In this document: positions 1 to 64,000 of the stretch, piece by piece
Layout: the number at the start of each line of letters is the position of its first letter
Numbering within the stretch: position 1 is the stretch's first letter
The notes under the pieces: generated by a model
What the model saw: only the letters and a program-made list of their open reading frames with translations
What the model was told of the DNA's origin: nothing
The model's database searches: none
Translations under genes and position numbers: made by a program
From: the human T2T-CHM13v2.0 reference genome, Homo sapiens
Strand: one strand, 5' to 3'
DNA length: 64,000 nucleotides
Assembly: GCF_009914755.1 (NCBI RefSeq)
Contig: NC_060928.1

Positions 1-702
1 AGGAGTTTGGAAGAAGTTGAGTCCAACCCTCATGGATGACTTTGAGTGACTCAAGACTTCAGTGGAGGAAGTAACTGCAAATGGGGTAGAAATAGCAAGA
101 GAATTAGAATTACCAATGGAGATGGAAGATGTTACTGAATTGCTACAGTCTCCACCAGCCAAAAGATTATAACTTGCTGAAGGCTCAGATGATTGTTAGC
201 ATTTTTAGCAATAAACTATTTTTAAATTAAGATATGTACTTTTTTTAGACATAAAATGCTATTGTACACTGAATAGACTACAGTAAACATAACCTTTTTT
301 TTTTTTGAGATGAAATTTCACTCTGTCACCCAAGCTGGAGTGCAGTGGTGCGATCTCAGCTCACTGCAACGTCCATCTCCCAGGTTCAATTATCCTGCCT
401 CAGCCTCCCGAGTAGCTGGGATTACAGGCACGCAACACCACCCCTGGCTAATTTTTGCATTTTTAGTAGAGACAGGGTCTCACCATGTTGGCCAGGCTGG
501 TCTTGCACGCCTGACCTCAGGTGATCCACCCGCCTCGGCCTCCCAAAGTGCTGGGATTACAGGTGTGAGCCACTGTGCCCGGCCAAAACATAACTTTTAT
601 ATACACTAGGAAATCAAAAAAATTTTGTGACTTGCTTTATCACAATATTCACTTGATTGTGGTGGTCTGGAACCTAACCTGCAGTATCTCCAAGGCCTGC
701 CC
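1..702 (+). mobile_element. Tigger1 DNA transposon, 3' portion (internal deletion near 150; interrupted by an Alu)
   Basis: Matches remembered Tigger1 3' sequence (ccctcatggatgactttga..., gctgaaggctcagatgat..., ggtggtctggaacc...atctccaaggcctgcc at the terminal repeat). Confidence 0.85.
295..584 (-). mobile_element. AluS (Sx-like) inserted in Tigger1
   Basis: Full dimeric Alu antisense with poly-T at 295-307; TSD aaacataac at 285-293 and 586-594. Confidence 0.95.
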
Positions 703-716
703 ATACTACTTTTGTA

Positions 717-795
717 GTAGGTTGGTGCAAGAGTAATTGAAATTTTTCCATTACTTTCAGTGGCAACAGCCACAATTACTTTTGCACCAACCCAA
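717..795. mobile_element. MADE1 mariner-derived MITE
   Basis: ~80-bp palindrome taggttggtgcaagagtaattg...caattacttttgcaccaacccaa flanked by TA at 715-716 and 796-797. Confidence 0.9.
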
Positions 796-1447
796 TACAT
801 CTAATGATTTGAGTGATAGATATGAATTGAAAATATTCCAAGTGTGCTAGTATCCAAACTTGCAGGTCAGTATGAATAGAAAGGAACTTAGTCTTTATAT
901 CTATTTGGCCCGAGGTTCGAAAATCCTATGAAAGGGATCTTTTTGGCTCAGTTACCGTATCTTAGGGAGACAGGCCCAAGAATTTCCCAGAAGGAGGAGT
1001 TTGCTGTTGCTTTTGGCAAAGTGATCCAGGTAGTTTATATTGTCCTTTATTTGTGTGCTATTTTGAATAAGTAAATAAATAAGTCTGTATTTTTACATAT
1101 AAATATGTAGGTACACATATATTTATGTGTGTGTGCATATGTATACTCGCATATATATGCTATATATAGTTATATAATGTGTTTTATCACAATATTCACT
1201 TTATTGTGAATATATACATTTTACATACATATAAACACACATACACCCATTTTATACTCTTTCCATTTTTAAGACATTTTAATTTTAATTTTATGTTAAC
1301 AGTTGTTTCCATGGAATACATGTTTTAAAAGCCCATTTAGTTATTCAGAGCTTTGTACAGATGTGGATTTAAAAATACATATATGTAAAAAGGCTATTAG
1401 TCTGTTCTCTGTTTTATCTAAAAGAGGTGTTTTAATAGGTATCCCTT

Positions 1448-1642
1448 GTAGCTGGGACTACAGATGTGTACCACCACACCTGGCTAATTTTTTCTTTCAA
1501 TTTTTTTTTTTTTTTTTTTTTTTGTAGAAACGAGGTCTCACTATATTGCCTAGGCCAGTCTCTAACTCCTGGGCTCAAGTGATCCTCCTGCCTTGACCTC
1601 CCAAAGTGCTGACATTACAGGCATGGGTCACTGTACACATCC
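1448..1642 (-). mobile_element. Partial AluJ
   Basis: gtagctgggactacag...ctcctgggctcaagtgatcctcctgcc...cccaaagtgctg; left monomer plus part of right. Confidence 0.85.
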
Positions 1643-1949
1643 TAAGTGTTCTTTATTTTAAAATATTTCAGCTTCTACTCACCCCGAAATAGATGAACCA
1701 AACAGGGAAAAATTTTAGCATTTTTTATATGTAGATGATGGGCATAAATATGTGTGTTACATTTTTCTCTCCACTTTTCTAATTTGAATTTTTTAAGTAA
1801 TAAAATTTACCATACCATTTCCCTTACCATTTCTATTATCACAGATGGATTTAACATTCTCATTTTCATTTTTCTATGTGTACCCTATAGCCAGCAGTGC
1901 TTTGTATTTATTTCTCTTCTTTCCTTTCAGAAAAAAACATCATCTATAA

Positions 1950-2200
1950 ATAATAACTCTAATACCAAACATTTACTGGTTGCTTACTATGTTCCGTGTA
2001 TTACCTCAGTGATCGACTTGTATAAACTCATTTAATCTTCACAACACCCCTATTAAATAGGTAATAATATAATCTCATTTCATAGAGTAACAAACTGAGG
2101 TACAGATAAATTAAATGGCTTGTCCTAGTTCTCACGACTAATAATTGAAAGATTAGGGATGGGATCCTTTGCAATGTAGCTGTGTTGCTCAGGTTATTAA
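1950..2200 (-). mobile_element. MIR remnant
   Basis: Core motifs ctcatttaatcttcacaacacccct and aaactgaggtacaga. Confidence 0.7.
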
Positions 2201-2477
2201 CCAATAAACTATATTGCTTCTCTAGGACAGTTTATTTCAAATACATGAGAGTTCTCCATATGCAACAGTACATTACACAATGGACATCCGCATATATAAA
2301 TTGTTTAAAAAATATGTTAAGGCAATACAAATAATTACAGGATTGAAATAAATGTTAAAATGATAAGAAATTTTAATGGCTGAGGTTGTTTAGTTCGGAA
2401 ATGGTGTATGATCGCAAAAGCAGCATATATTTTATACTTCATATGAAGTCTTTTATTACTCATAGATGATAAGACTT

Positions 2478-2482
<5 letters not shown>

Positions 2483-2510
<28 letters not shown>
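2483..2510. repeat. (TG)n microsatellite
   Basis: Pure TG run seen directly. Confidence 0.95.
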
Positions 2511-2514
<4 letters not shown>

Positions 2515-5500
2515 TTTAGTGACCCAAATAAAATACCAACTCAATAAGCTATTGTAAGATACATAAAATTTTCAAAATTATTAATCAGGAATGTGAATAA
2601 TCTGCCCATTACCTCTGGGTTCAGAGAGGCCAGGACAGTGGGTTCTGAAGAAATTAGCATGATTTATTAGTAATTCCAAGTCGTATACATTTCAATTTAT
2701 CAGCATGACCTTGCCAAGTCTCTTTAAAAAGCTTCTAGTGTTCACCTTGAGTCTCTATTCTGCCTTGAACAGTGGTATAGTTTTGTGACCTTTGTTTCTC
2801 ATTTTAGTTTATACTTGCTACAACAGGTCAGTCTCTGGTTTCAACTTTCCTTTAGTCACAGGCTGAATTGATTGGAATATTTATGTTCAATGGACCAGAA
2901 TAATTTGTCCTTGGTCCTTTACTGAGGTCCTTAAAAGTAGCAATACAAAGACCAGGTTTATTTGATGAAAATGGGAGCAGAGACTTCTTATTCTAAGGCC
3001 AGTTCCTTAACTCTCTAGTGGGTGATGTTACACAAGACATTTAACTAAGGTTCAATGTTCTCATATTAAAATTTGGCAAAATGAGATGTACTCTGTTTGC
3101 TGTATAGAAATGCTGTCAGGTTCAAGTAAGACAAAATATTTTAACAGCTCCCACATCTGTTCATATTATATTATTGTGACTGATTTTTGTTAATATTCTT
3201 GTGTCCATTTTACTTTAAGCCTCTGCTGAAGTGCCTTTCTCTCAGAGGCAATATATCTTATTCTCAGAATATATATTATGTGTATCTATAGTTCATCTTT
3301 TTGATAATTTCTCAATTCTTAATGGTAATGCATTATTCACTTCACGGAGATAGTTGACTCCTACTATCTGTAAGTGCAACTATTGTTCTTGGTCTGAAAG
3401 CATTTCCTAAATTCTCAGGTGATGGGGCATATCAAAATATGGAAACCTGCACTTTACCTATCTTTCTAAAAGTGACCATTTGAAAATTAAATTGGTATTT
3501 CTAATCTGTGACAGACATGTGACTGAGCCCTATCCAAGTCTATTTAGACAAAATACACCTTGGCAGTTACAGCAAACATTGATCCACTCTCTCCATAAAA
3601 TATGTAGATAGTGTCTAGTTGTTGAACATTTCACCTCTTGGTACAGCTATGCTAATCTTCCTATGGGAGTTATAGATCTAGCACAGAATAAAAGAAATGG
3701 CAGTTTTTCAATAAGTGTTGAATAAATGGATGAAGAATAAAGTTTATATTTTAAGGATAGTCTTTTGGCTTCACAGATGATATTCATAGCAGTATTCAAG
3801 TTTTGAAGTGTAATCTTGAAGCTCTTAATGTGTAATATGATTCCAGTTATTAATTTAAGTTTTAGTAAAAATTTAATAATTTATAATGTATTTGATCCAT
3901 ATACGGTAGGGATGCCATTTCTGTAGGAAAACTGACATTTGATACATACACATAGAATGCAGTATTTACGAATGGTGAAGATGATACAAATTTGACTACA
4001 CCTTCGTTTCTTTCATTTGTGATAAATCCATTTTTATTTGACTCTTTTCTTTCTTCCTAAAACAGAAGAACATAAAATCTTTTGCCACTACTTACTCAGA
4101 TTACGCATCTACTGATATTCTCATTGGTGTCTAGGTAAGGTTATAGATTTTAACATAAAAATGATTTTGGATAAGAGTACATTTAAGCCTTAAGAAATCT
4201 GTTATGCAGGATTTGATTAATTATTTTCTACAGAATACTTAAGGCTACATCAAATGCACTGTCTAGGGGTACATCATTAGTTAAATGGAACACTGTTTTG
4301 TTATTTCAGTAAAAGTGATTCTAGATATTAAGAAAAAAACAAAATTATTTCTCCTCAAAGAGAAAAAAAAATTAGTTATCTAATGATCATATACAACAGC
4401 TTTATTAATTTCCATAATACTAACTGTAGTTTTTATTTCATTTTTGTAAGCATTTTTTCATTTTTGTAAGCACTTTGTAATACTGCAGTGAAGCAAACAC
4501 ATGTCATTCCATGGAGTATTTGACAAGGTCATTGCATCAAATAGCTTCTTGAATTTTTGCTTCTTAATTTTATTTGCTTGGTTTGATTTAAATTAAAAAC
4601 AAACATAAAAATTTTCCTTGCAGTTACTTATCATAAACAAAATGGCTTGGAAATACAGTTTATCATTTATCATAGAAAGGACAAAGATAAGTGTTAAAAA
4701 AACAACCCACTAAAATAACCATGACTGCAAAGTCCTGGCCTTAAAGGTTCTGTTTCTTTTTGTTTGACACAACTAGTCAAAACATCAGGCACTTTTTCCT
4801 CCCTGAACACTTTCAGGCTGTTTTCTCAATGTACTCATTGGTGTTTGCCAACTTGCTGATATAATTTACTGACAAAATACAGTGCTTTATTTTTTTTTTC
4901 AGTAAAATATTGGTCAAATTGTGTGTGTGAAATGACTCAACAAGTCCATTAAAGTGTCATTAATTTTAAATTCTGCCCGCACATACTCAGTTCATTAGCA
5001 TTAGGGATTTTAACGTTTATTTTTTAATATCTATCTGGGGAAAGTAATGAACCATAGCCTTACTTTTATCAAATAATTACATTTTCTGATTTTACAGTAT
5101 GAATGTACTAAATTAATTGCTTGTTAATGATTAATATATGTTTTGATTCACATATGATGTTAATTAAAATAATATTTAGGAATACGAAAACTATTTTCTG
5201 AAAAGTTGAATTCCAATATAATTATAATTTAAAAATGTAGTAGAATTTTTTGAGTTCCATTGTAGGATAATAGTAGAGCATGCTGGTGTTTTTCCACTGT
5301 CATATTAATGTATGTCTATTAAGGAATAAATACAACAAAGAGGAAAATAGGAAATTTGTTCTTGCAAGTTAACCAAATCCTAAAACTATTTAATGTATAT
5401 CAGTTTACCTATTTTTACAGGTATTTAAAATTACATAGTTGTAATATTCCTACGTTGGCTTCCTGCTTTCTTTAGTTTACACTGTGAGTATTTTAAAGAG

Positions 5501-5949
5501 TATTTTACATTTTCTATATTGACTGTGGTTTGATTTGTGCATCAAGTCAATTTTTGTAGCAATTTCATATTAATAACTGGCCAAATTTGGCCCCTGTGAA
5601 AATACATATATGTAAATTTTTTTGACACATATGAAAGTTATCTTCAACCAATAAACACTTTGATCTGTTTGGAAAAAGAAAAACATAAACTAAGTATCTG
5701 AGAAGATATTGTTTACTATATTTAAAATGGAACACTTCTATGAAAAAAAATCTAAAATAAATCACAAGCAGACACCTACATATGATATATGAAGGAAACT
5801 TCAAGGTTTAAATAAACAATATAGTCAGTGGTCAAGGTACAGGCCTTAGAATTAGAATGATTAATTATGAACAATTTATTTAGCTTCCCTATTCTAATAG
5901 GGAATTGCAAGTAGTTACGAGGGTGAAAGTTGCTGATCAAATATTTCTC

Positions 5950-7780
<1,831 letters not shown>

Positions 7781-8749
7781 TTTAAATCACATCGTACATA
7801 TTCAGCTCATAGGAAGCAATATTATGATGATGTTATTGATTTTATTATTATATATAGTGGTATGTATAGTACTGATTAGTCATTATCTGTAGTATTAATT
7901 TTTCAGCTGATGTTTCATCTCAATTGCATTTCTATGGAATAAAATGTCTTCTAAATTATCTACTGCTACACTCCTATTAGTGGAGAGGGACATCAGAGTG
8001 AGGGTATTTCTTTCTCTCATTCAATAGAATATATGAGAATTAGGACACAACACATATTCCTGAGAGGGATCTCAGAAGATAATAATCTATGCTTGATGTG
8101 GACATGAGAGCTAGAAAATTTCATGCTGTGATCTTAAGGATTTTAAATATTTCTGAGATAACTTTGACTACTAAAGCCAAACCAAAGAGCTATTTGTTAG
8201 AGGTAGGGGAACTAAAAGTGACCAAAATCATTAGAAAAGATGATATATGAAAAATTTCTAAAGATGTTGAGATTATTCAGTCTTAAGAAAAGTTGAGAAA
8301 TGTCCATCTTTAAGTGTATGTCAGACAGCACTGACCAAATAGTTTCTATAGCTACCAAAAAGAGAAGGAAGGAAATTACGCAGTGGTCTTTGGCTCAAAT
8401 TTAAAAAAATTCCGGCAAGTTATGGTTGGTAAACATGAGGATATGTTATTTAATAAAATATTTTCTTTTAATCTTTCATGGTAGTTTAAAAATAAAATAA
8501 AACTTCTTTCCTGGAATGAGTCAATGATCTAAACTCTAAGAAGGGTTTGCATTTTAGATGCAAAAACATAGCTGCTGAATGCAACATTTTTCAATGAAAT
8601 TTTAACAATAGCACATAACGAAGGCTAAAATCCTTTAGACATTTATTATCTATTTGTCATATACCACATACTAGAAATACAATACTTTTTAGTGTATGGT
8701 GTACTCTCAAATAGCCTTCCCCTAAAGCATGACAATGTCATATAAACAA

Positions 8750-9570
8750 CAGCAATAATAATAGCACCTGAAATTTATGTATCACATTCTTTAAGTAAGC
8801 ATGTGTCTGTGTTGTCTCACTTAGTCTTCAAAACAATACTGTGAGGTAGATACTACTATTATGTTTGTATTGCCAGTGAAGAAACTGAGGCTAGGAGGTA
8901 ATGCTACCCACAAAACACTATTAATCTAATAAGTACAGTGATGTAGTTAGGAGCACTTATGGCTCACTCCAAACCCTGTGCTCCTAGCCCCAGTGTTGTT
9001 CTTTCTAACAAGTGCTAGAATGCTGTGTGATGAGCATGCTATCAGCTGCGTGGGCTTGAATCCTTTAACAGCCCTTTGATTTCCTGTGACTTTTTAAATG
9101 TCTGTAGCTCTCATTTCTTACATTTATAAAGTGGGTTTAATAATAATAATTATATCATCTGTGAGATGATTTATGTGTAGAAAACAGTGTTAATATGCAT
9201 TAAGTGTAAGCCATCAGAGAAAAATAACAGCATCATGAGATGAGAGGGAAGCTTTGATTTGTCTCAGATTGCATGACTGTAAAAAGCATCATTGAAATAT
9301 CTGCTTTTGAGTTGAGCCTTAAAGTATAAATAACATTATACTAGTCAAAGAAAGTAAAGAGTAAAATGAAGTACTTTAAGGGTATGGCCTTTGGGGTTAG
9401 ATAGGCTTGATTTCTAGTCCAGGCCTTGTCAATTACAAATTAATTCCTAGACCTCCACAGGTACATCTTGAAATCAGGGCAGTAATGATATCCACTTTCA
9501 CGATATTGTGAAGATTAGATGAGTCACTGTAGGCAAAAGGCTAAGAGCAGTTTGTGGCACACAATAAAGG
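8750..9570. mobile_element. Cluster of MIR remnants
   Basis: MIR core motifs (gtgaggtagatactactatt...gaaactgaggct; ctcatttcttacatttataaagtggg; gtgaagattagatgag). Confidence 0.55.
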
Positions 9571-9903
9571 CAGCTATTTTTATTGTGAATTATCTGTATT
9601 TAGGACAAACACAATGGAAGCAATAAACAGTAAGACTTGAAAGAAAGAGAATAGGAGATGGTGAAGACTATGAAAGATTTTTGTCAATTAATATTAGCAA
9701 AAAAGTTTAAAATGTTAATATCACAGAGTTTTGTGTTTTTTAAATAAATAAGCATAAAGTATAAAACATGTATACTCAACCATAAAATTGAAGAAAAATA
9801 TTTAGAAACAAAGAAGATAAGAAATTATGAACTGTAGTATAACAGTTCTCTGAGGAAGGCTTTTTTTAATGATATAATCATATATATAAAAATATATATA
9901 TAA

Positions 9904-10208
<305 letters not shown>

Positions 10209-10232
10209 TGATACGATCGAATATTTGAAAAT

Positions 10233-10264
<32 letters not shown>

Positions 10265-10270
10265 TATATA

Positions 10271-10718
10271 CACTTGACCCTTGAATGACTCAGATGTTAG
10301 GAGCACCACCCCTCCACCTGTCCCCCAACCCAACACCATGTAGTTGAAAATCTGAGAATAACTTCTTCCTCCTCTAAAACTTAACTACCGATAGACTATT
10401 GTTGATTGGAAGTCTTACCATTAAGTTAAACAGGAATCAACACATATTTTATAGGTTAGGTATTGTATATTGTATTCTGAAAGTAAGCTGAAGAAAAGAA
10501 AGTGTTATTAAGAAAATCATATGAAAGAGATAATAAATGTACTGATTATTAACTGGAAGTGGATCATCATAAAGGTTTTCAGCCTCGTCTTCACATTGAG
10601 TAGGCAGAAGAAGAGTAGGGCTGTTCTTACTGTTTCAGGGGTGACAGGCAGAAGAAAATCCCAGTTATTATAAATGGACTCATGCAGTTCAAACCCATGT
10701 TGTTTAAGAGTCAAACTA
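10271..10718 (-). mobile_element. Tigger2a-like non-autonomous DNA transposon
   Basis: Terminal repeats cacttgacccttgaa ... tttaagagtcaaact, TA flanks, ~450 bp length. Confidence 0.8.
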
Positions 10719-11469
10719 TATAAAGTTTCATATATAGATGACTTTTTCATATAAATATATATGATTTTGAAAAAAAACCTTCTGATCACTTCTGCTGTAA
10801 TGTATCTCCATGTCTATTGCTAATGTATAGTTTTCAAAGCTTTGTATAGCCATTTACCAATGAAAATCTCATCGTCCTATATTTTGATTCAAAGCATACC
10901 ATATTGACACCAATGTCTCCTGAATATCCCTCAACTGACTTTTTCATGGGTTTAAAATCTGTGTTATTGATACAGCTGTCTAGCTTGAGGAACTTAAAAT
11001 ATTTCTTTTAGAACTTTACATTGAATAGACTGTGATGCTAAGATGGCAGTTTCTCTATTTAAGCAATATCTTAGATATGAGTAGCATTTGTCCTAATGTT
11101 AGTTTCAGGGAGATTATTGTAATATAATGAAAGCCCACAGTGCTCCTAGAGATGTCCTACCTTCCTACTGCTGTGGGTGGAATTTTCAGTTGTAATTACA
11201 GTCTTCCTTTCTAAAGCTCCAATTAATTGAAGTAAAAGCCGGTAATTTTTTTTTTTTTGGATTTTTAAATATTTGGTAGAGTTTGTTCTTCATTTACTCT
11301 GCTATATTTTTATCTGGTAGTGACACTCACTTGCTTCTTTTGAAATGGCTAGAGTTGTAAACACGTAGGTTATGATGCCCAACCTAATATACGCATGATG
11401 CTTATTTCTCTCCTTTTTGAGTATTGTAGATACATGTTGCTTTGCAGCTGTGCCATTTAGAAAGTCTCT

Positions 11470-11830
11470 CATGTTAAGAAAATGTTAACTTCCCTGAACT
11501 ACAGATTCATCATCTGTTAAATGGTGATAATGTTATTTACTCTATAAATTAGGATTTCAAAAAGGATGTACATATGAAACATCAAGTTAGCATTTAAGGC
11601 CTGACTAGCTGAACATGTTTTGTGCCAATTGTGTGCTAGAGATAGTTCTGGATAGTTTACTTGGATTTTTTTTTAATCTTTTCAGTAACGCTTTAAGGTA
11701 TCTCATAGTCCCGATTTTACAGATGAGTAAATTGAGGCAAAAGTACTTTAAGTAAGTTCATGCAGCTAATGTAAGAGGTAGAATTTGTAATCGAGCAGCC
11801 TGTGTCCAGAGCACGCACCTTTTGGGTTGT
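11470..11830. mobile_element. Two MIR remnants in opposite orientation
   Basis: ttcatcatctgttaaatggtgataat and cccgattttacagatgagtaaattgaggc. Confidence 0.6.
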
Positions 11831-11965
11831 TTACTGTTATGCATATATATTTTATATGTCATATATATAATCTGTGATAAATAATTGGTGGGCGTGGTCA
11901 AATAATAAATAATATATGCCGTCCTCTGGGTTTATCATAGTGAATGATCAATAAAACATGAAATA

Positions 11966-12267
<302 letters not shown>

Positions 12268-15200
12268 TTAAAAATCATGAAATATGAGTATATGGGCAAT
12301 ATATGTCGTGATTTATAAAAATTAATGGTATCACTGTATTGAGGATTTGGTTTGTTTTGCTTAAAAACATATTGTACTTCTTCACTGCTTTCATTTTTTT
12401 TTAAAACAAAACATTGGCCTTACTTTTTTAAAATATTTATTTATACAACTTTCTTCCACAGGGCTTTAAGCAGCTATTTATTTTTGTAGCACACGAAATA
12501 GCACACTGTCTAGAAAACAGCAGATTTAGAATAACTATTGTAAGATAAATGAATAAATAAGTAAATGAAGCCATTAACACGGACAGAGAATTAGAGAAGG
12601 ACATTCTAAATGTGAGTCACCAAATGTACAAACAGGTTGGAGTTAGAGATGAAGACAGAGCATTTGAGAGACAATAATCATCACCAAAATTCAGTAATAA
12701 TAGCAATGGTTACTGTAATGTTGTTTGTGGAGGTCTTTTCTCTTCGATAGTACCTGAACGTTAATGTCATTCAATGTCAACTTTTGAATGACTGTGGTAT
12801 GATATTTTAATAGATACGATAAATAATAATTCAGTGCTCATATTCTTAAAAGTTCTAACAATTGTGACAAACCTTAGCCTGAGGTTGAATTTCTAGAGGG
12901 ATCATTAAATACTAGGATATTCTCTAAAAGACAGAAAAAAATGCTTATCTGGAGAAGGGAATGGAAGATAAGTATTATAAGTTAATATCATTATGCCCAA
13001 GTCATAGAAAATGGTTATGACATTACGACTATAATGCAGATACATACTGCCCAGACATCTCTTTAGCCAAAGTTGGTTCTCTAAATAGGAAGATTTTAAA
13101 AAAATGAAATCATTGTTACTGAGTTTATTTGACTGGAAGATCACAAAAAAATTACAAAAAAAAAAAATTGAATACAATTTACCACTCAGAAGTTTAACTG
13201 ATTGTTCTAAAACATATAATGTAATTTTCTTTTGCTCTACTGAGACTGCTAAGGGGACCAATATCTTGGCAAGTGCAAAAGGCATAGAACACACTCCCAG
13301 CTAACAGAGGCTCTTGATGTTCAAGAGCATTTGGGCTAAACTATCTCAGAAAGAATTAGATCATTCATATATTGGAGGCAAGGGAAAGGTATCTGCCTTG
13401 GTGCCTCACTTACCCTGTGTTTTCAGGAGGCCTAGATATAGTTTGCAGCAGTGCTGCTGGATACTAGGAAGTCTCATCTTCAGTATCTGCTGAGGCTGGG
13501 GGTATGCCCCATGGCAGCCAATTTAAAATTGCTTCAGCTTCAAGAGGAAAAACAAATTTTAGAACACCTGAATCTCTGCAGGCAAATCTCTGAATATTTT
13601 CCTGCCTAAAGCATATAGCACTGTAGATCACCAGTTAGTATCTTTAGAATTGGCAACTATTAACTGAAAAATTAATTTTTCTTATTATCTCTCTCTCACT
13701 TTCAAATAACAGAAAAAAATGAGAATTTCTATTTGTATAGTTAGAATTCTATATAATACCTGCAACATTTTCAACACATGATGAATATAAATTGAAGAGA
13801 ATAATGATGAAAGGAGGAAAGATATTTATGGGGTTTAGAAAAGCTATAATCTTAATTTTCTTGTGAAGCATTGTTTCTCAACAAGTTATTTTTTTAGAAC
13901 TGGTCTGAACTAGAGTTTACAACTTACCTATAATTTTGTTTGGCAAAGATAAATGTTTAGGTATTCTGTGATATGCTAGATCCTTTCCTTGAAAATAGTA
14001 GATTAGTTTTAGGGAAAATTTCTGGCATTTAAATATTTTCTTTAAAAAAAAGAAATAATGGTCATTACTTGCTTTCTTTTAAAATAAGCATTCTCTTTCC
14101 AATATGTATACAGCCACCAGAGCTGCTGAAAAGGTTCTAGATTTCTATAAAGCCATGATTTTATGGAACATTTAAGTGGCAGTAATTTGGCTGGCTTTAC
14201 CATCAGCTGCATAAACATCAATGTCTATTGACACATTATAAAGGCACAAGTGGAGTATAGCCTGACATCCTGATGCCTGTGCTGAGGTTTAATAGTGCAT
14301 CTGTATCACTTTTCCCAGTGGGAAATAACAAGATGTTGCATTGTAATTTTTTACTACTGTATAATAAAATATAGCCGTAATAAATAGCATCTAAGCAAAT
14401 AAAGCGGATTTGGACCAAATCCATTTTGCCTTCATCACTTAGTATATAGCTCATGCTTTTAAGTAGTTGTGGATCCTAAATTGGCTTAATTGGATCAACT
14501 TGCATTTGACTGTCTTTGACTGCAGTGAAGTAGAGACAGATATTTTATTTTTATTTGCTATTTAATATTTAGGTAATATTTTTTAGTAAATTTGCTTTTG
14601 TATTCCATTGTGCTTATTAACAGTTTGTCTGGATTATGATGTAAATTGTGTTCCAATTAAGTTAGTTGACCTTTTAAGCTTATTATTGCTGTTGCTTTGT
14701 TATTTTTACTGTTATTCATATACCTAATGTTGATAATTGAATAGTCAAACCAAGACTGTTGTGTACTGTTAAGAAAGTTTACAATTGACTGTGAATGTCC
14801 TGGTAGTAGGAACAATATTTAACTCAGTTTTGTAGCACAGTTAGCTAGCCCCACTTTAGGTTTACTGTGGCTCTTTCTTTGTTTATTAGATTGATTATAG
14901 AATGAAAATGATTGTAAACAATGTTCTTTTGAAATCTAAATATATAAAAGTTTGCCTTTTATGTAATTTAATTTGTCATCCATTTTAATAGAAGTAAAAG
15001 TTAAAGTAGCACATTGAAATATTAAAATATTAAAAAGCTGCTGTCTGTTAGGAATTTTGCCAAACATTAGAAGAAAATAGCAAATTTGGGATGTACAAAA
15101 ATGATTTCAGACAAGTTTTTTAAAACTGTCGCTTTTTTTTTTATTTTTTTATTATTATACTTTAAGTTTTAGGGTACATGTGCACATTGTGCAGGTTAGT

Positions 15201-15358
15201 TATATAAGTATACATGTGCCATGCTGGTGTGCTGCACCCACTAACTCATCATCTAGCATTAGGTATATCTCCCAATGCTATCCCTCCCCACTCCCCCCAC
15301 CCCACAACAGTCCCCAGAGTGTGATATTCCCCTTCCTGTGTCCATGTGTTCTCATTGT

Positions 15359-19190
<3,832 letters not shown>

Positions 19191-19238
19191 TTATTTTGCT
19201 CGTTAGTTGATGCAGTTTCTTCCTAGTCTCGATGGTCT

Positions 19239-20254
19239 TTACATTTTGGCATGATTTTGCAGCGGCTGGTACCGGTTGTTCCTTTCCATGTGTAGCGCTT
19301 CCTTCAGGAGCTCTTTTAGGGCAGGCCTGGTGGTGACAAAATCTCTCAGCAGTTGCTTGTCTGTAAAGTATTTTATTTCTCCTTCACTTATGAAGCTTAG
19401 TTTGGCTGGATATGAAATTCTGGGTTGAAAATTCTTTTCTTTAAGAATGTTGAATATTGGCCCCCACTCTCTTCTGGCTTGTAGGGTTTCTGCCAAGAGA
19501 TCTGCTGTTAGTCTGATGGGCTTCCCTTTGAGGGTAACCCGACCTTTCTCTCTGGCTACCCTTAACATTTTTTCCTTCATTTCAACTTTGGTGAATTGGA
19601 CAATTATGTGTCTTGGAGTTGCTCTTCTCGAGGAGTATCTTTGTGGCGTTCTCTGTATTTCCTGAATCTGAATGTTGGCCTGCCTTGCTAGATTGGGGAA
19701 ATTCTCCTGGATAATATCCTGCAGAGTGTTTTCCAACTTGGTTCCATTCTCCCCATCACTTTCAGGTACACCAAGCAGATGTAGATTTGGTCTTTTCACA
19801 TAGTCCCATATTTCTTGGAGGCTTTGCTCTTTTCTTTTTATTCTTTTTTCTCTAAACTTCCGTTCTTGCTTCATTTCATTCATTTCATCTTCCATCGCTG
19901 ATACCCTTTCTCCAGTTGATGGTATCGGCTCCTGAGGCTTCTGCATTCTTCACGTAGTTCTCGAGCCTTGGTTTTCAGCTCCATCAGCTCCTTTAAGCAC
20001 TTCTCTGTATTGGTTATTCTAGTTATACATTCTTCTAAATTTTTTTGAAAGTTTTCAACTTCTTTTCCTTTGGTTTGAATGTCCTCCCGTAGCTCAGAGT
20101 AATTTGATCGTCTGAAGCCTTCTTCTCTCAGCTCGTCAAAGTCATTCTCCGTCCAGCTTTGTTCCGTTGCTGGTGAGGAACTGCGTTCCTTTGGAGGAGC
20201 AGAGGCGCTCTGCTTTTTAGAGTTTCCAGTTTTTCTGTTCTGTTTTTTCCCCAT
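19239..20254 (-). pseudogene. L1 ORF1, one frameshift near 19910
   Basis: MGKKQNRKTGNSK... (19880-20254) and ...ERVSAMEDEM...LQNHAKM (19239-19946) lie in different frames. Confidence 0.97.
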
Positions 20255-21152
20255 CTTTGTGGTTTTATCTACTTTTGGTCTTTGATGATGGTGATGTACA
20301 GATGGGTTTTTGGTGTGGATGTCCTTTCTGTTTGTTAGTTTTCCTTCTAACAGACAGGACCCTCAGCTGCAGGTCTGTTGGAGTACCCTGCAGTGTGAGG
20401 TGTCAGTGTGCCCCTGCTCATGGTGCCTACCAGTTAGGCTGCTCGGGGGTCAGGGGTCAGCGATCCACTTGAGGAGGCAGTCTGCCCGTTCTCAGATCTC
20501 CAGCTGCGTGCTGGGAGAACCACTGCTCTCTTCAAAGCTGTCAGACAAGGACGTTTAAGTCTGCAGAGGTTACTGCTGTCTTTTTGTTTGTCTGTGCCCT
20601 GCCCCCAGAGGTGGAGCCTACAGAGGCAGGCAGGCCTCCTTGAGCTGTGGTGGGCTCCACCCAGTTCGAGCTTCCCGGCTGCTTTGTTTACCTAAGCAAG
20701 CCTGGGCAATGGCGGGCGCCCCTCCCCCAGTCTCGCTGCCGCCTTGCAGTTTGATCTCAGACTGCTGTGCTAGCAATCAGCGAGACTCCGTGGGGCAGGA
20801 CCCTCCGAGCCAGGTGCGGGATATAATCTCGTGGTGCGCCCTTTTTTAAGCCCGTCGGAAAAGCGCAGTATTCGGGTGGGAGTGACCCGATTCTCCAGGT
20901 GCGGTCGGTCACCCCTTTCTTTGATTAGGAAAGGGAACTCCCTGACCCCTTGTGCTTCCCGAGTGAGGCAATGCCTCGCCCTGCTTCGGCTCGTGCAGGG
21001 TGCGCACACTCACTGACCTGCGCCCACTGTCTGGCACTCCCTAGTGAGATGAACCCGGTACCTCAGATGGAAATGCAGAAATCACCCGTCTTCGTCGCTC
21101 AGGCTGGGAGCTGTAGACCAGAGCTGTTCCTATTCGGCCATCTTGGCTCCTC
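20255..21152. promoter_or_regulatory. L1 5'UTR with sense promoter (minus) and antisense promoter (plus); most CpG-rich non-Alu part of the window
   Basis: Intact 5'UTR with YY1 site (gccatcttgg near 21140); + strand donors cag/GTGCGG at 20814 and 20899. Confidence 0.8.
20709..20849 (+). pseudogene. L1 antisense ORF0, frameshifted
   Basis: ATG at 20709 gives MAGAPPPVSLPPCSLISDCCASNQRDSVG and then leaves frame; the remainder (SEKRSIRVGVTRFSRC) is in the 20831-21016 ORF. Confidence 0.85.
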
Positions 21153-24100
21153 TAACTCTGTCGCTTTTTCTAAAATATCTAGTTCATCTTTGCTCTTGAT
21201 TTTTTATTGTAATAACCACAGCATGCTATTCTTAAAATTGTAATAAGCATATAATTTGAAATAGTATCCTAGAGAAATAAGAGACATAACAATTTTTCAT
21301 TTATAGGTATACATAAAATTATGTTTGCATATTTATCCCATATGAATTTGAGAATTTAACTTTCATTGTTAAGGGGGAAAGTAGAAAAAATGTTAAAATA
21401 TTAAAATTTTTGTTATTAGCATTTCCTTTATATCTCTTGAATGCATACTTCAAAACGAATTGATTACATTTAATAACAATGGAAATTAAAATCAGCATCA
21501 ATTAAATTTAAAAATAATGCAATACTTTAATTCAGATAAATCATTTTCATAGTTTGCTGTTCTTTGACTTTTGTTATTCTGAAAAATATTGTTTCACTTT
21601 AATAGACTTTTTTACTTTTTAAAGAGTTGTGTTGCTAGCTGTATGCAACATCCATTATTTTTAAAAAGGTCTGTGGATGCATTAACTTTTTCCTACAAAA
21701 AGCCAACAGGTTAAAAACATTTTAATGAACCTTATTTGAAAGGATGATATGAATTTTCCCCCAATAGTCATGCAATATCTAAATAACTTAAAATGTAGAT
21801 TTATATACTCTTCTTTTTATGTCTATAACATATAGACATAAAATATAAATACTTAAAAGTAATGTCCTCAAAAGGCAGAGTAAAATACCCACACATACAC
21901 GAATCCTTTGAACTTCATCAAGGGGGTTAACTTTTGCTTCTCTGTAATGCCAGTATTACCTAACCTTATTATGACTAGCTTGAATCATGTATGAGTAAAA
22001 CTTCAGTTATCTAGGATCTTGTTTGGGTGGGTGTGGGGTGAATTCTTTGGGTAGAAAAAAATTTCTGAAAAGTTGGGGCAAATATCCCTCCTATTCAAGT
22101 GTCCACTGCAGATGTTTGCATTTGAATAGTATAACTATTTCCAAAGTTCTTTCTGTTTTCCTCAGAGCTTTAGGTATTTCTTCTGGATGTCAGTTTGTCA
22201 ATACTCTGCTTTTGCTTCTTCTGATTTCTCTTTGTTAGAACTCTGTATAGGAAAGAAAGAATAAGTAGGTCTTGATTGAGGGCCTCTCCATGAAGTTGAG
22301 TTGAATTTTAGTGCAGTGTGCCTTTTTTTTTCACAAACATGTTTTCTGATTCAGGCTTGTAAGTTACATTGGTTTGATTTCCAGATGTTGGAGTCTCAGA
22401 TAAGGGACTATTACTGTGGAACATGAAGCACATTTTTAAGACCTCAGTACTGAAGATTTTCTGCTTGAAATCTTAGACAAAGTGAGAAATAAAGCTTCAT
22501 GCGATGCACTACAGGCAATGTGGGAAGGGGGCAGAGAAAAAAGGAGAAAGCAGAATGGCAATGCAATGGAAATCTGATATTTGATATGTAAGTTAATCCC
22601 TTTCAGACCTCCAGCCAGATTTTTTTTTCACTTGTGCAGAAGCATTTCTTTATTTCCTTCTTTCTGCTTTTTAATCCCACATTCTGCCCCCTGCACAGTT
22701 GGAATGTTCCCGAAACACTTTGGCAGAGGTCACTTCTCAGAAGCTTTTTAAACTTTAGTTAGAATACATTTATTGATTTTTTTTTAATGACCAGAGGAAT
22801 GAGGATTTTTGGAAAAAGCTTATCTGAGGTTCAGTGTCTGGCTTGGCAATCCAAACTATTTTAAACCTCTGAGAACACTTCATTAGATGCCAGGTTCTTG
22901 TGTTTAGTAAAACAGTAAGGATTCTGGCATATTGGATTTTTGTGAGATTCGTATCACCTGACAATTTGGCCTTCTAGATATGTGACATAAAAATCATTTT
23001 TCTGGAACTGACATTCAGAAACTGCGTGAGTTTACAAAAATTTGGTAACTCTTAAAAAAAAATCTATCATGAGTCTGTAGAAGGTATTTGGTAGCATGTG
23101 TTGGCACAATAACTTGTTCTTAGGCTATTTTTCCTTGTATTTAATAGTTCAAGATTAAACTCTAAATTTATTTATCTAAATTTACCATGAAGAGAAAGTA
23201 CAGTTTTGTGAACTAAAAACTGGAGGGTTAAAGACAGGATAAATAAATGTTTAAAGAAAAGGATTTTTTCTTAAGTAGAGCATTTCTGCTTGAATGAAAT
23301 TTTAAATTTCTTGCTCAAATTTTGGACATAAACCGGGACAAGATTTCCTACATCCATAACCCTGAGATAAGTATCATATGAATCATCAAGTGTACTCCCT
23401 GAGTTACTCTGACTTACACTGTCCCAGCATGCATGTTTCAGGTTAGATTTTGGTATGTTTAACCAGTGTGAAAGGAAAGGAGATGGAGCAATGGTAGAGT
23501 GCTTAAATAATATATATGTTGAAAGCTGATTATTTTGCAACACATTTCAAAATGTTTTAGTACAGAGCCTCTGTAAACGGTAAATATCTCTAAGACATTC
23601 AAAGTGAATTAATTAATATGCAATCTTTCCAAAATACAGCTCCTATAAAGACCAAGGGGTCTATATGTTCTCTTTGTATATTCATCTTAGAAAAAAATAC
23701 ATGAGTTTAGAATTCATATTTGTAGAAGCAATAGCAATCAGTGTCACTTAATTGCAGGTATATATTGAAAATTATCTATTTGCTTTATGAGTGGTAGTTT
23801 CTCATTTTAACAGGAATTCTGAGAACACATGTTTTTTTTCCTGAATTGACTCCCTTGTATTTTGAACAATATTTATTAATAAAGTATACTGTATTCCTAC
23901 TGAAGTTGAACAAATGAACATTGATCTTTGTAATCCCCTTCTTCCTAAAGCTTCTTAAGTACTTAAATATAAATTATTGTTATATTTTCATTACTTGCAA
24001 AGCAAACTTCCAATTGTTTTGAACTGTTTTGTCATAGAATATGTAAATGTGTGTACTGTTTAACAATTATTATTTCATGATATAAACTGCAGGGTAGATT

Positions 24101-25004
24101 TCAGCATGTTCTACTAGAAAATTACCATTTAAAAGTATAGAGGGTAGTCACATTTTATTATAAATGAGAGAAGCTTAATAATTCCATTATAGAAGTTGGA
24201 AACCATGATTAGTATGCAAATACCACTTGTCATGTGTAATTATAGTCATAACATAGCCATTTTGAGGGATAAAAACAGAGGATAAGTTAAATGCTGTTTT
24301 TTTTTTTAATACTGATAATTTGAAAGCTATTTCTTAATCAGAGAAAGAAAGGAGCAGGCGTTGCTGAGGAAATATCTTCCTGGACGCCCACCAAGTCTTC
24401 CTAGGGTTACAGACATGGGCTGCTGACTACTTGTAATGCAGAAGTATTTAAAGGAGAGCAGGAAACCCCCTGCCCCAGGTCATTAGTCCATCTTGCTCAT
24501 ATGGAATTTCCATTTTGTACTGAATCGTTTTCTAGATGTCTGTTCAAGCCTCCATCAGTCACATCTGCTGTGTATTTTACCATCTTTTCTCCCTTCATAA
24601 GAAGCTTCTTATTTTCCTGTCTACAGCAGAATGCTAGAACTCTTCCTGAGGGTGGGTTATTCACAGCAGTTCTTGTTTTCTCCTTTATTATGTCATAGGA
24701 CAATGGCTACATAGTTCCTTAGATACTAGCAGTAAGTTGAAGCATCTGTGAGTCAATCTTCGGCTAAACTTGAAGAAGGAATTGATTGTGGCTATGGAAG
24801 CTGTGGGAGCTTTGGGTAGCTTTTGATACTTGAGAAAGAATAGTTCTCTGCACTAAAGGAAATAGAGAAAAGACCTAATCCTTGGTTTTAATGTTAATAA
24901 AGTCTCTTCTCTGAGGGCAAGAACTGTATCTGTATCTGTTTACACTGCCCTATTCCTAGCTGTTACCACAATGGCTGGGTATATAGAAGACACCTCAGCA
25001 CGGG

Positions 25005-25140
25005 TTCTTCCGTTCCCTTCTTTTGCCTTTACCTTCCCTATCATATCCTATGGTATGGTATGGTAGGGAATGGTACGGAATGGTATAGTATCATATCCTA
25101 GCCCATCCTCCTATCCTGTCCTATCCTACCCTACCTTATA
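25005..25140. repeat. Degenerate pentamer repeat (ATGGT/CCTAT) after an L2 3' end
   Basis: tatggtatggtatggtagggaatggtacggaatggta followed by cctatcctgtcctatcctaccctacc. Confidence 0.7.
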
Positions 25141-25639
25141 TGTGCAGACAGGCAAACTGATAGTCACCACAATATATTTCTTCCCTTCCTTGCATCAATT
25201 ATAATGTATTTTAGTATTTATGTAAACAAAACTTATGAAACTCAGCCTTCTATAAGCAAAATTGTTGGGTAATATATTGACTAAGGTTTGAGGATCATTC
25301 TCTGGATTTTCTGCATTTTTTCCCCTAATAATAACCTGTGAGTTTCCTTTTTGTTGTACATTTTTATGTCCTTTATGGATCTGTTGAGTATTACCAAAAA
25401 ATCAATTATATGTTTTTCAAGGAGGAAGAAGCTTAAGAGTAATTTCATCTATTTGTCATGTTAAAAATGAAAATGCTACCAGATAGAAAAGGTGAGGGAT
25501 TTTTTTCATAGCATAAATAAATAATCAGTGAGATTTTAAATAATTAGTAGTCATTTTAACATTGGTCTTCTGGTAAAGTTTACACCTTCTTTCCTTTATT
25601 CCTCTATTCTTTCCTTCATTCCCTCTTTTTTTGCTCACT

Positions 25640-26260
25640 TTGCATTTAGCTCACTCTTCTTTTTCTCTTTGTTTAAGGTAGAAGCTTTGATTATTGATTT
25701 GAGATCTTCCTACTTTTCTAATGTAGGCTTTTAAAGCTATAAATTTGCCTTTGAGTACTGCTTTCACTGCATCCCATAAATTTTGCTATGGTGTGCTTTT
25801 GCTTCCATTTAATTAAAATATTTTCTAATTTCTTTTGTGATTTCATCTTTGACCCTTGGGATATATAGAAATGTTAACACTTTCAAATATTTAGGGATTT
25901 CCAAAATCTATTTTTCTTTTTATTTCTAATTTAATTCTGTTTTGGTTAGGCAACACAATTTATATGATTTTTCATCCTTTTATATTTACTAAGATTTGTT
26001 TTTTGATCTCACATTAAGCCTATTTGGGGATGGGAGAGAGACAGGAAAATTCCCAAGCAAAATGACATAGGACCCCCATTGTTCTTACCAGAAGTTCAGT
26101 AGTTTTTCTTGATAAACATTTCCTAATTTGTTAAATGACTGGCTAATTTCTATAGTCCTGAAACAGTTGTTTTTGGCAATTTTGTCCAGTTTTATCATTG
26201 ATTTTTGTGGAGACCATTTGCCAGCCTACTCATTTAGCCGTTCTCAAAGTTCCACCCCCA
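25640..26260 (-). mobile_element. Old L1M fragments
   Basis: aagctataaatttgcctttgagtactgctttcactgcatcccataaattttg resembles L1M ORF2 antisense; 26040-26260 resembles an L1M 5' end. Confidence 0.7.
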
Positions 26261-27839
26261 GATACTTTATATAATGGAGTACCCTTTCTTGGGGCCATTG
26301 GCTAACAGGTAGAAAATATGGGTGCATTTAGGACTAAACTTTGTACTACTGATTTAAAGTTTACCAAGCATATAGAGATGAGTCTGTGCAAAAACAGTTG
26401 AGCCTAATTTTTTCGGAGGATGAGACTTCAGCACAGTGTTTAAAACTTTGAACAAGTGTACAGGGGATCACATTAGCTGACAAGCCACTCTGTTCAGAAT
26501 AATCTTGTCTGAGGTGCCAGTCAGCAACCCAAGCTCGCTGTTATGGAATTCTATTTGGAGTAGGGTGGTGTCAAAAAGTGGTGTTTGTAATACAAAAATT
26601 GTATTCATCCTTTATAAATTCTTGAAAACCAGACTCTGTGAAAAATAAAACAGTGCTTTTGTGGATTATTGAGCAGAAAATCATCATGAGAAAAATGAAG
26701 TCTTAGGTTGTTCTGGGAACCATTTGCGAGGCAGATTTGAGAGGGGCTTGAATGGTCTTCTGAGAGGTACTATTGAGGTGTGTAGACCAGTGAGACAAGA
26801 TTAGTGGCAGGTGGTTGAACGAAGTACAAATTGTCTTGGACTTTTGCCTTTAAAGTATTTATGTAATAACCATGGTAATATTCGTGAATTATAGCTTTCT
26901 AATCTGTAAAATAGGGTGAAAATTTATTTTCTGTCTATTTTACACAGTGATGAGGATTATGATATTGGAAATAGAGATGAAAAAACAATCTGAACACTAT
27001 CTAGAGAGAGGTGGCACAAGATGATGCTTATCAATAAGAAACCAAAGTAGAAGATATTTGAAAATCACCCATAGACTAGTCGGGTGAGACCTGAAGAGGG
27101 TAGTTGGAAAAAGGATTTGACCATCATAAGTAAAAAGATAACATTTGAAGGCCTAGTTGTGGAGGTGGACTGTCGTAAATGTGATAATTATGTCTATTTT
27201 CAGATCATTGATTCACATTTTCCTATTTAACATCCAAAAAAATTGAAATGATGGATATGAAAGCCATATACTTCTTTTTACAAATCATAAAATTATATTA
27301 GTAATACCTAATATGTAACTGTCTAGTTCTAAGAATGATTTAAGGATTAACTCTTGTAGACAAAAAGATACTCCATCATAAAAATTTCTCTAACTCGTTG
27401 TATTGTTTTTTAAGTCTCAATTACACTGACCTTTTTAAAAAATATCACTGTCATCTTAGGCTGAAAGCCATCTAATTAACTGACAACACAATAGTCTTTT
27501 AAAAACATGTTTGTTCATGTCACTTCTTCATTGACTCATGAACCCTGACTGGATAGTTCAGTAGGTGATGCCACATAATATTGGAATTAATGTCACTTGG
27601 ACTGAAAAAATAACATATTTTCCATCTTAATTCCACATTAATTTATAATGGGATTCCTGGAATCTTATTTTAGTACCAAAATGTGAAAGTGTCTTCTAAC
27701 AGTAATCAGTGTCATGAAATTCTGAGATGATCATTTTCTAAAATATTGATTTTGGGAAGTTTATTTTCTGTCTTTTGTTATAAACATCCCGGTAAGAAAC
27801 AAAGGCAGTAATAATCAGTATGTTATTTGAAAGGCTTGA

Positions 27840-28285
27840 GGATGTAGAGTCTGAATTTGGCTTTTTTGCCTTCAAATTCTGGCCTTGCCACTAATATCCA
27901 TACCAACCTCAGAGAATTGTTTTAAAGGTTAAATGTGAATTTAACTTGCCAAAAAAGTAAGAATTTTACATATAAATAGAAAATGTATGTAAATTATTTA
28001 TACATATATCTATTACACATAGTAATATAGTAATATATTTTATAAATATGTAAAAATGTGTGTATGTATATGTATATGTATAGACACAGACTCACATTTT
28101 CTGTGTGTGTGTTTGTGTGTGTGTATGTGTATGTATCTATCTCTTTCTTTCACTTACTGCTCCACAACTGGAATGCAGAGGTTAGCTCTGTGAGTGCTAT
28201 TTTCATCTGTTCAGTTCACTCCTGAATTCATACCAACTAGAGCAGTGCCTGGCATTGAGTAAATATTTGATGAATCAATGAAGTT
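27840..28285 (+). mobile_element. MIR remnant, TA/TG low-complexity tract and L2 3' end (donor of two duplicated pieces)
   Basis: acctcagagaattgttttaaaggttaaatgtga (MIR); tcagttcactcctgaattcataccaactagagcagtgcctggcattgagtaaatatttgatgaatcaatgaa (L2 terminus). Confidence 0.6.
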
Positions 28286-29194
28286 TCTCTACTTTTTAAA
28301 CTTTCCATTTTAGGATTAGAAAATGTACCTTGAACATTCATATTTATCATGTATTCCAGTTTTTTTGTAATTGATGAATTGAATGTCATTTTTATTTTAT
28401 TTTGCATTTTGGAGATCTTATATATGTGATTGCTTTACAAAGTTTGATTTAAAGCAAAAATTAATTTAACTTTTAATTTTTAATTAAAGCAATCTAGTAC
28501 TCAAACTCAAAACAATTCCATCTAATTCTCAAGACCTAGAGTGAGTTGCAATAATTTCTGGTGCATTGCTTTTTATGTCGCTTTCGAACGATATGGAACT
28601 ATAAAGTAATGAAGCTATGAACATATATTTGCCGGCATTTATTTTTATCCAAAATAAATTACACTTTTTGTCTTTCCTTAGTGCTTTGCTCCTAAATAAT
28701 CACATTGCTCAAAACAATATTTCTAGTAGCTCCTTTTAAAAGATCCCTTTTAGATCAAGTTTCTTAATTACAAAAGAAATTCAGTCGTATTACTTTTTAC
28801 TGATAGAACAGTATCATTTGATATAATACCTTTTCCTGCCCTTCTTGCAGTTTTCTTTTCTATTTTCTTCACCCTCCTGCTCGCCTTTTTCTTTCTGGTG
28901 TTTTCCCTCACACCTGGTTGCCTTCTCATTAGCAGGCTAAGTGGCTCTATGTAAGCCTGTCCTTGGTTGGAGCTGTCTGCTGACTCTCAAGTGTCATAAG
29001 TGGCTGTAATTGAGAAAGGCATTGAGATGTTGAATAGCCAAAGTGTAAATGGAAGACTCTCTGTCCTTACCTATAAAAAGAAAAAGAATCTATAAAGGTA
29101 GCTATACAAAGAAATTGAAAGACACATATAATAGTGTACTTTTGTTTTTGGTCTCAATTTATGTGCAGCCAATACAGACAGTTTCCAATAAACA

Positions 29195-29198
<4 letters not shown>

Positions 29199-29230
<32 letters not shown>
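29199..29230. repeat. (TG)n microsatellite
   Basis: Pure TG run seen directly. Confidence 0.95.
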
Positions 29231-29233
<3 letters not shown>

Positions 29234-31020
29234 AATTAAGAAATGGAAATGATTTGTTTACCCAGTCAGCATTTCATGGCGCGGTTAGGTGTTTGGTTCC
29301 TTAGAGAGGGGTGATACAGATTGAAGAAGCCACAGTCTCTGTTCTCTAGCAATTCATATTGTAGTGTAGCTTTCAACAAAATAGAGAAATGTACAAAGAG
29401 GTATAGGAGTGTCAGGGAAGATAAGATTGGTTTTATCTGTGGTGGAGTGGGTTTGGTAGTATCAGGGAGAACTTTGTGAAATTAGTCATGCTTGGATGTC
29501 AGAATGTATTTCCCAGATGGGAGGGAAAAAAATAAAAGATCTTAAAGGTGATGGTATTGTAGGTAAACCTGTAGAGAACAACCCATGATTGTTTAGATAT
29601 GTAGAACATTTGAAGATGAGATACGCCAGTTCTTCAAAAACCAGGGAAAAAAGTGACAGCCAATAATTATTGAGAGAGCATGCTAGAATGATCATCCAGT
29701 GAAATTTAAGCAGTTGATTAAAAATTTGTTTTTCCTGCCCAAGCAGTCAAGTGTGGCATTCAAGTATGAACTTGAATTGTTCTTGTGGTACAAAAACCTC
29801 ACTAATTGGGCAAATAGAAGTGGACACTCACTCCAAAAGATACAGTGAGTTTCATTGCTTTAATATTTTTTAAGTTCCTGAACAAAATATAACGCTTTTA
29901 TTAGTGAATAGCTTTCACTAATTTGTTTTCATTTTATATCATAGTATATCTTATTTTAATCAATAGTGATTTGGTAAAGTAGAGCTCAACTTTAATTTTA
30001 TGCTATTGACTTTCTGCCCTGTATCTCATTCTTTATCCATTTGGGGGCAAAATTCTAGAATAGATAATGGATTTTGTCACTGTTTAGCATGTATGTAGTT
30101 ACTTAACCTCCTGATTGCATACTAACACTAATAGCATAAATAAATACTAAATATAATAATAATTAACTAATACAAAGAGCTTTGTGTAAAGCTCTTTGTG
30201 TAGTCACAAACTAGTAACTAAAACTAAAGAGCTTTGTGTAAAGCTCTTTAAATAGACATACTAGAACATTCAAAAATTGATATGGCCAGTTGCAAAACCA
30301 TTAGAAAATATTAAATATCTAAAGAAAATACTTTGAACGATAATACTATTTTCTGGGTGTAAAAAGTCTGTTTTATTATTTGTTTAATAAAATTAAAAAA
30401 TTATGGTAATTTAAAGAAAATAAAAACTCAAATGCCTCTATAAATCTTTCATTTAAATAAACTTACATTTCTGTTTATTTCTTTCTATTTTTTAAATCCA
30501 AATTTATTTAGATTATTGTGAATAAATAGATTACAGTATTTGTGTCTGTATACATAAATAAGGGTGTGTGTATGTATATGTGTATGATTAGATGTGCTAA
30601 GGTGCTTCTCAATTTGTTTTCTATGCCTGTTACCTAATGGCAAAAGTGGTAAGACTAATCAATCCCAGTATCTTAGCTTGAAGAGCCTGTGGCAAGAAAT
30701 AGGGACATTTCTTGGAAATAGCAAAATTTATATTAAAAACTGTTATAGTCTTTTAATTAGGAAAAGAAATCTGTAGCTACCAAATCCATCAATTTTCCCA
30801 GTAAACATTATAATAAATTAGATAGTCTAGGAAGATGTGTCATCTGCATCCTAAATTTCCTCTACATACCATAGTTCTGCTGTGAGACCTCAGGCATTGT
30901 GGGAAATAATAGACTTGACAACCAACAGGAAATATTCAAAGCATTCTACAACTGTAACCATAAAACAGAATATTTAATTTTTCTCATAATCAAATTAAAT
31001 ATTTTTTTCTTTTTTTTCAG

Positions 31021-31086
31021 AAATGTTTAATTTGGTAAATTGGAGGAAAAAAACATGGATTTTTAGCAATTGAAGAGCAAATTAAG
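31021..31086 (+). other. ADGRL3: 66-nt non-coding (5'UTR) exon, probably exon 2 of latrophilin-3
   Basis: Strong acceptor atttttttcttttttttcag ending at 31020 and donor aag/GTAATT at 31087; stops in all three frames. Gene assignment rests on my recollection that this sequence precedes gtttcagatttgggatattgg in the LPHN3 5'UTR; needs BLAT. The exon call is firmer than the gene name. Confidence 0.72.
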
Positions 31087-32327
31087 GTAATTAGTAGATT
31101 ATTATTGCCAACCATATAATTTCAAAATTTATTTAAAAATATTTACATTCAAGTTAATATATTATTTTGAGTCTTTATCATATTGAAACATCAGCATATT
31201 TGTAATGTGTTACTAAAATGGAATTTTACATATTTTTGGAAAATAAATTGCCATTTCTTGTTATACATTTTCCAAAAATCATATTTCTTGTGAACAAATT
31301 ATAAGTGATCTAATTAAAAATATTGCTGTTGTGAGGAAATATACTCCAGTTATATGAAAAATAAATGAGCTAAAAATAAGAGTTTTAGTAGGTCTTCACC
31401 TTTTCAGAAAGGCACGTATGTTTTATTACTTTCTTAACTAATGTAGAATAACCATATTGAGTTTTTTTCAGTTGCTACATGTACACTAACACAATGTGTT
31501 AAAGTCATTTTTCTTTAATTCATTCAGTTTTCAATTACATAATTCATAATGTTGAATATAAATATTAGGTAATAAAATATATTCTTTTGGTAGCAACACG
31601 ATGTTTAATATTAAGCAAATTACTTTAAAAATTATGTTATTTATCAGAAATATGTTTATGAAGTCCAGCATTTCAAGCAGTGTAACTTTAAGTCAATATC
31701 CATATTTACATCTTCCCCAGAAAATCATAGAAGGCAAAACAGGCCCACATATTAATCAATCAACAGTTCAATGAGAATTTCCTCTTTTCTTGAAGTTACT
31801 GAAAGTAATTCCTGTAAAGTTACTTTGTAAAGTTTAGCATGTACATTATTATAAATACAGAGCCTAATATTTGAAATATCAACTTTCTTATTGTTCTTCA
31901 TATTAAAATGATTTAAGTTCATTTCATTTTGAATTATTGACATAATTGATATGTACTTTAATTGCTATCATCTATTTTCAAATATTCCGTACTTTTTTCT
32001 GAGCTTTAGGAGTAAAGAGTGACTTAAAACTATAAAAATATTGCACTTGCCTTTCTGTGCACTACGTTTTCCAGTTGATGTTTTGTCTTTTAAATATTTT
32101 TGCTTAATTTCTTTGTCATTGTTTTCTTCCCCCTATTTATTTCTACATGCAAGCAATGTTGTTCCTGTTTTACAGAAGAGATATGATTGAATCTCTTTCA
32201 TTTGGAATTTCTTGTCAGTGTTTTCTTCTTCACACTCAGTCACATTTGCAAACAATTAATATTATTTCCTTCTTTCAGAATAGATGTGATTGACTCTTTC
32301 ATTTATATTTATTAGCTTATTTATATA

Positions 32328-32436
32328 TTATAAAATATACTACTATATTACTATGTGTAATAGATATATGTATAAATAATTTACATACATTTTCTATTTA
32401 TATGTAAAATTCTTACTTTTTTGGCAAGTTAAATTC
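32328..32436 (-). repeat. Inverted copy of 27937-28045 (piece A)
   Basis: Reverse complement matches 108/109; single mismatch at 32340/28033. Confidence 0.97.
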
Positions 32437-32643
32437 CTCAAATCCACTGGTAATATTTATATTCATTTCTATAATTACTACATTGGTTTCTTCAATATAA
32501 AATTAACCCTTCTAGATATATTAACCATGCAAATAACATAGGCAAAATCTTTTTATTTAACGGAAGTTTAAAAACTCAACTGAATCTTTCTCTTTTCTAC
32601 TTTTTTTTAATCAGCACTCCAGTAGAAGCTAATAAACTCTCAG
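32432..32643 (-). repeat. Inverted copy of 47982-48189 (piece C)
   Basis: Reverse complement aligns over ~208 bp with about 8 substitutions and one 4-bp indel. Confidence 0.96.
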
Positions 32644-32980
32644 CCCTAAAGAAATGAAGTAACGATTCATGTTACAACAAGGGTGAAACTTGCAAACATT
32701 ATACTAACTGAAAAAGACACACACAAAAGGCCAAACATATGATTCTATTTATATGGTAGACCCTCAGTGATAGTATGTTAGTGGTTGCCAGAGGGTGGGG
32801 CAAGAGTGGAATGAAAAGTAACTGCTAACGGATACAAGGTTTCCTTTTGGGGAAATAAAAATATTCTGAAAGTAGAGAGCAGTGATAGCTGCACAACTTA
32901 GTGAATATAGTTTAAAAAACAGTGAATTGTATACTTTGAAATGGTAAATTTATGGTATATGAATTATATCTCAATTAAAA
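32641..32980 (+). mobile_element. L1MB-type 3' end fragment
   Basis: cagccctaaagaaatgaagt...ttagtggttgccagaggg...aattgtatactttgaaatgg...tatgaattatatctcaat. Confidence 0.8.
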
Positions 32981-33720
32981 TATTAGAAAACAAACCTGCC
33001 AAACATTTAACGGGGCAACAATCCCTATGATTTCTCCATAAACTTCATATTTGGGACCTGTGGCAGTCATTAAATTAAACATTATTTAGCCGTAATGCTT
33101 TCTGATTTTTCATAAAGAAAGTAAATATGAGGAGATGTTCTGAAATTTTATTCCAACATCCCCCTGAATACTTTTGAACACTCCGGGGGCCTCTAGAATA
33201 GAAAATTAAGCTTTTGTAAGGCAAACATGATACTTCACAGACTGTTCCAAGCCAACTTCGCCTGACTCCTCTCCTAACATTGTCTCACCACATATGTAAT
33301 CCTGCAGCCACAGTGGAAACAGCAATCCTTCAATGGCCACCCCTTGCTCTTTCACAAACTAGTGTGTGGGCCTGGAATGTATAACCTCACCTTCCCTGTC
33401 ACAACAACTCCTCCGTGAATTTCACAGCTTCTCTGAAGGTTTCAGCGCCTCCAGCAGAAGTGAACTGCTCCCACCTTTCTTTCTTCAGCAGTCTGTCAGG
33501 AACTCTCAAAATGTGCACAATAGTATCTGCAGTACTTCATCTTTCTCACTAGTTTTTAATATGTCCACAGCAAACATATCTAAGTTTGTTTGGATTAATT
33601 TTTGTAAAAAGGATGATTGCCTGAGCATGTTTTGTATATTGATTTATTTCACCAACATTAAGTACCAAATAAACTATTATATATTCAACTTTGTAAAAGA
33701 ATGGCTGCCAAATTTAGTTG

Positions 33721-33921
33721 TTTTATAAATATGTAAAAATGTGTGTATGTATATGCATATGTATAGACACAGACTCACATTTTCTGTGTGTGTGTTTGTG
33801 TGTGTGTATGTGTATGTATCTATCTCTTTCTTTCACTTACTGCTCCACAACTGGAATGCAGAGGTTAGCTCTGTGAGTGCTATTTTCATCTGTTCAGTTT
33901 ACTCCTGAATTCATACCAACT
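33721..33921 (+). repeat. Direct copy of 28038-28238 (piece B)
   Basis: 199/201 identity, including identical TG-tract lengths. Confidence 0.97.
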
Positions 33922-34889
33922 GGGATTTTGATGGTGGTGGTTGTTTGAAAGGGTATTTTACTGTACTCGTGTTGCATGTATTTGGTTAAGTGTATTTATG
34001 GAATTACTATCATTTTTAACTAAATGAGTCCTCACATCTAGAAAATCGCTTTTATGTAGCCCTAACGTCAAAATTGGAAAAATGAAGATTATTTTACTAA
34101 TACATGACCAAGGCAACATTAAGAAAATGGCAGCTGATATTTCCCCTAATTCTATTATAGGTTATTTTTCAGTTTCATTATATAACATAAACACTACTCA
34201 GATTTATTAAGGAGCTAGCCAAAAACTTAAAATAATCAAGAAGACTATGAAATATGGATTTGACTCTTAAATTCTAAGTGATTAAACTTGTCCTAAGAAT
34301 ATATTTTGTTTTGAGGTATAAGTTAATGATAGTACACAGCAAAATAAATAGTAAGATTTGTAATAAATTAACATCTAGAACATACATGTAAAACCTCTGG
34401 TTTTGTTCAGCAGGGTTTATACTCATGGTCAATCTAGCAATTTACAAATTTTTACTAAACTTTGTGATAAATCTTTAGAAGCCTTATTGGAGATTTCTTG
34501 CAGGGAAGGAATAAAGTCATTAGAGAAAGTGTAGCTCTTTCTGCTGTGGTAAAAATGGCTGAAATCACATGAGAAAAATATGGCAACAAATAAAAATGTA
34601 TTACTTTATCAGCAAATATTTTTAGAAGATGACATAGAAAACACTGCCTTAATCAGAAAAAATAAGTATTAGAATGGATTATATAATATGAGAAATTCAG
34701 TCTTCATTTGGACAAAATGTATGTATTTCCAATATGTGTCAATTTATATTTGCTAGATTGTATTTTTTAAAGGCTGGTTTATTGATATCTATTTTATATA
34801 TAATGAATTCAGTCCGTGCAACATATGAATGTGTTTTGACAAGCACATAAAGTTGTGAAAATATCACCAAAATCAAGATCTAGAACGTA

Positions 34890-35956
34890 TATAGGGGGAC
34901 CTGCCCCAATAATCACGTAGGTTCTTTTCTATTTTTCCTAAGCGTTGGCCGCCTTGAGAAATAAAGGGACAGAGTACAAAAGAGAGAAATTCTAAAGCTG
35001 GGCATCTGGGGGAGACATCACACGTTGGTAGGACCCGTGATACCCTACAAGCCACAAAAACCAGCAAGTTTTTATTAGGGATTTTCAAAAGGGAAGGGAG
35101 TGTGCGAAGAGGTGTGGGTGACAGACATCAAGTACTTAACAGGGTAATAGAATATCACAAGGCAAGTGGAGGCAGGGCAAGATCACAGGACCACAGGACC
35201 GAGGTGAAGTTAAAATTGCTAATGAAGTTTTGGGCACCATTGTCATTGATAACATCTTATCAGGAGACGAGGTTTTGAGATCAACCGGTCTGACTAAAAT
35301 TTATTAAGTGGGAATTTCCTCTTCATAATAAACCTGGGATCACTATGGGAGACTGGAGTTTATTTCATCTCTGCAGCCTCGACCATAAGAGACGACCACG
35401 CCCCAGGGGGACCAGTTTAGAGACCCACCCCCAGGTGCACATTCTCTTTCTCAGGGATGTTCCATGCTGAGAAAAAGAATTCAGCGATATTTCTCCCATT
35501 TGCTTTTGAAAGAGAAATACAGCTCTGTTCCGCCTGGCTCACCGGTGGTCAGAGTTTAAGTTATCTCTCTTATTCCCTGAGCAATTGCTGTTATCCTGTT
35601 CTTTTTTCAAAGTGCCCAGATTTCATATTGTTTAAACACACATGCTGTACAATTTGTGCAGTTAATGCAATTATTACAGGGTTCTGAGGCAATATACATC
35701 CTCCTCAGCTGACAGGATTAAGAGATTAAAGTAAAGACAGGCATAGGAAATCACAAGGGTATTGATTGGGGAAGTGGTAAGTGTCCATGAAATCTTCACA
35801 ACTTATGTTTAGAGATTGCAGTAAAGACAGGCATAAGAAATTATGAAAGTATTAATTTGGGGAACTAACAAATGTCCATAAAATCTTCACAATCCATGTT
35901 CTTCTGCCATGGTTTCAGCGGGTCCCTCCATTTGGGGTCCCTGACTTCCCACAACA
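34890..35956 (-). mobile_element. MER11 (HERV-K11/HML-8) solo LTR, probably MER11C
   Basis: Minus strand starts tgttgtgggaagtcagggacccc; 1067 bp; perfect 6-bp TSD aacgta at 34884-34889 and 35957-35962. Confidence 0.9.
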
Positions 35957-36389
35957 AACGTATCCATCATCATCCACCCCTCTCCCACTATCAGCTCTGG
36001 GGGCCTCTGGACTCCATTTTAATAATAAAATACACAAAACAACTGAGATAAAGAGCTCAAATTTTGAAGACAGAGTCAATAGAGGACCTTGGGCATGGTA
36101 TCTATCCTCTCTTTGCTTCACTTTCCTCACCTGCATAAGTGGGTTAACAATATGATCTACCATACAGCATTTAGAATAGAACAATGCCTATCTTAAGGAC
36201 TACGTAAGTGTTTGTAAAATACACTACAGTTTTTTGAGCCTCAAAAGGAAAGATGTGCTGGAGAAGGTCTATTTTCCACAGGAAATGACCTCTTTCAGTG
36301 TATTTAAACACACAGGGTGAAACCAAAGTTTTCAAAATAAGAAATCCTATGCAGTAACATCATTCTCACAGAAGTTTGGGTTAATGGCT

Positions 36390-37290
36390 CCATTCTTACA
36401 GTTCTTTGGGCACAAATTATTGGAGTAGTTCTTTAATCCTCTATCTCACACATCCATCAGCATATTCTGTCTGACCACTTCTAACACCTCTTAGGCTACT
36501 ACCTTTGTCCAAATCACAGTCCTCTTCTGTGTGGATAATTACATCACCCTCCTGTTTTCCTTGCTCCACTGTTGTCACAGACAGCAAATGGAGACCTGTT
36601 CCATCTTCAACCTTCTCTGCTCTCCAGCTGCCCTGGCTTCATTGCTGCGTGTGGAACACACTAGGCCACTCTACCTAAGAGTGTGGGCCTTTCTACCTAT
36701 CAGTCTTCCCAGTTATTCATGTGGCTTGTTTCCTAGACTTCAGGTATTCTCTTCTCATGGCAGCCTTCCCTGCACATTCCCATTTAAAATGGAAACTGTT
36801 TGGGAGTAGCCTCTACCCCCATCTCCTGCCTTATTTTTTCTCCAGAGCATACATTACCACATTACACAAAATTTGTTTATTGCCTCCTTCCATTATTTTA
36901 TGTATTCTAAATATTTCCTCTTTATAGCATCCTTTTAATTTCTGTTTTTATGTGTCTTTTATATTGCACCATTGGCTTTGCTCATGGATTTGTATATTAG
37001 AAAGATAACTCTGGAAGCAGCATGCATGATCATGTGACTGGAGGCAGGTGGATTACCCAGGAAATATTTGCAATAACTCAGGTGAGGTATGAGAAAGATC
37101 CAGTTTAACACAACAACAATGGGGATTGAGTGGGAGTAACACATTTAAGATTATTTAGAAGGCAGTTGATAGGTCTTAGTGACTGATTGCATTTGAGTAG
37201 TGAGAGAAAAGTTGAAATCAGGAATGAGTCGCAGGTTTGAAAGTGGCAACCCTGTTTGTGATGGGGCCATTTATTGAGCAGTGTAGGGAG
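36390..37290. mobile_element. L2 remnants (plus, then minus)
   Basis: ccacttctaacacctc...ctgtgtggataattac; agaaagataactctggaagcag...agtgactgattgcatttgag. Confidence 0.55.
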
Positions 37291-38629
37291 CAGAATTCTT
37301 TGCTTATTTGCTTTTATACACTTTTTATACAGTAACGATGTAATGTCTTCACAGAAATAGTAATGTCTGTTTTTTTACAGAAATAATATCCAGAGCCAGA
37401 TGTTAATTTTCATCTCTAGGTAGGAGTGATTTCTATAAATTTACACTTTAAACTGAAGGTCATTAATTGTGTCGCTTTTTTACCCCTTTTTTTTATAGAA
37501 AATTTAAAAAGAAGTTTTGGTTTGCTATGAGATTATGTTTTCTAATTAATTTCAAAACCACAGTCAGAATGTGTGGGATGTAAAAACTGGCTATGGGCAG
37601 GGTAAAAGCACATTAATTATTCAGACAGTCATTCCTGCTTATTCCTCTCTTGGAGATATCGTGGCTGTCAGAATCTGTCAGCTGTATATAGTTAGTGCCC
37701 TTCAGAATTTACATGCATAAATGGTGACCTTTAGAAATCTACATAAAGATAAGTCTGGCATTCGAATGATAGCTGCCAGTCAGTTGAGCAAAGCAAAAGT
37801 TGTCAGCTACTACTTAATCCACAGAGCAGGCTGTGAAGCCATGAACAGCAAATGGAGTGTATACAAAACAACAATAATACTTTTTTTCCCTCCAAAACAA
37901 AAATAAAATTCATTTTTAACAGAATTTTACAAAGGTTATAACCAATTATTTGGATCAGTATTTTTGGTGTGTATAGCTTTTCTCACTAAATCTGTTAAAA
38001 CTTATGTTAAATTTTAAAATAATGACTAATTTTAAAATTTAGTTATTTTAAAATAAATGTTTATTACTAGATTTTTATGTTACAAAGTGAGTGCATACTC
38101 ATTTTTCTGTTAACTCTCTATTTTTTCTTATTTTTATGGCTAAACCCTGAGCTAGCAGTAGCCCAGTCAAAATCTTGTGTTCTGATCCTTGTCTTGACCA
38201 GACCTTAGTTATCTTAAAGTGTCCACAGCTGTGTCTAATCCACGGCATTGAAAAAATATTATGATGGTCCAAAAAAGGCTGCTTATTTCTGCCTGAATCA
38301 AGGATGCTACGTTGAATAGAATGAGGTCTGTTCTGAGCTATAAATATTTATAGATCGGTGTTTTGTGTCATAGCTAAACAGTGCATTATTAGCTATTGAC
38401 ATTTTGTTTTCTTGCAGGAGGGGGATTTGTTCATTGTTCTCTTTCAGTTGGCAATATACATTTAAATTTTTTGAGAACATACATTTAAAATTAGTTATTG
38501 TAAATATTTGATGAATTAACAAATAGATACACCCATGCAACCACAACTGTTGCCTTTCCATCTGTATTTATGCTTGTAGTCTTTTTGTTTGTATGCTTTG
38601 TTTTCTGTAGAAAATTCTATGAAATGGAA

Positions 38630-39520
38630 AACCTGTAGAGAATTGTGTAATTTTTACCACAATTAGGATACAAAACAGTTTTATCACCTAAAAATTCCCT
38701 AGTGCTGCTTCTGTGTAGTCAAACTCTGCCTCTGCCCCTAACTCCCCGGCAGCCACTGGCCTGTTCTCCATTCCTATGTATCGTACAATGTGTAGCCTTT
38801 TGTGATTGACTTCTTTTTCTCAGCATAATGCCTTTGAGGTTCATCCCTGTTGTTGAGTGCCCCAATAATTCATTCCTTTTTAAATTGCTGATTAATATTT
38901 TATTGTATAGATGTATCTCAGTTCATTTATCTACCTATTGAAAAACACTTGAGTTATTTCTAATTTGTAATGATAATAAAGATTGTGTTAGTTCATTGGT
39001 ACGCCTATAAAATACTGCTAGTACAAGGCAATTTATAAACAGAAAAGGGTTTATTGTGGCTCATAGTTCTCCAGGCTGCACAGGAAGCATGGCCCCGGCA
39101 TCTGTTCCTGCTGGGGGCCTCAGGGAATTTACTGTCATGGCAGAAGGCAAAGAGGGCCCAGTGTAGCTCATGGCCAGAGAGAAAGCAAGAGACACAGGTG
39201 GGGGTGGTGCCACACTCTTTTAAAAAAACAGATCTCACGTGAACTCAGAGTGAGAACTCACTCCTTACCTCAAGAAGGGTACCAAGCCATTCATGAGGGA
39301 TTCACCTCCATGACCCAATCACCTCATACCAGGCTACACCTCTGGCATTAGGGATTACATTTCAACATGATGTTTGGAGGGGACAAACATCCAAACCACA
39401 TCAAAGTTGTTATGAACATTCATTTGCAATGTGTGTGAGTCTGCATGTATGTGCGTAAGTTTTCATCACTCTAGGTTAAATACCCAAGTGTGGGATTGCT
39501 GGTCATATAGTAAGTCTATC
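38630..39520 (-). mobile_element. L1M 3' fragment split by an MST LTR
   Basis: ccctaactccccggcagccactggcctgttctcc; cagcataatgcctttgaggttcatcc; resumes atacccaagtgtgggattgctggtcata. Confidence 0.7.
38984..39403 (-). mobile_element. MaLR solo LTR, MSTB-like
   Basis: TG...CA, 420 bp, ggctcatagttctccaggctg, tttcaacatgatgtttggaggggacaaacatccaaacc; TSD aagat/aagtt. Confidence 0.85.
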
Positions 39521-39678
39521 TATTGATTTTTTTTTTATTTCTAAGTTTCATTTCTATTACCTGTTTTGTTCCAGTTTCTATTTATTTCTATTTATGGTGT
39601 CATTTTTATTAAATTGATGGTATGCAGAAAGTTTTATCTTCTTCAAACACTGGATTTTGTTAATTTTTTTAACACTAG

Positions 39679-40067
<389 letters not shown>

Positions 40068-40301
40068 AAAATGCTACTTTTATGATATTTTCCTTCCATG
40101 ATATTTTTGTCTTTTCTTTATGAGTTTTGTCTTGTTTCCTATCGTAGATGATGCCAAAACAATTGACCATAGAAATAAGGTTTAACTGTTTTCGGTACTG
40201 GATGGATATTCAGCTGTTTTATTCTAATTAAAGCTCACGTCAAGTGCCCTTCAGAATTTACACGCATAAATGGTTTTCTTTTTACATAGAAAAGAGTCTC
40301 A

Positions 40302-40658
<357 letters not shown>

Positions 40659-42857
40659 TCATGAGAAAATATTTACAAATATATTCTAACAAATTTGGTC
40701 ATCTAGTATACAAAACCTCTCAGATTAAATACACCAAATTATGAAACGATGGAAATACTAACAACAAAACATGAATCTGGCATTGGATATTGGGAATATG
40801 AACCAAATAAACACTAAAAATCATCATAAAATTATTAAATATAGCTGGCTACATCTCTTATATGTCACAGCAAAGTTTCTCTATCTATCTAAGAGCCGCT
40901 GAGTTATACACAATTTTCGAATGTGGTTCCTATTAGGAAGAACCCTGGATAAGGTTCTCTTCATTCTAACCCTGGTTTTGCCATTAACTTGCTCTGAGAC
41001 CCAGGACACACCACACAGTCTCCCTGGATTGTAGTGTTCTCATTTGTCCAATTAGCAAGAACAGCACTAGATTATCCATAAATGACCTTCTTGATCTAAA
41101 AAAATATGATGTTGCAATTCTGTGATGGTCTTGGGTCATTGAGAAGAAAAAGTTAGTTGGCCTCTGTGTTTAGTATACTCTGTCAGAAGTCAATGATATG
41201 CACATTTTTAAAGACCTTAAAAAAATACTTAAAGAAAAACAGTTTTGGTGCCTGACAGAAATCCACTAAGTAATCCAGAAGCTTAAATATTATAGAATCA
41301 TTAATTTTTGTAATGTTTTTCAAAATTTTAATATTAAAAAACTTTTAGATGTAATTTAGATTAAGCAAATACAAGAGTAAATGTAAACTCATTTCCTCAT
41401 TTTTTTAGTATAATGAGATTTTATTGAGAATTACATTTTTCAATTTTTTTCAGAATTTAAAATGTCAATAATAATTTAGAGCCTTTACTTAATTATGAAA
41501 CACAGGCTTTATTATAAATTATCATTTTTTTCAGGGTGAATATACATTTTTAAAAGTTTCAAGCTTATATACTTACAAGAAAAGGAGACATTAAAAATAT
41601 TACTTTTACTTCTATTGGTGTAATGCAGAACATTAAGTACCATCTTTCAAATGCTAATTTGAAATGCTAATGAATATCATCATAACTCTTGAAGAGGAAT
41701 GAAGAATAAAATATGTCAATTTTAATTTACTTTAAAATAAATCATTTATTTAGTACATATTGTATTAGTGTCTGGTGTGCATAAGACCTCGGCTGTGTTG
41801 TGGAGTAATAATGTCATACCATCTGGAGAAAATTGGAAGTCTAGTTGGGGCTACAGAAACATGTACTGCTAGCTGTATGATAATATGACAAGTACTCTAA
41901 TAGGAACATGAGGAATAGAGAGTAATTAATTCTTAACAAAATTCTTTGTGAAAACTTTGCAGAATTTATAGCATATAAAAAGGGTCTTATTAGTGGAGAA
42001 CAGAGAATGGTCATTCTAAGAGTACGGTCATGGTAAGACCATATTATTTATTATAGAATAATGAATAATCTCTTTTGGAGAGAATATAATTTTCCTGAGT
42101 GATAGAGTATTGGATAAAGAAGCAAACAAGAGGAAATTTAAGGACATATTAGGAAAAATCTTTTTATATTATTATGTGTTTAGTAGGGACCTAAGTATAC
42201 ATATCATATTGTTCTCTTAAAGAATAAGATCTCTAAAGAGTGTAAGACATACATTAAAGATGGGATAAAATGATCAGATAAAAATCTGAGATGGATGGCT
42301 GGATCGGATAGCTACAGTATTCTTTGAACTGTTCCCAAAATGCAGTGCCCTGAGCACTGATGAAAAGTTCAAATGACAAACTCCCCTTACTGAACTTTTA
42401 CACAAACCATTGAAATATATACATTTAGAATTTATTTGGCCCAGGAATACCACACTTTTTCTTCTTTAAAACATTACAAATTTACACTTAAATATAAAAA
42501 AAAATTACGTATCTTCCCTATCCATCCAATATACAATACATGTAGTTGTTTTCCCTTGATTTCTAAAATGTGTTTGTGGAAGAGAATTTAAGTGCTTTAA
42601 AAAAAGAAATAAAGAAATTGGATTGCTTGGTTTGGCTTACTGCTGCCTTGAATGTTCTGAGAACAATAATGCAATTAGCTAAAATGTTTATTCACAAAAT
42701 TTAATTCCTGGGGAGTATATTCTCAAATTGCCTCTTACAAGTGTAATGGAAGCAAGCAGTTGTTTGTTGGCTTTGCTGCCAAAATTCTGAATGGCTAGAT
42801 TTTTATAAAACTTGGGTATAATGTATGTATAATCTTGTAAACTCTCCATTTTAAAAC

Positions 42858-42903
42858 GAAGAAACTAAATTTATGAAGAAACTAAATAATGAAGAAACTA
42901 AAT
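42858..42903. repeat. Three copies of gaagaaactaaat
   Basis: Copies at 42858, 42875 and 42891. Confidence 0.9.
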
Positions 42904-43297
42904 TTTACACATACTTTTGTTAATTGTGTTCTCAGCCACAAATGAAGAAATCTTCAGTGTTATTAATTCCACAAATAAAAATTTTAATAGATTACGTTTC
43001 ATTTCAATTTAATTTCATACCTGATTAAATATGCTGAATTAATAGTATTCTTGGATTGTCAGTTCCGGGACAATCTAGTGATAAGGTGGTTGAAAATATA
43101 AGTGTGGTATTTATTCTAGACAAAGTATAAATATCCAAGAAAAATGAATGCTTCTTCTCATTACACCAGTATCAGTCAGTATTGCAGCAGTAATTCCCTA
43201 TGATAACACCTTTGAAAAGAATTGCTAATAGGACAAGGACAGAGGAAATGTATTATAAAAACCTTTGCTGTATATATGCTTATATGGCTTGTGAAAG

Positions 43298-43937
43298 GCA
43301 CATTGTGCTAATGCTAATTGATAAACAAAGAATAATGAATTAATGGAGTCTTCACCAAACTAACCAGGGTGTTTTGTTGTTATGAGACCATAATTTATTC
43401 ACAAAACTTATACAGATAATTTCTATTAACTTTGCTTTACTGTATTATGTTATTTCAGGTGCTTTCTCAGCTGGCTTATTTTCTAGCTGCAGTTAAAACA
43501 TACTCACTATTATATGTTAATTTTACATGACAAATATAATAAAAACATGAAGGTTTTAATAGGTAATGACCTATTCTGAATTTGTTCAGTAAAATATAAC
43601 AAATTAAAGCTTTCATTGAAAAAAATAGCCAATTATAACCCATTTGAAAGAGACCAGAAAATGATAATATATCAGAAAATGATAAGATATCTGAAAATGT
43701 TTTAACTGGCATGGACTTCAATAAAATACAAGGGAACAAATTTAATATAAAACAATTTGGAAAATTTTGATATGGAGGGGAATAGCTGAACTGTTAATGT
43801 AGAAGGAGGAACGCACAGATTTGTTATCCCACCTGTTGAGAGCGCATTGTGCTAATGCTAATTGACAAACAAGGAATAATGAATGAATGGAGTCTCCACC
43901 AAACTAACCAGGTTGTTTTGTTGTTATGAGACCATAA
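43298..43937 (+). repeat. 96-bp interspersed direct duplication (43298-43393 and 43842-43937)
   Basis: 90/96 identity, no indels. Confidence 0.95.
43655..43700. repeat. 18-bp tandem repeat, ~2.5 copies
   Basis: cagaaaatgataatatat cagaaaatgataagatat ctgaaaatg. Confidence 0.9.
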
Positions 43938-46900
43938 GTTGGGAAAACCACATCTGAATTGAGATCATATTCAAATTGCGTTTACTATAGCCTGTTTTAG
44001 CTAAGGAGGGAAAGGATTTATTTGTAAATTGCTACCTACAGTGTGCTTTTCACCCAAATGCTTGACAGATTTCCCGTACATACATGTCATCTAGTACAAC
44101 ATCCTTTTAGCTTTAGATGTAGCAGAAAGTGAACTTTTAACAAAGTTTAAAATTAATGAAAAACCATTAGATTTTTCTCATTATTTATATTTATGTTTAA
44201 TATATTTAGAATGCAAACTAAGTTATAATGTTGGCCCATTTCTGTCATTACTGATGATAAAGTTTTTAAATTTAAAAAAGAAATTATTTACCTTTGTTGA
44301 TAATGCCATAAATCAGACCAAATTGAGTATTTAAAAAAAAAACTTTTATAGGAATATACATATCAAATTACATAATCACATTTGTGATGTTAATCAGTAA
44401 GGAGAGATTCTTACTTGGTTTACATTGGCTGAATGATTGCCAACTTGATTCAGTCGAACTGAGGTGTTTGGCATTATTTCATTTTAAGGACTTTGACCTC
44501 TAACAACATATTTTACAGTGTAGGTCAAAATGATGAGTAACCAACACAATTTTGACTTTCCCAATCACTACCTTTTCTGTTGCATCAAAGCTTATATCAT
44601 CCAGGAGGGAAATCTTTGTCATTATTATTAATGCATAAAGTAGTAACTATAAATTTACTATAAATCTACTTTTTTTTCCAGCAAATGGATTCATTTATAA
44701 TTCAATGCTAATAACATGTATTTTCATAGTACTTTGGCCTTTTTGAAACTTCTCACATGTAAATGCATATTCAAGTTAACTTCACTGAGTGTCTATTATG
44801 TTCCAGGCAATATGAAACATGCTTTCATGTAATTTACTAAATAATTTGTTAGCCTAGTAAGGAATATATTATTATTATTATTATTATTCCTGCTGAATGA
44901 GACTTTGGTTCAGGAAAATAAAGGTTTATATTTTATTAGTTTTCTAATATGATAAGTATATATTTATACTATAAAATAATACAAAACAATAACAATAGTG
45001 CAGTTTCTAGGACTTCAATATTTTAGCAAATATCATCAAATTTTATGACATTATTTATAATTGTTACCAAATTATATAAAGTTATGTCTTTTAAACCACA
45101 AACTTTTTTTCTTGCAGATTAACATTGCCTCTTTTTCCTGTTGTTAAAACCTTTTCACTTTTTCTCCTCACAAACTTTTTAAATTGCAAATGAATTTCAC
45201 AATCATTCTAGGAAGTAATCCATTTACAGAAAAAGAAATTAAGGAACAAGACAGATGTGACTGAAGCTGAGTCACGCTCCATTTGTGTTCTATCCAGCCT
45301 TAAACACAAATAGTCAAAAAGAAATGAGGCAAGTGTGGGGATGTGGGGTGGGAAATATGAAAGCACATGACCTTCTGTGGTCCTGCTTTTTCAGATTCCT
45401 TCAGGACCCACTTTATTGCCTAGAGAGTTATGAGTTGAAAGCATCTCTTTTAGCTCTCAATTCCTGGTTTGCTCTGTTGTTTATTTCCTCACTTACTTTT
45501 CCACCACATAGCCAGAATACCAGTATTCCTAAGATTCTGGGTGAGAACAATTCTGTGCTTCAGTTTTCTAATTGCTTCATATGAATACCTCTACCAGGAA
45601 GATTTGAGAACCCATAGTATTAGCTAATTTCCTATAAAAAAAATTGTCAGTATTAACTGGCCTTTTCAGGCTGCAAAGGGTATGTTGAACCTCTTATCAC
45701 TAAGAATCATTTCTCCAAAGACAGATTTTAAACTTTAAATGAAAATCTCTATTTCTCTGTCTTTTACTCCCAAGATCACTGGAATGTATAGCTGTTGAAA
45801 ATATAATGGGTAAATAATAAAGTGGTCATTGGAGAGCTATCCATGCTGTAATTTGAACAGGCAAGTAAATCTGGACAGATGCTCTGTTGAAATTTCTGGA
45901 GGGAGCCATTCTTCATATTATTGTAGATGTCTTTATCACACTCACTAGGCTAGACTCTGAGTGATGAAATAATAAAGCGATATTGGTTTTGATGTGTTTT
46001 ACTTTACCTTGTGAACAAAATCATTGAACAATGTCTCACTGAAACTGCAATCCTGAAAGTGTTAATGTTCTTTGTGATATGTTCAAGAATTAAGAATAAG
46101 AAATAGTTGAAAGAAATATGATTAAAGAGTATTTTACTAGAAAGCAGATTTTGAAACTTTAAAAAGAAAAAAATGATGATTTTTACTTTGAATTTGGGTG
46201 AATTGAAAAAAAAATCAATTTTAGTAGACCCTTCATTAAATATCATGGAGTGAGAATGATGAGCCTTCGTAAATGTATTGACAATAAATGACACCACATT
46301 CCAACCTGAAGATTGATTATTCTTTTTTCACTGAGATCAGTTATCTTTTTTTTTTCTTATGTCTATTAATATTTAAGACCTGGCAAGAATTTTGTATTTA
46401 AAATCTTCAGCCAGACCTGATTAGCAAGTTTAATTCATGTTGGTCCTATCTAGCAAACTTAACCTGATGTATTACTTGGTAAAGTAATTACTTCTTTTTT
46501 GCCTTTCCTGTCTTCCCTAGGTTTTGCTGACCATTCCATCCTTTTGGCTTCTTCTCTTTTTTTATCCTCCCACTTCACTTATGGAACCTCTGGTTTACAA
46601 TGTCTTTCACTCTCTCTCTTCTCTCTCTCTCTCTGTCTCTCAATATATTTTACTCCCTTGCCATAGTCTTGAAATAAGAACTGATATATTCAAAGGATCT
46701 TTCAAAATCTAATATCTAATCTGATGTAAGAACATGTAAATAAAGGAATCTTAATTTTTATCTTCCTCTTTCCTCTCCTCTTGTCTTTTATGTGTACTTT
46801 TTCTCCTTCCAAAACTGTGTTTCCTTAACTTCCCACAACCCCCACCAAAACACACACATATATGTGCTTTTTCTTCCATCATTCTGTCTAACTGCAAAGA

Positions 46901-48612
46901 AAAGAATAACTTACTCTTGGGTTACTTGAATTTATTCATATATTCTAATTAGAAATTAAAGTCCTGAATGGACCATTTATAGGACAGGACAATCCTTTAC
47001 TTGTAAGTAGAAAGCATATGGAAATGGAAATTGTTGATGGAATCAGACGTTACTAAAATTATTATTTATTCTGCTGTCAAAATGATGTTTGAAGTAAAAA
47101 TTTTTTATGTCAGTTAATACTCAGATCTTTAGTTAAGGATGTATAATATTTAAATGAAATATGTAAAATGCTCAGGAATGGAGATGATTTTAAAATATCT
47201 TTTACAGTAGGAATTAATATTAATTAGTAAAGTGCACTGCTTATTAATTTAGCCATAACTTTGAAAGTTTACGTTAAGATACATCTTAAAAACAAAATAT
47301 TTTCAGTGTGAAATAAAATTTGAAATGACAATTTATATCAGACAATGATATATAACAAAATTATTAAAACAATCCCAATTTCATCTTTTTAGGTTCATTT
47401 CATTAATTTTCAAGTTCTGTTTTACAAATGGCATGTGTGCATATTCAAGGTAATTAGGTTTGTAAATAAAAGTAGAAGATGTCAACAAATAGTAAGAGAA
47501 ATGTCACTCTTCCATAGTGAATAATTTAAAAATGTTAAATCAACATCTAAAACTGCTAGTACTGGTTCTACTGCAAAGATACCCCTTAAGCTTCATGGAC
47601 CTCAATTTCTACTCTAAAAATTGAGAGTGTTGGACTTAATGACTAAATTATCCACTGAACTCTAAATGTTTAATATTTAAAATCTTCCCTCTTGCTCTAT
47701 AAACTTAACCTGCTTTCTTTGGGATTTTAGGAATGAGAAGGAATGTCATTTGTATTTGCTCTTATAGATGTTAAGGTAGACAAGAAACTCAGTTGGAATG
47801 ACAGAGTATAATTTCTACATTTAAAATGTTGTGTTGACTAATGCAATTAATTTGTACTCAGTTATAAGTAGAGGCGATGAGTACCAAGGCATATGATCAG
47901 TGCAAGTATACCCCTGAGACAATATAATTTTCAGGGAATCAAAATAATCAGCAAGAGAGCATATATTTCCTTAATGGAGTACTGAGAGTTTATTAGCTTC
48001 TACTGGAGTGCTGATTAAGAAAAAGGAGAAAAGAGGTTCAGTTGAGTTTTTAAACTGCAGTTAAATAAAAAGATTTTGCCTATGTTATTTGCATGGTTAA
48101 TGTATCTAGAAGGGTTAATTTTATATTGAAGAAACAAGTGTAGTAATTATAGAAATGAATATAAATATTACCAGTGGATTTGAGGAATTAAAATGTCACA
48201 GTTTCATTTATTACTTTACTATATCAGACCTGTGTTAAAAAGTTTTGCTCCAGTTGAACAAACGAGTAAAATAAATATAGGAAAAAATACCCCAAAAACT
48301 TTTACGGTATATAAAAAGAAGAAAAGCGATGTACTTTTTATTTTCTAGAGGTGATGAAAAGTGAACTAGAAATAATTCCTCTGTTAAACCAGGCATCTTG
48401 TAAAAGAGAACCATCACTATATATTGTTCCTGGGATTCCCTGTGAATAACTGGCAATGTGAGGCTATAGTAGTCACAGCTCTTTATTCCTTCCAAACCAG
48501 TTATTGTGCTGCTAATTAGAATTGGATATTGGTGGTAGTGGAAATGGGGAAAACTATCAATGTTACTTTGTGTTAAATTTTAATCACACAAGTTAGGACA
48601 TTCAGAATTATG

Positions 48613-48626
48613 GTTTCCATGGTAAC
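48613..48626. promoter_or_regulatory. Consensus RFX X-box
   Basis: GTTTCCATGGTAAC fits GTTNCCATGGNAAC in non-repetitive sequence; motif only, binding not shown. Confidence 0.5.
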
Positions 48627-49806
48627 CACAACACTGAGTCCTGTGTGAAGGCATTACAGTGGGGGTCTTTGATTAAAAGAAAGTAAACCAGAAGTGAAAC
48701 AAAAATGCTCCATATGTGCAGCTAAAGTTACAAAAAAAAAAAAAAAAAGTCCTGCTCCCTTGTCCTTAATTATATTTGCTTAATGGTATGTCACGTGCTT
48801 GTGCAGTACACTGAAAGGTCTGTTAGAATTCTCATGAGGATGCTCTGTTTGCATTAGATTTTAAATGATTATTTTTATAGCACCTTTTCCATTTTTGAAT
48901 TTATCTTTTCTCATTTTAAAAATAATTATAGAATCTGACTTTAGGGACCCTGTGACAATTTATGTGGAAGGAAGATTCTTTTTTTTTTTAAAAAAAAGAT
49001 TTTTTGAAAATGCAGTGGATAGAATTATAGTCCTGGAATTTTTGCTGATAATTTTTCATTTTGAACAGTGAGGTTAAGAAAGTTATTTAAACTTTCATTT
49101 TTATTAAGTTAATTTGTATCACATAAAACAACGTAAGCAACAAATTATACTGATTAATTCAGGGTGTGGTAGAATACTGGATCTATTAAAAAGAGTGTAA
49201 CAGTAAAAAGGAGTTGAAGTCACTGATCACTACAGACAAAATATATGTGGAGAACATTTATTTTTGAAGAACACATTTAGCCCAGAGATAATAATCATTA
49301 AACAATTATATTACATTCCAGTGTGATTTTAAATAAAAATGAAATATTTAGTATGTAATGGAAAACAAATACGTTTCACACAATGAAATACATGTACAAG
49401 CATGAATAGAAATGCTTCTGCTGTAGGAACATAAAAGCCTGCTCAAATATAGAGCTTTTTGGGTAAGAGTGATTTATTGAATAACTATTATGGTTTAAGT
49501 TTTGCTAAGTTTATTATCATCTAAGTTGAAATGTTTCAGGAAACATATGGTCTAGTGGTATTTTTGTCAAAAATAAGTAAACATAAGGACACAGATTTTT
49601 CTACATTTTTCATCTCTAAATACGGAAAATGCTAGTAAGACTAATACTTCTCCCAATGTGGTTCAAAAACCTGTAACATATATTCAAACCAGATATGTAG
49701 ATTCAGTGTTTCTCTAGTAATAGGTATATTTCTCTTAGGCATATTTGAATGCCAGTGTTTCAGCTTTGAAGATCAAACATCATTTTATAGACCATTAATC
49801 TGTTGA

Positions 49807-50136
49807 AGAGGTCAGCAAACCTTTTGAGTAAAGGGCCAGATAGTAAACACTTTAGGTGTTGAAGGATATGTGGTCTTTCCTAACTGCTCAGCTTCCCTGT
49901 TGTAGTGCAAAGGCAGCTTTAGTCAATAAGTAAACAAATGAACATAGCTGTATTCCAATAAAATTTTAATAGGTGCTGAAATTTGAGGTTCCTATAATTT
50001 TCACATGTCATGAAATATTTCTTCCTCTTTGACTTTCTTCAACACTTACAACATGTAAAAAACTTAGCTTGAAAGATTTACAAAAACAAGCAGTGTGGCA
50101 AATTAATCTTGTGGGCTGTAGTTTGCTAAAGCCTCG
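49807..50136. mobile_element. MER58 (hAT-Charlie), B-like
   Basis: gaggtcagcaaac...gtaaagggccagatagtaaa start and gggctgtagtttgctaaagcctc end. Confidence 0.8.
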
Positions 50137-50780
50137 TCTATTGGATGTCCTGTTTTGTACAGGAAGGGGTTGTTTGTTTATTTATTTTGATATTATTTAC
50201 CTGCATGAGAAAAGTTAGTGCTTAAATATTCAAAAAATTTTTTTAAAAATTATTCTTTGCTTCCACCAATGATTTAATCATTTGATGATCCATTCCCCAT
50301 TTTGAAATTATAATGCTGTCATCTACATGGATTTGGTAGGTTCAATAAGTAGCACTGTTTTAACACATACGAATTTTATTCAAGTTGAGAGCTAGATGAA
50401 GATTTGGACAGATCAACTTAAAAATGTTAATAAAGTGGTTGGAGCATACATATCTCCTAGGTAGGGTGATGTTGCTACAACACTTATAGTGTGGAATAAT
50501 ACACCAGAATCTCTTTCCCTTTGCATGCTTTGCTGCCCAGAGAGGGGAGAGGGAAAAGAAATGAACTGGGTATGTCAGGTTCTTTTCCTAAACTTATCAG
50601 CTAGAGAAGTCACCCTTCTTCCCTCCAGCAGAGTGAAGAAAGGCTGGCAAGTGCCAGAAAGTTACATTAAATGTTATTCTTTCTTAATAAAAATGAATTG
50701 GGGAGGTGCGTTTCCATCATATTTCATTCATTCATTCATTTATTCATTTAATCATTTAACAAATCTTTTTAGTTACCTGT

Positions 50781-51978
50781 TGTATTTATCTGCTTGGGCT
50801 GCCTTAACAAAATGCCATTGTTTAGGTGGCTTAAAAACGGTAGTTTATTTTCCTACATTTCTGGAGGCTAGAAGTCTCCCATTTCAAGGTGCCAGTTTCC
50901 AGCGTAGGCCCTCATCCTGGCTTGTACATGGCTGCCTTCTCACTATATCCCCACCTGGCCTTTCCTCATTGTGTGCACACAGGGAGCGGGAACTCTCTGG
51001 TGTCTCTTCTTATAAGAGCACTAATCCTACTGGGAAAAGGCTTCATCCTTATAACACAATAAGATATACATATTTGGTCTGTATTCCAGTTTTCTGACAC
51101 ACAGCTCCTAAAACCCTTAGAATCTCTGAAGTGGCAAATGTCTTTTTGTAGGCTAATGAGATTAATAGTGGCTGAAAGCTCCTAAATACCTTCAGAATCT
51201 GGACTAGTTTCCGGGGACATCAACCATGTGATTAGAAGGTGGGAACTGAACGTCCTACCATCTAACCTCCAGAAATGGGAAAGGGCCTGGAAATAGAATC
51301 AGCCACCATTTGCTCATGATTTAACAAATCATGCCTACTTAGTGAAGTCTCATAACCCAGAGAGATTCTGGGTTGGTATGCAGTGGAGGTGCTGGGAGGC
51401 CATTGCACTGGAGAAGACCTTGAAGCCCCGTGCTCCTTCTCCCATACCTTCCCTTATGCATCTCTTTCACCCGGTTGTTTGTCAGTTGTATGCTTTTATA
51501 ATAAACTGGTAATTCAGTAATCAACTGTGGAACAATTTTAACAAATTATTGAACCCAAGGAGTTGTTTGTGGAAATCTGCTATTCATAGCTAGGGAGTCA
51601 GACGTGCAGTTGATTATCTGGATTTGAAACGGGTGTTTGAAGTTGGGGGACAGGCTTGTGTGACTGATCTCTTAACTTGTGGAGTCTGTGCTAACCCTAG
51701 GTAGGTGGCGTGAGTATTGAACTAAATTATAGGACACACAGCTGGTACCTGGAGAGCTGGAGAATTGGTTGGTGTGAGCAAAATCCCCACACATTTGGTG
51801 ACCAGAAGTATTGAGAATAATAGTAGTATAGTGAGAAAACAGGCATTTTTCCTTACAACCCTTATCGTCTTATTTAATCTTAATTGCTTCCTTAGAGGCT
51901 TCATCTTTAAATACAGTCACTTTGGGGTTTAGGGCTTCAATATAAGAAATTTTAGGGGATACCATTCAGTCTATAATA
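50781..51978 (-). mobile_element. MLT1A/B-like LTR inside an L2, split by MER21
   Basis: gggctgccttaacaaaatgcca...tctggaggctagaagtc...tctcttcttataagagcactaatcc; resumes near 51858 to ggcttcaatataagaaattttaggggataccattcagtc. Confidence 0.75.
51050..51858. mobile_element. MER21-family LTR
   Basis: cacagctcctaaaacccttagaatctct, caaccatgtgattagaaggtgggaact, aatcatgcctac, ccccacacatttggtgaccagaagt. Confidence 0.75.
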
Positions 51979-53959
51979 TCTGTACTGTGCCAGGCTCTAT
52001 GCTAGTTAATAGATATATAATAGTTAGCAAGTTTCTGGCAGCATGGTGTTTACAGTCCATTGGCAGAGACAGGCATAACTAGAATAATTGCACTAACTAA
52101 TGTGTAATTGCAAACTGAAATAAATTGTCTGAATGAATGGAACAATATCATTTGACTACATTATAATTATAAATAATATATATGCCATATACAATAAACC
52201 AATCTAACCTAGCCCAATGGGTTCAGAGCAGACCTCCCTGAGGACTAGAAAGGAGTGTTCTAAAGAAAGGAAACATTTTGGGAGCATGTTTTCCTGTTTA
52301 GTTACTCTGAGGAAGACTAGTACCTTGCTGCTTTCCAATTGCAACTGACTTTTTGCTGTACAAAAATACAGGAATAAATCCATGGGCTATAAAAAGTTAC
52401 TTGGTTGAACTTCAAACGGTTTACCTGAAAAAGCATAGAATCATGTCATTGAGCATTTCTTTATTCTGGCTTGAATACTTATTATTGTGGAGGATACCTC
52501 AGGTGGGTGTGACTGCTGAGAAGTGAGAACACTCTTTAAATATGTCAATTTTAAAAAATTACCACCCTGAATAAAAATTATAAAAATCTTTATGCTATAT
52601 GTAAGTCATTTGGTCTAAATCAATACCATGTTCACTTTTGTGCTTTGCAAAAAGTGTCTGTTTAATATTAATCAAGAAGGCAAATCCATTCATGTTTTCA
52701 ATAATCAAGTCAAAAAGTGTCAGAGTCGTGGTTAAATAATGGCTTAGATGTAAAGCTTTTTAGTTTTTAGAACCCTGATGTTTTACTGTATTACTAGTAT
52801 CCTCATATTGCAGAGGAATATCTAACAATGTTTAAAATGCACATAAGAATATCATTTAAAATGATGGGATACATATAAACAGGTGAGATATAAAAATAAT
52901 GGAGTAACTATGCTTACATGGGACTCCACTTGGTCAGAAGTTCTTTGTCAACCCCTTTCCCAGACTTGATCTCAGAAAGCCTTCATAGTAGCTACTTACT
53001 TCTTTGGAATGAAATGAAATTCATTGAGGAAGGAATCTTATATGAGTTTAGACTTCATGAGTCTTTGGAACCACTGCTACCTGCCCATTATGGAGAATTC
53101 AGAAATAATGGCAGATTAAAAACTAACTGATTTTACACTGAATAAGCGATTCCAGTAGGAAAGGAAACATGAAATTTCTTAGGCTTTAACATACTTTCAT
53201 GTGTGTGTAATTAGTATTATAGTAACTATACATTTCTTGTTACTATACGTAAAGGACACAGTTCTGTAACAGGTATTATTTGTAGATGTTTAGCACTGCA
53301 TATGAGCTGTGTTTATTATGAGCTACCTAGTTTACATGCATATCTATAGTAATTCTATAATTTGAGATTTATGGCAATAAAAATTTTGTTAAGAGTTACT
53401 GAAACATTCCTATATCATAAGAACTGTCCATTAAGCCTAATGGAATACCAAACTGTCTTCTGGCAAACATCACTTATTTCAGTTTATTCAAACCCCCTGT
53501 AGTCCTCAGATAAAAATACAAAATGTAAAATTATATGCTAAATATTAGTACAGACTATGAGATACAGTATTTTTTTAAATATTTAGAGATAAAATAGAAT
53601 TTGGAATCACAGATTTTTTACCCTAACTTTGCCAAATTATTATGTTGAGAAGCTTTTTTTGTATTAAATGCAAAACATGTTTTCCACGTGGCCTAATGGT
53701 AAGCTTTCTAAATAATTAACATTACTCTGCGTAGTGGTCAGCCACAATCAGAAAAAGAACGCATTTTCTTCTGTATAATTCAACATCTGGTTGTCACTAT
53801 ACTGCTAAACCTACCAGAAATACTCTTTGCCAGATGTGACTTATAGTTACATTATACTTTATTCAGTTCAGCAAAATATATTTGAAAAGAAGTCAAAGAT
53901 ATCACCAGGAATAAACAAACTTCAAACATTTTATACATTCACTCACTGAAGTGATAAAA

Positions 53960-54190
53960 ACATTCATAATGAAAATAGTTAACACTTATTGAGAGCGCCC
54001 TATATATCTACTGTCTGTGTATGCATTATCTTGTTTAATTTTCACTCTGTGAGAACAGATTCTGTGTGCTTCTTAAAGATAGATGAGAAAACTGAGGATA
54101 AAAAAAAAAATTGTGGAATATCACATAGCTAACATGTGGGAAAGCCAAGCTTTGAATCCAGGCTGAGACCCAAGTGCCATACAATAAAGC
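53960..54190 (-). mobile_element. MIR remnant
   Basis: aatagttaacacttattgagagc...atagatgagaaaactgagg...tttgaatccaggctg. Confidence 0.65.
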
Positions 54191-57089
54191 TTCCATCTAT
54201 TTGGCTGTAGTGTAGTGTAACTTTTGACCCTACCTGTAAAAAAAAGTTGGGTGTTAAATTTCGTAGGTTAAATGACTTAATTCTCATAATTAATGAGGGA
54301 GTACATATTGCTTATATAAATTAATAATACATTTTATAGATGCTATATATTATTAAAGTAGATAAGTTACTATTTTATCAGTATGTCTTTCTCCATTGAA
54401 CATGCAGATTTTTTTTGGTGTCTAATGTTGTTTTTACTGTCTCTGTATTGATAATGCATTTTAATAAAAAACTAAGTGGGATGTTATGTCATTCCTGGGC
54501 TTATATTATTTTAAATTTAACTTTTTTCCTTTTATTTATTAAAAAATACTAGGATATATATGTGGTTAATAAATCATTGGAGTTATTAAACATTTGAAAT
54601 ATTCCACATTCGTGTTTGGAGAGGCAAGGGTAGCTCAGATATTTTAACTGTAATGTGTTTGTACAAGAAAAATATTCTGTACAACTTATTCAGCATGCCA
54701 GGTTGGTAAAAATATAAAACACTGTTAGTATTGTTCTTTAATAGGTGAGCTTATCTCCTATAATGGCTAAATGATGTCATTGGAATTTGCTTCAGCTAAT
54801 AACAGTATGCTACATACTACAAATCATTCCATGGAACCAACTGTCATAAATGAGAGTGTAAGGTTTTATATTTCAACTAAGGTTAGAAATAACAAAATAA
54901 AATATTATGGATACGATTAACTTAGTCTGATTTGTATAGGTCTTATTGCATTCCTAAGGCATTCTAAGTTAGGCAAATAATTATACAAATAATTCAGCAG
55001 GATGTCTGTAATTGGTTTCAGTGATAAAATTTATATTCAGTGCCTAAATCTGAAACAATAAACCCTTACAATAATTTATTATAATTTTGCAGATTTCATA
55101 ATAGAGATAATTTGAGGTTTTTTTGTAACTGGAAGTCAAGATTGCAGCCGCATGAAAAAACTGCATTAAAATTATACTAAAGTAAGGTGTTTAAAAAATA
55201 ACTTGCTTTGTTATTACAGAAGTAGATAGGTCATTAGTCTTCACATATTAGTTTTCTTTTTTCTCAAAATATATAATGAAAAAATAGTCTCTGCCTTTTA
55301 AAACTTAAATAAAGTCTGAAAGTATAATACAATAAATAGTCCCTTAATTTCATTTCTTTATATCTTATGAAGCCTTCAAACTTCAATGTTGGTGGTTCTC
55401 ACAAATTTTCTGTATTCACAACATGCTGATGGTGTCACAGAGGTGTCCACAAAAAACTGAAGAAAACAACCAGCTGTGTAAACCAATTTTTAGTTTAACT
55501 TGCATCGTTTTACCTGCCAAACAAAGCTCTGCAGTAACAGATTCTCTGTCATCATTGAAGAACAACTTGAAGGGTTAGAAAAAGGCAATAGAGATTCAAA
55601 TCCCAAGAGACGAGGGAGACTGCATTAGCTCATATGAAATGTACATACTTTACCATTAATTTTACAAACACATGCATTTAAAGCTATAAAAACACTTTTG
55701 GCTTGCATTCTCAAGTATGTATGTACTCTCTAAATGAATGAATTCACTAGAGAATGAATGAATACATGACTGAATGGAGAAGTAAATACAGGGATCCTTT
55801 ATAAATCCTGAACTCAAAATTATAAATTGGTTTTCCATAACAAACATTTTGTAGATTATCGTTATGAGGAATGCATCTGGAAAAACAGCTATCTAAATAC
55901 ATATGTTAGTAACTCTATATTACGTCATTTCTGAAATGAGAAATTGGGGCTTCTGGCAGGGGCTGGGATTGTGGAGCCACGCGAGGGAAGAGGAAAGGAA
56001 ATAAGAGAAAAACAAATTAAAATGAAGGAACCCAGTACTATTTATAAGATGGATCTAAGGCTGTCAGGGAAATCTCACCAGAATTTAAACTTCTGCAAGG
56101 TTTTTTTTAAAGATCACATAAAATTGACTATTTAAACTCTTCTGTATGTTTTCTTTTTGTTAAAGATTTTCCTTCCCTTGGTCCTCAATGAATTCCAAAT
56201 GCATTGAGCTTATTAGCTTGGTTCTTACCTCTCTTGCTGAGCCCCTGTTGGCCAGTGGGAAGGCTATTTTAAACTACTGACCCTGCACCTGGGTATTTGC
56301 AGCCCATGGGGGTATTAGCTGCTGTCCTTTTTTTTTTTTTCCTGCTCTGCTCCCTTTTAAAGACTTGCTTTGTTGCCGACTATACAGAGATTACTTTGAT
56401 CGTTCCCTGCTTATGAGAATAGATTTCCTTAAGCCCTACATGTATTTTCCAGTTCTTATTGGTATGAAGAACTGGCTGGACTGTAGCCTGGTTTTCTGTC
56501 TTAAGCCTTGTGAAAATGTCCCCTACTTACCAATATTTAAATTGGAAATAAATTATTTAATCTAGATTATTTAATTATTTATACAGAGTACAAAAGAATC
56601 AGTAATGATACATTTTAAAGCTCTTAAAATTAATATGCATGGTTTTAGACTAAGATTCAAATATAAATTGAGTTATAACCTGATTTTTTTTCTTGGAAGT
56701 GAGAAAACACTGAGTTTGGATGATGCTAAAGTATTTGTGTTGCCTCTTGCTAAGTCTAACATACTTTCAAACTTATTTCTAAGAGTGTTTAAATCCTTTT
56801 TGTGGATTAATTTCAAATAAGCATCAGAAATAAAGCTGTTGATTCTTTAGATTAAATATATTGGCTTTAAAGTTTTATGCAGTCTCTGCATTAATTTTGT
56901 ATTCCTGACCCTTAATGTGTCATCAAAAACAATCATTTTAGCTATGAGTTACAATACTTGCATATTCTGCCCCAGGACTATCTCTGCCTGACTCATTAAC
57001 TTGCTTTTCAAGTTACATTTTAAATAAAAGCCAAGATATGCTTTGAGGACAAGAAAGTCACCAAAAAAATCCCAGTTAGTTGAAAAATT

Positions 57090-57352
57090 TTATTATATAT
57101 ATAATATATATTATATATATTAGACATACATAATATATATTATATATATTAGACATACATAATATATATTATATATTAGACATACATAATATATATTATA
57201 TATATTAGACATCCATTATATATAATATATATTAGACATATATATTAGACATATATAATAGATATATAATATATTATATATATATTAGACATATATTATA
57301 TATATATTAGACATACATAATATATATATATATATATTATATATATGTCTAT
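57090..57352. repeat. AT-rich minisatellite with ~27-29 bp unit (tatattagacatacataatatatatta)
   Basis: About eight tagacat cores separated by (TA)n, ending with an inverted atgtcta. Confidence 0.9.
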
Positions 57353-58169
57353 CTCATTCCAAGCTTTCCTTTTCATATTTATCAAACAGGATATATTTCA
57401 TTTTTCTTTTCTGATGTTTAAAAATAAGGCATTGTGATAGTCTTAATTAATTCATAGTTCCAAAATGCTAGTCCACATGAATCATACAAAAGAAAGGCAT
57501 TCAGAAAGCCTAATTGTGTAGAGGTCTAAATGTTTTCGTTATAGACAAAGTTACTTCATGCATTTTTCACTCTGTTTTAGCAATATTTTTAAAAATAATA
57601 CGATCATAAGCCCTTTTTAACCAAAATTTGATTCAGAAAATAAAATGTCATGATTTTTATTATTACAATAAAATTGACAATGATTTGATTTGTAAGGTTA
57701 ATCCAAAAGAAGAATGGGTTTGTTATGCCTTTCTTATCTTTAAATAAGTGTTATCTTTATATTTTCAAATGCATTTTTAATTCAATTTTTATAGTATTAA
57801 AACAGGTCAGAACTTAAGGGATCACAGAATGGGAAGTTTAGAAAGAACATAATATGGTACATTTTTGTATATGTGGATGCGTATACTAGATTTTTACAAT
57901 AATCAGATCTTTGCATTTGTGTTTTTAATCTCCTCTAAAGAAACAAATCAAACCAAAAACTGCTTAAATTATTACTTTGGCAAATAGTGAAGGATGGAAT
58001 AAGTTAAATTGTGAAAGTTTTTTTTTCTAGTAATTCATGACATTAAAATAATTGATGTTGGACATTTTTAATTTTTTAAAAAATGACTCTATTTGTAAAT
58101 TTATATTCATGAGTTCTAAAAATGAGTAGCATTTGGAGATGAGCTAGATACAACAGGATTTTTTCTTTC

Positions 58170-59400
58170 TTTTGACAAAACTACCAGAATTATACAAATA
58201 ATTCTTGTATATTCTCAACGATATTCCCCAAATATAAACATTGTACCTTTTATCACATTGCTTTTTTCCCTTTCCTTTTCTTTTTCTCTCTTTACTTCAG
58301 TATGTATTGTGTATTTGCCCTCTCTTTAAATACTTTAGTGTTTAGTGCATATTTTCTTTGGAAAAAATAAGGATATTCTCTTATATAACCACACAACAGT
58401 GATCAAAATTAAGAAATCAACAATATTACAATACTATTGTGTAATCTATGAACAAGTCTAGCTATATAATTAGCAGGACCCAGTGCAAACTGATAATTCA
58501 AGGCATTGGCAGGGGAAATCAGTTTCCTCTCCAGTGGACCCACCACCCCAACCCGTGGTGGACAGGTGATCTCCAAGTGATTCCAACTTCTGTGCCTGGA
58601 CATACTCAGTATATCCTGGATCAGGGTTGAGTGAGAAACCTTTGCTGAATGCCCACAGAATACACTATCGTGCAGGCTGCTGTCCTGAGCCAAGGAGTCA
58701 CCTCCTTGCCCCAAGCTCCCCCAAACTCAGACATCCTGTCTGGTGACGGAGCTGCTGATGCAGTTTTGGGGCAGAGAGTGGAATGTCAGCAGGAACTGGG
58801 ATTCCAAAAGGTCTGAATCAAGTAACTGAGAACCCATCCTATGGAGGTTGCAGGATGTCAGATTATACTTGAACCAAGGCCCTTGGTGTCTGTCATCCCA
58901 TTGGGCTTTACTTACAAAACACAAATTCAGAGATAAAATTGGTAAGAATTTCAGGGAGATTATTGAGGTATGAAACCCCAAGTGTTGATTTTTGAGTATG
59001 GAGCCTCATGCAACTGCACTTGGTCATATGCCCATGATGTCAGCTCTGTCTATAAACCTATTCAGATTTTGTCAATTGTCCCAACAATGTCAGTTATAAC
59101 AAAAGAACATTTCTGATCATATATTACATTCAGTGATCATGTCTCTTCAGTTTCTTTTTTTTCTGGAATAGTTTGTCAGTCTTCGTGTTTTATGACATTG
59201 ATATTTATGAAGAATATAGGACAGTTATTTCACTGACTGTCTCTCAATTTGAGCTTTTCAGATGTTTTCTTCTTGTAAGTTTTGGCAGGAATACTACAGA
59301 AATGATGTAATATTCTTTTCAGTGCATCATATCAGGAGGCAAGTGATGTCAGCAACAGTAATTTTCCAGGCATCCCTCCTCCATAGATATTATTTTGTAA
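58170..59400 (-). mobile_element. L1MC-type 3' fragment split by MER45
   Basis: aaggatattctcttatataaccaca...atcaaaattaagaaatcaaca; resumes cctattcagattttgtcaattgtccc...tttttggcaggaatactacaga. Confidence 0.7.
58453..59048 (-). mobile_element. MER45-family hAT-Tip100 element
   Basis: Ends caagtctagctatataattagcaggacccagtgcaaa and gcccatgatgtcagctctg; 8-bp TSD tctatgaa/tctataaa. Confidence 0.8.
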
Positions 59401-60009
59401 CACAGCATAATTCTTTCTTAAATAGCTTGCCCAATTTTTCTTTGCCTAATATGTGAATAATCAGCTATTTCCAATTTCAGATGACCTGTATTCAGCTTCC
59501 AGGTTTGAGTCATTAATGATATTTCTGCAGCTTTACATACAATTTTGACTAATTTCTCTTTCCTTCCTTATCTTTTGTCAGAAAAATTACCAGTTCTCTT
59601 AACTTTATTAAATTATGTTTTCTCCACATTCAAGATCTGTCATAAATTTCATGCACATGTTAGGCTGAGCTGGTGGAAGGACTGCTTATATTTTATTTAC
59701 TAGATGTCAGGAAATACTTGGGGTATTTCAGAGATTCCCCAAACATTTTCAGGAGAAATGATATTGAAGAGAAAATCACTTTGAAAATTAAGCTATGAAA
59801 TGATAATTCCATCTTAATATGAGAATTCACTAAGTTTTTGAAACTTTTCTTCTTGTTTAGATGAAAAGTTAACAATGTGTTAACCCTCATATATTCATGT
59901 TAATAAATATGAATTGAATTCTGGATATTACATCATTGCTCACACCTCTACTTCAGTAAACTAGGTGCTATGGTTCTCTTGTCTCAGAAAGCTCAATTTT
60001 GTTGTGGTC

Positions 60010-60308
60010 TTTTTGTTTGTTTGTTTGTTTTTTGGAGACTCTGTTGTCCAGGTGGCATGTAGTGGCATGAACACAACTCACTGCAGCCTTGACCTGGCTC
60101 AAGTCTTCCTCCCATCTCAGCCTCACGAGGGAGCTGGGACTACAGGCATGTATCACTGTGCCCAACTATTTTTTTAATAAATTTTTTTCGTAGGGACAGG
60201 GTCTTGTTTTGTTGCTTAGTCTGGTCTCGAACTCCTGAGCTCAAGCAATCCTATTGCCTTGGCCTCCCAAAGTGCTAGGATTATAGGTGTGGTCCCCCAC
60301 ACCAGGCC
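60010..60308 (-). mobile_element. AluJ, diverged, with (TTTG)n tail
   Basis: ctcactgcagccttgacctggctcaag and ctcctgagctcaagcaatcc. Confidence 0.9.
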
Positions 60309-60519
60309 AGTACACTCAATTCTTGGCCACAGATACTACAGTTTCAATTCAGTGGGATTAAATCCTATGAAAAAGGCAGGCATTGGTTGTTCTGGGAATA
60401 CTGATGTGGATGCCTGACTCAGCCTAGCCTAGATTAAGACATGAACAACTTTGGTGTTGGTGGTAAAGTGGGTTCTGCCTACCACAACTGGAATGGTAAA
60501 TCTTTTGTTGTAGTTTCTG

Positions 60520-61820
60520 AGGCTCTTTTCATTTTTCCAGTCTGTTTCTCTGTGTCCACATTGGACAGTGCTATTGCTGTATCCTAAAGTTAGCTAACTT
60601 GATTCTTCTCTCCTTCCTTTCCATTTGGCTCTAGAGCCCAGGTGTTGTTTTAATATAGGTTATTGTGTATTTTCCTGTTCTAGATTTTTTTATTTAGAGA
60701 CTTTCTATTTGTTGCTAAGATGGTGTTCTATCATTTGTTTTCATGCATTTTTGTAATTGCTCATTGGGAAATTTTTATGATGATTGCTTTAAAAATCTTT
60801 GTCAGATAATTTTAACATCTCTATCATCCTGGTATTGGATTCTATTGATTGTGTTTTTTCATTAAGTTTGACATGTTCCTGGTTCCTCATATAATGAATG
60901 ATTTTCAGTTGAAAACTGGATGATCTGTGTATTAGGTTATGAGGCTCTGGCTTTTATTTAAATCTTCCGTTTGAGCTGGTTTCTTTTCTCACAGGAAGGT
61001 TAGTTTGTAGCTGCCTTGTTACTGCAGGTGGAGTTGATAGAAGTCCACGTTCCACACTCAGCTACTGCTGATATTGAAGCTTTTTATTATTGTTGGATGT
61101 GCTCAGGAGGTTAGGCTCCTCACTAGGCCTCTACTGATGCTGCCCTTACTGAGATGGGTATGAGTGCCTTGTTACCCTGTGTGACCTCCACTGATACCCG
61201 GGGTCGGTGTGCCTCCTTACTGGTGGGAAGTGATGAAAGTCTTCACCTGGCCTCTGTTTACACCAGCATCTTAGGAAGTGGGGAAACGGGTGCTCTTTAC
61301 TGACAACGTGGGGTGGCAGGTCATCACTACTCTGGAGTGGGGATGAAAGTCCAAGGTCCCCACTAGCCCTGCCTAACACCACCTTTTTGGGGGTTGCATA
61401 GAGGTGCCGGGGTTATAACCTAGTGGAGATGGAACTCTAGGCTTTCTTTGGTCTTTGATAATGTGGGTGTGGGTGAGGCTAAAGTTTTCTCTGTTGTTTG
61501 CCTGGAGTAGTGCAGTGTTTATCTAAAAGTTTTCTGAATTACTACATTGCCCCTTTCCTGGTTCTTTGGCTCAGGAAAGCAAGCTTTACTGGGCCATTTT
61601 CGGTCTATATCTGTTGGTGTTTCCATGTTGCCAGATTTTTCTGCTCCAAATCTGGAAGTATGAGTTAAACAACAAACAACAAACAAACAAACAAACAAAC
61701 GAATGAAACCAGGGAACTCAGAGCCACGTTGTTCCATGAATCCACATTGTTCCATGAGTCTGAGGCATGTCTGCCTTATTTTCTCCATCCTTCAGCATCT
61801 TCTTACGTTTGTTTTACATA
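60520..61820 (-). mobile_element. Old L1M(C) 5' region
   Basis: tgattgctttaaaaatctttgtcagataattttaacatct and repeated gaaagtcc...ggctcctcactaggcctct units typical of L1MC 5' ends. Confidence 0.6.
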
Positions 61821-64000
61821 CAGTAGTCCTCCTTTATTCACAGAGAATACTGGTTTGGGACCATTTTATTAAAATCGTGCATTTTGCAAATAATTTCTAC
61901 ATATTTGACAGTTGTGTATAATTTTTCTATAGTCATTGTGAATATTTATGTCCAAAAGGCCTGTTTCTATTATTGAATTAAACAACACTGCTGGGACTAG
62001 AATTTATCAACTCTGTAGGAAAATGAAACAAGTCAGGAAATTATCTCAGGAGTCACTATTAGTCTGCCACAGACCATTCTGAAGGGCTGAAAGCATTACA
62101 TGCAGATGGCAGCCTAGGACTAACTTACCTGGAAAAATTGGAATAATAATAACAAAAGCATTTTCCTACCTTTGGTTAGGTCTAATTAAAATATGTAAAG
62201 TTTCATAAACTTTTCAGTAAGCAATGCTTCTCAAACGTAAGATACATTGTCCCTTGTATGTGATTTAGAGAAAAATTTCCTACTACTAAACATATGTTAA
62301 TTATTTTGAACAGTGGACCTGAAATTTGAGGGCTTTCTGTATTCCTTTATAAGAATATACTGTTGTTATTCCCAGAGAAAATTTTATTATCTTAAATTTC
62401 TTTATTCTTCTCCTCTGGTAAATAGATGAGTTACTTCAGATAACATGATCTAAATTAATATTTCCAACAATTGGATAATTACGCTTGGTATTTTGCTTAC
62501 TCTGATTGGTTATTGGTCATTGAGTGGTTTTGCGGTTATATTAAGGAAAAGGAGGAGACAGAGACAGTCAAAATATGAGAATTGCTTTATGTTTTTTTTT
62601 TGGAATAATATATCAAATCAAAGAGGTATATTTCTGGTTATGTTTGTTCTGCTTGATCTCTGGTTGTTACATAAGTTGTTATATATTACCAAAGCTTATT
62701 CATCTAAAGTGGTTTTTCATTTAGTGTCTTGTAAAGGACATAATCAGTTTTTCAATCATAGTCATAGAAATAATGATAATAGTAATTTTGATATTTACAT
62801 TATCTCAGCTTAAAATCTCTAAATTTTCATCAAGATCCTGAGTAAATAATATTATCTATTTACTCTGCATAGTAGCTTTCTGCTTGTTCTAAAAATAGTT
62901 GGAAAATGTGCAAACTATATTGTGTCTAAATGAAAAGAGATGCCTGCTTATTTTTAGAGGTATTTCTTATTTTATTTTGACATTAGAAAATAACTTTAGG
63001 TATTTTTTAGTGAAGACAGTCTTTATAAAAACATAACATTTAGAAATAGGAATATTAAAATACATTAGTTCAGGAATGTCTATTTTTGGCCTATTTCTAT
63101 TATAATATCAAGGACCTCAGCTGAGATACTACTACTTTTAAAACACTAGATTTATTTATTAAAAGACATATACCAATACATTCATGGTTGTCTTTCACGT
63201 ATTGGTAATTATTGAAAAATATTATTTATAAGTACTTGCCTTATTTCCTTGAAGTCTGTTTATTTTAGGAGGATTTGTTTTCACAAGAACTAAAGAGTTA
63301 CTAAGGAAAGATAATTTGTTTTCCAACACAGTGTATCCAAAATAATTTCTGTGGAATATTAATATTGAATTGTCATGGAAAATTCTAAACTAGAAATTTA
63401 TTACACGAAAGCAACAACAATGTTATGATCTTTACCATCTACCACATCATTGTTTGCCTAAGGTTGAAGTGCTGGTTTTTAAAATATAGTGATGGTAATT
63501 TTAATTTCTAAGTTAATTTATGTTAACTGTCATACATAAATTTGACCATTGTTAAATGTATCCCAATTTTCCCTATTCTGTCATTGTGTAGCTCTCCCTT
63601 TAACCTTCTCTTCTTCCTTTTTTGTTTTCTCCTCTTCTACCATCTCATGAAAGAAATGATCTTTATTTAAACTAAATTATCTTTTTTTTCAATATAGCAT
63701 ATATTGTCAGCTTTTTAGATAATCACTTAATTAAATCAGGAACGTACATTTCAATAATATGGCATGAAGTTTCTCAAAGTAGGGAGCCTAGATGATGGCA
63801 TTTTTTCCAAGTCCTGACACTGACATATGCATATTGCTTCTGAACTGTTTTTTCCATAAAACATTGCAGAGTTCAAAAGTATTACGTCTTTTAAAAGGCT
63901 ACCTTTTTCTCCATCTGTCTCTTCTATGGTTTAATTAATAAACATTCACCTAGTTTCTCTAATCTCTAGTGCTAAAAAGTTTACATTAATATAGAATATA

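What the first reader, a model, noticed from the sequence alone, without database searches (positions are those of the whole stretch)
27937..32436. Near-perfect 109-nt inverted repeat brackets the uORF-bearing exon
Seen: donor A lies ~3 kb upstream and its inverted copy ~1.2 kb downstream of exon 31021-31086, so pre-mRNA could form a 108/109 duplex looping out the exon. The adjoining arm C could pair at the same time with 47982-48189, giving a branched long-range structure. Established: complementary intronic flanks can promote exon skipping, back-splicing and ADAR editing. Inference: a young non-Alu rearrangement may tune inclusion of an exon carrying two uAUGs and hence translation of the host receptor. 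The arms are very AU-rich, so stability is modest.
Basis: partly seen in the sequence, partly recalled or inferred. Interest (0 to 1): 0.7.

Follow-up and report, generated by a model that had tools for sequence, protein, structure and literature searches.

The report
Copy-paste DNA scar around ADGRL3 exon
Three short stretches of nearby DNA sit as copies in an intron of the human brain gene ADGRL3, likely left by a DNA-copying accident in ape ancestors; one copy is a mirror image that is predicted to fold the RNA around a small exon, but this likely changes little.

Summary
The inverted repeat is real: 27937-28045 and 32328-32436 match at 108 of 109 bases, 4,282 nt apart, around the 66-nt 5'UTR exon 2 of ADGRL3. 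A and B share 8 nt at the donor. An old repeat is whole at the donor and cut at the copy, which fixes the direction for B. This fits a microhomology template-switch rearrangement, probably a small inversion with templated inserts, 1-4% diverged (ape age). The predicted duplex is strong (about -120 kcal/mol net), not modest. But the arms are far apart (Alu editing at this distance falls to background), the flanking introns are about 181 and 114 kb, and the exon supplies only 2 of 11 uAUGs. A minor skipping effect is possible (a 4.2-kb Alu pair in TBXT is linked to one) but untested. Verdict: new member of a known kind, likely neutral.

The parts
27937..28045 (+). Arm A, donor of the inverted copy (16% GC)
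28038..28238 (+). Block B, donor of the direct copy; adjoins A
28038..28045 (+). 8-nt overlap of A and B, present at both the M/A' junction and the Y/B' junction; inferred shared microhomology or staggered break
28176..28285 (+). Old dispersed repeat (L2-like 3' end, name recalled) that runs across the right edge of B at the donor but is cut at the copy
   Evidence: chr11 copy L014 aligns over 28176-28285 with score 97 at the donor, at most 32 at the copy
28080..29844 (+). Annotated exon of other transcripts, apparently a first exon; starts inside donor B, downstream of arm A
   Evidence: hub annotation; GT donor after 29844, no AG before 28080; XM_017007930.1 start, 0.4% of brain ADGRL3 TPM
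31021..31086 (+). ADGRL3 5'UTR exon 2, 66 nt, with uORFs at 31023-31073 (16 codons) and 31055-31066 (3 codons)
   Evidence: hub annotation
32328..32436 (-). A', inverted copy of A, 108 of 109
32429..32643 (-). C', inverted copy of 47982-48192; 8 substitutions in 208 columns plus a 4-nt indel; 5-nt exact overlap with A'
32592..32614 (+). Acceptor-like pyrimidine tract and AG created by the inverted orientation of C' (possible cryptic 3' splice site; untested)
   Evidence: 25 such sites in the 64-kb window, so not rare
32640..32984 (+). Old L1-like 3' end (L1M type, name recalled), cut at the C' junction; carries poly(A)-signal hexamers at 32854 and 32974
   Evidence: 41 other matches include 38 to this part; profile match starts at position 489 of 858
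32644..33720 (.). Block Y, 1,077 nt, single-copy apart from the L1-like part; probably inverted relative to the ancestor (inferred, not shown)
33721..33921 (+). B', direct copy of B, 199 of 201; the derived copy
47982..48192 (+). Block C, presumed donor of C', 15.3 kb downstream in the same intron

Best explanation
The 109-nt inverted repeat is one of three local copies inside a 1.6-kb mosaic in ADGRL3 intron 2, likely left by a microhomology-driven template-switch accident in an ape ancestor and likely close to neutral for the exon it brackets. Shown: the order M - inverted A - inverted C - Y - direct B - R, the junction overlaps, and that B' is the copy. Inferred: the polymerase left M at an 8-nt match to 28038-28045, copied A and then C on the opposite strand, copied Y in reverse back to the same 8-mer, switched to B and rejoined at R, so Y is probably a 1.08-kb inversion (about 55%) and the whole may be one event (about 60%). 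Predicted: nascent RNA can pair A with A', but only in a small share of molecules or briefly, with little effect on exon 2 inclusion.
For: Mosaic and identities. All three templates are local and found nowhere else among the genome matches. The same 8-mer closes both junctions that change strand in the inversion model, and 5 nt overlap at A'/C'. Old repeat whole at donor B and cut at B'. L1-like element cut within about 4 nt of the C' end. The 4 other L1-like hits in the window lie on the minus strand and this one on plus (weak). Divergence 3 of 310 for A+B, 8 of 208 for C, pooled 2.1% (95% CI 1.1-3.8). The class is common: 54% of sequenced human inversion sites were inverted duplications, nearly all under 1 kb and within 5 kb (PMC4617611 passage); 18 of 45 inversions carry indels ascribed to one FoSTeS/MMBIR event (PMC6748972 passage). 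For neutrality: distance, introns of about 181 and 114 kb, 2 of 11 uAUGs.
Against: No ape or second human sequence could be aligned, so ancestral order and age are inferred. C is more diverged than A+B (Fisher p = 0.03), which favours two events. The test for an old repeat across the rebuilt M/inverted-Y junction was negative; base skew was uninformative; the missing upstream L1 part was not found next to R or at 7 other candidate flanks (one, 28239-28438 reversed, reached 2 of 60 shuffles). The direction of copying is shown for B only, not for A or C. Against neutrality: the duplex is very stable, it is the only close pair around this exon, enrichment of inverted Alu pairs at skippable exons holds out to 5-kb windows (PMC13019027 section 20), and two assembled transcript models end inside Y.
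Confidence: 0.6

Rival explanations
1. Same origin, but the A/A' duplex is functional: it forms on nascent RNA, loops out exon 2 and measurably lowers its inclusion, changing the uORF load of the ADGRL3 5'UTR.
For: Net -120 kcal/mol, loop cost about 13. TBXT minor skip product attributed to a 4,188-bp pair; engineered Alu-independent arms caused skipping. Deleting an Alu arm reduced skipping in 7 of 8 minigenes, by about 1 to over 40 points (PMC13019944 passages). Short exons are more often skippable.
Against: Editing, a proxy for pairing, decays over about 800 bp and is weaker across exon-intron borders. Only 7.9% of captured duplexes spanned one exon against 78.9% within one intron. Skippable exons with inverted pairs tend to have short downstream introns; this one is about 114 kb. 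9 uAUGs remain after skipping. No report of exon 2 skipping found in the searches.
Confidence: 0.14
2. No inversion and not one event: C' was inserted earlier next to the L1 remnant, and later a staggered break at 28038-28045 on a sister chromatid gave two fragments (A end, B end) that were captured on either side of the block by end joining.
For: C is about four times more diverged than A+B (p = 0.03). A staggered cut also explains the 8-nt overlap. The M end has its own 8-of-9 match to the donor just beyond the 8-mer. No human-chimpanzee inversion at chr4 60-64 Mb among the 13 rows starting 'chr4 6' in Feuk 2005 Table S1.
Against: Needs the later breakpoint to fall at the end of C'. The confidence intervals of the two divergences overlap at 1.7-2.8%, and several C differences are clustered. 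Absence from the Feuk table is also expected if the event predates the human-chimpanzee split.
Confidence: 0.2
3. The consequence, if any, is at the 3' end, not in a duplex: inverted C' supplies an acceptor at 32614 and Y supplies sense poly(A) signals, making a cryptic terminal exon that ends some ADGRL3 transcripts before the coding region.
For: Acceptor-like site with 17 of 20 pyrimidines, as many as the exon 2 acceptor. Hexamers at 32631, 32854, 32974, 33668. Two StringTie models end at about window 32941 (9.4% of ADGRL3 TPM in one brain set) and 33652 (2.5%) (PMC11039983 Table S5 rows).
Against: Such acceptor-like sites occur 25 times in the window and AATAAA 1.6 times per kb. Both model ends fall upstream of the nearest following hexamer, not after it. 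The assembly used minimal thresholds, the same model is only 0.4-0.5% in two other brain sets, and duplicated arms disturb read mapping, so intronic-coverage artefacts are likely. Exon structures of the models were not in the table.
Confidence: 0.06

Closest known systems
'Inverted Dup' and complex inversion classes of the 1000 Genomes SV map (Sudmant 2015, PMC4617611)
   Same: Duplicated stretch under 1 kb inserted inverted within 5 kb of its source; local templates; microhomology at template boundaries (passages).
   Different: Those are polymorphic against the reference; this one is in the reference itself, is 1-4% diverged and has three templates and five junctions.
FoSTeS/MMBIR non-homologous inversions with small insertions or deletions (Giner-Delgado 2019, PMC6748972)
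   Same: Small inversion with indels in the derived allele, ascribed to one replication event (passage).
   Different: The inversion here is inferred, not shown by an outgroup; C may be older than A and B.
Tandem short template (TST) jumps (Umbreit 2020, PMC7347108)
   Same: Tandem inserts of about 200 bp within a junction (109, about 210 and 201 nt here).
   Different: Described in chromosome-bridge and cancer genomes, with longer chains and few clear microhomologies (passages); this is a germline, short chain.
TBXT AluY/AluSx1 loop-out exon skipping (Xia 2024, PMC10901737) and genome-wide inverted Alu pairs (PMC13019944, PMC13019027)
   Same: Lineage-young inverted pair in the two introns around an exon; spacing equals that of the minor TBXT pair (4,188 bp).
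   Different: Arms are unique AU-rich DNA of 109 nt, not Alu; main TBXT pair is 1,448 bp apart; exon is non-coding; flanking introns are over 100 kb; no skipping shown.

Membership tests
Inverted duplication / complex inversion SV | Inverted copy under 1 kb within 5 kb of its source | tested here: met
   109 nt, 4,282 nt apart; definition
Inverted duplication / complex inversion SV | An allele or outgroup without the copies exists | not testable with these tools
   No relatives held. Distance from 28080 to exon 3 is 116,866 in this genome and 116,862 between two transcript starts in a GRCh38 table, so GRCh38 probably has the same allele
FoSTeS/MMBIR templated insertion | Inserted pieces are copies of nearby DNA | tested here: met
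   Templates 4, 6 and 15 kb away, no other genomic copy among the matches
FoSTeS/MMBIR templated insertion | Microhomology at the junctions | tested here: inconclusive
   5 nt shown at A'/C'; 8 nt at M/A' and Y/B' and about 4 nt at C'/Y depend on the inferred ancestor; B'/R cannot be judged
FoSTeS/MMBIR templated insertion | All junctions made in one event | tested here: inconclusive
   3 of 310 against 8 of 208 differences, p = 0.03, intervals overlap
FoSTeS/MMBIR inversion | Middle block reversed relative to ancestor | tested here: inconclusive
   8-mer geometry and L1 strand favour it; junction-spanning repeat test negative; skew uninformative
TST jumps | Chains of about 200-bp inserts from breakpoint hotspots after bridge breakage | tested here: inconclusive
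   Sizes fit; chain is only two plus one and the cellular context cannot be tested
Loop-out exon skipping by inverted repeats | Inverted arms in both flanking introns able to form a stable duplex | tested here: met
   (prediction only)
Loop-out exon skipping by inverted repeats | Arms are Alu elements (for the Alu class) | tested here: not met
   Arms have no other genomic match and lie outside the masked list given by the hub
Loop-out exon skipping by inverted repeats | A skipped isoform exists and depends on both arms | not testable with these tools
   No RNA reads; the transcript table seen has no exon structures
ADAR-edited intronic duplex | Arms within about 2-3.5 kb so that editing exceeds background | tested here: not met
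   4,282 nt gives 0.014% over a 0.25% floor by the Alu equation; an average for Alu, not a hard limit
ADAR-edited intronic duplex | Observed A-to-I sites in the arms | not testable with these tools
   No editing data on hand; 28033 is an A:C mismatch and the first site to check
Back-splicing flanks (circRNA) | Circular junction reads of the bracketed exon | not tested
   66 nt is short for a single-exon circle (recalled); listing showed nothing on this exon

The most novel reading that the evidence does not exclude
A single ape-lineage template-switch event gave ADGRL3 a transposon-free, near-perfect 108-bp RNA clamp around its last uORF-bearing 5'UTR exon, plus a cryptic acceptor and sense poly(A) signals, and so changed how much of this synaptic receptor ape brains make: a natural non-Alu counterpart of the TBXT tail-loss switch.
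Probability: 0.12. Interest if true: 0.7.

Novelty: new member of a known kind. Interest (0 to 1): 0.3.

Why it matters
As it most likely stands, it is a clean, readable fossil of a five-junction templated rearrangement fixed or common in the human genome, and a warning that the duplicated arms may distort read mapping and gene models here. If the duplex does act, it would show that replication accidents, not only Alu insertions, create exon-looping RNA structures in ape brain genes, and the locus offers a direct test because the arms are unique sequence that can be mapped and deleted.

Tried and rejected
1) Chance or low-complexity match: rejected. 2) Known RNA family: 0 Rfam matches in 27000-49000. 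3) Transposon arms: rejected; A, B and C had no other genomic copies among the matches, though that search skips simple and very common words. 4) Old SINE across the rebuilt M/inverted-Y junction: a profile from 30 genomic copies found 8 hits in the window but nothing across any of 4 candidate junctions. 5) Upstream half of the cut L1-like element next to R or 7 other flanks: not found. 6) Strand skew as an orientation test: GC skew of Y is matched by 4 of 119 tiles as it stands and 9 of 119 if reversed; TA skew no better. 7) Hairpin at the A/B donor site as trigger: z -0.5 and -1.0, no support. 8) Sensitive searches with M end, Y end and R found only themselves. 9) Published record of this variant: none in the listings; none in Feuk 2005 Table S1 or in the supplements of PMC13019944 and PMC13721702. 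The ape T2T paper's supplement could not be read, a great-ape structural variant paper was not held, and variant databases were not available, so this does not show that it is unrecorded. 10) A wider background count of such duplications along the gene was not obtained; only the 64-kb window was counted (4 pairs at 90% or more over 70 nt, 3 of them from this mosaic).
Full report
Observation. 27937-28045 and 32328-32436 are complementary at 108 of 109 positions, with E 6e-51 and a score of 196 against at most 42.8 in 30 shuffles. The annotated exon 31021-31086 lies between, 2,975 nt after A and 1,241 nt before A'. It holds AUGs at 31023 and 31055, giving uORFs of 16 and 3 codons. Arm C is also real: 32429-32643 against 47982-48192, 94%.

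Anatomy. Self-alignment shows a mosaic at 32328-33921: M | inverted A | inverted C | Y | direct B | R. B is 28038-28238, the direct neighbour of A, copied at 199 of 201. A genome search with the mosaic returned 42 matches: itself, the three local donors and 38 matches to an old dispersed repeat at 32640-32990 (only 40 of 2,203 candidates were scored). The rest of Y is single copy. Family names used here (L1M, L2, MIR, MER11-type LTR) are recalled from sequence appearance and come from no call.

Direction. A chr11 copy of an old repeat aligns over 28176-28285, across the right edge of B, with score 97; the same test at the 33.9-kb copy scores at most 32. So B' is derived. A profile from 6 genomic L1-like copies matches Y from position 489 of 858, starting at 32640, within about 4 nt of the end of C', while another copy in the window covers positions 8-693. 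So the C'/Y border cuts an old element, which points to C' as the insert, although natural 5' truncation cannot be excluded. The direction for A follows from its contiguity with B and is not shown separately.

Mechanism. A and B overlap by 8 nt at the donor (28038-28045), and that 8-mer closes both the M/A' and the Y/B' junction. If the ancestor read M - 8-mer - reversed Y - R, these are the two reciprocal junctions of a strand switch at one inverted microhomology, and the path needs only two changes of strand: A, C and Y copied on the opposite strand, B and R on the original. A'/C' shows 5 exact shared bases. This is inference. Three tests of the orientation of Y did not settle it: no SINE profile match across any of 4 rebuilt junctions, skew uninformative, upstream L1 part not found at 8 candidate flanks. 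The 4 other L1-like hits in the window, one of them weak (E 0.018), are antisense and Y's is sense, a weak point in favour. A staggered break with fragment capture explains the overlap as well and remains a rival.

Age. A+B differ at 3 of 310 sites (0.97%, 95% CI 0.2-2.8), C at 8 of 208 plus a 4-nt indel (3.9%, CI 1.7-7.6), pooled 2.1%; Fisher p = 0.03. With human-chimpanzee divergence near 1.2% and human-orangutan near 3% (recalled), this is ape age, not clearly human-specific. Feuk 2005 Table S1 (supplement searched, main text not read) has 13 rows beginning 'chr4 6', all at 65.1 or 69.9-70.0 Mb, none at 60-64 Mb where I place the locus from recalled coordinates. A GRCh38 transcript table gives the same distance across the region to within about 100 nt, assuming the two starts correspond, so the allele is probably not private to this assembly.

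RNA. The A duplex folds at -144.5 kcal/mol, net -120.4, or -104 with 150 nt of context; loop closure costs about 13. C folds at net -259, and both form together. For Alu pairs, editing follows 2.9 exp(-d/800) + 0.25% and is weaker across exon-intron borders (PMC4066801, passages), giving 0.014% above the floor here. In K562 chromatin RNA 78.9% of captured duplexes lay within one intron and 7.9% spanned one exon; 4.69% of predicted exon-straddling inverted repeats were neither Alu nor L1 (PMC13019944, first part of results and passages), so non-Alu pairs are a known minority. Inverted Alu pairs are enriched at skippable exons out to 5-kb windows, with short downstream introns (PMC13019027, section 20 and passages). 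TBXT has its main pair at 1,448 bp and a minor product attributed to a 4,188-bp pair, and engineered non-Alu arms work (PMC10901737, passages). A minor effect here is therefore possible. The introns are about 181 and 114 kb (the end of exon 1 was inferred from a donor motif), so the hairpin hardly brings exons 1 and 3 together.

Translation. The selected 5'UTR, 1,679 nt as assembled, has 11 uAUGs: 9 in exon 1, 2 in exon 2, none in exon 3. Skipping removes the two nearest the start but lengthens the last exon 1 uORF so that it stops at -114 instead of -186. The sign of any effect is open. Transcripts that start at 28080 or later do not contain arm A. The mouse Lphn3 splicing preprint (10.1101/2023.10.02.560463, passages) names five sites of alternative splicing and focuses on the coding region, so it does not bear on this exon.

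A side lead. In PMC11039983 Table S5 (rows seen; exon structures not given) two assembled models end at about window 32941 and 33652, inside Y, at 9.4% and 2.5% of ADGRL3 TPM in one brain set but 0.4-0.5% and 1.0-2.3% in two others. C' brings an acceptor-like site at 32614 and Y carries poly(A) hexamers. The assembly was permissive, such motifs are common in this AT-rich intron, and both ends precede the next hexamer, so I rate a real terminal exon at about 6%.

Comparison and novelty. It works like the inverted-duplication and complex-inversion classes of PMC4617611 (passages) and the FoSTeS/MMBIR inversions of PMC6748972 (passages); insert sizes recall TST jumps (PMC7347108, passages). It is not an Alu pair, and membership among functional loop-out elements could not be tested. 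No description of this locus appeared in the listings or in the supplements searched; the ape T2T supplement was unreadable (outline only) and may bear on age and prior description. Verdict: real feature, new member of a known kind, likely neutral; interest 0.3, with about a 12% chance of a reading worth 0.7.

Noticed in passing
window 28080-29844: The annotated alternative exon starts inside duplicated donor B, where reads map to two places; its 5' end may be a mapping artefact. Several low-level assembled transcripts start at about 28403-29828.
   Followed up: partly
window 32941 and 33652 (approximate): Ends of two assembled ADGRL3 transcript models inside block Y.
   Followed up: partly
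window 32106-32304: Old tandem duplication of about 100 nt, 71% identical, ending 23 nt before the M/A' junction.
   Followed up: partly
window 43298-43396 and 43842-43940: 99-nt direct duplication, 93% identical, 544 nt apart; another local copy event.
   Followed up: no
window 6136-6211 and 7186-7261: 76-nt direct duplication, 89% identical, 1,050 nt apart.
   Followed up: no
window 34879-35955: The RefSeq enhancer coincides with an LTR-like element (MER11 type, recalled) with an internal 90-nt tandem duplication; it may interrupt an older L1-like end at 34778-34888.
   Followed up: no
window 57065-57334: AT-rich tandem array that is also self-complementary.
   Followed up: no
window 30174-30250: Short repeated motif with small palindromic elements, about 870 nt upstream of exon 2.
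   Followed up: no
window 39742-40620: Inverted Alu-like pair only 231 nt apart, net -286 kcal/mol; a far better editing candidate than the A arms.
   Followed up: no
L050:2264-3703: ADGRL3 exon 1 is 1,440 nt of 5'UTR with 9 uAUGs, one opening a 142-codon uORF.
   Followed up: partly

What the first reader, a model, noticed from the sequence alone, without database searches (positions are those of the whole stretch)
32328..33921. Mosaic of three locally templated fragments that reconstructs a head-to-tail junction of a 20-kb segment
Seen: piece A (32328-32436) is the reverse complement of 27937-28045 (108/109). Piece C (32432-32643) is the reverse complement of 47982-48189 (~95%). Piece B (33721-33921) is a direct copy of 28038-28238 (199/201). 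A and C share exactly 5 bp (GAATT at 27937-27941 and 48185-48189). A and B are adjacent in the donor and overlap by ttttataa. Flipping 32328-33720 yields the contiguous order C-A-B, i.e. 48189 joined to 27937. Direction: the donor MIR and L2 run through the ends of A and B at 27.9-28.3 kb but are cut in the copies, and both ends of C coincide with junctions at 32 kb, so 32-34 kb is the recipient. No poly-A or TSD. Inference: a multi-jump template-switch event (FoSTeS/MMBIR or polymerase-theta type), the scar of a collapsed tandem duplication, or a captured junction of a 20,253-bp circle containing the exon.
Basis: partly seen in the sequence, partly recalled or inferred. Interest (0 to 1): 0.85.

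Follow-up and report, generated by a model that had tools for sequence, protein, structure and literature searches.

The report
Locally copied DNA patchwork in ADGRL3 intron
Three short unique stretches of an ADGRL3 intron were copied and pasted a few kilobases away, leaving an old and probably harmless scar of the kind made when DNA copying or repair jumps between nearby templates.

Summary
32328-32436 (A') is the reverse complement of 27937-28045 (108/109). 32432-32643 (C') is the reverse complement of 47982-48189 (7 substitutions in 204 ungapped columns plus a 4-nt length difference). 33721-33921 (B') is a direct copy of 28038-28238 (199/201). In the whole 3.1-Gb assembly these pieces have only these local copies.

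A'|C' share AATTC (chance about 0.009). C' abuts a cut L1-like repeat with an inferred 4-nt overlap (TCAG). There is no target-site duplication and no poly-A. An old repeat runs through the end of B at 28 kb but stops at the end of B', so 28 kb is the source.

Best reading (0.6): a germline scar of repeated microhomology-associated template switching (MMBIR/FoSTeS-like), probably one event, with loss of the L1 5' part.

The "head-to-tail junction of a 20,253-bp segment" appears only after a hypothetical 1.39-kb flip, which still leaves an 8-nt duplication. A collapsed tandem duplication is disfavoured. A circle is neither needed nor excluded.

Age, fixation and the original orientation of 32644-33720 could not be tested, because no primate or other human assemblies were available. 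This is a known kind of event at a locus I found undescribed; interest is modest.

The parts
27937..28045 (+). Donor A (15.6% G+C), source of the inverted copy A'
   Evidence: 108/109 to the reverse complement of 32328-32436. Only local copies in the assembly.
28038..28238 (+). Donor B. It overlaps A by TTTTATAA and covers -42 to +159 of the annotated alternative first exon 28080-29844.
   Evidence: 199/201 to 33721-33921. The exon is not preceded by AG and is followed by GTGAGT (exon coordinates come from the annotation supplied with the finding).
28199..28285 (+). Old interspersed repeat (like the L2/MIR 3' end; name recalled) that runs through the right end of B in the donor
   Evidence: 78% to a copy on contig 11; right of 28238 the donor keeps 33/48 identity to that copy, while the recipient right of 33921 has 14/43.
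47982..48189 (+). Donor C, source of the inverted copy C'
   Evidence: 2 of 2 candidates in the assembly are itself and C'.
32328..32436 (-). A', inverted copy of 27937-28045
   Evidence: one transition at 32340.
32432..32436 (.). AATTC shared by the end of A' and the start of C' (junction microhomology)
   Evidence: The chance of 5 nt or more at random pairs of positions in 27-49.5 kb is 0.009.
32432..32643 (-). C', inverted copy of 47982-48189
   Evidence: 7 substitutions in 204 columns (4 transversions; two pairs 2 nt apart), plus a patch of 8 versus 4 nt at 32585-32592.
32644..33720 (+). X, a single-copy segment kept between C' and B'. Its left third (about 32640/32648-32994) is the 3' part of an old L1-like repeat, cut at the C' junction.
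   Evidence: 38 rows elsewhere in the assembly, all within 32638-32994, at 69-78% identity; other copies continue at least 50 nt further 5', and 3 of 5 have TCAG where C' ends; 32995-33720 is unique.
33721..33921 (+). B', direct copy of 28038-28238
   Evidence: two transitions, at 33756 and 33900.

Best explanation
The 1,594 bases at 32328-33921 are a mutational scar. They are not a functional element and not a mobile element.

During germline replication or break repair, a growing DNA end left its template several times. It primed at short matches on exposed DNA within 4-16 kb and copied a short stretch each time.

Read on the bottom strand, the path is:
1. Synthesis coming from 33922 jumped to 28238 and copied 201 nt down to 28038 (B').
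2. It returned home and copied 33720 down to 32644 (X). It stopped inside an L1-like repeat.
3. It jumped, at a TCAG match, to 47982 on the other strand and copied up to 48189 (C').
4. It jumped, at AATTC, to 27937 and copied up to 28045 (A').
5. It returned to 32327 and went on.

The 5' part of the L1, and whatever lay between it and 32327, was lost.

What is shown:
- The copies and their uniqueness.
- The 5-nt overlap at A'|C'.
- The absence of target-site duplication and poly-A.
- 28 kb as the source of B'.

What is inferred:
- That there was one event.
- The order and direction of the jumps.
- The TCAG overlap.
- The deletion.

Both visits to the 28-kb donor end (or, read the other way, begin) at the same 8 nt. 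These lie in a very A+T-rich stretch, which points to a nick, a break or an unwound site there.
For: - Three pieces at E 1e-50 to 1e-98, in both orientations, with the donors kept.
- Only local copies in 3.1 Gb.
- AATTC at A'|C', chance 0.009.
- The L1-like repeat in X is cut exactly where C' ends. Its homology reaches back over TCAG, which is also the end of donor C.
- An old repeat passes the end of B in the donor only.
- No target-site duplication, no poly-A.
- Pieces of 109, 212 and 201 nt taken from 4.3, 15.4 and 5.7 kb away. Passages of PMC5120786 name microhomology over 4 bp together with templated insertions of hundreds of bp as the signature of iterative FoSTeS/MMBIR template switches.
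- In C', 4 of 7 substitutions are transversions and form two pairs 2 nt apart (P = 0.05). This fits error-prone copying near junctions, as cited in passages of PMC7702065.
- A+T-rich surroundings fit what PMC7954356 reports for short-range switches (passages only).
Against: - No outgroup or second human assembly was available. The single event, the direction for A and C, the deletion and the original orientation of X are therefore untested.
- A+B differ from their donors at 3/310 positions and C at 7/204 plus an indel (Fisher p = 0.057), which hints at two ages.
- Five junctions in one event is many.
- Microhomology can be read at only two of the five junctions. The second is inferred from other L1 copies (3 of 5 have TCAG).
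- DNA folds at six breakpoints are no better than shuffles (z from -0.7 to +0.5), so there is no support for a hairpin barrier.
- The L1 could simply have been 5'-truncated when it inserted.
Confidence: 0.6

Rival explanations
1. Two steps. First, a 525-nt chimeric fragment C-A-B was inserted between the then inverted X and 33922; this was a template-switch insertion with two donor stretches. Later, a 1.39-kb inversion of X-C-A took place. Its right break was an 8-nt staggered cut in the copied TTTTATAA, and fill-in left one copy of the 8 nt at each end of the inverted segment in opposite orientation.
For: - Flipping 32328-33720 gives C-A-B in donor order.
- The 8 nt TTTTATAA sit at 33721-33728, and their complement TTATAAAA at 32328-32335. 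A filled-in staggered break predicts exactly this.
- The number of junctions, five, is the same as in the one-step path.
Against: - It needs two independent rare events within 1.6 kb, with one break falling inside a 302-nt insert.
- There is no matching inverted duplication at the other break (32327 against 33720).
- The 8-nt overlap is equally expected if two switches used the same exposed site.
Confidence: 0.15
2. Two events of different age. C' was copied from 48 kb next to the cut L1 earlier. Much later, a second event added A' and B' from 28 kb. Its left break fell inside C' and removed the rest of C'.
For: - C' differs from C at 7/204 positions plus a 4-nt indel, whereas A'+B' differ at 3/310.
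- All 3 differences in A/B are transitions, against 4 of 7 transversions in C.
Against: - The difference is not significant (Fisher p = 0.057). It shrinks further if the two paired substitutions count as single events.
- It requires the second event to break within the roughly 0.2-kb older insert.
- AATTC is the exact end of homology to both donors.
Confidence: 0.1
3. Cut and paste without copying. Short fragments released by closely spaced breaks on a sister chromatid or homologue (for example meiotic double cuts) were ligated by end joining into breaks at 32.3 and 33.7 kb. The damaged donor chromatid was not inherited.
For: Passages of bioRxiv 10.1101/2020.06.23.168138 report, in mouse germlines, ectopic inserts of 15-349 bp and local inverted inserts of 16-709 bp. 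One breakpoint of the inverted inserts has a median microhomology of 5 bp. The same process also gave tandem duplications and circles. The piece sizes here (109-212 nt) fit.
Against: - Adjacent fragments from one cut should overlap by about 2 nt (overhang length recalled), not 8.
- No match to the recalled 13-mer PRDM9 motif lies near any breakpoint. The single match in the window is at 6265. This is weak evidence, since hotspots turn over.
- The donors are very A+T-rich.
Confidence: 0.07
4. The C-to-A junction is a relic of a real 20,253-bp head-to-tail join of 27937-48189. The join was either a circle closed at AATTC, from which a junction fragment was captured at 33.7 kb, or a tandem duplication that later collapsed.
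For: The join 48189 to 27937 with a 5-nt overlap has the geometry of a circle or tandem-duplication junction. Circles and tandem duplications from germline breaks are reported.
Against: - The junction fragment is not contiguous. A' and B' face opposite ways, 1.29 kb apart, and a flip leaves an extra 8 nt.
- A collapse needs two deletions of about 14 and 5.4 kb with exactly complementary ends.
- No other duplicated sequence is left in 27-49.5 kb.
- A backward jump is an ordinary step in a template-switch chain.
Confidence: 0.05
5. Assembly artefact or a variant private to this genome.
For: Only one assembly could be examined.
Against: The pieces differ from their donors by substitutions and an indel, as real diverged copies do. 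The flanks are unique and simple. That this assembly is considered complete and accurate is recalled, not tested.
Confidence: 0.02

Closest known systems
FoSTeS/MMBIR complex rearrangements with templated insertions (iterative template switching; chromoanasynthesis on a small scale)
   Same: - Several short stretches copied from nearby, in both orientations, with the donors kept.
- Microhomology over 4 nt at a junction.
- No target-site duplication or poly-A.
- Substitutions near the junctions.

Criteria are as given in passages of PMC5120786 and PMC7702065.
   Different: - Here it is an old scar in a reference assembly, not a de novo patient variant.
- No large copy-number change.
- All within 20 kb.
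- Single-event origin not shown.
Short-range template switches in great ape genomes (four-point model; PMC7954356, passages read)
   Same: An inverted copy of nearby sequence placed in A+T-rich DNA and fixed in evolution. It is read as a transient switch to another template and back.
   Different: - Those events act within tens to hundreds of nucleotides of one fork and involve one excursion.
- Here the donors lie 4-16 kb away, the pieces are 109-212 nt, and there are at least three excursions.
Inversions with duplicated flanks or templated insertions at their breakpoints (PMC7702065; the paired-duplication inversion class is recalled)
   Same: If X was inverted, it is a small inversion with templated DNA at both breakpoints and an 8-nt inverted duplication.
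   Different: - The inserted DNA does not come from the inversion's own flanks.
- The layout does not fit the pattern of a duplication on each side of the inverted segment (worked through by hand).
- Inversion of X is not shown.
Insertion of meiotic double-cut fragments (bioRxiv 10.1101/2020.06.23.168138)
   Same: Germline; insert sizes; local inverted inserts with about 5-nt microhomology at one end; the same process can give circles and tandem duplications.
   Different: The 8-nt overlap between neighbouring fragments and the lack of hotspot marks do not fit. That study was mostly in ATM-deficient mice.

Membership tests
FoSTeS/MMBIR-type templated-insertion rearrangement | Two or more inserted stretches copied from elsewhere nearby, with the donors retained | tested here: met
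   Three pieces with donors intact at 27937-28238 and 47982-48189.
FoSTeS/MMBIR-type templated-insertion rearrangement | Microhomology at junctions | tested here: inconclusive
   - 5 nt at A'|C' (chance 0.009).
- 4 nt at C'|X, inferred from other L1-like copies, 3 of 5 with TCAG.
- The other three junctions cannot be read without the ancestral sequence.
FoSTeS/MMBIR-type templated-insertion rearrangement | All junctions formed in one event | not testable with these tools
   It needs outgroup or population assemblies. The divergence of A+B against C differs only weakly (p = 0.057).
FoSTeS/MMBIR-type templated-insertion rearrangement | Excess point changes close to junctions | tested here: inconclusive
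   Two pairs of substitutions 2 nt apart in C' (P = 0.05). Which copy changed cannot be told.
Retrotransposition (L1-mediated insertion or processed copy) | Poly-A tail and target-site duplication | tested here: not met
   No shared 5-mer in the 25-nt flanks of the block or of A'C' or B', and no A run of 8 or more.
Genome-wide interspersed repeat | Many copies elsewhere in the genome | tested here: not met
   For A, B and C there are only local copies. The search skips very common words, so this is a lower bound. Only 32638-32994 inside X is multicopy.
Collapsed tandem duplication of 27937-48189 | Remains of a second copy beyond the junction | tested here: not met
   No other duplicated sequence of 88% identity or more involving 27-49.5 kb, apart from an unrelated 99-nt pair at 43.3/43.8 kb and a 32-nt match.
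Captured junction of an extrachromosomal circle | One contiguous fragment spanning the closure point | tested here: not met
   C' and A' are contiguous, but B' is 1.29 kb away in the other orientation. A flip leaves TTTTATAA twice.
Captured junction of an extrachromosomal circle | Independent evidence that the circle existed | not testable with these tools
   No circle or haplotype data were at hand.
Short-range template switch (four-point model) | Donor within tens to hundreds of nucleotides; a single excursion | tested here: not met
   Donors lie 4.3, 5.7 and 15.4 kb away, with three excursions. The definition is from PMC7954356.
Meiotic double-cut fragment insertion | Donors and recipient at recombination hotspots | tested here: inconclusive
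   The recalled 13-mer motif has 1 match in the window, at 6265, and none near a breakpoint. Past hotspots are unknown.

The most novel reading that the evidence does not exclude
The C-to-A join (48189 to 27937, closed at AATTC) is the fossil closure point of a real germline 20,253-bp circle or head-to-tail duplication. That segment carried the ADGRL3 5' exon at 31021-31086 and the alternative first exon at 28080. A junction-spanning fragment was used to patch a break inside the chromosomal copy and was then partly inverted.
Probability: 0.06. Interest if true: 0.55.

Novelty: new member of a known kind. Interest (0 to 1): 0.28.

Why it matters
This is a clean, fully resolved fossil of a multi-step copy-and-paste repair event in unique sequence, with every piece traceable to a donor within 20 kb. 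Such cases are useful as teaching examples, as tests for structural-variant callers, and as rare-event markers for primate phylogeny.

Locally, it duplicates 42 nt upstream and 159 nt downstream of an annotated alternative ADGRL3 start exon. The copy lies about 1 kb upstream of an annotated enhancer (34879-35817; both from the supplied annotation). A regulatory effect is therefore conceivable, but nothing here shows one.

It does not open a new question about mechanism.

Tried and rejected
- **Outgroups.** No primate or second human assembly is reachable with these tools. A scan of prokaryote genome contigs for the A'|C' junction, in case of stray human DNA, found 0.
- **Split old repeat across the insertion sites, to prove insertion and the orientation of X.**
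  - The flanks 31500-32327 and 32995-33720 gave only themselves.
  - 33922-34800 gave 8 weak hits, all starting 299 nt or more from the junction.
  - Probing the window with four L1-like loci and their flanks found no missing 5' L1 part next to any breakpoint. The other L1-like fragment, at 38731-38985, overlaps X's part of the element, so it is not its other half.
- **Repeat running through the left end of A.** No hit crossing 27937.
- **Hairpin or cruciform barrier at breakpoints.** Six DNA folds gave z from -0.7 to +0.5.
- **Further small templated pieces at the junctions.** Only 11-12-nt matches at chance level.
- **Splice-derived (circular RNA or lariat) template for the C-to-A join.** 27937 is preceded by GT, not AG, and 48189 is followed by AA, not GT (read). 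Rejected.
- **Transposase-type origin of the 8-nt duplication.** Considered from memory only; not tested.
- **Papers on this locus.** Full-text searches with ADGRL3 plus structural-variant, inversion, human-specific and great-ape terms listed nothing about it (listings only).

Full report
**Observation.** A repeat search of 27000-49500, a BLAST of 31500-35000 against the window and flanked pairwise alignments confirm the three pieces.
- A': 32328-32436 is the reverse complement of 27937-28045 with one mismatch (108/109; a transition at 32340).
- B': 33721-33921 equals 28038-28238 with two transitions (199/201).
- C': 32432-32643 is the reverse complement of 47982-48189. It has 7 substitutions in 204 ungapped columns and an 8-nt versus 4-nt T/C-rich patch. 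BLAST gives 93.95% over 215 columns, because it adds three flanking nucleotides and the gap.

A self-BLAST of the whole window gives 35 non-self HSPs. Only 6 reach 88% identity, and the three pieces are the strongest (E 1e-50 to 1e-98).

**Are the pieces genome-wide repeats?** No, as far as the search can see.
- A search of the own 3.1-Gb assembly with 32300-33950 returned 42 rows: the query itself, the three donors, and 38 rows elsewhere. All 38 fall within query 339-695 (32638-32994) at 69-78% identity (40 of 2,203 first-look candidates were scored).
- Donor C with 400-nt flanks returned 2 of 2 candidates, itself and C'.
- Donor A/B with flanks returned itself and the two copies. It also returned short hits in the TA- and TG-rich stretch, and one 78% hit on contig 11 covering 28199-28285 (40 of 105 scored).
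- That search skips very common words, so these are lower bounds.

**Junctions.**
- 32327|32328 lies in TA-rich sequence, and its position is uncertain by a few nucleotides.
- A' and C' share AATTC (32432-36). At random pairs of positions in 27-49.5 kb, an overlap of 5 nt or more has probability 0.009.
- C' ends at 32643.
- The multicopy element in X is, by its sequence, the end of an L1 (name recalled). Aligned with five other copies, its homology starts at TCAGCC (32640-45), whereas the other copies continue at least 50 nt further 5'. Three of the five have TCAG at that place. TCAG is also the last four bases of the C homology. The join of C' to X therefore looks like a 4-nt microhomology junction inside a formerly longer L1. 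This is an inference, because the L1 could have been truncated there when it first inserted.
- 33720|33721 and 33921|33922 cannot be judged without the ancestral sequence.
- There is no shared 5-mer in 25-nt flanks and no A run of 8 or more, so retrotransposition is out.

**Direction.** The contig-11 copy of an old repeat (like the L2/MIR 3' end; name recalled) aligns across the right end of B.
- Right of 28238 the donor keeps 33/48 identities to it. Right of 33921 the recipient has 14/43.
- Left of the breakpoint both have about 36/57.

So 28 kb is the source and B' is the truncated copy. For A and C the direction rests on parsimony: A and B are contiguous only at 28 kb, and both ends of C' are junctions.

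**One event or two?** A+B differ at 3/310 positions and C at 7/204 plus an indel (Fisher p = 0.057). Four of the seven C substitutions are transversions and form two pairs 2 nt apart (P = 0.05 by permutation). None of the pieces holds a CpG.
- This is compatible with one event of about 1.9% pooled divergence (10/514). Extra errors may have arisen during copying of C', as reported for replicative rearrangements (passages of PMC7702065).
- An older C' cannot be excluded.

**Mechanism.** The features here are copy gain with the donors kept, several pieces of 109-212 nt from 4-16 kb away in both orientations, microhomology over 4 nt, and no transposition marks. Passages of PMC5120786 name this combination as the signature of iterative template switching (FoSTeS/MMBIR).

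The path needs five junctions whichever way X originally lay. Both copies taken from 28 kb end (or start) at the same 8 nt, TTTTATAA, in a stretch of 15.6% G+C. This suggests a nick, a break or unwound DNA there.
- A hairpin barrier is not supported: six folds gave z from -0.7 to +0.5.
- A+T-rich context is also what PMC7954356 reports around short-range switches.

**The 20-kb head-to-tail reading.**
- Flipping 32328-33720 does give C-A-B, but with TTTTATAA twice.
- A collapsed tandem duplication would need two deletions whose ends are exactly complementary. No other duplicated sequence remains.
- A circle is possible but adds steps: closure, capture of a 525-nt junction fragment, and inversion.
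- Germline breaks can give inserts of this size, tandem duplications and circles by end joining (bioRxiv 10.1101/2020.06.23.168138, passages). However, the 8-nt overlap and the lack of a hotspot motif near the breakpoints do not favour that route.

**What remains open.** Age, fixation, the original orientation of X and the presumed deletion all need primate and human assemblies, and none was available. Full-text searches listed no paper on this locus (listings only). Supplementary tables of ape structural-variant studies were not examined and may list it.

**Verdict.** This is a real, well-resolved scar of a known kind, at a locus I found undescribed, with no evidence of function.

Noticed in passing
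window 43298-43396 and 43842-43940: A 99-nt direct repeat, 93% identical, 544 nt apart. The 801-nt stretch holding both has no other match in the assembly. It is a second small local duplication in the same intron.
   Followed up: partly
window 6097-6211 and 7148-7261: Direct repeat of about 115 nt, 88.7% identical, about 1 kb apart. Its genome-wide copy number was not checked.
   Followed up: no
window 32106-32203 and 32206-32304: A roughly 100-nt tandem pair at about 70% identity, lying directly left of the A' junction.
   Followed up: no
window 32308-32318: The 11-mer TTTATTAGCTT, 10 nt left of A', is identical to donor C at 47989-47999 (and so the complement of 32626-32636 in C'). About a dozen 11-12-nt matches were found for this flank, so it may be chance. 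Its place close to the end of C is curious.
   Followed up: partly
window 28080-29844: The annotated exon of other ADGRL3 transcripts is not preceded by AG and is followed by GTGAGT, so it reads as an alternative first exon. B and B' carry -42 to +159 of it, without the splice donor.
   Followed up: partly
window 27928-27945: A 7-bp stem with a 4-nt loop (GTTAAAT GTGA ATTTAAC). The left end of donor A (27937) lies in the loop. The fold is no better than shuffles.
   Followed up: yes
window 38731-38985 and 39403-39508: Another fragment of the same old L1-like family on the minus strand. It overlaps the part present at 32648-32802, so it is not the missing half.
   Followed up: yes
window 39753-40070 and 40305-40611: Two copies of a short interspersed repeat with poly-T/poly-A ends in inverted orientation, about 240-760 nt apart and 81-98% complementary over parts. 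They look like an inverted Alu pair (name recalled).
   Followed up: no
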